A DNA stretch of 39,355 bases from a virus. Its lineage: Duplodnaviria > Caudoviricetes. The first letter of the stretch is position 1, and the number at the start of each line of letters is the position of its first letter. Both the position numbers and the translations under genes were made by a program. Shown here in pieces: positions 1 to 39,355 of this stretch. The stretch lies in IMG/VR virus record IMGVR_UViG_3300037310_000255, positions 1 to 39,355 of that record; one strand, given 5' to 3'. The notes under the pieces are model-generated. The model was not told where the DNA came from and ran no database searches. It saw nothing but the letters and a program-made list of their open reading frames with translations.

Positions 1-15
1 GTTGCGTCCCCCCCC

Positions 16-114
16 GCGACGGCGGCACGCTCGGTGGCGCCGTCGATACCGACCTCGCGCTGACCAGCAACAGGCTGTGGACCCTGGAAGCGCCGAGCGC
101 CAACGCGTTCACGA
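16..114. repeat. 99-bp terminal direct repeat, left copy (circular assembly overlap)
   Basis: gcgacggcggcacg...gcgttcacga is identical to 39257-39355. Bases 1-15 do not match the right end. Confidence 0.95.
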
Positions 115-200
115 CGACCTTGACGCTCACGCTCAAGGATGGCGGCGGCAATACGGTTGCGACTGGCAGTGCAACGCTCGTTGCGGACGCGACCCTATGA
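16..200 (+). CDS. 3' part of the tail-associated protein that starts at 38899 and crosses the circular junction
   Basis: The reading frame from 38899 continues through the repeat as ...APSANAFTTTLTLTLKDGGGNTVATGSATLVADATL to TGA at 198-200. Confidence 0.8.
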
Positions 201-213
201 GAGCGCACGCCTG

Positions 214-651
214 ATGCCCGCGTACGACTCTCTGGAGGCTGCTGTCTACTACGCCGCGGATGCCGCGCGGGCGATTTACGGCAACAAGCGCGAGGCGATC
301 TCGATCGTGTACGAGCAGGACGGGCGCTTTCACTTCACCCCGCCGGTCTCTGAACAGGAGGCCCACGGCCCGCACCGCGCCAAGGCGGCCATACCGATCC
401 CCAAGGGGAGCGCACGGTACATCGTTCACAACCATCCGAGCGGGGATCGCGACCACCTGTTCTCCGAGAACGACATTGCGATGGCGCACGAGCTCCGCGT
501 GCCGTCGGCGATTATCTTCGGCCGCGAGACACCGACCATCCGCGTGTTTCAACCCGACTCCACGAGCGTGACGCGCGTGCGCCGGGCGCGCGCTAGCCTG
601 GGCGACGCGTTCAACTGGAAGCCGCCGGCCGCCGGCCAAGGGAATCCATGA
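214..651 (+). CDS. JAB/MPN-family (JAMM) metalloprotease-like protein
   Basis: Upstream Glu (KREAI) plus HNHPSG-x5-FSEND fits the JAMM pattern E...HxH-x-S-x2-D. ATG at 214 follows the tail gene. Confidence 0.65.
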   Translation: MPAYDSLEAAVYYAADAARAIYGNKREAISIVYEQDGRFHFTPPVSEQEAHGPHRAKAAIPIPKGSARYIVHNHPSGDRDHLFSENDIAMAHELRVPSAIIFGRETPTIRVFQPDSTSVTRVRRARASLGDAFNWKPPAAGQGNP

Positions 652-977
652 TGCGGGTAGTCCTCAGTGCCACGGTGTTGTGGTTCGGCGTGCACTGGGC
701 GTTCGTCGCCGTGATGCACGCGAAGGCGATTGAGCGTGCGCAGGGCTTGACCCTGTACTGGCGCGTGATCCTGTATCCGCTCGCGGCGATCGGGCTCACG
801 CTCGACGCCGCGTTCAACCTCACCTTCGGCACGCTCATGTTCCGCGAGCTCCCGCACGAGCTGCTGTTCACAGCGCGCTGTCAGCGGCACGCACGCGGCG
901 CAGGCCGACGCCAACGCCTCGCCCTTTGGTGGGCGCGGCAGCTCAATCAGTTCGACACCGGGCACATCGAGCCATGA
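648..977 (+). CDS. phage membrane protein with two hydrophobic segments, directly upstream of the lysozyme
   Basis: Hydrophobic stretches VVLSATVLWFGVHWAFVAV and VILYPLAAIGLTL; ATGA overlaps with both neighbours. Confidence 0.75.
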   Translation: MMRVVLSATVLWFGVHWAFVAVMHAKAIERAQGLTLYWRVILYPLAAIGLTLDAAFNLTFGTLMFRELPHELLFTARCQRHARGAGRRQRLALWWARQLNQFDTGHIEP

Positions 978-1393
978 ACGTGCAGCTTTGGAAGGCTCAT
1001 CTCGAGTGGGCCGAGGAACGCCGGCAGAAGCCCTACGTCGACTCCGTCGGCAAGCTCTCGATCGGCATCGGTCGCAACCTCGACGATCGCGGGCTGCGCG
1101 ACAGCGAGATCGACTTCTTGCTCGACAACGACGTCGCCGAGGTTCTCGCCGAGTGTGCCGCGTTGCCGTACTGGGGTTTGCTCAACGACGCCCGGCAGAT
1201 CGTCATCGCAGACATGGTTTTCAATCTCGGGCTCGGACGGTTTCTCAAGTTCCGCAAGCTCGCGGCGGCGCTCGAGGTCGAGGATTACGAGACGGCGGCC
1301 GACGAGATGAAGGCGTCGAAGTGGTACGGGCAAGTCAAGCGGCGCGCCGAGAGGCTCGTTGCCGCGATGAGGAGCGGGCGATGGACGTCGTGA
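974..1393 (+). CDS. endolysin, T4-lysozyme-like (GH24)
   Basis: E..R.KPYVDSVGKLSIGIGRNL, DMVFNLG, AADEMKASKWYGQVKRRAERL. Confidence 0.9.
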   Translation: MNVQLWKAHLEWAEERRQKPYVDSVGKLSIGIGRNLDDRGLRDSEIDFLLDNDVAEVLAECAALPYWGLLNDARQIVIADMVFNLGLGRFLKFRKLAAALEVEDYETAADEMKASKWYGQVKRRAERLVAAMRSGRWTS

Positions 1394-1689
1394 CGGCCGT
1401 GAAAATCTGGCTCGCCGTACGCCCGATCAAGCGTTTGAAGGAGCGGCGCCGCGCCAAGCGTGCGGCGGCCGCTGCCAGCGGATCGTCAACCCCACCTGAG
1501 GAGACTGCAATGAACGCGAATGTCTTGACCCAGATCGTGCTCGGTGTGTTGCGCCATGCGATGACGGCCCTCGCGCCGCTCGGCTTCGCCGTCTCGGACG
1601 ACGGGCTCGTGCAAATCGCGGGCGTCATCGTCACGGCGATCGGCCTCGCCTGGAGTGCCATGCGGAAGGTCAACCGCGCCGCGTCGTAA
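1381..1689 (+). CDS. putative holin with two TM helices; alternative in-frame start at 1510
   Basis: Follows the lysozyme; LGVLRHAMTALAPLGF and QIAGVIVTAIGLAWS helices with a basic C-tail; GAGGAG upstream of ATG 1510. Confidence 0.7.
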   Translation: MDVVTAVKIWLAVRPIKRLKERRRAKRAAAAASGSSTPPEETAMNANVLTQIVLGVLRHAMTALAPLGFAVSDDGLVQIAGVIVTAIGLAWSAMRKVNRAAS

Positions 1690-1709
1690 CGCGCGAGGAG
1701 GAGAGGTCG

Positions 1710-2129
1710 ATGGCTCTGTCGAACAAGACCAAGGGCTGGATGAGCGTGGTTGTCGCCGCGATCGCGGGCTCCTGGGGCTTTCACGAGTGGGTCGGCAAGA
1801 GCCATCTGCCGGTGCACCTGATGACGCGGGCCGAGGCGCAGACGTTGCAGCAGGAGGTCAAAGCGGCGGCCGATACGGCGAAGGCGGCGGCCCAGGCGGC
1901 GACGGAGACCAGCCGTCGCCTCTTCGACTACATCGAGCGTCAAGAGCTCAAGGAAGAACGGGCCACGCTCGATCGGCTCAAGGGCGATCTGCAGGAGACG
2001 CTCTTGTGGGAGAGCCAGAACGGCGAGAACGCACTGAGCCGCTCGCGTAAGGCCGACCTCAATGCACGCATCCGGGAGACCGAAGAGCGAATCCGTTGCA
2101 CGCTGACGCCGGACGCAGGCGGCTGCTGA
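1710..2129 (+). CDS. N-terminally anchored coiled-coil membrane protein, possibly spanin-like
   Basis: Strong SD GAGGAGGAGAGG; TM segment WMSVVVAAIAGSWGF followed by heptad-rich helices; lies in the lysis cluster. Confidence 0.55.
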   Translation: MALSNKTKGWMSVVVAAIAGSWGFHEWVGKSHLPVHLMTRAEAQTLQQEVKAAADTAKAAAQAATETSRRLFDYIERQELKEERATLDRLKGDLQETLLWESQNGENALSRSRKADLNARIRETEERIRCTLTPDAGGC

Positions 2130-3544
2130 TGCCCCAGCGCATCACGATTCCCTTCGTCGGCGGCACCAACCGCTCGAAGTTCATCAAGGTCAACAACCAG
2201 GCGACGGTGAACCTCGTGAACTCGATCCGCGGCGAGGGGGCGAAGGCGCCGGTCGTGCTCGAGTCGATCCCTGGCAACGTCGACGTCGGCGCCGCCGGCG
2301 ACGGCGCGTGCCGCACGCCGAAGCTCGTGAACTGGAAAGGCGCGCTCTACGGCGTCTTCGGCACGAAGCTCGTGAAGATCACGTCGAAGGGCGCCACGAG
2401 CGTCGGCACGCTGACCAGTGGCGCGACGGGGCGCTGCTCGATCGCGCGAGGCCGCAACTACATCCTCGTCGTCGACGGCGTGGAGGGTTACACGTGGAAC
2501 GACACCACGTTCGCGGCCGTGGCCGACCCCGATTTCCCCGCGAAGCCGACCCACGCCGCCTATCAAGACGGGTTCTTCATCGTCAACGACGCGGACACCG
2601 ACAACTTCTACATCTGCGAAACCGTCGAGGACCCGACTGCGTGGAACGCCCTCGACTTCGAGGCCGCGAGCGCCGCGCCCGACCACGCGCTCGCGCATTG
2701 CAGCTCGCAATCGATCCTCTACATCGCCGGCGACGAGACGACGCAGCTCTACTACAACAGCGGCAACGCCGACTTCCCCTTCGCGCTCATCCAAAGCGCC
2801 ACGCAGGAGGTCGGAATCCTCGCGCCGGACAGCATGGCGGAGTCGGACGACGGCGTGTTCTTCCTCGCGACGACGCCCGAGGGCGGCCGTTTCGTGTACC
2901 GGATCCAGGGCCAGGCCGGCGAGGTCATCAGCGGCAACGAGCAGGCCGATCTCCTCGAGGACGTCGAGGATCCGACGACGGCGTACGGCTTCGTGTACAA
3001 GCAGGGCAGCCATCGCTTCTACGTGCTGCAGCTCGACGACGGCGATCTCACGCTCGTCTACAACATCGTCGCGAAGCGTTGGGAGGAGCGGCAGCTGCAG
3101 GACGGTAGCGGCTGGCGCGCCGCAGGCCACGGCGTGCTCGACAACCAGAACATCATCGGCTCCCGGCTCGCGGCCCGGTATTACCGCCTCGACCCCGACG
3201 TCTACGAGGACGCCGGCGAGGAGCTCGTCCGCCGGCGCGTCACCCAGATCGTGCACGTGAACGATCACTTGCTCGACTGGCACGAGGTCGTCATCGACGT
3301 CCAGGCCGGCGTCGGCAACGCCTCGAGCCCGGATCCGCAGCTCCGCCTGCGGCATACCGACGACAACGGCGATTGGTCGTCGCAGCTCATTGCGCCGATG
3401 GGCAAGGCGGGCGAGCGGATCCGCCGCTGCGTGTTCCGCAACCTCGGGCTCGCGAGGGGTAAGCAGCTTGAGGTTGAATGCGCGGACCGCGTCCCGCTCA
3501 CCATCGTCTCCGCGTACGCGGTGGTGACGGTGCTCAACGACTGA
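2129..3544 (+). CDS. packaged-DNA stabilisation / tail nozzle protein, P22 gp10-like
   Basis: About 470 aa, beta-rich; IPFVGG...QATVNL N-terminus, DGFFIVN, YKQGSHRFYVL..TLVYNI...W.ER, LRHTDDNGDWS...MGKAGE..RR..FRNLG. Confidence 0.85.
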   Translation: MPQRITIPFVGGTNRSKFIKVNNQATVNLVNSIRGEGAKAPVVLESIPGNVDVGAAGDGACRTPKLVNWKGALYGVFGTKLVKITSKGATSVGTLTSGATGRCSIARGRNYILVVDGVEGYTWNDTTFAAVADPDFPAKPTHAAYQDGFFIVNDADTDNFYICETVEDPTAWNALDFEAASAAPDHALAHCSSQSILYIAGDETTQLYYNSGNADFPFALIQSATQEVGILAPDSMAESDDGVFFLATTPEGGRFVYRIQGQAGEVISGNEQADLLEDVEDPTTAYGFVYKQGSHRFYVLQLDDGDLTLVYNIVAKRWEERQLQDGSGWRAAGHGVLDNQNIIGSRLAARYYRLDPDVYEDAGEELVRRRVTQIVHVNDHLLDWHEVVIDVQAGVGNASSPDPQLRLRHTDDNGDWSSQLIAPMGKAGERIRRCVFRNLGLARGKQLEVECADRVPLTIVSAYAVVTVLND

Positions 3545-3556
3545 GGGGTCTGCACC

Positions 3557-3751
3557 ATGAAAGGCCAGCGATTCCGCAAAGAGGATCAGAAGGTCAACAC
3601 CGCGATCGCCGTCTCGCCCGAGACGCTGGCGCACCTGAAGAAAGTGGCGCAGCCCGGCGAGGTCATCGACGACACGCTCCGCCGGTTGCTCGGTCTCCCG
3701 TCCCGAGATCCGGCCACGGTCCGGCGCGGTCCTCCTGACGACACGCAGTGA
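3557..3751 (+). CDS. small putative ribbon-helix-helix DNA-binding protein
   Basis: SD GAGGGG; TAIAVSPETLAHLKK...GEVIDDTLRRLL has a strand-helix-helix pattern. Confidence 0.55.
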   Translation: MKGQRFRKEDQKVNTAIAVSPETLAHLKKVAQPGEVIDDTLRRLLGLPSRDPATVRRGPPDDTQ

Positions 3752-4140
3752 GCCTCGAGCCGTATCGCGACTCGACGCTCCCCGAGCGGTTTCTGCGGTG
3801 GCTCGCCACGCTGCGGGCGCAGTTCAATCCGCCGGTGTTCATCGCGCCGACGCTGCTCAATTCGTGGGTCGCCTACGACGCCGGCGCGCACGGGCTGCCC
3901 GGGTACTACAAGGATCCGTTCGGGCGCGTTCACCTGCGAGGCATGGTGAAGAACGGCACGATCGGGCAAGCCATCTTCAACCTGCCGGTAGGCTTCAGGC
4001 CGTCCGGGCACTTGCCGTTCGCGGCGGTGAGCAACGAGGCCTTCTCCCGCGTCGATGCTCGATTCAATGGCGATGTGATTTGCTTCGTCGGGAACAACGC
4101 ATGGGTGTCGCTGAACGGGATCTCCTTCGCGGCCGTATGA
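3748..4140 (+). CDS. minor tail / receptor-binding-type beta-domain protein
   Basis: PTLLNSW...YYKDPFGRVHLRG...IFNLPVGFRP...WVSLNGISF is a motif set typical of tail-fibre C-terminal domains. Confidence 0.7.
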   Translation: MSLEPYRDSTLPERFLRWLATLRAQFNPPVFIAPTLLNSWVAYDAGAHGLPGYYKDPFGRVHLRGMVKNGTIGQAIFNLPVGFRPSGHLPFAAVSNEAFSRVDARFNGDVICFVGNNAWVSLNGISFAAV

Positions 4141-4640
4141 CCGAGTGCCGGTCCCAAATTTGGATGGAGCAGAAGAACTGCACCGACACCGACGGCTCGA
4201 TCTGCGCCTGTCGCCATCGCGAGCTCGTCGAGCGCGAGCGCAGCGGTGACGTCCAACGAGCTCGTGAGCGCATCCTCGCGTTCCAAGCGATGCTCGAGGC
4301 CTTGCCGGGCGCCCTCATCGGGCAGAACGCGCTGCCGCTCTTTCACCACTTCGCGACCGGGGTCTACGTCCGCGAGCTCCGGCTGCCGGCCGACGCGATC
4401 GCCGTCGGCGAGATCCACCGCTTCGACTGCGTGAACATCGTCATCGGCGACGTCGACGTCATTACCGGCGGCGACGAGGAATCGGCGCGCGAGCTGCGCG
4501 GCTTGAACGTGTTCGTGACACCGGGCGGAGTGAAGCGTGCAGTGCGGACGCGCTCAGAAGTGACGTGGATCACGGTGCATGCCAACCCGAGCGATGATCG
4601 GGATGGCGAGCGGATGATCGAGCGCCTGACCGTACCGTGA
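4137..4640 (+). CDS. cupin-fold phage protein of the kind found upstream of ejection-protein genes
   Basis: LFHHFATGVYVRELRLPA....GEIHR...G.KRAV......WITVHAN. Confidence 0.75.
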   Translation: MTECRSQIWMEQKNCTDTDGSICACRHRELVERERSGDVQRARERILAFQAMLEALPGALIGQNALPLFHHFATGVYVRELRLPADAIAVGEIHRFDCVNIVIGDVDVITGGDEESARELRGLNVFVTPGGVKRAVRTRSEVTWITVHANPSDDRDGERMIERLTVP

Positions 4641-4773
4641 AAAGCTTCGAGGACACGGCGGAGCTAGCCGCCACCAAATGTAATATTTTGGGGAGTACCT
4701 GACCAGGGGTCACCTGAGATCTCGTCTCCTAGCGCGTTATACGCGGCCGTTTTCTCCGCCCGCCGTTGGCAGG

Positions 4774-4803
4774 TTGCAGTTCTGGCACTTTTCGGCCTAG
4801 CAT
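4774..4803 (+). promoter_or_regulatory. candidate sigma70 promoter
   Basis: TTGCAG-N18-TAGCAT in a 283-bp intergenic gap. Confidence 0.4.
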
Positions 4804-4805
4804 CG

Positions 4806-4923
4806 GCCCCGCGGTCACTTCTGTAGGTGCGGCAGCTTCCGGATGAGCTGACCGGCCCGACCGTTCCCAGCGTCGAGGTCCTTCGACGGTCTGGAGTCTC
4901 ATCCCGAGCGCGGGGCACCACCA
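4806..4923 (+). ncRNA. candidate structured leader or ncRNA
   Basis: Closing stem GCCCCGCG/CGCGGGGC followed by ACCACCA; several internal hairpins. Confidence 0.4.
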
Positions 4924-6531
4924 ATGTCATTCATGGCCGTTGCCGTAGTGGGATCTGCGGTCGTGGGCGCCGTTGCGTCGAACAAGGCCGCCAGCAAAGC
5001 CTCGAAAGCCAGCGCGCAGGGTGCCGCGGCCGCGGCCGACGCCACGATCGAATCGACGCGCATGCAGATCGAGGAGATCAGCCGCCAGTTCGACTATCAG
5101 CAAGAAGTGCTGCGGCCGTTCGTTCAGAACCAGCAGCGCGCGTCGCAGGCGTATTCGAACTTACTCGGCTACTCGCAGGAGCAGATCGGGCCCTCGCCGT
5201 CGCTGCGCGCCGAGGAGTCGAGCGGGCCCCCGATGTCGATCCGGCCGCCGCCCGGCGGAGGTGCTGCGAACAGCCGCGACATGATGTTCCGGCCCGGCCG
5301 CGAGCAGTTCAGCACGGCGGCGGCTTCGAAGCCCTTCAACGGCGTGACGATCGACGGGAGTACCGGCGAAGTCATCGGCCGCGGCGGGCAGCCGTTCCGC
5401 GATCCGAACGTGAACTACCTTGCCATGGGCCGCGGCAGCGCCGCCGACACCGAGCTCGGCCGCGCGGCGCGTGAGAATCGACTCGCCGGCGCCACCGTGG
5501 GCGACGACGAGCTCGTGGGCTACGTCGGCCGCACGGGCCTTGCCCGCGGCGCGGCCGCGGATTCGGGCATCCGGCGCGCCGAGGACGTGCGGCTGTCGTC
5601 GACGATCACGGGCACCGAGGCGCGCGATCGCGCGGCCAACGTCCGGCTCGCCGCGCCCGGCGGCTACACGAACGATCCACGCTTCCAGTTCGCCCGCGAC
5701 ACGGCGATCGTCGGCGACCGGTTCACCGAGAGCCCGGGCTACGGGTTCCAGGTCGAGCAGATGCAGCGCGAGCTCGACCGCAAGAACAGCGCCGGCGGCA
5801 ACTACGGTGGCCGCGCGCTGCTCGAGGCGCAGCGGCGGGCGAAGGGCGTGGCGGCGCAGGACTACTACAACTGGGTCGGCGCGCGCGGCGCGGATCTCTC
5901 GCGGCAGGACGCAGCGCTTGCGCGCTATCAAGACTTCGAGGCCGCCGACGTCGGCCGTGGCGACGTCGCGCTTGAGTCGGATCTCGCACGCCGGCTCGCG
6001 ACGGAGCAGTACGACATTGGCCGCGGCGACGTCGCGCTGGGCGATTACCGCCGGCGCGAGGAGCTCGATCTCGCGCGCGGTGACGCGGCCTACGAGAACT
6101 TCCTCGGCCGCCGAGCGATGGACGTGCAGCGCGGCGACACGGCGATCCAGGAGAACACGCGCCTCACGCAGTACGACCTGCAGCGCCAGGACCAGGCGTA
6201 CTACAACTATCTCGCGAGCTTGGGCGGGGCGGCGGGTTTGAACGTCGGTGCGCCGCAAGCGGTCGCGAGCTCGGCGCAGGCCGGAGCCCAGACGGCCGGC
6301 GCGTACGCGCAGCAAGGCGGGCAGCTCGCTTCGATCTACGGGCAGCGTGGCCAAGATGAGGCGAACATCCAGCTCGGCAAGTACGCGAACATCAACAGCT
6401 CGATCCAGAGCGGGATCGGCAACTGGCTCACGTACGCCGCGCTGCGTCCGCAGCCGACGACACCGCAGCCGGTCGGCTACGGCAACTACTTCGACTACAA
6501 CGCGGCGCGTCCATACGCTGGGTACGGCTGA
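4924..6531 (+). CDS. DNA ejection / internal virion protein (P22 gp7-like position)
   Basis: MSFMAVAVVGSAVVGAVASNKAA..A N-terminus, SPGYGF..EQ motif, Ala/Gly/Gln-rich composition. Confidence 0.8.
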   Translation: MSFMAVAVVGSAVVGAVASNKAASKASKASAQGAAAAADATIESTRMQIEEISRQFDYQQEVLRPFVQNQQRASQAYSNLLGYSQEQIGPSPSLRAEESSGPPMSIRPPPGGGAANSRDMMFRPGREQFSTAAASKPFNGVTIDGSTGEVIGRGGQPFRDPNVNYLAMGRGSAADTELGRAARENRLAGATVGDDELVGYVGRTGLARGAAADSGIRRAEDVRLSSTITGTEARDRAANVRLAAPGGYTNDPRFQFARDTAIVGDRFTESPGYGFQVEQMQRELDRKNSAGGNYGGRALLEAQRRAKGVAAQDYYNWVGARGADLSRQDAALARYQDFEAADVGRGDVALESDLARRLATEQYDIGRGDVALGDYRRREELDLARGDAAYENFLGRRAMDVQRGDTAIQENTRLTQYDLQRQDQAYYNYLASLGGAAGLNVGAPQAVASSAQAGAQTAGAYAQQGGQLASIYGQRGQDEANIQLGKYANINSSIQSGIGNWLTYAALRPQPTTPQPVGYGNYFDYNAARPYAGYG

Positions 6532-7430
6532 TGGCGATCAACTTCCCGAAGTTCGAGACCCTCGACTACGGCAACGTGCTCGGCAACGTCGAAGCGATCA
6601 AGGGCGCGCGGCTGCGCAACCAGGTGCTCGGCGCGCAGCTCGACGAGCACGAGAACGTCATCGCGAACCGGCAGAAGGCGGCCCAGATTCGCCAGCACTT
6701 CGCGACGCTGCCCGACCAGGTCGAGGCGCTCGAGCAGGCGGGCATGTTCGAGGAAGCGGATCGGCTCCGCGATAGCGGCAGGCAATCCGCCGCCGCTGTG
6801 CTGCAGATGATGCAGTCGTTCAGCGACGGCCTCACGGAGGAGAACTACAAGACCACGATCCAACAGCTCATCTCGATGGGTGCGGCCGAGAGGCACCAAC
6901 TGCCGGTCGAGTTCGAGGAGTTCAAACCGTTCCTCCGCCGGCAGCAGCGCGAGCTGCGCGGCGCGATCTCGAAGCTCACGCGCCGACGCGTGCGCGACGG
7001 CGTTGAGGAGGAGCAAGAGATCTTTCAGCAGGACGGCGAGATCATCGCTGAAGAGCCGTTCTACGAGACGGGCGAGAGCATGCGCGACCGCACCAGCGGC
7101 GAAGACGGCCGACTGAGCCCTGCCGACTCGAACTCCATCCGTTCGGCGGTGCACAGCGCCGGGTTCTTCAAGACGTCCTTCAATCCCGCCACGGGCGAGC
7201 TCTCGATCCTCGACAGCAGCCAGGCGCGGGATGTGCTGTCGCTCGTCGACGCCGCAACGCGGTTCTACCGCGAGGGGAAAGCCAAGTCGCACAACGAGGC
7301 CGTCACCATGGCGTGGAACGCGTTGCAGGAGGACCTGCAGGGCGAAGCGGCAGTGCAGGGCCGGGACGCTCCGGAGGACCGCCGCACCCGCACGCTGTTT
7401 CCGTCCCGCGACCCCGCGGGCATTCGATAG
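6531..7430 (+). CDS. DNA ejection / internal virion protein (gp20-like position)
   Basis: Coupled between two ejection genes; helical and Gln/Glu-rich; ends DPAGIR. Confidence 0.65.
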   Translation: MAINFPKFETLDYGNVLGNVEAIKGARLRNQVLGAQLDEHENVIANRQKAAQIRQHFATLPDQVEALEQAGMFEEADRLRDSGRQSAAAVLQMMQSFSDGLTEENYKTTIQQLISMGAAERHQLPVEFEEFKPFLRRQQRELRGAISKLTRRRVRDGVEEEQEIFQQDGEIIAEEPFYETGESMRDRTSGEDGRLSPADSNSIRSAVHSAGFFKTSFNPATGELSILDSSQARDVLSLVDAATRFYREGKAKSHNEAVTMAWNALQEDLQGEAAVQGRDAPEDRRTRTLFPSRDPAGIR

Positions 7431-7436
7431 ACGCCC

Positions 7437-10400
7437 GTGCCCGACGGGCTTCGCGACTTTCGCGAGCAATATCCGCAGTACGCTGATCTCGACGACGAGA
7501 CGCTCGCGGCGCGGCTCTATACGCGCTACTACTCGGACCTCGAGCCGCTCGAGTACCGCAAGCGCATGGGCCTCACGGTCCCGGAGCCCGCGCGAGCACC
7601 GACGATCGGCGAGCGGATTGACGCGGGGCTGAGAGCGCCGGAGCGGCGCGTGCGGGGCGGCAGCGAGCTCCTGAACGACGTCGACACCCTCGCGTACCCG
7701 GCGCAAGGCAAGGTCGACGTCGACGCGCTGCAGAGCTTTCTCGACCAGCGTGGCGCGACCAAGCCGCAGCGCGGCGGCAGCTTGCCCGAGCAGCTCTTCG
7801 CCGGCTTCGATGAGTACCGCGCGAACCGGCAGACGGCCTCCGCGCTCGACACGATCCAGACCTCGCAGAACGTCGAGCGGATCCGCCGCGGCGAAGGCCT
7901 CGCACGCCGCTTCGACATCCTCCGTGGCCAGATCCGCCTCGAGCGCGAGCTCGGCAACGTGGATGAAGCCGCTCGGATCGAAGCGCGGCTCGCCGACGAG
8001 GAAGCGAAGCTTAGCGATCCCGACCGGCAGTCGCGCTTCGCGGCGGCGCAAGCGGGACTGCGAAAGACGCTCCAGACGGCGATCGACCGGCGCAAGGAGC
8101 TCTCCGACCGAGCCGCCAGCGTGCCGCTCTCGAGCTCGACGCAGGAGATGGTCGAGGCGGAGGGCTTCAAGGAAGCCTTCGGAGAGTTCACGGACGATCC
8201 GATCCGCATCATTGCCGAGCTCGGCGTGCGATCGGCACCGAACCTCATCGAGATCGTTCCGGCCATGTTCGGCGGCAGCCTGGTCGCGGGGCCGGCCGGT
8301 GCGATCGCCGGCGCCGGCGCGGGCTCCGCGATGGTCGAGTACCGCGCCTCGTTCGTGCAGTCGCTCGAGGAGGCGGGCGTCGACCTGAACAGCGCCGAGT
8401 CGCTGCTCGAGGCCGCGGCGAACAGCGAGCTCATGGAGCAGGCGCATAAGAAGGCCCTAGTTAGGGCCGGGATCATCGGCGCCACGGACGCGGCGACCTT
8501 CGGCGTTGCCGGCCGGGCCCTGACGCCCTTCAAGCGACCGCTCGCGCGTGAGGCGTCGAACCTCGTGGCTCAGATGGGCGTGCAAGCGGCCGGCGGCGCG
8601 GCCGGCGAGGCCGGCGCGCAGCTCGCGACCGAGGGCGAGGTCCACGCCGGCGACGTGCTCGCGGAAGCCGTCGGCGAGGTCGTAACGGCGCCGGGCGAGG
8701 TCGCGACCGCTGCCGCGAGCGGCCTGAGGCGGCCTCAGGTCGCTCAGGAGACGACTACTGGTCAGGCATCCAGTGGGCCGGCCGATGAGACGATCGACGC
8801 CTCCGATGAGACAACCGAGGCCGCTGACGAGACGCGGGCCGATCTGGAAGAGACGGCACCGGCGCCCGAGCTCGGGGATGCCGCCGCGTTCGAAACGGCC
8901 GTCGCCGAGACCCCGCCGGCCGCCGTCGCGGTCCTACGCGCTGACGATCTGCCCGTCGCCGGCAAGGCGCTCGGCGTCGAAGGAGCCGCAGCGATCGAGC
9001 GGGCGGTCTCTCGCGCCGTGGCGGCGAGCGGGCTGCAGGCGTATCGCGTCGACGAGGGCGAGTATCGAGTCGTGGGTCGCACGTCCGAGGAGCTCGATGT
9101 CGCCGTCGAGGCGGTGCGCGAGCACCTTGCTCGGCAAGTCGTCGAGGTCGAGGAGGGCACGCTGAACGGCGTCCAGGTGTCTGCCGGCGTCGGCCCGAGC
9201 GTTGCCGAAGCCGAGGCAGCTCGGCCGGCCGCGCGCGCCGAGCCCGGCGATCGGCTCGTGCTCAACTCGTCGCGGCCGCTCGATATGGAGGCAGGCTCGA
9301 ATTACGTCCCTCTGATCAGTCAGCACGGCGATCTCCCGCTCAACGCGAATCGGGAGTACGTGCTCGGCGATGGACGGACAGTGCGGATCCCGAAAGAGCC
9401 GGTACGTAGGCGCCACGTGATCAAGCTGCTCGAGCGCCATCTTGGGACGCACATCTACCAAGGCCGAGTGAAGGGCAAGAAGACGCGCCTCGGCTTCTAC
9501 CGCCCGGGCCTCGGCGAAGTGCGCATCAGGAACCGCAACGACCTCGAGGTCACGGCGCACGAGGTGGCTCACTTCGTGGACGACAGAAATGTCTGGGTCG
9601 CCAAGCTGTACGAGCAGCACGCGGACGAGCTGAAGCAAGTCAGCTACGACGTGAAGAAGGTCGAGGAGGGGTTCGCCGAGTTCGCACGCCTCTGGCTCAC
9701 GCAGGACAACATGGCCATGAAGGCCGCTCCGGCGTTCTACGACGCGTGGATGGCGGAGCTCGACAAACATCCGCAGCTCGCCGGCGCGCTGCGCGAAGCG
9801 CAGGAGCTCATGCATGCGTGGCACCAGCAAGGGGCGCGGGCGCGGCTGGCTTCGAAGATCGGCCGGGACAAGATCTCGCTGCGGCAGCGGTTCAGCGAAG
9901 TGTTCGATCGCGTGATGGACAAGTTCCTGCAACGCTCGTTTGACGGCCTCCGAGCCTTCAAGGTCATCGAGCGCGCGATCCGCGGCGAGCTCGCCGACGC
10001 CACCCAGTCAGGTTATCTCGCGCTGCGGCTCGCACGCGGCGCGAACGGCGTCGTCGAAGGCATCTTTCATCGCGGCACCGTCAACTGGGATGAGCGCGGG
10101 GATCTCCAATTCACCGGCAAAGGCCTCAAAGACGTGTTCGCACCGGTCGAGGACCGCATGGCGGATATGCAGCTCTACATGGTCGCGCGCCGGGCGCAGG
10201 AGCTCACCGAGCAGGGCCGGGAGAATCTCTTCCGACCGGACGAGATCGCCGCCGGCCTCGCGATCGCCGACGCGCAGCAGGGCGGCGACCCCGTTTTCGC
10301 GCAGGTGTTCGAGGAGTGGCAGGGCTTCAACCAACGCATGCTCGAGTTCGCCGAGAGCTCCGGGCTTCTCTCGGCCGAGAGCCGCGCCGCGATCGTAGAA

Positions 10401-12566
10401 GCCAACAAGCAGTACGTGCCGTTCTCAAGAGTCGTCGACGCGTTCAACGGCGCGCGCACGCGCCGCGGCGGGCTCTTCATGCGCCTGAAGGGCGGGACCA
10501 GCAATATCGAAGACGTATGGGACAGCATCGTGGCTAACACGACGTTCCTCGTGCACGCCGCGATGCAGAACGTTGGCAAGAGAAACTTCTATCGGCTCAT
10601 CGATGGCCAGGCGGGACCGCTAGGCTCTGGTGCCGACAAGAGCGAAATGGCCGCGCTCTACGCCGCGCCGATCTCCCCTGAGTCGGCACCCGTTGCCGTT
10701 GACAAGGATCAGGTCATCAAGGCCGTCGTTGAGAGCATGGGGCTCACGATGCGCTGGTACCGGATGGCGAAGACCGGCGTCGTCACGTCGCCGCAGGAGC
10801 TCGAGACGCTGCAGACGATCGACCGCATCGCCAACGGCATGGGCGACATGTTGACGTTCTTCAAGCCGAAGGACCCGAACGGCAACGTCGACTTTTATCT
10901 CGAGGGCGGCAAGAAGCGTTTCTTCGAGATCGCCGATGCCCTGCTCTGGGAAGCGATCAAGGAGCTGGGCCCGCGCCCGCACAACCTCGCGCTCGCGATC
11001 GCCGGGGGCTTCTCTCACGCGCTCCGCCGCGGCGTCACGCTCGCCCCGCCGTTCGCCTTGGCCAACTTCGTGAGGGACAGTTTTCATGCCTTCACGCTGA
11101 CGAAGGGGCAGATGTTCCCCATCGCGCCGGCGCTGAAGGCGATGTTCGATCGCTTCACGAACGATCCGGACTACTGGCTCTACGTGATCAACGGCGGCGG
11201 CTTCGCGCGGCGATTCGAAGCGGAGGGCCAGCTCGTCAACCCGCCCGGCATCCGGAGCCTCGATCCGCGGAAAGTCGTGTCGGGTGCCAAGGGCGCGTTC
11301 GCCGCCTACGACGCGACGCTGAGCGCGGCGGAATACGCCAACCGGATCGCCGCGTTCCGAGTAGCGCGGAAGAAGGGCGAGTCGCTACGCCAGGCCGCTT
11401 ACCTCGGCCGCGAAGTGTCGACCGACTTCTCGATGCGCGGCTCGTCGGACTTCCTCCGGCTCTTCACCGTCACCGTGCCATTTCTCAATGCTCGACTTCA
11501 AGGTTTATACCGCCTGGCACGCGCCGCCGGCGAGATGCGCGGGAGCCGTCCCCGCGTGAAGTGGCAAGAGGCGCTGTCGTTCGCGGGGAAGGCGCTGATG
11601 GTCGTCACGGTGCCCTCGGTGGCGCTCTACCTCATGAACCGCGACGACGAGCGCTACAAGGAGCTCCCGGACTGGGTCCGCGACCTACACTGGTTCGTGC
11701 CCACCGGCGCCGGCGAGGACGACTACTTGCTCATCCCGAAGCCGTATGAGGTCGGAATGATCTTCGGCTCGATGGTCGAGCGCGCGATGGAATACCTCTA
11801 CGAGAACGACTCCGAGGAGCTCGCCAACGCAATCGGGTGGATCTTCATGGAGGCGTTCTCCTTCAACCCGATGCCGCAGGCGTACGCGCCGATCGACGAG
11901 CTGGGCACGAACAAGGACTTCACGGGCGCGCCGATCATCCCCGAGTATCTGCAGGACCTCGAGCCGGCCCGCCAGTACCACCAGTACACGTCGGACGCCA
12001 TGGTCGCGCTGGGGCGCGCAACCGGCTATTCGCCGATCAAGGCGCAGCATCTCGTCGAGGGCTATCTCGGCACGCTCGGCGCGTGGGCGCTCGCCGCCGC
12101 CGACATGATGCTCTCAGACCTCTCGGGCGGCGGGGAACGGCCCGAGCAGCGCTGGCAGGACTTCCCGCTGATCGCGCGATTTGTTGACGGCGGGCCGCTC
12201 AAGCGAACGCACAGCGAGAGCCACTTTTGGGATCTGCGCGAGCAGACGCGCATCGCCCACGCGACTCTCGCCGACGTCGAGCGACGCAGCCCCGAGATGC
12301 TCCAGCAGTACGTGAGCGACGCGGAGCGTGTGGTGTACGACGCGCTGAACCGGGAGATGGAGCAAAAGGCAGCTCACGTGCGCCAGCTAGATGACGCGAT
12401 GAGCGAGACCCGGTCTCACCCAGAGATGTCTGGCGAAGAGAAGCGCGTGCGGATCGAGGCACTTCAACGGCGGAAGAACGAGGCCATGCGCGCCGTTATG
12501 GTCAAGCTCGACCGCGACGCGGTGCGCGCCATGATCGCTGACGCCGAGCGGATGCGACCGCCGTGA
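7437..12566 (+). CDS. giant internal virion / polyvalent protein (1709 aa): degenerate GGDEF-like domain, HExxH zincin-like motif, C-terminal LPD38-like domain
   Basis: FREQYPQYADLDD N-terminus; AHEVAH...EGFAEF; NFVRD, VPFLNARLQG, YKELPDWVRDLHW...IPKPYEVG, NKDFTGAPIIP. Confidence 0.8.
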   Translation: MPDGLRDFREQYPQYADLDDETLAARLYTRYYSDLEPLEYRKRMGLTVPEPARAPTIGERIDAGLRAPERRVRGGSELLNDVDTLAYPAQGKVDVDALQSFLDQRGATKPQRGGSLPEQLFAGFDEYRANRQTASALDTIQTSQNVERIRRGEGLARRFDILRGQIRLERELGNVDEAARIEARLADEEAKLSDPDRQSRFAAAQAGLRKTLQTAIDRRKELSDRAASVPLSSSTQEMVEAEGFKEAFGEFTDDPIRIIAELGVRSAPNLIEIVPAMFGGSLVAGPAGAIAGAGAGSAMVEYRASFVQSLEEAGVDLNSAESLLEAAANSELMEQAHKKALVRAGIIGATDAATFGVAGRALTPFKRPLAREASNLVAQMGVQAAGGAAGEAGAQLATEGEVHAGDVLAEAVGEVVTAPGEVATAAASGLRRPQVAQETTTGQASSGPADETIDASDETTEAADETRADLEETAPAPELGDAAAFETAVAETPPAAVAVLRADDLPVAGKALGVEGAAAIERAVSRAVAASGLQAYRVDEGEYRVVGRTSEELDVAVEAVREHLARQVVEVEEGTLNGVQVSAGVGPSVAEAEAARPAARAEPGDRLVLNSSRPLDMEAGSNYVPLISQHGDLPLNANREYVLGDGRTVRIPKEPVRRRHVIKLLERHLGTHIYQGRVKGKKTRLGFYRPGLGEVRIRNRNDLEVTAHEVAHFVDDRNVWVAKLYEQHADELKQVSYDVKKVEEGFAEFARLWLTQDNMAMKAAPAFYDAWMAELDKHPQLAGALREAQELMHAWHQQGARARLASKIGRDKISLRQRFSEVFDRVMDKFLQRSFDGLRAFKVIERAIRGELADATQSGYLALRLARGANGVVEGIFHRGTVNWDERGDLQFTGKGLKDVFAPVEDRMADMQLYMVARRAQELTEQGRENLFRPDEIAAGLAIADAQQGGDPVFAQVFEEWQGFNQRMLEFAESSGLLSAESRAAIVEANKQYVPFSRVVDAFNGARTRRGGLFMRLKGGTSNIEDVWDSIVANTTFLVHAAMQNVGKRNFYRLIDGQAGPLGSGADKSEMAALYAAPISPESAPVAVDKDQVIKAVVESMGLTMRWYRMAKTGVVTSPQELETLQTIDRIANGMGDMLTFFKPKDPNGNVDFYLEGGKKRFFEIADALLWEAIKELGPRPHNLALAIAGGFSHALRRGVTLAPPFALANFVRDSFHAFTLTKGQMFPIAPALKAMFDRFTNDPDYWLYVINGGGFARRFEAEGQLVNPPGIRSLDPRKVVSGAKGAFAAYDATLSAAEYANRIAAFRVARKKGESLRQAAYLGREVSTDFSMRGSSDFLRLFTVTVPFLNARLQGLYRLARAAGEMRGSRPRVKWQEALSFAGKALMVVTVPSVALYLMNRDDERYKELPDWVRDLHWFVPTGAGEDDYLLIPKPYEVGMIFGSMVERAMEYLYENDSEELANAIGWIFMEAFSFNPMPQAYAPIDELGTNKDFTGAPIIPEYLQDLEPARQYHQYTSDAMVALGRATGYSPIKAQHLVEGYLGTLGAWALAAADMMLSDLSGGGERPEQRWQDFPLIARFVDGGPLKRTHSESHFWDLREQTRIAHATLADVERRSPEMLQQYVSDAERVVYDALNREMEQKAAHVRQLDDAMSETRSHPEMSGEEKRVRIEALQRRKNEAMRAVMVKLDRDAVRAMIADAERMRPP

Positions 12567-12571
12567 CGAGC

Positions 12572-12922
12572 CTATCGGCGCTTGTATGCCGGTGAGACGA
12601 ACTGGCCGTCGGCGGTGCATTCCTCGGGCTCGAACGTGCCGTCTCGATCAGGCTGCGTCCGCGGCCCGAGCTCCGCGAGCCGCGCGTCGAGTTCGTCAAG
12701 CACGCGACGCGTCTCCGCCTGCATTTCGTTCGTGCTTTCGCACGGCCGCGGGTCCGCAGGCGGCGGTTCGTCCGCGATGAACATCCATGCCACGACAGCG
12801 AATCCGGCGAGACAGAGCGGTCCGAATACAGCGATGTCTCGGCGGGTAGCGGCGGAATCATCCGGCGGAAAGCGTACGGGCTCGGGCGGCGGGCGGCCCT
12901 TCGGCGGCTCTCGGACGGTCAT
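12572..12922 (-). CDS. hypothetical single-TM membrane protein (moron)
   Basis: TM segment IAVFGPLCLAGFAVVAWMFI; converges on the giant gene and lies directly downstream of the lipoprotein gene. Confidence 0.55.
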   Translation of the reverse strand: MTVREPPKGRPPPEPVRFPPDDSAATRRDIAVFGPLCLAGFAVVAWMFIADEPPPADPRPCESTNEMQAETRRVLDELDARLAELGPRTQPDRDGTFEPEECTADGQFVSPAYKRR

Positions 12923-12926
12923 GGGG

Positions 12927-13226
12927 TCAGTCCACGCATCTGAACGTGATGTCGATGCGAGGGTATTTGCCGAGGATGTACGGCCCCTGCGACTGCTGGA
13001 CATTCACTACCGACAGCGACTTGCCGGCTGTCTGGCAGTGCTCGGTCGCGTTCTGCATCGCGCGCGTCCGCAGCTTTCCGATGCGTGCGAAGCCCGTGCG
13101 CGCTTCCCGACTAACCAAGAACGTACCGTCGGCCATCGCCACGATGTCCGAACCGCCGAATTGGGCCTCGGAGCAAGCGACCGTGCCGGTGATCGCCACC
13201 GCGACCCAACGAAGGATCTGGTGCAT
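12927..13226 (-). CDS. putative lipoprotein (moron)
   Basis: Signal-like MHQILRWVAVAITGTVA-C; A..HC...GK and C-terminal ITFRC cysteine pair; alternative start at 13241. Confidence 0.7.
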   Translation of the reverse strand: MHQILRWVAVAITGTVACSEAQFGGSDIVAMADGTFLVSREARTGFARIGKLRTRAMQNATEHCQTAGKSLSVVNVQQSQGPYILGKYPRIDITFRCVD

Positions 13227-13297
13227 TCGCCTCAGGCTCATGGGTTGCCCTCGCGATTTGTTCTTCTTGGAATATTAGCTTATACGGAGCGGGTCGC

Positions 13298-13945
13298 GTG
13301 CGGAGCGTGATTTTACCTGCGTTCTGCACCTCGGGCCGGCCGCTCGTGCCGCAGGGCGTCGTCGTGCACTACTTCTCGGGCCGTAACGTGGATCCCGAGC
13401 GCGAGTTCGAGCTCGACGTGTGTCGCAATCTGTTCCTCGATCTCAACCGGCCGCGCTCGGCGCGCCAGCACTATATGCAAGGACCGAAGTGGCCCGAGGC
13501 GCGGATGTACGCGTCGGCGCACGTGCTGATCGGCCGCGCTGGCGAAGTGTGGAAGCTCGTCGAGTTTGACTTGGCCAGCTACCACGCGGGGAAGTCGATC
13601 ATGAACGGGCGGCCGAACTGCAACGCCTTCGCGTTGGGCGTGGAACTCGTGGGCTCGATCACGTCGAAGTTCACGGACCGCCAGTACGCCGCGCTCGCCG
13701 CGCTCCTGACCGATCTCATGCGTCGGTTTGGGTTCGCGAGGGAGTGGATCGCCGGCCACGATGCGGTCCGCTGGGCGGCGATACAAGCCGGGGAATCGGC
13801 CAAGCCCAAGTACGACCCCAGCGGCAGGAAGGATGGCCGCGGCGACAACTTCAGCTGGGAGCGACTGTGGCGCCTCCTCGATGACGAAGAAGCTCGATCT
13901 AACAGCTCAGACGTTCGGCCAGCTCACGGTGCTTCGGGAGGCTGA
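13298..13945 (+). CDS. N-acetylmuramoyl-L-alanine amidase (Amidase_2 / AmpD-like)
   Basis: VVVHY, SAHVLIGRAG, YHAG, N..ALGVEL, FTDRQYAAL, IAGHD, KYDP zinc-amidase motifs. Confidence 0.9.
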   Translation: MRSVILPAFCTSGRPLVPQGVVVHYFSGRNVDPEREFELDVCRNLFLDLNRPRSARQHYMQGPKWPEARMYASAHVLIGRAGEVWKLVEFDLASYHAGKSIMNGRPNCNAFALGVELVGSITSKFTDRQYAALAALLTDLMRRFGFAREWIAGHDAVRWAAIQAGESAKPKYDPSGRKDGRGDNFSWERLWRLLDDEEARSNSSDVRPAHGASGG

Positions 13946-14654
13946 TCGTAAGACCGCTTCGTCGCGCTGGGTTTGCCGCTGCGCGTGCGGCCTGGAAACC
14001 GCGGTCCGAACAACCTATCTGACTTCCGGGCATACGCAGAGCTGCGGATGTATGCGCCGGCAGGCGCCAGCGAACAAGACTCACGGCAAGACCGGGACGC
14101 GCGAGTACCAGGCTTGGAGCAACGCGAAGCGACGTTGCTACAACCCACGAGCGACAAAGTTCGCGGACTACGGGGGGAGGGGAATAACCATGTGCGCGGC
14201 GTGGAGGGACAGCTTCGAGCAGTTTCTTCGCGACATGGGCCCGTGCCCGGATGGCCACGAGCTCGATCGCCGTGACGTCGACGGTAACTACGAGCGGTCA
14301 AACTGTCGGTGGGTCACTAGCGACGGTGAAGCTCACCGAGCTCGAGGCCGAGTTCATTCGCTACGAGCGCCGGGAGCTCGGCGAGCCGACAGATTCGCCG
14401 CGTGCGACTCAGCAGGTGAACCACCCCGTCGATTCCCTCGCCGAAGCCGACGGCATCATGTTTCGAGGATCGCGTACCGGACGACGCGCTGCCGGGCCCT
14501 GGACGCTGGAAGCCGGCTGGTACGGGCTACGGTGACCTATCGTTCGTCCCCGGGAAGCGCTCGAACTCCGTCGCGCTCCTTGGCGGCTGCGCGTGGCACG
14601 GGTTCGTCACGAACGGGGACGCGACGTAGCAGCGAACAAAAGGGGCCGCACTAG
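13881..14654 (+). CDS. HNH-type homing endonuclease; recognisable part ends near 14320 and the C-terminus looks aberrant
   Basis: DLT..TFG.LTV, W.CRCACG, SCGC, HG, W...KRRC.NP, YGGRGI, LDRRDVDGNYERSNCRW. Confidence 0.8.
   Translation: MTKKLDLTAQTFGQLTVLREADRKTASSRWVCRCACGLETAVRTTYLTSGHTQSCGCMRRQAPANKTHGKTGTREYQAWSNAKRRCYNPRATKFADYGGRGITMCAAWRDSFEQFLRDMGPCPDGHELDRRDVDGNYERSNCRWVTSDGEAHRARGRVHSLRAPGARRADRFAACDSAGEPPRRFPRRSRRHHVSRIAYRTTRCRALDAGSRLVRATVTYRSSPGSARTPSRSLAAARGTGSSRTGTRRSSEQKGPH
14326..14629 (+). pseudogene. frameshifted DUF6527-like gene
   Basis: VKLTELEAEFIRY...ADGIMF continues in the +1 frame as EDRVPDDALPGPGRW...GGCAWHGFVTNGDAT*; the shift is at 14461-14464. Confidence 0.6.
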
Positions 14655-14698
14655 CCCGGCACGTCAGGGGTGTGTTGATTCCGGATCTAGCGCGGCCC
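14638..14698 (-). terminator. long hairpin with U-tail ending the minus-strand moron transcript
   Basis: On the minus strand GGGCCGCGCTAG..CCGG...CCGG.CTAGTGCGGCCC is followed by CTTTT. Confidence 0.55.
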
Positions 14699-14822
14699 AA
14701 AGCCAAGCCGCTTGAAACTGGAAAGGACTCACGCGCCGGTCCCATGCAACGCGGCGCGCTCATCCCGACCCGAGGGTCTACCGAGCATGTGGCTATGCTC
14801 GGGTCTGGTTGGTGCGCACGGA

Positions 14823-15464
14823 CTACTGCGCTCCGAAAGCTGTAACGGGACCCGGGACGGGATTGACCGTAATCCCGACCGATCGGTTCACGGTGACGTT
14901 GCCCGTGAACGTCTTCGTGGCCGCGTTCGATACGACGGAGCATTGGTCGCGCTGATTGCACGCCTGGGCGACGCCGCGCAGCGTTCCGGTCTGCGAGATC
15001 CCCGTGACCGTGCGCATCGAAGCGGGCATTGACACTTCGGCGCACGCCGGCGTCGACGTTGCCGTGCACGGGGCCGTGCCGGAGATCGCCGCCGGCGCAG
15101 TCGCACCGAACGTGTACTGGATGCGCACGCTCTTGGCGTCGGTGTAGGCGCTGCCGTCCGTGTTCGTCGTGGGGTTCGTCCACGAGAACGTCACGATCGA
15201 ATCACCGGGCCACGTGCAATCGAGGTTGTAGGTTGCCGAGCTCGTGATCGCTGGCAACGTCTGCGTCCCGCTCGCGGCCTTCGTCCCCGTCCAGTTCGGC
15301 GCGCCCGAGGCCGTGCAGCTCGCCGCCGCCGGCGACGTCGACCACGTGAGCGCAGGCACTACGGAACCGTCGCCGGTCGTCGTCGACGCGCTAAAGGTCA
15401 GAGTGTTTTGACTATGGGCGACGAGCGGAACGAGCAGGGCGAGCGCGAGCAGGATGCGTTTCAC
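14823..15464 (-). CDS. secreted Ser/Thr-rich protein with a fibronectin type III-like domain
   Basis: SD GGAGGA, GTG start, signal peptide KRILLALALLVPLVAHS, motif FSWTNPTTNTDGS..TD. Confidence 0.75.
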   Translation of the reverse strand: MKRILLALALLVPLVAHSQNTLTFSASTTTGDGSVVPALTWSTSPAAASCTASGAPNWTGTKAASGTQTLPAITSSATYNLDCTWPGDSIVTFSWTNPTTNTDGSAYTDAKSVRIQYTFGATAPAAISGTAPCTATSTPACAEVSMPASMRTVTGISQTGTLRGVAQACNQRDQCSVVSNAATKTFTGNVTVNRSVGITVNPVPGPVTAFGAQ

Positions 15465-15541
15465 GGTGGGTCCTCCGCAACGAGCGTTGCGTGGCGGATG
15501 ATCGGCGAGCGAAACAGCCGTCGCGAACCCGGGCCCGCGCG

Positions 15542-16111
15542 TCAATGGACGGGCGGGACGGCGTCCTGCTGCTGCTGAGGGTCGTCGGGCGGATCGCTGA
15601 ACGCGTCGCGCTGTTTCTTCTTGCCCTTGGCCTCGGCGGCCGCGCCGGATCCGACGAACGAGAGCTTGCACTCCTGCGCGAGGCGCATCTGACCGAGCGA
15701 CTCGCGGTAGTTCGTCGGGTCGAGCCGCACCTGGCCGTGCACGATGCACTTGCGACCCGTGATCGGCTTGATCTTGAGTTTCTTCAGCGTCGCCGCGTCC
15801 GATTCTGCGAAGTCCTCCGGGTTGCTCGTGCTCACGAGCTCGACCTTGCCCTGGCAGACGAAGTCCGGCTCGATCTCCTCGACGTCGAGCAGGCACGGCT
15901 CGCCGGCCTTGTCCCAGAAGATCTCGTCGGCGGAGCGCGAGCCGGTGCGCGTGCGCACGAACTGCGCGAGCTCGCCGGGCTCGAGGACGAACTCGATCGA
16001 GACGTCCATCTTCGGATGGAGCGCGTCGCCGCTCTTCTCCGGACTGTCGTTCAAGTGGTTCACCTTCGAGTGCCGGCTCGTGATGTTCACCAGCGGCTTT
16101 TGCTTGGCCAT
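15542..16111 (-). CDS. hypothetical phage protein
   Basis: SD GGAGGA, ATG at 16111, coding-like codon usage, acidic disordered C-tail. Confidence 0.7.
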   Translation of the reverse strand: MAKQKPLVNITSRHSKVNHLNDSPEKSGDALHPKMDVSIEFVLEPGELAQFVRTRTGSRSADEIFWDKAGEPCLLDVEEIEPDFVCQGKVELVSTSNPEDFAESDAATLKKLKIKPITGRKCIVHGQVRLDPTNYRESLGQMRLAQECKLSFVGSGAAAEAKGKKKQRDAFSDPPDDPQQQQDAVPPVH

Positions 16112-16309
16112 GGGGTTCCTCCTGGTTCGTTGTTGGCGCGGGCGGGTGCTGGTGTAACCGATGCCCGGCAGCGTCGCGAGCCGGGGCCGGCTTTGCATAA
16201 CGCGGCTCGCGAGGCCGAAGTGTCAGGTTCTAGACTGAACTCGCCCTCAAAAGCGTGTATGCAGGCAGATGCGTGCATCCGCTAAGAAAAAAGCAACAAC
16301 GGGGCAGCG

Positions 16310-16825
16310 ATGTTTGTAACCGACGAATGGGCCGCGGAGCGCACCGGGAAACACCGAACCACGATCTTGCGCTGGCGGCTCTCCGGCACTTGGCCACCCG
16401 AGCTCGTGCGGCTCGCGCGCCTCGAGCTCGAGGGCGATCTCGCGCTGATCCATGCCGATTGGGAGGGTTGGCGGCTCGATGCACGCTCCGGTGAGCTTTG
16501 CGCGCCGCTCAGCCGCCTGACGTTCAAACCCGGCCGCTTGCTCGCGATCCCGCTGCGCGAGCAGCACGTGCACGCGCTGCAGCGTCAGCTCGACTCCTTG
16601 CGTAACGAAACCGTCGTGCATCGCGATCAGCGCTCGGCTGGTCGTCGCGCTCGGCTGGTCGTCGCGCTCGGCTGGTCGTCGCGCTCGGCTGGTCGTCGCG
16701 CTCGGTTCGTCGACGGAGCGGGCACGGTGTGTCCGCATTGCGGTGCCAGCGATCGAAGGCGATCGTCTCGTACAGACGACTTTGACTTCGGTGCGAGACG
16801 CTCGGGAGCTCGGTGGGCACGCTGA
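16310..16825 (+). CDS. HTH + DUF3653-like putative regulator; its 3' part contains the 17-bp tandem repeat
   Basis: AAERTGKHRTTILRW forms an HTH; WEGWRL...GELCAP....F.PG.L resembles DUF3653. Confidence 0.6.
   Translation: MFVTDEWAAERTGKHRTTILRWRLSGTWPPELVRLARLELEGDLALIHADWEGWRLDARSGELCAPLSRLTFKPGRLLAIPLREQHVHALQRQLDSLRNETVVHRDQRSAGRRARLVVALGWSSRSAGRRARFVDGAGTVCPHCGASDRRRSSRTDDFDFGARRSGARWAR
16630..16705. repeat. 17-bp tandem repeat, four exact copies plus a partial fifth
   Basis: GCGCTCGGCTGGTCGTC at 16630, 16647, 16664 and 16681; GCGCTCGG at 16698. Confidence 0.95.
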
Positions 16826-16859
16826 TGCGTGCGCACCGAGCCGTGAGTTGCTCATAGGG

Positions 16860-17222
16860 TTTTGCACACGGCCTGGTCTGTGGATGAGTTTTTCCTTCGT
16901 TCGCGCCGCTCCTTTTAGGTGCGGGTGGTAAAACTTATCCCCAGAGTCTGTGCAGAACGAGTTATCCCCGTTATTCACAGGCCCTGTAGTTACGTTGAGG
17001 TAGAGAAGAACGACTCTTAAGACGAAAAGGAGTCGTGTGGATAACTCTCGCTCCGAGGCTCTGGAAGCCGCGCCGTTCCTAGTGCCCGCCGAATTTTTGC
17101 GCAAAAGTGCTGTGGATAAGTGCAAAAACCGCCACTTCAGAAAGGCGCATAATGTATAGATCGTGGCGTCCGCCGACGCTCTGAAACCCGCGCCACTCTT
17201 GGGTTTCCTCGACTTATCCACT
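16860..17222. promoter_or_regulatory. DnaA-box cluster, putative replication origin
   Basis: TTWTNCACA matches at 16860(+), 16971(+), 17036(-) and 17111(-); near-matches at 16879(-), 16935(+), 16949(-), 16962(+) and 17214(+); AT-richer non-coding gap. Confidence 0.75.
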
Positions 17223-17357
17223 GTGCATTTTGCACTCGACAGCGCCCGGGGCTTGTTGCAGAGCCCTGATTCGTAAGCTTAGTTTTCAGGCCCTCCGAAC
17301 AACCAGTACGGCACCACCGCGTGGCAACGAGCGGACTGCCGGTAACGGAAGGCCTCC

Positions 17358-17582
17358 ATGAGCTTGCACAGGACCCGGACCTGCCGCTTCTGCGAACTGA
17401 CGGCGCCGGCCGTCACGATGGTGCGCTTCGGCACCCGCTACGCGCACCCCGCCTGCGGCCTCGACCGGCTCGGTAGCGGATTCATCGCCAGTATCGCCCC
17501 CGTCGAGGTCGGCCGGATCCCCGTCGGCATCGCCATCCAGTACGGCGTGCTCGACGCGATCGAACGCCGGCTCGCAGCGTAG
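17358..17582 (+). CDS. small Zn-finger-like protein
   Basis: CRFC...HPAC; first gene of the early cluster. Confidence 0.6.
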   Translation: MSLHRTRTCRFCELTAPAVTMVRFGTRYAHPACGLDRLGSGFIASIAPVEVGRIPVGIAIQYGVLDAIERRLAA

Positions 17583-17589
17583 CCCGGCC

Positions 17590-17820
17590 ATGGCGCGCGT
17601 CGACCTCCACTCCGTGACCGTCAGCGACGAGGATCTGCGGCTGATCCAAAAGCTGCTGGCGCACGTCAACCAAACCGACTTCTGCTCGCACGGCGAGCTC
17701 ACCGTCGAGACGCTCGCGGCGATGCTGCTCGAGGACGTCGCGCTCGCGTGGCGCCGGCCGGGCTCCTGGGAGGGCTCCAACATGGCCCAGGTCCTCGCGA
17801 GTCACGGGTATCACCTGTGA
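17590..17820 (+). CDS. hypothetical protein
   Basis: SHGELTV..L..MLLEDVA...RRPGSWEG; strong coding-like codon usage. Confidence 0.7.
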   Translation: MARVDLHSVTVSDEDLRLIQKLLAHVNQTDFCSHGELTVETLAAMLLEDVALAWRRPGSWEGSNMAQVLASHGYHL

Positions 17821-18056
17821 GCGGCTACTACCTCGCCTTCGGTTCGTGCATCGGCTGCGGCCGTCCGTTCTCGTTCAACCCGGAGCTCGTGCCGAGCTCG
17901 AGCGCCGTCACCGGCAAGCGCGAACCGATCTGTCCGAACTGCCTTGCCTCGATCAACGCGTACAAGCGCGAGCACGGCATGCCGGAGTGGACGCCGCCGC
18001 GCGGCGCGTACGAACCCGCGCCGGAAATGCCGGACGGCGAGCCGTGGGAGCCATAA
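17817..18056 (+). CDS. small Zn-ribbon protein
   Basis: GTGA overlap; CIGC...FNPELVPS...EPICPNC. Confidence 0.7.
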   Translation: MSGYYLAFGSCIGCGRPFSFNPELVPSSSAVTGKREPICPNCLASINAYKREHGMPEWTPPRGAYEPAPEMPDGEPWEP

Positions 18057-18064
18057 AGCCCGCG

Positions 18065-18220
18065 ATGTGCACTCACCACGACTGCCGCTGCGCTCGAGCT
18101 AACGAGCTTGCCCATCTCTACGACCGCTACGGGCGGGTCACCTACCTGCTCGATGCCATCCGCGTCCACAACCAAGAAGTCGTCTGCCGGCGCCCCGCGC
18201 CGCCGAAGGAGCCACAGTGA
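18065..18220 (+). CDS. small Cys/His-rich hypothetical protein
   Basis: MCTHHDCRC...; fills the gap and overlaps the next start. Confidence 0.5.
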   Translation: MCTHHDCRCARANELAHLYDRYGRVTYLLDAIRVHNQEVVCRRPAPPKEPQ

Positions 18221-18450
18221 CCAAACGCCGTCGCAAGTTGATGCCCGAGCTCGACCTCCCGGAGCTCGTCGCCAGTGTCTTCACCGAGTACCTGGGCCCG
18301 CGGCGGCTTGGGAAGTTGACGTCCGAGCAGCGCCGAGATCGCGCGCTGCTGGCGCACGGTGTCGGCGTCAGCGTCGGGCAGATCCTCGACAACAAACCAC
18401 GCGTGCCGGCTCTCGACTTCTATCCGAGCCGTCCGGAGGGCGCGCCGTGA
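18217..18450 (+). CDS. hypothetical protein
   Basis: SD AAGGAG; GTGA coupling at both ends. Confidence 0.6.
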   Translation: MTKRRRKLMPELDLPELVASVFTEYLGPRRLGKLTSEQRRDRALLAHGVGVSVGQILDNKPRVPALDFYPSRPEGAP

Positions 18451-18710
18451 TCAAGTTCAACGCGAACGACGGCAAGGGCGGCACCGTGTTCGGCCTGGGG
18501 CTCGACTTCACGAACCTCGAGCGGCTCAGAAAGGGCGAGCCGATCTCAGTCGATCTCGCGCAGCTTGGCGGTCAAGGGCGCGTGATCATCTTCGCCGGCG
18601 AGACCATCGCCGCCATGACGGAGCAGATCATCGACTCCGGCATGGTGACGGCGGACACGAAGATCCGCGGGCTCGGCGGCAAGTGCGAGGGCGGGTCATG
18701 CGAGCACTAA
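18447..18710 (+). CDS. hypothetical protein
   Basis: SD GGAGG; GLGLDFTNLERLRKGEPI...IIFAGET. Confidence 0.7.
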   Translation: MIKFNANDGKGGTVFGLGLDFTNLERLRKGEPISVDLAQLGGQGRVIIFAGETIAAMTEQIIDSGMVTADTKIRGLGGKCEGGSCEH

Positions 18711-19066
18711 GCGATGCAGATCGCGAGCGCGTGACCGAGCTCGCCGAAGAGGGCCTCTCCGCCAAGCGCATCGGCGCCATGCTCGGCAAGCACCCGTCGA
18801 CGGTGCAGTGGTGCCTCTACTCAACCGGGCTGCGCGCGCCGTCGTACGGCTCGACACCGGGCGGCTCGTACACGCGCCGTGACGGCCGCGTCGTGCACCG
18901 CTTCACGCCGGACGAAGACCGCTACATCGAGCAGCTCCGCGTGCGCGGGCTCGGCCTGCGCGAGATCGCGGCGCTTGCGAGCGCGCGCTTCGGCACGCAG
19001 CGCACGCACCACACGATCCGTTGCCGCCTCGTGATGCGCGCCGCGAGCGAGGAGGCCATCGCATGA
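18698..19066 (+). CDS. double helix-turn-helix DNA-binding protein
   Basis: GLSAKRIGAMLGKHPSTVQW and Myb-like FTPDED..I..LR..GL..REIA. Confidence 0.75.
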   Translation: MRALSDADRERVTELAEEGLSAKRIGAMLGKHPSTVQWCLYSTGLRAPSYGSTPGGSYTRRDGRVVHRFTPDEDRYIEQLRVRGLGLREIAALASARFGTQRTHHTIRCRLVMRAASEEAIA

Positions 19067-19260
19067 GCGCCGTACCGATCGATCGCGAGTGCGCGCAGTT
19101 TCGGCTGAACCAGCTCTGCGACTACATGGAGCGGCTCGCCGATCGATGCGGCTGGGACAAGCTCGAGACCCAATGCAGCGAGATCGAGCGGCTCAATCGC
19201 GACCGCTACAAAGCCTATCTCGCGGAAGCCGATCAGCTCGATGCGGCGCTCGGCGTATGA
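19063..19260 (+). CDS. hypothetical protein
   Basis: SD GAGGAGG; ATGA coupling. Confidence 0.65.
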   Translation: MSAVPIDRECAQFRLNQLCDYMERLADRCGWDKLETQCSEIERLNRDRYKAYLAEADQLDAALGV

Positions 19261-19562
19261 CGGCAGACCAGAAGGTGGAAAGGCTGAGCCCGACGATGCG
19301 CGAGGCCTGCGCCACGGCACACGCGCGGGGTGACGGCAAGCTCTACCGGCATCCTCACGGCCTCTGGACGCCGATCGGGCGCTGCCCGCACACGAGCATG
19401 TCGGAGTGCATGCGCGGCGGGCACTTCAGCACGAACACCGTCGAAGCCCTCGTCGAGCGCGGCGCGGCCGTCGTGTCGCATTGGGCGAAGCGCAAGTCCG
19501 ACGGCCAGACGTTCGCGACGGAGATCTCGATCAAGCCTCTCACCGAGCTCGAGGGCCGATGA
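19257..19562 (+). CDS. hypothetical protein
   Basis: ATGA coupling at both ends; T.TVEALVERG motif. Confidence 0.65.
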   Translation: MTADQKVERLSPTMREACATAHARGDGKLYRHPHGLWTPIGRCPHTSMSECMRGGHFSTNTVEALVERGAAVVSHWAKRKSDGQTFATEISIKPLTELEGR

Positions 19563-19936
19563 GCGCCAGCGGCCAACTCTTCGCGAAGGAGATCTCGGTC
19601 GACGAGAAGATCCACGAGCTCGAGCGCGAGCTCGCCATGCGCCGACGCGTCTACAAGCGAATGATCCGGCAACACCGCTGCTCGCGGGAGTGGGCCGAGG
19701 AGAAGATCGCGATCATCGAGGCGATGCTTGTGGACTACCGGGCGCTGATCGTCAAAGGCCCGCGGCCGCGGATCCCGACCGCGGATGTGCACCTGCTTGG
19801 CGATATTCGCGTCACCGAAGGGCCGAACGAGCCGCCGACGCTGTTCGAGCGCGCGGTGTTGCTCGCTTTCCACTCGCCGGACGACTTCCGCAACGCCGTG
19901 GCGGGCGGCACGGCCTACTTCTGGAAGCTCAAGTGA
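19559..19936 (+). CDS. hypothetical phage protein
   Basis: KIHELERELAMRRRVY...AEEKIAIIEA; ATGA coupling. Confidence 0.7.
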   Translation: MSASGQLFAKEISVDEKIHELERELAMRRRVYKRMIRQHRCSREWAEEKIAIIEAMLVDYRALIVKGPRPRIPTADVHLLGDIRVTEGPNEPPTLFERAVLLAFHSPDDFRNAVAGGTAYFWKLK

Positions 19937-20865
19937 AGCCGCACGATCAACCGGGCGCGACAATCGACGTCGAGCCGACGAAGCCGGCCGAGAAGGGCCA
20001 ATCGGTGACGACGTACCGCGAGCCGGGCGTGCCGGCGAACCCGTTCGACGTCGAGCCGGCGCACTTCCAGAAGCAGATCCAGCAGCGCGGCGAGAACTAT
20101 CAGGCGCTCGTCGGCTGGCTCGTCGACAACATGGTCGAGGGCGAGGACGTCGTCGCCGTGCACGTCACGAAGCGCGACGACTGTCAGTTCGGCGGGCCGC
20201 CGCCGAAAGGCAACTGCAGCGCGGCTGTGTGCCCGTGGCACTGGTCGGATCCCGATCTCAGCAAGAAGGGCGCCGAGAAGATCTGCGGCCTGCTCGGGCT
20301 CGGCACGCGGTTCCTCGGCATGTCGGACTTCCAGCGCGCAGCGCTGCAGGGCATGCCGATCGAGCACGTGATCATCGACTGCGAGCTCTACGCGGCGAAC
20401 GGCAGCGCGCTCTCGCAAGGCACGGGCGCGTGCTCGTTGAGCGAGGTCAAGGGGAACCTCAACGCGGCGATGAAGAAGGCGTGCAAACGCGCGCACGTCG
20501 ACGCCGTGAAGCGCTGCGCCGGCCTCTCCGGCCTCGCGACCGAGATCAAGCGGCGCATGCCGCCGGTGGACCCCGCGGCCGCGGCGCAACAGGCGCGCGG
20601 CGCGAGCGCGGCGGCACGGATGCGCGGCGAGAATAAGCCGTACACGACCGGCAAGGCGCTCGACGTCTGCCCGATCGGCAAGCACAAAGGTGTGCAGTGG
20701 CGCGACGTCCCGAGCGATTACCTCGAGTGGGTCGTGCGCGAGCTCACCGGCAAGCCCGATATCGTCGAGGCCGCGAGCAACGAGCTCACGCGCCGACGTG
20801 GCGAAGCCGCCGAGCTCGCCGCGGAGATGGGTCGCGAGCCCGGCGAGGACGACAACGATGGCTAG
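19933..20865 (+). CDS. Rad52/Sak-like single-strand annealing protein fused to a DUF3820 / ExoX-C-like domain
   Basis: LSKKGAEKIC, G.GACS..E, NAAMKKACKRAHVDAV.....LS; C-terminal PIGKHKG..W.DVPSDYLEW. Confidence 0.65.
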   Translation: MKPHDQPGATIDVEPTKPAEKGQSVTTYREPGVPANPFDVEPAHFQKQIQQRGENYQALVGWLVDNMVEGEDVVAVHVTKRDDCQFGGPPPKGNCSAAVCPWHWSDPDLSKKGAEKICGLLGLGTRFLGMSDFQRAALQGMPIEHVIIDCELYAANGSALSQGTGACSLSEVKGNLNAAMKKACKRAHVDAVKRCAGLSGLATEIKRRMPPVDPAAAAQQARGASAAARMRGENKPYTTGKALDVCPIGKHKGVQWRDVPSDYLEWVVRELTGKPDIVEAASNELTRRRGEAAELAAEMGREPGEDDNDG

Positions 20866-21145
20866 GCGCGGCGGCCGTCGACGGTTGGGCCCGTGCTGCG
20901 CGTGCGGCCGTGACGACTCGACCGTGGCCAACATCATGTGTCTCGACTTCGAGGGGCCGGAGGGCTTCATCTGTGACGCCTGCGTCGAGGCGAACGCAGA
21001 GCCAAAGCGCGTCTGCGGCGGCCAGTACGTTGGCGACGGCGTGCGAGTGGAGATCGCGACGCGCAAGCCCATCGTCCACGATCTGACGAAACACGGCGCG
21101 GAAGATCTCGAGCAGCACACTCGGCACGGCGGGCAGATCCAGTGA
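20858..21145 (+). CDS. Cys-rich hypothetical protein
   Basis: LGPCCACG...ICDAC; SD GAGG. Confidence 0.65.
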   Translation: MARRGGRRRLGPCCACGRDDSTVANIMCLDFEGPEGFICDACVEANAEPKRVCGGQYVGDGVRVEIATRKPIVHDLTKHGAEDLEQHTRHGGQIQ

Positions 21146-21666
21146 CGTTTCGATTCACCGACAAGTCGCAGCTCGAGCACCTGAGCCCGGAGCTCCGCGC
21201 GATCGTCGAGCGCGAGCTCGAGGCGGCGCAGCGCGACAACGCGGCCGCCGGCGTCGAGCCCGTGACGAACGTCGAGTCGAGCGATCGTCGCGGGCGGCCC
21301 GAGCAAGAAGCCGGCCGCGAGCTCATCCGCTGGATCGACACGTTGATGGATCCGCGCACGGTCGGTCGAGTCGGCGACTACTTCGCGCACAACGCGAACG
21401 GCGGCGCGCGAACGGCGATCGAGGCCGCGATTCTGATCGGGCAGGGTGTGCGCCCGGGCTGGCCCGACTACACGCTCTACCTGCCGCGCGGCCGTTGGCA
21501 CGGCCTCGTGCTCGAGCTCAAGGCGACGGACGGTGAGAAGCCGGCCGCCGAGCAGCTCGAGATCCTCGTGAGGCTCGAGCGGCAAGGCTACAAAGCGGTC
21601 GTCGCGTGGGGCTTCGAAGAGGCGCGGCGCGCCATCGAGGAGTATCTCGGCTGTGCCGGCGCTTAA
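21142..21666 (+). CDS. VRR-NUC (PD-(D/E)xK) nuclease
   Basis: GVRPGWPD..L......GLVLELKA......EQ.....L...GY...V. Confidence 0.85.
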   Translation: MTFRFTDKSQLEHLSPELRAIVERELEAAQRDNAAAGVEPVTNVESSDRRGRPEQEAGRELIRWIDTLMDPRTVGRVGDYFAHNANGGARTAIEAAILIGQGVRPGWPDYTLYLPRGRWHGLVLELKATDGEKPAAEQLEILVRLERQGYKAVVAWGFEEARRAIEEYLGCAGA

Positions 21667-22063
21667 CTTCAAGCGCGACTTCGTCGCGGACATTCGCGCC
21701 GGCGTGAAGATCCACACGATCCGCGCACGGCGCGAGGACGGCAACGATCCGAAGATCGGCGACACGCTGCGGCTCTACACCGGCATGCGCACCAAGCAGT
21801 GCGAGCACATCCTCGACGTGATCGTGCGCAACGTGCGGCCGCTGCGTATGGTCCTCGGGCCGACGCGCCTATGGGTCGAGCTCGACGGCGAGGAACTCCG
21901 CGAGCTCGACAAGTTCGCGCGCAACGACGGCTTCAACTCGCCCGGGCACATGGCGGCCTGGTTCTGCGATCAGCGTCGCGCCGCTTACGCGCCGCCGAGC
22001 CCGGACGGCCTGCTGCACATCGACGACGCGCTCCTGATCCAGTGGGCGCCCACGGAGTACTGA
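21653..22063 (+). CDS. ASCH/PUA-like domain protein
   Basis: LNFKRDF...I..G.K.HTIR......GD.L.LYTGMRTK.C, FARNDGF. Confidence 0.8.
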   Translation: MPALNFKRDFVADIRAGVKIHTIRARREDGNDPKIGDTLRLYTGMRTKQCEHILDVIVRNVRPLRMVLGPTRLWVELDGEELRELDKFARNDGFNSPGHMAAWFCDQRRAAYAPPSPDGLLHIDDALLIQWAPTEY

Positions 22064-22418
22064 GCCAATGGCAGCGGCTGCTCGACCTGGGACGCTTGCG
22101 AGGATCCGCGCATGCCGACCGGCAACTGCGCGTGGTTCGTCTACGGGCTCTGCACGGCGTGCGTGATCGGCGTCCGCGCGCCGGAGAGCTGGGAGCGAGT
22201 GCCGTCCTATCTCGTGGACCTCGAGCTGCTATGAATTCCACAACGACCGCGGCTAAGCGTATGGCTCCTCGCGGAGCCGAAGTACGCGTGACTGGGATTG
22301 CTCGGAGCTGTAGCGCGCAGGGAGTCAGCCGAATTCAGAGCATAAGCCTGCGTAGCACGCCGCAACACGGCGAAGAAGGCGAGTCCCGGCCGGCAATCCG
22401 GCCGGCCGGGCTCCGCCG

Positions 22419-22961
22419 ATGATCGGCGACACGATCGAGGAGCTCGCGCATGCGATGCGCGCTCGGGCTATCGGCGCGGGCTGGATCAACTACGGCACTG
22501 CAGGGCCAGACGAGCTCATTCCGTTCACGGACTTCGTCGCGATCGGCGAGCTGACGGTTACCGTAATCTTCACGCGCGACGCCGGGCATCACACCGGCGG
22601 CTGGCTCAAGAACCCGGACTACGAGCGCTGCTATCACTTGTCCCTGTCGTTTCGCGGGAGCGACGGGCATCCGCTCAATCCGGCGCGCCGCCTCGAGCGC
22701 GCGCCGCAGATGCATCGACTCGCGCGTCAGATCTGCGTCGCGTTTTACGGGCCTGACACACGGTATCTGTGGGCAGAGCCGCCGTTCTCGGAGGAAGGGA
22801 AGCGGCTACAGGTGTGGCACTACCGGGTGTTCTGCGATCCGGCGTGGCGGCCGATCGTACCGCGGCGCGAGGTGTACTCGAGGGAGCTGACCGAAAAGGG
22901 CTGGAAGTCGTTCAGCGACCTGTACGGCCGGAAGCCGCAGACTGTCGTCGACGTCACGTGA
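22419..22961 (+). CDS. hypothetical phage protein
   Basis: FTRDAGHHTGGWLKNPDYERCYHLSLSF, WHYRVFCD; coding-like composition. Confidence 0.75.
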   Translation: MIGDTIEELAHAMRARAIGAGWINYGTAGPDELIPFTDFVAIGELTVTVIFTRDAGHHTGGWLKNPDYERCYHLSLSFRGSDGHPLNPARRLERAPQMHRLARQICVAFYGPDTRYLWAEPPFSEEGKRLQVWHYRVFCDPAWRPIVPRREVYSRELTEKGWKSFSDLYGRKPQTVVDVT

Positions 22962-23055
22962 CGCCCATAAATTATATATGGGTGAGTCGATTCGCTGGCC
23001 GCCTCGGCGTGTATCATCCGGCGGTCTATCCCGACAACGTTGAGGACCTCGACCC

Positions 23056-23220
23056 ATGGCCAGAAAGCAGCCGAACAGTGGCGGCAAGGGTAGCGGCGGC
23101 TCGCGCGGCGGCAAGACGAACACCGGCCGATCGACCGGTCCGAGAATGTCCGACGAGCGCCGCTCGGACGTGACGACGACGCCGACCCACAAGAACCCGT
23201 ACCCCCGCGGGCTCAGCTGA
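23056..23220 (+). CDS. 54-aa basic Gly-rich peptide, not in the ORF track
   Basis: GAGGA SD; MARKQPNSGGKGSGG...KNPYPRGLS*. Confidence 0.55.
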   Translation: MARKQPNSGGKGSGGSRGGKTNTGRSTGPRMSDERRSDVTTTPTHKNPYPRGLS

Positions 23221-23232
23221 GCCGCCAGACTT

Positions 23233-23754
23233 GTGGGCCGCAACAGCCCACCGACCCAGGAGGACCTGAGGCGCTCGCTGTCATACGACCCTGACAGCGG
23301 GCGCTTCACCTGGTTACGCGGCAAGCTCGCGGGTCAGGAAGCCGGCTACATCCACGGTGCGCCGCCCAAGCGCGGCTATCGAGTCATCGAGTTTCAGGGG
23401 CGCAACTACATGGCGCACCGGCTTGCCATGCTGTGGATGACCGGGCAGTGGCCGGACGAAGTTGATCATCGGAATGGCCGTCGGCACGACAATTGCTGGG
23501 ACAACCTGCGCGCCGCGACGCGCGAAGGTAATGCTCAGAACAAGGCCGTCCAGAGCAACTCCCGCAGCGGCGTCAGAGGCATCAACTGGTACCCCCGGTT
23601 CCAGAAGTGGCGTGCGAGCAGGGCGAGCAATGGAAAACGACAGCACCTTGGGTACTTCGCGACCATCGAGCAGGCGACTGAAGCTCGTCGCGCGGCCGAG
23701 CTCGCCCAGCACGGAGAGTTCGCTGCGTCGCGACGTGATTCCGCCCGTCTATAG
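23233..23754 (+). CDS. HNH homing endonuclease with an AP2-like C-terminal domain
   Basis: YDPDSG.F.W, AHRLA, VDHRNG...DN.W.NLR.AT...N..N, SG..G..W, HLGYF. Confidence 0.9.
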   Translation: MGRNSPPTQEDLRRSLSYDPDSGRFTWLRGKLAGQEAGYIHGAPPKRGYRVIEFQGRNYMAHRLAMLWMTGQWPDEVDHRNGRRHDNCWDNLRAATREGNAQNKAVQSNSRSGVRGINWYPRFQKWRASRASNGKRQHLGYFATIEQATEARRAAELAQHGEFAASRRDSARL

Positions 23755-23775
23755 ACGCGTCACCGCGAACGCGAC

Positions 23776-24480
23776 GTGCGGAAACGGCGTGATCCAAATC
23801 ATCTGCCCGAACTGCCGGACGCTCCACGAGCTCCAGCGGATCCACTGACGTCGCCGCCAGCCGAACCCCCCGGCAAAATCCCCGGCGCCAAGCGGCCCAA
23901 AAAGCAGCGCGCGGCGCGGAAGTCGTCCACTCGGCCGAGAAAATCCCCGCCGGCTCGAGCGCCAGCGGTGGACGAAAAACCGCTCACGGGCAAGCAGGCC
24001 GCGTTCGTGCGCTGGTACACGACGCCCGGCGAGACGCTGTTCAACGGCACGAAGTCGGCCGAGAAGGCAGGCTATCGCGGCAACGAGAACGCCCTCGCCG
24101 TTCAAGCCTATGAAAACCTAAGGAAGCCGCACATCGCGAAGGCGGTGCAGGCGGAGCTGCGCCGGCAGTACAGCGGGGCGGATCTCACCATCGAACGCGT
24201 GCTGCGCGACGTCGAGCTCGTGCGTCAGCTCGCGATCCGAGACGGCCGCTATCAAGCTGCGCTGCGAGCGTCGGACCTTCACGGCAAGTACCTGAAGATG
24301 TGGACGCAGAAGATCGAGCACCTCCACACGATCGAGGACGCTTCGACGGAGGAGCTGCTCGCGCTGCTCGGTCGATTGGTGAAGAACATCGATGGCCTCG
24401 ATCTCGCTCGGCTCCTTGCAGGAGATGGACCCGCGCCAAGCGGCGTACCTGATCCTGCGGGAGCTTCAACAACGCACTGA
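23776..24480 (+). CDS. terS: terminase small subunit; true start may be GTG 23968
   Basis: LTGKQAAFV..Y....NGTKSAEKAGY.....AYENLRKPHI; directly upstream of TerL. Confidence 0.85.
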   Translation: MRKRRDPNHLPELPDAPRAPADPLTSPPAEPPGKIPGAKRPKKQRAARKSSTRPRKSPPARAPAVDEKPLTGKQAAFVRWYTTPGETLFNGTKSAEKAGYRGNENALAVQAYENLRKPHIAKAVQAELRRQYSGADLTIERVLRDVELVRQLAIRDGRYQAALRASDLHGKYLKMWTQKIEHLHTIEDASTEELLALLGRLVKNIDGLDLARLLAGDGPAPSGVPDPAGASTTH

Positions 24481-25129
24481 GAAAGAGGCGCTCGATCGCT
24501 GGTACCCGGACTCGGGGCCGATGCGCCGCGAGCTCTATCGCAAGCACCTCGCGATGTTCCGCGCCGGCCGCGAGCACAACGAGCGCGTGTGCTTGGGCGG
24601 CAACCGCGTCGGCAAGACGCGCACGATCGGCGCGTACGAGACCGCGCTGCACCTGACCGGGCTCTATCCCGTTTGGTGGGAGGGCCGCGTCTTCGAGCGG
24701 CCGATCCTCGCCTGGGCCGCGGGCACGAAGGCGACGAAGGTGCGTGACGTCAATCAGACGTTCTTGCTGGGCAAGCTCACCGTCGACGCCGGCGTCACGA
24801 TGGCGAGCGGCGGGCTCATCCCGCGCAAGCGCATCGTGCGGCTCTCGAGAAAGTCGAGCGTCGCCGACGCCGTCGACCAGGTCGTGATCGCGCACAAGGA
24901 CGGCTACGAGAACGTGCTGACGTTCAAGAGCTACGAGGAAGGCCGCTCGTCGTTCGAGGCCGAGGCCGTCGACTGGATCTGGCTCGACGAGGAGGGTTCG
25001 CGAGCGATCTACGACGAATGCAAGATGCGCCTCCTTACGACGCGGGGCGCGATGCTCTCCACGTTCACGCCGGTCGAGGGCATGACGGAGCTCGTGATCT
25101 CGCTGCTCGAGGGGTCGGACTTTCTCTAG
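24392..25129 (+). CDS. terL: terminase large subunit, N-terminal ATPase half (P22 gp2-like)
   Basis: RRELYRKH, Walker A GGNRVGKT, Walker B WIWLDEE, coupling motif TFTP, then TAG. Confidence 0.9.
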   Translation: MASISLGSLQEMDPRQAAYLILRELQQRTEKEALDRWYPDSGPMRRELYRKHLAMFRAGREHNERVCLGGNRVGKTRTIGAYETALHLTGLYPVWWEGRVFERPILAWAAGTKATKVRDVNQTFLLGKLTVDAGVTMASGGLIPRKRIVRLSRKSSVADAVDQVVIAHKDGYENVLTFKSYEEGRSSFEAEAVDWIWLDEEGSRAIYDECKMRLLTTRGAMLSTFTPVEGMTELVISLLEGSDFL

Positions 25130-25142
25130 CCGGGAGGCATGC

Positions 25143-25445
25143 GTGAACGACGAGCAAATCGAATCGGAGATCCAGACCAAGGGCCTCAACGCGCCGCGCG
25201 TCACGCCGGCGATGATCGAGGACGCGATCCGCGGCGAGGAGTACTACGTCTTCGCGGGCACCACGCTCACGGTGTGCTGCCTCACGCTGCGCAACGGCTT
25301 CACGGTGACCGGCGAGAGTGCCGCGGCGAGTCCGGAGAACTTCGACGCGGAGCTCGGCCGCAAGATCGCGCGCGAGCACGCCAAGCAAAAGATCTGGGCA
25401 CTCGAGGGCTACCTCCTCAAGCAATGGCTATTCGAGAAGCAGTGA
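25143..25445 (+). CDS. N4 Gp49 / Sf6 gp66 family protein
   Basis: APRVTP..IE..I, LTVCCLTLRNGFTVTGESA.ASPENFDAELGRKIA...A...IW.LEGY.L. Confidence 0.85.
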   Translation: MNDEQIESEIQTKGLNAPRVTPAMIEDAIRGEEYYVFAGTTLTVCCLTLRNGFTVTGESAAASPENFDAELGRKIAREHAKQKIWALEGYLLKQWLFEKQ

Positions 25446-25633
25446 CCCGCCGCACCCGCCGCCCGCGGCACTGCTCGGTCGAGACGTGCCGGACCAAACT
25501 CACGCGAGAGGAGCTGCTCTACAACGATGGCCGATGTAACGCGTGCATCCGAGTCGCTCTCGAGCGAAGTGCCGGGGGGGCCGATCATCCAGCGCATGGC
25601 CGAATACGCCCAGGAGCACCCCGAGGCGACTGA
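25442..25633 (+). CDS. small Cys-rich hypothetical protein
   Basis: GTGA coupling; CSVETC...GRCNAC. Confidence 0.4.
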   Translation: MTRRTRRPRHCSVETCRTKLTREELLYNDGRCNACIRVALERSAGGADHPAHGRIRPGAPRGD

Positions 25634-25883
25634 GTACTCGATCGTCGACGAGGCCGAAGCGCAGGCGTTGCTGCTCGCGATCGCGGAGCAGGTGCGTGTG
25701 ATGCTCGACGTCGGCGGCTTTCGCGGCACGAAGCGCCACGCCCTGCAGACCGTCAACCACGCGTATCGCCGCGCCGTGCAAGAAGGCTGCGCGCTCAAGT
25801 ACATAGCCGGCCTCACGGCCGAGGAGGAGCTCGAGGTGTTCGGACTCAAGATCGTCGTGCCGGCCATCGTGGTGCACCAATGA
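25527..25883 (+). CDS. hypothetical protein; start uncertain (25527, 25569 or 25596)
   Basis: Coding-like codon usage; ATGA coupling to the next gene. Confidence 0.6.
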   Translation: MADVTRASESLSSEVPGGPIIQRMAEYAQEHPEATEYSIVDEAEAQALLLAIAEQVRVMLDVGGFRGTKRHALQTVNHAYRRAVQEGCALKYIAGLTAEEELEVFGLKIVVPAIVVHQ

Positions 25884-26326
25884 GCGGCGCGGACCGGATG
25901 CGCGAGATCGCGATGGCGATCTGCGCCTCGCGGCTCGACAACGGCGTGAGCGCCGAGGACTTCACGGAGCGGGTCGAGCAGCTGATCGAGTGCGCGCGCG
26001 ACGAGGGCAAGCAGCTCGGGCGGCTTGCGGGCTCGATCGAGCGGATCGGCAGGCGAGACGAACCGGAGCCGGCGGCGGGCACCGGCGACGAGCCGTCAAG
26101 CAGCACCGAATCCGGTGCGGATCTGCACCCTGGCGATGCAAGATCGGTCCCGGCCGGTCGCCGCCGCTTGAGCTACGACGACAAGACGCGCATGCGCGAG
26201 CGGTACGCGGTAGCGATGGAGGGCCGTCAACGCGCACCGAACGGCTTCCTCGAGAGGATGGCCAGCGAGTACGGCGTGAGCGTCGCCACGGTCAAGGAGA
26301 CGCTTTACCGCGGTGACGGCACGTGA
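25880..26326 (+). CDS. hypothetical protein with a C-terminal HTH
   Basis: LERMASEYGVSVATVKETL. Confidence 0.65.
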   Translation: MSGADRMREIAMAICASRLDNGVSAEDFTERVEQLIECARDEGKQLGRLAGSIERIGRRDEPEPAAGTGDEPSSSTESGADLHPGDARSVPAGRRRLSYDDKTRMRERYAVAMEGRQRAPNGFLERMASEYGVSVATVKETLYRGDGT

Positions 26327-26590
26327 ACGGCAAGGTCGTGCCGATCAAGCGCGGGGCGACGTCGCCGAAGGCGTTCTGCGCGATGCTCTACGAGCAGGCC
26401 GACAAGATCGAGCACATCGCGATCGTCGTTCAGTGGAAGGAAGACGCAAAAGGGGAAGCCGACGAACCTAACCAACGTCGCCGCGACGACGATGCCGATC
26501 TGCGATCTCGTGTGGCTCAAGCACGTGTTCGACGCGGACATTCTCAGCGAACAGGAGCGAGAGCCGCGCCGGCCGGACGACGCGGCGTAA
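26323..26590 (+). pseudogene. hypothetical gene with an apparent +1 frameshift near 26470
   Basis: MNGKVVPIKR...GEADEP continues in the +1 frame as TNVAATTMPICDLVWLKHVFD...DDAA, ending TAA four bases before the TerL-C start. Confidence 0.5.
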
Positions 26591-26594
26591 GCTC

Positions 26595-27332
26595 GTGTCG
26601 AAGTACCTCGACATGATTGCCTGGGAGGACTGCCCGCACTTGCAGCCGCCCAACATCCCGAAAGAGGAGCTCGACCAGCTCGAGCGCGACATGCTGCCGC
26701 ACCAGCGCAGCGCGCGGCGCACGGGCCGGCCTGCGCTCGGCGCCGGCGCCGTCTATCCGATCGACGAGGAGTCGATCTTCGTCGACCCGTTCCGGATCCC
26801 CGAGCACTGGCCGCGCGGTTACGCGCTCGACGTCGGCTGGCGTCGCACGGCCGCGCTCTGGGGCGCGTACGACGAGGACGCCGATCGCTACTACCTCACG
26901 CACGAGTACTACGAGAGCGAGCAACAGCCGATCGTGCACGCGGCCGCGATCAAGGCAGTCGGTGAGTGGATGACCGGCGCGATCGACCCGGCCGCGGATA
27001 ACAGCAACCAACGCGACGGGTCGAAGCTGAAAAGCGAGTACGATGAGCTCGGGCTGAACCTCGTGTTCGCGAACAACGCGGTCGCGGCGGGCATACACCA
27101 CGTGCTGACGCTCTATCAGTCCGGGCGCCTGAAGGTGTTCAAAAGTTGCGTTAGCTTCCGAAAGGAGTTCAGACTCTACCGCCGCCACAAGGAAGGGACG
27201 CCCAAAGCCGGCAAGATCGTCAAAGAGAACGATCACTTGATGGACTGCAAGCGGTACCTGCTCAACACGAGCGGCGTCTTCGCCACCCCACCGATCCAGA
27301 AGGCGCGACGAGCTGCACGTGGAGAGTGGTAG
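26595..27332 (+). CDS. terL: terminase large subunit, C-terminal RNase H-like nuclease half
   Basis: WEDCPHL, PHQRSAR..G.P.LG.G.VYP, ALDVGW, AIDPA, Y.R...GKIVKENDHLMDC.RY. Confidence 0.9.
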   Translation: MSKYLDMIAWEDCPHLQPPNIPKEELDQLERDMLPHQRSARRTGRPALGAGAVYPIDEESIFVDPFRIPEHWPRGYALDVGWRRTAALWGAYDEDADRYYLTHEYYESEQQPIVHAAAIKAVGEWMTGAIDPAADNSNQRDGSKLKSEYDELGLNLVFANNAVAAGIHHVLTLYQSGRLKVFKSCVSFRKEFRLYRRHKEGTPKAGKIVKENDHLMDCKRYLLNTSGVFATPPIQKARRAARGEW

Positions 27333-27335
27333 CGG

Positions 27336-29828
27336 ATGCCGACGAAGGCAAACGAAAAGCCCGATCACGCGATCACGGTCGAGGCGAGCGACGCCAACGA
27401 CGACCCGCTGAAGCCGCTCCGCGAGCGCTTTCAGGTCCATCAGGGCTTTTGGTCGCAGATCCACACCGAGGCGCGCGACGACGATAACTTCGTCGCCGGC
27501 GACCAGTGGCCGGCGCGGATCAAAGCGGACCGCGAGGAAGCCGGCCGCCCCGTCCTGACGTACAACCTCTTCCCGTCGTTCTGCCGGCAGATCCGCAACA
27601 AGGTTCGCCAGGAGCGTCCGCAGATCAAGATCCGGCCGGTCGAGCAGGACCGCCACCTGCCGCCGTCGATCAAGAACCTGCAGGGCACGAAGGACTACAG
27701 CCTCGCGGACGTGTTCAGCGGGATCATCCGCAACATCGAGCACGTAAGCCGCGCCGACCAGGCGTACGACACCTCGATCACGCACGCCGTCGATCACGGC
27801 TTCGGCTTCTTCTACGTCGAAAACACGTGGTCGAAGCACGACCCGTTCGTGCAGGAGCTCCTGATCCGGCGCGTGAAGGACAGCTACTCGGTGACGCTCG
27901 ACCCGAGCGCCCAGGAAGCCGACTACAGCGACGCGCAGGACGGCTTCCTGTTCACGTCGGTGAACCGCGCCACGTTCGAGGAGAAATACCCGGACGCCAA
28001 GGCGGGGAGCTTCGACGGCGGCGTGTCGTTCGATGGCTGGTGGGATGCCGAGAGCGTCCGCGTGGCGCAGTACTACCGCATCGAGTACCGCGACGACGAG
28101 GCGCTGCTCCTCTCGAACGGCAAGGTCGTCTACCTCTCCGACGTGAAGGACGTGCTCGACGAGCTCGAGCTCGAGCAAGGCGTCCACGTGCTCGTGAGCG
28201 GCGGCAAGGAGATGCGCCGCAAGGTGAAGCGGCCCATCTGCACGTGGCGCAAGATCACCGGCTGCGAAGTGCTCGAGGGCCCGCTCGATCTCCCGTTCGA
28301 GCACGTGCCGATCTTCGCGGTGCTGGGCGATGAGCAGCTCGTCGACGGCCAGGTGCACTACATCTCGGCGATCCGCGACGCCAAGGACGCTCAGCGCAGC
28401 TACAACTACTGGCGCACGGCCGCGGCGGAGACAGTGGCGCTCGCGCCGCGCGCGCCGTACATCGGCACGGAAAAGCAGTTCGCCGGGCACGAGCACCTCT
28501 ACGAGACGGCGAACTCCGAGAACCACCCGTACCTGACGTACAACCACGTCGACGGCGTGCCGCCGCCGCAGCGGCAGTTCCCGGCCGGGATCAGCGCCGG
28601 CGAGCTCGCGCTCGCGACGCAGGACGCGCGCGACATGCAGACGATGATCGGGCTGCACGACGCGTCGCTTGGCCGCGAGAGCAACGAGAAGTCCGGGCGC
28701 GCGATCGAACGCCGGCAGGCTCAAGGGCTCACGTCGACGTTCCAGTTCCCGGACAACCTCGGCCGCGCGCAGGAACACATGGCGCGCGTGCTGATCCATG
28801 CGATCCCGCGGATCTACGACACGCGCCGCGTGATGCGCATTCGGCTGCCGGACGACACCGAGGACTTCGTCGAGATCAACACGGTCGTCGAGGATCAGGA
28901 CCGGCCGGGCCACCGCGTGCTGATCCACGATCTCGGCGTCGGGCGCTACGACGTCGTGATGGAGCCCGGCATCGACTACGCGACGCAGATGCATGAGGCG
29001 CGCGACACGCAGCTCGAGATCTTGAAGGTCATCGGGCCCGAGAAAGCCGGCCAGATCGTGCACCTCGTCGTCGAGAACATCGGGGGACCTGGCGCCGACA
29101 AGATCGCCCGCGTGCTGCGCAAGCTCCTGCCCGACGAGCTCAAGAGCGACGAGGAGAAACGCGCGGATCTCCCGGCCGGCATCGTCATGGGCCCAAAAGG
29201 GCAGCCGATCGTCGAGGAGACGGGCGAGCCGTGGCAGCCGCCGCTGACACCGGCGCAGCAGCTCCTGCAGCAGCAGCAGAAGGTCGACGAGCTCAAGGCC
29301 CAGGCCGAGATCGCGACCGCTCAGAGCAGACAGAAAGACGCCGACGCGCGCGTGGCGATCGCGAACGCCAAGCTCGAGGAGGCCAAGCTCAAGCTCGCCG
29401 AGATGCAACGCGGGCCCGTCGGCGAGCAGGCCCGCGACGACGTGCAGTTCCTCAAAGACGTCGAGGAGCTCGTGCGGCGCGTGATGGAGGAGCACGAGAA
29501 GAACCCGAAGGCGCACGGCGACGCGACCGCCGCGGCCGTCACCGAGTCGGCCGTCGAGGTGCTCGAGCGCGTCAAGCGCTACGTGGACTCGCACGTCGAG
29601 CCGATCGGCAAGAAGGTCGAGACCGCCGAGCAGGAGCGCAAGCTCGAGAAGGCGACACAGCGTGCCGCCGGCAAGGTCGATCGGAAGGACGTCGACGACG
29701 AGCCGAAGGCGCCGAACGTCGTGAAGTTCGTGTACGATGCCGGCGAGCTCGTCGGCGCGCAGATCGACGGGAGCAAGCTGATCAAGATCGAGCGGGGCCG
29801 GGCTCGCGCGCGCAGGGCGCATGAGTAG
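27336..29828 (+). CDS. portal protein (P22 gp1-like) with a long C-terminal helical extension
   Basis: D..FVAGDQW, RPVLTYN, DA.DAQR.YNYW, SG.AI.RRQ.QG, F.DNL, G.YDV. Confidence 0.92.
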   Translation: MPTKANEKPDHAITVEASDANDDPLKPLRERFQVHQGFWSQIHTEARDDDNFVAGDQWPARIKADREEAGRPVLTYNLFPSFCRQIRNKVRQERPQIKIRPVEQDRHLPPSIKNLQGTKDYSLADVFSGIIRNIEHVSRADQAYDTSITHAVDHGFGFFYVENTWSKHDPFVQELLIRRVKDSYSVTLDPSAQEADYSDAQDGFLFTSVNRATFEEKYPDAKAGSFDGGVSFDGWWDAESVRVAQYYRIEYRDDEALLLSNGKVVYLSDVKDVLDELELEQGVHVLVSGGKEMRRKVKRPICTWRKITGCEVLEGPLDLPFEHVPIFAVLGDEQLVDGQVHYISAIRDAKDAQRSYNYWRTAAAETVALAPRAPYIGTEKQFAGHEHLYETANSENHPYLTYNHVDGVPPPQRQFPAGISAGELALATQDARDMQTMIGLHDASLGRESNEKSGRAIERRQAQGLTSTFQFPDNLGRAQEHMARVLIHAIPRIYDTRRVMRIRLPDDTEDFVEINTVVEDQDRPGHRVLIHDLGVGRYDVVMEPGIDYATQMHEARDTQLEILKVIGPEKAGQIVHLVVENIGGPGADKIARVLRKLLPDELKSDEEKRADLPAGIVMGPKGQPIVEETGEPWQPPLTPAQQLLQQQQKVDELKAQAEIATAQSRQKDADARVAIANAKLEEAKLKLAEMQRGPVGEQARDDVQFLKDVEELVRRVMEEHEKNPKAHGDATAAAVTESAVEVLERVKRYVDSHVEPIGKKVETAEQERKLEKATQRAAGKVDRKDVDDEPKAPNVVKFVYDAGELVGAQIDGSKLIKIERGRARARRAHE

Positions 29829-30111
29829 GCTTGCGGCGCGGGATGGAGGTCGATGTATGGAACTGACTCGACGGCTGCGCGGCAAGCAGGTCGCGTGCGT
29901 CATGACGAACGGGCACGTGCTCGCGATCCGCACCGAGGACGGTGCCGAGATCCGCGTCGTGTGGGTCGACGACAACGGCGACGTCATCAAGGGCCGCCCG
30001 CTCGTCGAGGGTCATGGGCTGCGGCTTCGCGCCGCGGGCCTGTGCGAGATCATCGACGGCCGCGAGGCCGGGCTCGGCAAGATCGTGGTTCCGCAACGAG
30101 GAGTGGGCTGA
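29821..30111 (+). CDS. hypothetical protein; start may be 29857
   Basis: GGAGG before ATGGAACTG; LTRRL.GK.V...MTNG..L.I...DG.E..V.WVDDNG. Confidence 0.6.
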   Translation: MSRLAARDGGRCMELTRRLRGKQVACVMTNGHVLAIRTEDGAEIRVVWVDDNGDVIKGRPLVEGHGLRLRAAGLCEIIDGREAGLGKIVVPQRGVG

Positions 30112-30542
30112 TGGCAGCGTTCAACAAGGTCCAGGACTACGTCGAGCAGCTCGCCAAGGCTGTTCACAACTGGGCGAGTCACACGTTCAAGGCGCCGCTA
30201 ACGAACACCGCGCCGACGGCGACGCAGACGACGTGGAACACGACCGATCATCCGGCGCCGGCGGCCGCGAACGGCTACACCGCCGGCGGGCAAGCGCTCG
30301 ACACCGTGACGCTGACCGAGTCATCGGGCACGGCGAAGGTCACGATCGCGGACGAGGTGTACACCGCCGCCGGCGGCAGCATCGGCCCGTTCCGCTACGT
30401 GCCGATCTACAACGACACGGCGACGTCGCCGGCCGACGCGCTCGTGTGCTGGTACGACTACGGCTCGAGCATCACGCTGCTCGACACCGAGACCTTCACG
30501 ATCGACTTCGACGCGACCAACGGCCTCTGGCAGATGGTGTAA
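30111..30542 (+). CDS. putative virion structural protein
   Basis: MAAFNK..DYVE.L....HN..SHTFK..LTNTAP, NGYTAGG, IGPFRY...YNDT, WYDYGSSITL. Confidence 0.75.
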   Translation: MAAFNKVQDYVEQLAKAVHNWASHTFKAPLTNTAPTATQTTWNTTDHPAPAAANGYTAGGQALDTVTLTESSGTAKVTIADEVYTAAGGSIGPFRYVPIYNDTATSPADALVCWYDYGSSITLLDTETFTIDFDATNGLWQMV

Positions 30543-30544
30543 CC

Positions 30545-30826
30545 ATGAGCAAGCAAACTACCGCTGCACTCCAAGAGATCGAGGCCAAGATGGCCGAGCT
30601 GAAGGCCATCATCGACGGCGTCGATGCACGCCTCGCGCCCGTCGACGCGCAGATCGACGCGCTGCTCGAGGAGCAGCAAAAGGTGCAGCGCGCCGTCGAC
30701 CTCGCGGTGCTGAAGCTCAACGAGGCCCGCGGCATGCCACCGGCCGAGTACCTCGAGCTCAAGCGCAAGTACGGCCGGCTCGCAGCGACGCGCATGCAGC
30801 TGCGGCAGACGGCGCAGGATCTCTGA
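30545..30826 (+). CDS. coiled-coil hypothetical protein
   Basis: Heptad pattern; closely packed with neighbours. Confidence 0.7.
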   Translation: MSKQTTAALQEIEAKMAELKAIIDGVDARLAPVDAQIDALLEEQQKVQRAVDLAVLKLNEARGMPPAEYLELKRKYGRLAATRMQLRQTAQDL

Positions 30827-30827
30827 C

Positions 30828-31271
30828 GTGGCGTTTCCGGCATCGCAAGTGCGCCTGTCGCAGGGGCTCGATCGCGCCTGCAACGACGCGCTGCACGTGA
30901 AGGCGAAGGTTGCCGGCGTGCGCGCGCAGACGGGCAGCAACGTCAAGCGCGCAGTGCTCATCGACGTCATGCGAGATCTGACGCAGGCACTCGTGCGTTG
31001 GCAGCAGACGGCCGCGCTACCGGGCATCGCGCAGTACGCCCGCGACCAGTGGAACAACCAGGCGCTCGACGTAGCCGCCGAGTTCACGACGATGGTCAAC
31101 GCCGCGACCGCTTTGCGCGACGACATCTTCACGACCTTCCCGAAGCAGGCCGGCGTCTGGCTGGTGCATAGCTACGATAACGCGGGAGTTCCGACCGATG
31201 CGGTGTTCACGCCCGCGCAGCTCGGGAACTTCAACACGCTGGCAGATGCGCTGATAGCCGCCGTGGGCTGA
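30828..31271 (+). CDS. hypothetical protein
   Basis: GTG start with AGGA upstream; closely packed. Confidence 0.7.
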   Translation: MAFPASQVRLSQGLDRACNDALHVKAKVAGVRAQTGSNVKRAVLIDVMRDLTQALVRWQQTAALPGIAQYARDQWNNQALDVAAEFTTMVNAATALRDDIFTTFPKQAGVWLVHSYDNAGVPTDAVFTPAQLGNFNTLADALIAAVG

Positions 31272-31278
31272 GCTCCAC

Positions 31279-33054
31279 ATGGCGCTCGGGTTCACGAGCC
31301 TCGACACCGGCTCGGAGTCGTCCTCCGACGGAACAGTCCTCACGGCGTCGGAATCTCCCGCCGACGGCTCGGCGCTGTACCTGACCGTCGCAGCGTCGTT
31401 CACGGGCATTTCAGGTAGCAACGATCCGATCACCTTTTACGGAGTCTCGGCCTCAGTTGCAGGGCTGAGTGGCACGTGGACGCAGATGGCGGCGGTTACT
31501 TACGCCGTCCGCCGTGTCTTGTGGGTCTTTCGCGGCACGAAGGCGTCTGCCTGGGGTTCCGGTCAGTTCACGATTACGGTCGATGATGGCAGCGCGACAC
31601 TTCAAGACGTTGCGTACACGCTCGATCAAGTCACCGGGCTCAACACGGCCGACCCCGACGATGCTCCAGTCACGGGCTCGGCGAACAACAGCCTCGCTCT
31701 CGGCGACATCGGCACCGTCGATGCCGGCGATGCGGTGTTCGTGGCGGGCGGTCACGAGCATGGCGCCAACAACTTTCAATGCACGGGCTACACCGGGATC
31801 TCGTCGATCGGCGGGCTCGCCAACGTTCGTCAGATCAGGACGTGGTACGACGATAGCTCCCCGGACGAGACGCCGAACCTCACGAGCGACGGCGCTGGGA
31901 ACGGCATCGGCGGCATCGCGTTCGTCATCAACGTTGCGGCCGGCGGAACGTCGTACACGCTCACCGCGGAGCAAGGCTCATACGCACTGACGGGGCAAGC
32001 GGCTGCGCTACGCGCGGCGCGCCAGCTCGCCGCCGCGCAAGGCGCGTACGCGCTGACGGGACAGACGGCCGGGCTTCAGTACGGCCGCAAGGTCGGCGCT
32101 GCGCAGGGGAGCTATGCGCTGACGGGTCAGGCCGCCGCGCTGCGCGCCGCTCGCCAACTCGCCGCGCTTCAAGGCGCGTATGCCTTGTCGGGCCAAGCCG
32201 CCGGCGTGCAATACGGGCGCAAAGTCGCCGCGGCGCAGGGATCGTACGCGCTCATGGGACAGGACGTGGCGCTGCGGACGTCACGCACGATCCTCGCCGC
32301 GCAGGGGAGTTACGCGCTCAATGGGCAAGCCGCGGGGCTGATCTACGACGCGGGCGACGAGGTGCTCACGGCCGAGCCGGGCTCCTACACGCTGAACGGC
32401 GAAGCGGCCAACTTGCGCGCCGCACGCACGGTGCTTGCCGAGCTCGGGACGTACAGCCTCTCGGGCCAGGCCGCGCGCCTCGCGCGCGATGCACGCCTCG
32501 TGCTCGAGGCCGGCGCGTACGCGCTCAACGGCCAGGCGGCGGCGCTCACCGCACCCAGCAAGCTCGTGGCCGAGTTCGGCGTGTACACGCTGAGCGGCCA
32601 GGACGCGGTGCTGCTCTATGAGCCCGTCGCCGGCGACGGGCTCGCGGATCCGACGTCGCGGCTGCCGTCCGAATGGGCCGAGCCGCCGGCGAAACGGCCG
32701 CGTCACTGGGAGCCGTTCGACCTCTCGTACTTTCGCTGGAAGTACGCGCGCGATCGCGCGCGCGTGGAGCTCGTCGAGCTCTCGCCGCCGGCGGCGCAGG
32801 CGTTCAAGCGCAGCGTCGAGGACCGCGCCGACGAGATCGACGAGGACATCGAGGAGCTCGAGGCGGAGATCGCGCGCTTCGAGCGTGCGAACGCACGGCA
32901 GCGTCGGATCATCGGCGACGTCGAGGCGGCGATCGCGCAGGTACAGGCCGTGCTCGAGCTCGCGATCGGCGCGCGTCAGCGGCAGCAGGAGGAGCTCGCC
33001 ATGATCCTGATCATCGTGAGCCTGCTTACGCCGGGCGGCTCGCGACGCCGTTGA
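31279..33054 (+). CDS. putative fibre/decoration protein: beta-rich head, ten 22-aa repeats, C-terminal coiled coil
   Basis: Repeats of the type AAQGSYALTGQAAALRAARQL; Ser/Thr/Gly-rich N-domain. Confidence 0.7.
   Translation: MALGFTSLDTGSESSSDGTVLTASESPADGSALYLTVAASFTGISGSNDPITFYGVSASVAGLSGTWTQMAAVTYAVRRVLWVFRGTKASAWGSGQFTITVDDGSATLQDVAYTLDQVTGLNTADPDDAPVTGSANNSLALGDIGTVDAGDAVFVAGGHEHGANNFQCTGYTGISSIGGLANVRQIRTWYDDSSPDETPNLTSDGAGNGIGGIAFVINVAAGGTSYTLTAEQGSYALTGQAAALRAARQLAAAQGAYALTGQTAGLQYGRKVGAAQGSYALTGQAAALRAARQLAALQGAYALSGQAAGVQYGRKVAAAQGSYALMGQDVALRTSRTILAAQGSYALNGQAAGLIYDAGDEVLTAEPGSYTLNGEAANLRAARTVLAELGTYSLSGQAARLARDARLVLEAGAYALNGQAAALTAPSKLVAEFGVYTLSGQDAVLLYEPVAGDGLADPTSRLPSEWAEPPAKRPRHWEPFDLSYFRWKYARDRARVELVELSPPAAQAFKRSVEDRADEIDEDIEELEAEIARFERANARQRRIIGDVEAAIAQVQAVLELAIGARQRQQEELAMILIIVSLLTPGGSRRR
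31960..32625 (+). repeat. intragenic ~66-bp (22-aa) repeat, ten copies
   Basis: x-x-A-x-x-G-x-Y-x-L-x-G-Q-x-A-x-L recurs ten times. Confidence 0.9.
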
Positions 33055-33101
33055 AGCCGGCGCAGATTACGCGCGGTCAGCCACACCGAGGAGCGCGTAT
33101 C

Positions 33102-33500
33102 TTGCAACGACCAAACACCCCTGGGCCGGCTGCGCCTGCCACGGACGGGGCAACCGGCGACGTCGATCACTACATCGTCGGGCCGACCGCGTATCGCGCC
33201 GTCGTTCACGTGCTCGAGCAGATCCCGTACGGCCAGATCGCCGCCACGATGCGGCTACTCGAGCGCGACACGACGCCCGTGCTTTTTCACGACAAGATCC
33301 GCGAGCTCAGACAACACGAACAGCGGCTGCTCGATCTGGCCGACGTCGTCTCCCGCGCGATCACCGCGCTCGACGAGCGACGGCTCAACCGCTCGCGGGG
33401 CACGCGCTCGATGGCAACGATCGCGAACATGCTCGCCGACGCGTACAAGACGGCGACGCTGCTCGACGTTGAACGCGTTGAAACCGCAAAGAAGGAGTAG
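33102..33500 (+). CDS. hypothetical protein
   Basis: GAGGAG SD with TTG start; L.QIPYGQI motif; fills the gap before the scaffold gene. Confidence 0.55.
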   Translation: MQRPNTPGPAAPATDGATGDVDHYIVGPTAYRAVVHVLEQIPYGQIAATMRLLERDTTPVLFHDKIRELRQHEQRLLDLADVVSRAITALDERRLNRSRGTRSMATIANMLADAYKTATLLDVERVETAKKE

Positions 33501-33504
33501 CAGA

Positions 33505-34542
33505 ATGCCTCGCACTGACCAGCCCAGTGGCGTCCGCACGAAGGACGTCCCCCGGCCACCCGATAACTCGGTGGTGACGGACGAGCTCCAAGCGTCCGGG
33601 CAAGGTGAGGCCGCAGCCGGCAAGCCCGACAAGAAATCGGGCAAGCAAGCCGGTTCAAACGACGAGGACTCGGCCGCTCGTAACCCCAAAGAGGGGGATG
33701 ACCAGAACTCGCAGCAGCCACGGCGCGACCGGCACGCTGAAAAGCGCATCCGGAAGCTGAACCGACGACTCGCAGCGGAGCGGGATCGCAACACCGCGAA
33801 CGAAGGCCGGATCCAGAAGCTCGAGCAGGAGCTCGGTGAGCTCAAGAAGGCCCGCCCCGCCAACGCGGAGCCGGAGCCGCAGCTCAAAGACTTCAAATCC
33901 CCGCAGGAGTACGCGAAGGCATACGCGAAGTGGGAAGGCGCACGCGCCGATGACAAGTCGGGCAAGCGTGACGACGACACCCGCGAGCGAAAGCCACCCG
34001 CCAAGCGGAACGACCCCCCCGCCCGTGAAGAAGTCGCCGATCAGGAGGACGTGAAAGCGTTCGCCCAACGCGGCAAGAAGAAGCTCGGCGACGAGTTTCT
34101 CGAGGCCATGGAATCCGCGTCAGCCAAAGAGTTCGCAGTCAGCAGAGTGATGGGCGACTTCATCCTCGAGCACGAGCTCGGCCCCGAGATCTTCGTCTAC
34201 CTCGCCGACAACCCTGAGCTCTCGCGTCGGATCTACGACAAGAGCGAAACGTTTGCGGTGAAGGAGTTGCGCAAGCTCGCGGCCAAGGCGAAGGCCGGAA
34301 CGCTGGCCGACAGCGATCCCGGCGATCACGCCGCGGACGACGAGGAGAGCGACGACGACGAGCGCGACGAGTCGCGCGGCAAGGGCGACGAGCTCGAGCG
34401 CCGGCAGACGAAGGCGCCGAAACCCAAAGAAAGCGGGGACGACCGCGGCCAACCGAACGCCGTGGTCGACCTGGATGACCTGGACATGGATGCCTACGCC
34501 GAGCGACGCAGAAAGCAGGAGCAGGCGAGGCGACGGTTTTAA
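33505..34542 (+). CDS. capsid scaffolding protein
   Basis: AAGGAG SD; highly charged; KRIRKL, EP...DF....EY.KA...W, GPEI..YL..NPE, MDAYA..R; directly upstream of the coat gene. Confidence 0.85.
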   Translation: MPRTDQPSGVRTKDVPRPPDNSVVTDELQASGQGEAAAGKPDKKSGKQAGSNDEDSAARNPKEGDDQNSQQPRRDRHAEKRIRKLNRRLAAERDRNTANEGRIQKLEQELGELKKARPANAEPEPQLKDFKSPQEYAKAYAKWEGARADDKSGKRDDDTRERKPPAKRNDPPAREEVADQEDVKAFAQRGKKKLGDEFLEAMESASAKEFAVSRVMGDFILEHELGPEIFVYLADNPELSRRIYDKSETFAVKELRKLAAKAKAGTLADSDPGDHAADDEESDDDERDESRGKGDELERRQTKAPKPKESGDDRGQPNAVVDLDDLDMDAYAERRRKQEQARRRF

Positions 34543-34589
34543 CGCCGGGGCGCACCACGTGATGGCTGCCCCGTAACAGAGGGGCAGTC

Positions 34590-35816
34590 ATGGCTAACAA
34601 TTTGCTCACGCCGACGAAGATCGCCAAAGAGGCGCTCTTCCAGCTCGAAAACAACTGCGTCCTGGGCGCCAACGTCCACCGCCAGTACAAGAAAGAGTTC
34701 GTCAAGATCGGTGACTCGGTCACGATCCGACGGCCGGTCAAGTTCCTCGCGTCCGACGGCGCCACGCGCGTCACGCAGGACGTCACCGAGCTCAGCACGT
34801 CGATCACCATCAACAAGCGCAAGCACGTCTCGTGGAAGTTCTCCACGCAGGACCTGACGCTCACGATCGAGGAGTACTCCGAGCGCTACATCAAGCCCGC
34901 GATGATCGCGCTCGCCAACAAGGTCGACGAGGACGGTTGCGAGGTCGCGGCCAAGAACTTCTACTCCTCGAGCGGCACGCCGGGCACGACGCCGAACGCG
35001 TTCTCGTTCCTCTCGAGCGCCGCACAGAAGCTCGACGACGGTGCCGTGCCCGACGACGGCATGCGCCGGATCTTCTTCAACCCGGCCGCGCGCTGGGCGA
35101 TGGCCAACGGCATGGGCGGCACGGGCTCGGGCGGCGTCTTCAACGCCGACATCGTGCACGGCATGGTCCGCCGCGGCATGCTCGGCCAGATCGCGAACTT
35201 TGACATCTACGGCGATCAGAACGTCTATCGCTTGCAGACGGGCGTCCGCGGCGGCACGCCGCTGACGAACGGCGTCCCGGCCAACAACGCATCGACGCTC
35301 GTGATCGATGGCGCCACGGCCTCGGTGACGAACTGGGCGCGCGCGGGCGACGTGTTCACGATCGCCGGCGTCAACGCCGTCAACCCGATCAGCAAGCAGG
35401 ACACGGGCGTGCTGCAGCAGTTCGTCGTGCTCGCGGCGGCGAACAGCGACGGCACCGGTAACGTGACGCTCTCGATCGCGCCGAACCTGATCAACGCGTC
35501 GGGCACGAACATCGGCGCGGCCTATCAGACGGTCTCGGCGCTGCCGGCGGACAACGCGGCGCTCACGTTCATCGGCACGGCCAACACGACGTACCCGCAG
35601 AACCTCGCGTTCCACGAGAACGCGCTGGCACTCGTGACGGTGCCGCTCGAGCTGCCGGACTCCGCGGCCTTCAAGGCGCGGGCCGACTGGCGTGGTTACT
35701 CGATCCGCGTCGTGAAGGACTACGACATCGATGCCGACGAGGAAATCATCCGGCTCGACATCATGTACGGCTGGAAAGCGATCTACCCGGATCTCGGTCA
35801 CCGCATCTGGGGCTGA
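34590..35816 (+). CDS. major capsid protein (P22 coat gp5 family)
   Basis: MANNLLTP..IAKEAL..LEN, KIGDSVTIRRP, IKPAMIALANKVD, GDVFTIAGV..VNP, NLAFH..A..L, RLDI.YG. Confidence 0.93.
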   Translation: MANNLLTPTKIAKEALFQLENNCVLGANVHRQYKKEFVKIGDSVTIRRPVKFLASDGATRVTQDVTELSTSITINKRKHVSWKFSTQDLTLTIEEYSERYIKPAMIALANKVDEDGCEVAAKNFYSSSGTPGTTPNAFSFLSSAAQKLDDGAVPDDGMRRIFFNPAARWAMANGMGGTGSGGVFNADIVHGMVRRGMLGQIANFDIYGDQNVYRLQTGVRGGTPLTNGVPANNASTLVIDGATASVTNWARAGDVFTIAGVNAVNPISKQDTGVLQQFVVLAAANSDGTGNVTLSIAPNLINASGTNIGAAYQTVSALPADNAALTFIGTANTTYPQNLAFHENALALVTVPLELPDSAAFKARADWRGYSIRVVKDYDIDADEEIIRLDIMYGWKAIYPDLGHRIWG

Positions 35817-35844
35817 CGCTGGCGAACAAGCTGCTCGATGTGTC

Positions 35845-35879
35845 CCGGCTCGCTCGCGGAGAGATCCCGGGCGAGCCGG
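35845..35879 (+). other. GC-rich hairpin after the capsid gene
   Basis: CCGGCTCGCTCG...CGGGCGAGCCGG inverted repeat, with no U-tail. Confidence 0.55.
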
Positions 35880-35905
35880 CGCTCGACACCAAACCAGGAG
35901 GGCTC

Positions 35906-36268
35906 ATGGAAATCGTCGAAGCCTTGCACACGCTCGATCCGAAACTCGCGACGCACTGGACGGGCGACGGCCTGCCGCGCGTCGACGTCGTCTCCGCGAT
36001 CGTCGGCCGCACGCTGACGCGATCGGACATCTCCGCAGAGGCGCCGGACTTCAAACGCGACACGCACCGCGCGCACCTCGAGGCGCAGCCGATCCCGGGC
36101 GAGCCGGCGCTCGAGGGCGAGCTCGTCGAGCGCTCGCCGTCATGGCTCTATCACTCCAAGTGCCCCACGGGGCGCGTCTTTGAGGGAGCCGCGATCGCGG
36201 CCGCCGTCAAAGATGGGTGGGTGGACTCTCCGGCCAAGCTGCCGAAGGGCGCCACTCTCAACCAGTAG
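35906..36268 (+). CDS. small capsid-associated hypothetical protein
   Basis: AGGAGG SD; LDP....HWT.DGLPR...V......TR.DI...AP.F.R and GWVDSPA motifs. Confidence 0.7.
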   Translation: MEIVEALHTLDPKLATHWTGDGLPRVDVVSAIVGRTLTRSDISAEAPDFKRDTHRAHLEAQPIPGEPALEGELVERSPSWLYHSKCPTGRVFEGAAIAAAVKDGWVDSPAKLPKGATLNQ

Positions 36269-36277
36269 GCCGGCGCC

Positions 36278-37381
36278 GTGCCTGTCGACACGGCACAGTC
36301 GCTCATCGAGCGGAGCCTCCGCCTCATCAACGTGCCCGGCCGTGGCGCGGTGCTCTCGCCCGACGATCTCTCCGACGCCTTCGAGACGCTGCAGGACCTC
36401 CTCGCGAGTACTGCGGTCAGCAAGCAATTCCAGCCGGGGATCGTTCGGCACTTCTTCACGCTCGACGGCCGCAGTGTCTACTCGTACGGCCCGGGCGGAG
36501 ATCTCGACACCGATCCGTTCGAGGATCCGGTGCCGATCCGCGTCGAGTCGGCCCAGATCCGCGTCGGGCCGGCGATCCAGAGCAACGAGCACGTCGGCGA
36601 CTACGACTTCGGCGACGCGAGCTCGTGGACGCTCGGCGGGGATTTCTCGATCGCCAACGGCGTGGCGACGTCGACGGGCGTGGGCACGCTCGAGCAGGCG
36701 CTCGCGCTCGTCGCCGGCCGGACGTACGTCGTGCGCGTGTCGGCCGAGATCGAAGCGGGCGACGTCGTGCTGCGCGTCAATCAGAACGGCGCGCCAATCC
36801 TCGAGGTGACGCTCGACGCCTCGGGCGACTACGAGTACGAGATCGGCTTCGCCGGCGCGACGTCGGAAGTCGAGCTCCAAACCGACAACGCGGCCGACGA
36901 TCTCTCGATCGAGCAGGTGTCGATCCTCGAGCTCGGCCGCGAGCGGCTCGAGCTCACCGACACGGGCGAGGTCTATCCGGTCCGTGTGGTCGACCAGGCG
37001 GCCTATAACGCCCGTGGCACCCGGGGTGTCGGCGGCCGGCCCGATGCCTTGCTCTATTCGCTCGCGTATCCGCTGGCCCAGCTCAGGCTGAACTACGCCG
37101 GCTCCAGCGAGGTCCTCGAGCTCGACGTCACCGTCGACCGCACGCGCGTCACCGAGCTCGACGACACGCTGCGCATCCACGACCACGCGAAACGCTGGCT
37201 CAAGCTCGCGCTCGCCGACGAGCTCGCGCCGCACTTCGGCAAGCAGCTATCGCTGCGACAGCAGCAGCAGCTCGAGGAGGCGTACAGCGCCATGGCGAGC
37301 GGCAACCGCCGCATGAATCGCCTCCGCGTACCGCCCGGCCTTGGGCGACCGCGCCGCCGCTTCAACATCAACGAGGGCTGA
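36278..37381 (+). CDS. head-tail adaptor (P22 gp4-like) with an inserted beta-sandwich domain
   Basis: TAQSLIERSLRLI.V......LS.DD..DAFE.LQDLL and LKLALA.ELAP.FG; position after the coat gene. Confidence 0.7.
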   Translation: MPVDTAQSLIERSLRLINVPGRGAVLSPDDLSDAFETLQDLLASTAVSKQFQPGIVRHFFTLDGRSVYSYGPGGDLDTDPFEDPVPIRVESAQIRVGPAIQSNEHVGDYDFGDASSWTLGGDFSIANGVATSTGVGTLEQALALVAGRTYVVRVSAEIEAGDVVLRVNQNGAPILEVTLDASGDYEYEIGFAGATSEVELQTDNAADDLSIEQVSILELGRERLELTDTGEVYPVRVVDQAAYNARGTRGVGGRPDALLYSLAYPLAQLRLNYAGSSEVLELDVTVDRTRVTELDDTLRIHDHAKRWLKLALADELAPHFGKQLSLRQQQQLEEAYSAMASGNRRMNRLRVPPGLGRPRRRFNINEG

Positions 37382-37384
37382 CGC

Positions 37385-38899
37385 ATGGCGCTTAGGCAGA
37401 TCCTCGCGAAGCGGCAGATGGTTACGACGTCGCGCGGTCAGCCGCTCGCCGCGGGTTTCGTCTACCTCTACGAGCCGAACACCCAGTCGCTGATCAGCGT
37501 GTACGGCGACTCCGGGCTGAGCCAGCAGCTCTCGAACCCGGTGCGACTCTCAGGCAGCGGCCGCGCCGAGATCTGGGTCTCGCGCGACTGCGACGTCCGG
37601 ATCACGGACCGCAACGGCAATCTGATCGTCGAGGAGCTCAACGCCAACCCCGACGAGCTCGGCGCCGAGGATTCGGGCGGCCTGGTGCCCAATGGCTCCT
37701 TCGAGACGGACACGAACGCCGACGGCGTGCCTGACGGCTGGACTCGCACCAACTACACCGGCTCGACGAACGCGATCGACACGAGCGAGAGCACGGACGG
37801 TGATCAGTGCTTCCGCTTCGCGAGCGCCGGCGCCAACGGCGGCGGCGAACTCGAGACGACGGACTTCTTCCCGGTCAACGGCACGGACGACCTGCGCGTG
37901 AAGTTCGACCTCCGCTCGACCGTGACGAACGTCCGCAACATCGTCAGCGTCCGCTGGTACGACATTTCGCAGGCGTTCATCAGCGCCTCGAGCGTCTACG
38001 ACTCGACGTCGAACCCGACGACCTTCGCCACACAGAGCGTGTTCGGCACGCCGCCCGGCACCGCGCGGTTCGCGAAGATCCGGATCATCGGCTGCGACCC
38101 GTCGACGGGCCTTGCGGGTTCTACGTACGTCGATCGCGTCGAGGTGTTCTATCCGGCCGTGGTGTCCGGGATCTTCGGCAACCTCGAGATCCTCGACAAC
38201 CAGATCCGCTCGAACAACGTCGACGGCAACATCGACCTCAATCCGAACGGCGTGGGCCTCGTGCGCCGGGCCGGCAACACGGTCGTCGACGCTGGAAACA
38301 TGGGGACGGTCGTCGCGATCGCCACGAGCCAGGTGACGAGCGGCACCTTTGCCAACGCGCGCATCGCCGCGAGCAACGTGACGCAGCACCAGGCGGCGCT
38401 GTCGCTCGATGCGAGCCAGCTCACCGCCGGCACGCTGGCGAACGGACGCGTCGCGGCGGGCAACGTGACGCAGCACCAGGCGGCGCTCGCGATCGGCTGG
38501 GCCCAGCTCACGGGCGTACCCGGCGCCTTCCCGCCGTTAGCGCATAGCCACCCGACGAGCGACATTACGAGCGGCACGTTCGCCGATGCGCGCATCGCCG
38601 CGAGCAACGTCACGCAGCATCAGGGGGCGCTCGGCGCCGAGAACTCGGCGGTCTCGACAATCGCCAGACGGGACGGCAGTGGCGATATCAACGTCCGTCT
38701 CGTGAGGTCGGAGTACGCCAACGACGACGCCTCCGCTGTTTCGGGTGTCGTCTTCAGGGTGAACAACACGACGGACAACTACCTGCGAACGTGCACCTTG
38801 ACGCGCTTGAAGCGCCAGGTCGTCCTGAATTGCACGATCCAAAGTGATCCGGGCGGCACGCCGTCGGGCTCGCCCGGCGACGTGTTTTTCTACTACTGA
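37385..38899 (+). CDS. tail fibre / tailspike-like protein
   Basis: Head-binding-type N-terminus GQPLA.G.VY.YEP.T...NPV.L..SGRA.IW; CBM-like LVPNGSFE.D...DGVPDGW; three internal repeats. Confidence 0.8.
   Translation: MALRQILAKRQMVTTSRGQPLAAGFVYLYEPNTQSLISVYGDSGLSQQLSNPVRLSGSGRAEIWVSRDCDVRITDRNGNLIVEELNANPDELGAEDSGGLVPNGSFETDTNADGVPDGWTRTNYTGSTNAIDTSESTDGDQCFRFASAGANGGGELETTDFFPVNGTDDLRVKFDLRSTVTNVRNIVSVRWYDISQAFISASSVYDSTSNPTTFATQSVFGTPPGTARFAKIRIIGCDPSTGLAGSTYVDRVEVFYPAVVSGIFGNLEILDNQIRSNNVDGNIDLNPNGVGLVRRAGNTVVDAGNMGTVVAIATSQVTSGTFANARIAASNVTQHQAALSLDASQLTAGTLANGRVAAGNVTQHQAALAIGWAQLTGVPGAFPPLAHSHPTSDITSGTFADARIAASNVTQHQGALGAENSAVSTIARRDGSGDINVRLVRSEYANDDASAVSGVVFRVNNTTDNYLRTCTLTRLKRQVVLNCTIQSDPGGTPSGSPGDVFFYY
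38327..38632 (+). repeat. three intragenic repeats in the tail fibre
   Basis: S[QD]xT[SA]GT[FL]A[ND][AG]R[IV]AA[SG]NVTQHQ[AG]AL, three copies. Confidence 0.85.
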
Positions 38900-39355
38900 T
38901 GGCGGCGCGCACCTTCGTGGTCGACGCAGGCGGGGTGTCGCGGCTCTGGAAGGCGGCGCGCGCGTTCGTCGTCGATGCCGGCGGAGTGACGCGGGCCCTA
39001 CAGCGAGCCTTTGTTGTCGACGCTGGCGGCGTCGCACGCCAGATCTATCAGGCCGCGACGTACTCGCTGCCGACGGGCGCTAGCGATGCCGGGACGTTCG
39101 GCGTCAACACGGTGCAGGCTCAGATCCAATTCAACAGCGCCGGTACTTGGCAGCAAGGCAACGACGATGCGCCGGCGGGACAGGGCACGGGGAATTGGGT
39201 CACGCCGACGTCGCTGGCGCCCGGGGCGTACACGATCAGGGCGAGCGTAGCGAGCAGCGACGGCGGCACGCTCGGTGGCGCCGTCGATACCGACCTCGCG
39301 CTGACCAGCAACAGGCTGTGGACCCTGGAAGCGCCGAGCGCCAACGCGTTCACGA
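38899..39355 (+). CDS. tail-associated protein, 5' part; continues to position 200 across the circular junction
   Basis: TGATG coupling to the fibre gene; three R[TA]FVVDAGGV repeats, then a beta-rich domain. Confidence 0.8.
   Translation, partial: MAARTFVVDAGGVSRLWKAARAFVVDAGGVTRALQRAFVVDAGGVARQIYQAATYSLPTGASDAGTFGVNTVQAQIQFNSAGTWQQGNDDAPAGQGTGNWVTPTSLAPGAYTIRASVASSDGGTLGGAVDTDLALTSNRLWTLEAPSANAFT
39257..39355. repeat. 99-bp terminal direct repeat, right copy
   Basis: Identical to 16-114. Confidence 0.95.

Follow-up and report, generated by a model that had tools for sequence, protein, structure and literature searches.

Large terminases are usually regarded as a single chain in which the lid passes on force from the ATP site. 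According to the available parts of the sources cited here and below, P22 gp2 is one chain of 499 aa with its ATPase fold at residues 38–284 (PMC11728703), and the Arthrobacter phages BillyTP (genes 2 and 3) and BlueShadow, of cluster AY, have a large terminase of two ORFs (PMC11920828, PMC12820723). In Aeromonas phage Aeh1, NrdA-a and NrdA-b, split by mobE, are two polypeptides that reassemble without splicing (PMC3045599), and the terminase of phage Hau3 contains 10-nt non-coding blocks after UUA, with highly conserved junctions (PMC10732093).

The window, i.e. the whole stretch of DNA analysed here, is a 39,355 nt record of an uncultured freshwater P22-like phage with a completeness estimate of 100%. 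Its large terminase is encoded in two ORFs that lie in different frames, are separated by a gap of 1465 nt, and are placed between the small terminase and a P22-type portal:

23776..24480, plus strand: terminase small subunit (Pfam Terminase_2, E 1e-11; phrog_51), overlapping the likely terL-1 start
24425..25129, plus strand: terL-1, ASCE ATPase core, 234 aa, with Walker A, Walker B, T-x-T-P and the next helix (Terminase_6N)
25143..25445, plus strand: Gp49/Gp66-family gene, variable cargo (Pfam PF13876, E 2.5e-31)
25442..25633, plus strand: small CxxC...N-x-G-x-CxxC protein, conserved gap core (25/25 distinct clade loci)
25527..25883, plus strand: 118-aa protein, conserved gap core (22/25 clade loci), overlapping the CxxC gene by ~100 nt
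25880..26326, plus strand: 148-aa orphan ORF, variable cargo (GC3 0.87)
26323..26616, plus strand: fifth gap ORF, an orphan, with codon bias shifting to the +1 frame beyond ~26449
26595..27332, plus strand: terL-2, 245 aa, GTG start, with the last ATPase strand (KYLDMI), lid helices, linker and RNase H-like nuclease (Terminase_6C)
27336..29828, plus strand: P22-like portal protein (PF16510, E 6e-153)

The terL-1 open frame starts at 24392 and stops at TAG 25127–25129; its likely start is ATG 24425, yielding 234 aa, the commonest length among homologs. The protein matches Terminase_6N above the Pfam cut-off and holds Walker A (GGNRVGKT), Walker B (WLDEE) and TFTP; a PDB sequence search with it gave no match, and its likeness to the ATPases of P74-26 and D6E TerL came from a fold search. 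In terL-2, D79 and D217 align with the P22 nuclease 4dkw (E 2e-21, the match starting at residue 48), and D79, D213 and D217 are invariant among 93 aligned sequences. ORFs, Pfam matches, motifs and 4dkw together bear out the claim, made in an earlier note on this DNA, of a split terL that keeps its ATPase and nuclease motifs across a 1465 bp gap. That note had spoken of ‘ATPase and nuclease genes’: there are indeed two genes, but the wording is imprecise, since the break, equivalent to the loop at residues 245–250 of P22 gp2, lies ~35–40 residues inside the ATPase fold and not at the ATPase/nuclease linker. An HNH gene is located upstream of terS. Scanning positions 23000–27600 for promoters and terminators gave neither a promoter-like site nor a terminator on the plus strand, a negative that is uninformative for the host of this phage, and a locus scan with the portal as query found no relative.

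A Logan contig from the likely source run covers positions 24640–28500 with 0 differences and 0 gaps, and a contig from a second study spans 24635–25350, including the terL-1 stop, without differences; no second-study piece among the matches listed bridges the terL-2 start. That we are dealing with a decayed or misassembled copy is extremely improbable: while one gap ORF switches frame and no contig piece among those listed spans the whole stretch, the stop recurs in the second study, the breakpoint is common to all the homologs listed (see below), the motifs are intact and dN/dS is far below 1. Each half is present in one copy, and the record contains no second copy of either.

All 120 near-length terL-1 homologs listed keep Walker A and end 22–49 residues past T-x-T-P, 95 of the 120 exactly at 22. 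Among the matches listed, one-chain relatives are at most 52% identical to terL-1, and the best of the 120 longer relatives listed, 52% identical, is itself a first half, carrying an insertion ahead of Walker A. Every member of the window’s clade (clade support 100) is split, as are 135 of 242 de-duplicated terminase loci, a share that reflects the collection of this sample using split queries. Split and fused forms are interleaved across the tree, close sister pairs differing in state; the gaps of split loci range from gene overlap up to 6153 nt (171–3300 nt in the window’s clade) and occur in all three frames. The survey of relatives thus recovered the same break with gaps that vary, which the earlier note had proposed to look for, and the split is lineage-wide, found in every close relative examined. 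Among the 111 distinct records listed of 409, none was a cultured phage with the P22-type split. Cultured bacterial isolates with a split-type prophage include Sphingomonas melonis (halves overlapping), Aminobacter aganoensis (gap of 1813 nt) and Azospirillum agricola (gap of 1178 nt). KR296687, in which P22 gp2 is in two pieces, is broken elsewhere, in the nuclease, and was left uncounted.

Both halves evolve under purifying selection in relatives. In two close clade pairs dN/dS was 0.105 and 0.132 for the first half and 0.036 and 0.081 for the second, and it was at most 0.24 among the 19 close split pairs listed; these values come from close pairs of relatives, the window’s own dS to relatives (0.8 to infinite) being near or at saturation. 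With the whole clade split and the halves under such selection, the scenario of intact relatives and a decaying copy does not hold.

How is the second half produced? Stop read-through is ruled out by the different frames of the two halves and by the relatives, in which all three stops occur. Of 135 split loci, 107 have an ATG, GTG or TTG 9 or 14 codons ahead of the lid Trp, vs 6 of 107 fused ones; terL-2 has its own start codon. In the window’s clade an upstream ORF ends within −12 to +20 nt of the terL-2 start in 17/17 loci (background, 13%). We infer from the sequence that the halves are translated as two chains, terL-2 probably when ribosomes re-initiate after the gene whose end adjoins the terL-2 start.

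The other option raised by the earlier note, by analogy with herpes UL15, was that one polypeptide is restored across the gap by an unrecognised mechanism, be it RNA splicing, ribosome bypass or protein joining. While bypassing has been proposed for the terminase of Streptomyces phage Hau3 (PMC10732093), we consider rejoining in the window very unlikely. Scanning the window and 12 loci with Rfam at gathering score gave no match, the only hit at the junction being weak and unrelated (E 1.8), and neither an intron core nor a conserved splice-junction sequence, as in group I/II introns, was detected. The codons at the junction show an unremarkable synonymous divergence (0.57 and 0.45 vs a gene range of 0.38–0.60). 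The terL ends carry no intein halves or intein-like extension, the second halves beginning at the native strand. The programmed bypass of T4 gene 60 and Hau3 does not fit either: the gaps are long and coding, with take-off and landing codons matched in 3/80 gapped loci. In the window, terL-1 has CTC as its final sense codon and CTC also stands just ahead of the terL-2 GTG, within an 8-bp direct repeat, but this match we put down to chance, given that relatives have unrelated repeats of 4–8 bp and share none. Gaps in all three frames, ranging from overlap to 6153 nt, conserved protein genes inside the gap, and second-gene start codons selected in split loci only likewise argue against rejoining. 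Hence, while Rfam scans and clean ORF ends uphold the reported absence of a recognisable intron core or intein, the UL15 analogy found no support, there being no intron match, no synonymous-site constraint at either junction, no common repeat and matched codons in few loci.

The complex model for terL-1 plus terL-2 scored 0.89, a level at which 116 of 157 solved complexes pass, as do 2 of 215 mismatched pairs, against 0.01 for the best of 3 controls; runs share at least 92% of contacts, with partner pLDDT of at least 81. The top predicted contacts join chain 1 residues 53–57 to chain 2 residues 3–8 at the Walker A strand, and residues 1–10 of chain 2 modelled alone have a pLDDT of 49. Parts of a single divided gene would be expected to score high, and the value here may stem from resemblance to solved one-chain terminases. 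As modelled, the two chains are predicted to lock via one donated β-strand, which would complete the ATPase fold and set the lid over the ATP site. We hold it to be very probable that the two terL genes make two proteins, reassembled through pairing of the first eight residues of chain 2 with the Walker A strand. Start-codon conservation, selection, conservation of the split throughout the clade and the complex model all lend good support to the two-chain motor that the earlier note had offered as one alternative. A roughly 1:1 heterodimer would then serve as the ordinary subunit of the motor at the portal, and the 245–250 loop would be a tolerant site, cut or re-fused many times.

The split could instead unbalance the chains, such that a scarcer lid-nuclease chain, or one swapped on the ring, lets assembly, instead of domain movement, switch between cutting and pumping. 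Non-ATG starts of terL-2 (GTG, TTG or CTG) in 10/17 clade loci, most without a strong Shine-Dalgarno (no match of at least 3 letters in 9/17), point this way, as do the ATT starts of the second gene in another subclade, often inside a predicted hairpin, and the dampening of ATPase turnover by the D6E nuclease domain (PMC5727402). Weak starts are, however, accounted for by coupled re-initiation without regulation, close sister pairs of differing split state fit near-neutral change, and chain 1 alone should, by the complex model, be inactive, since chain 2 supplies the lid together with one strand of the ATPase core; we rate this reading as improbable.

Under the preferred two-protein reading, the gap would have gathered genes after cutting, two of which became fixed in the window’s clade. 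The ‘five unrelated ORFs’ of the earlier note are five in number, but the CxxC and 118-aa genes are conserved in the clade. The CxxC gene sits between the halves in 21/21 clade loci with both halves on the contig, and neither it nor the 118-aa gene occurs in any of 399 other terL loci. The CxxC protein likely binds Zn, judging by its motif; it has no PHROG match, and all its Atlas matches are below 0.9. The 118-aa family has 49 representatives at 50% identity and a highly divergent alignment, with no consistent or informative match in Pfam, PDB or Atlas. The Gp49/Gp66-family assignment was confirmed by Pfam, and among 18 clade loci compared the gene was seen in the window only. The ‘HTH’ label given to ORF 25880–26326 was not substantiated, as this ORF matches nothing in Pfam or PHROG and lacks a homolog in the loci compared. 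In the fifth ORF, GC3 is 0.93 and later (26450–26590) 0.44 in frame vs 0.89 in the +1 frame, which ends at TAA 26588–26590, 4 nt ahead of the terL-2 start; the sequence is identical in the source-run contig. A bolder proposal is a four-part motor, a terminase architecture without earlier description, in which the CxxC and 118-aa proteins, never found away from the split gene, would be dedicated assembly or switching factors for the two terL chains, with cutting vs pumping set by subunit supply. We think this unlikely.

A selected cut before the last ATPase strand and lid, recurring through a large family of environmental sequences, suggests that the covalent link between core and lid is dispensable. 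Such loci would provide natural motors in two parts, on which one could test where force is carried, the number of nucleases required per ring and the way in which cutting is switched; the fixed two-gene core of the clade offers candidate new packaging factors. In annotations, halves such as these are labelled as fragments or ‘hypothetical’, which can distort phylogenies and completeness calls that rely on terminases.

As to novelty, the split is common in the group, at least in our split-biased sample, while the P22-type split within the ATPase was not found described in the open-access literature searched. The available text of PMC7824862, PMC7156551, PMC6070908, PMC7617512, PMC12210895, PMC11946847 and PMC11476376 makes no mention of it.

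P22 shares with the window the gene order terS, terL, P22-type portal and the motifs. Its gp2 (AAF75044) is 30% identical to terL-1, aligned to residues 40–244, and 33% identical to terL-2, aligned to residues 266–466; the terL-2 fold matches the P22 nuclease (PDB 4dkw) with a TM of 0.80 by target length. The clade lid is 5 residues longer than that of gp2 in 12 of 13 clade rows. As judged from the sequence, the window has the ATPase motifs and nuclease Asp residues of a P22-type terminase but would not have the single polypeptide, being cut at the 245–250 loop where gp2 is one chain. As in Aeh1, an essential phage enzyme is cut into two genes, the two-chain active site being predicted here; Aeh1, however, has the mobE endonuclease and interaction tails, whereas the window’s gap holds no endonuclease and the terL halves have no added tails. 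The Hau3 terminase reading frame is likewise interrupted, but clade gaps are 171–3300 nt long, gene-filled and sited at a variable loop, and the restart codon is under selection. Cluster AY likewise has a large terminase of two genes in viable phages: the BillyTP halves (359 and 198 aa) are consecutive and overlapping, whereas five ORFs lie between those of the window, and the second BillyTP gene matches Pfam TerL_nuclease, not Terminase_6C. It begins ~13 residues ahead of the first catalytic Asp, which we take to place that cut at the domain linker, after the lid. Two-gene terminases cut after the lid are thus already known from cluster AY, and the P22-type cut inside the ATPase fold differs from them.

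The window, a whole virus record of 39,355 bases estimated to be 100% complete, has a single Terminase_6N match and a single Terminase_6C match, located in two ORFs that lie in different frames and are separated by 1465 nt:

24392-25129, + strand, first terminase ORF (first half, chain 1), Terminase_6N
26595-27332, + strand, second terminase ORF (second half, chain 2), Terminase_6C

The likely start of the first half is ATG 24425, favoured because the resulting 234 aa are the most frequent homolog length. The window also encodes P22-like portal, scaffold, coat and head-closure genes. In comparisons of contigs rather than reads, it is identical to a probable source-run contig over 24640-28500 and to a second-study contig over 24635-25350, spanning the first-half stop. 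With the contigs in agreement and the same end point found in homologs, the earlier note's claim that the large terminase is encoded as two ORFs holds: the split is real and conserved. Elsewhere in the window, an HNH-AP2 endonuclease gene (23233-23754) lies immediately upstream of terS, and a 1709-aa ORF (7437-12566) within the virion genes matches large uncharacterised PHROGs, one annotated as DNA methyltransferase.

Sequence comparison shows the split to be shared by the lineage. The best 120 of 1226 near-length first-half homologs (60-88% identical) all end 22-49 residues past T-x-T-P, 95 of them exactly 22 residues after it, and retain Walker A (120/120) and Walker B (118/120); each of the two nuclease motifs is found in 119 of the 120 second-half homologs listed. 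Longer proteins (best 120 of 1450) reach at most 52% identity to the first half, and this top match is itself a first half with the same end point, bearing ahead of Walker A a long insertion that we read as intein-like. The first-half protein P0121 carries a ~210-aa intein-like insertion directly before Walker A and ends at the split point. The 424 loci compared, window included, comprise 197 split, 187 fused (one ORF across the same point), 39 with a single half and one without junction cover; removal of 30 of the 384 split or fused loci for want of a usable half pair, and de-duplication, left 242 (135 split, 107 fused), counts that do not measure a family-wide frequency, as the loci were retrieved by split-derived queries. 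Among the 111 distinct GenBank phage records listed of 409, uncultured MW202785 alone is split at this site. Split copies are also present in genomes of cultured bacteria. Named-strain records with split P22-type terminases (L302, L303, L304, L305, L289, L293, L295, L325, L330, L347, L280) have gaps from an overlap up to 3979 nt, and near-identical split loci recur in Bryobacterales assemblies (L328, L329, L336-L338, L340, L342), some holding more than one.

The first half aligns with P22 gp2 40-244 and the second from residue 266, with second-half Trp10 aligned to Tyr258, which places the break in the gp2 loop 245-250. As the gp2 ATPase fold covers residues 38-284 (PMC11728703), and the solved P22 nuclease match begins only at second-half residue 48, chain 2 holds the last ATPase strand, lid helices, linker and nuclease.

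An ATG, GTG or TTG lies 9 or 14 codons ahead of the lid Trp in 107/135 split and 6/107 fused loci, and in the window's clade of split relatives the second start can be ATG, GTG, TTG or CTG, the kind of variation a start codon would show. Upstream, an ORF at least 30 aa long terminates -12 to +20 nt from this codon in all 17 clade loci (39/62 other gapped loci; 13% at random positions), and 9 of the 17 have no Shine-Dalgarno match there; we infer that the second gene is translated via re-initiation. In a separate split subclade (8 of the 135 loci: L046, L052, L054, L058, L060, L064, L088, L150) the start appears to be ATT, usually with a GAGG-like element close upstream and often a predicted hairpin over both; L054 has an in-frame TAG immediately 5' of the ATT.

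The structure prediction proposed in the earlier note gave a complex score of 0.89, against 0.01 for the best of three controls (the runs shared at least 92% of contacts, with a partner pLDDT of 81 or higher); in benchmarking, the score mark was attained by 116/157 solved complexes and 2/215 mismatched pairs. Chain 2 residues 3-8 are predicted to contact chain 1 residues 53-57, the strand running into Walker A, and the register looks like parallel strand pairing; chain 2 residues 40-49 likewise lie at the modelled interface. Folded alone, chain 2 has a pLDDT of 49 over its first ten residues. The model shows a fit of the halves rather than binding, because split-gene halves tend to pass via likeness to solved one-chain structures.

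Could the halves instead be rejoined into one polypeptide, the other option raised earlier? Herpesvirus UL15 is spliced by host machinery. The window is among the 3 of 80 gapped loci with matched take-off and landing codons, and has an 8-bp repeat at both gap ends, which its relatives do not share. Against rejoining, that codon match is rare, gaps fall in all frames and range from overlap to 6153 nt, an Rfam search found no intron, the half ends bear no intein tails, and both junctions show ordinary synonymous divergence with no synonymous-site constraint. The conserved start codon, selection and model fit favour a two-chain motor: the window terminase is most likely, and we think with good probability, a two-chain enzyme joined by strand complementation, in which the halves would be made separately and the first chain-2 strand would complete the chain-1 ATPase fold.

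The five gap ORFs are not all unrelated, as had been supposed. Each of the 25 distinct clade loci has a small CxxC...CxxC gene, between the halves in all 21 with both on the contig, and 22/25 have an overlapping 118-aa gene; neither was found in 399 other terminase loci, and every one of 17 IMG/VR hits obtained with a nucleotide pattern of the CxxC motif adjoins these terminase halves, although the clade-derived pattern and profile may miss distant relatives. These genes could be long-standing passengers or could assist packaging. They overlap by ~100 nt (window 25442-25883), and in those clade loci that were read the ATG or GTG of the 118-aa gene lies in another frame within CxxC-gene codons around an N-x-G motif, an arrangement that could reflect either overlapping starts or fusion by a programmed frameshift. 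The remaining three ORFs of the window's gap are variable cargo, and clade gaps span 171 to 3300 nt. A cargo gene with a PTVPHTGT-like N-terminus recurs after the core in the clade gaps of L001, L002, L004, L006, L035 and L196. In window 26323-26616, an A4G4 run near 26449 marks the point where codon bias switches to the +1 frame, which terminates 4 nt 5' of the second terminase start; a gene with a frameshift, a programmed shift or a 32-aa ORF of its own could explain this.

Selection was estimated on close split pairs (19 listed), with dN/dS not exceeding 0.24 for either half in pairs where it was computable, and first/second-half values of 0.105/0.036 and 0.132/0.081 in two clade pairs; dS from the window to its relatives is near saturation. 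Distances computed from the first and from the second half correlate (rho 0.89), a value linkage alone could yield. A decaying copy among intact relatives does not describe the window, whose clade is entirely split (support 100). Over the 242 loci the split label changes 29 times, against a mean of 79 for shuffled labels, and 11 well-supported clades that do not overlap contain both forms; a single split clade is rejected (p-AU 3e-6), optimistically so, the 62-row subset having been chosen once the 242-row tree was known. On this unrooted tree, repeated fission, re-fusion or gene exchange may underlie the alternation.

The window terminase works like P22 gp2 but is not one chain, and we found no description of a P22-type intra-ATPase split in the open-access literature. 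Hau3, a bypass precedent (PMC10732093), does not fit. Aeh1 NrdA offers a precedent for reassembly without splicing but, unlike the window terminase, has an endonuclease and new tails (PMC3045599). Two-gene terminases are already known from cluster AY Arthrobacter phages (PMC11920828, PMC12820723); in BillyTP of that cluster one gene directly follows the other and the cut lies at the domain linker, whereas the P22-type cut falls within the ATPase fold.
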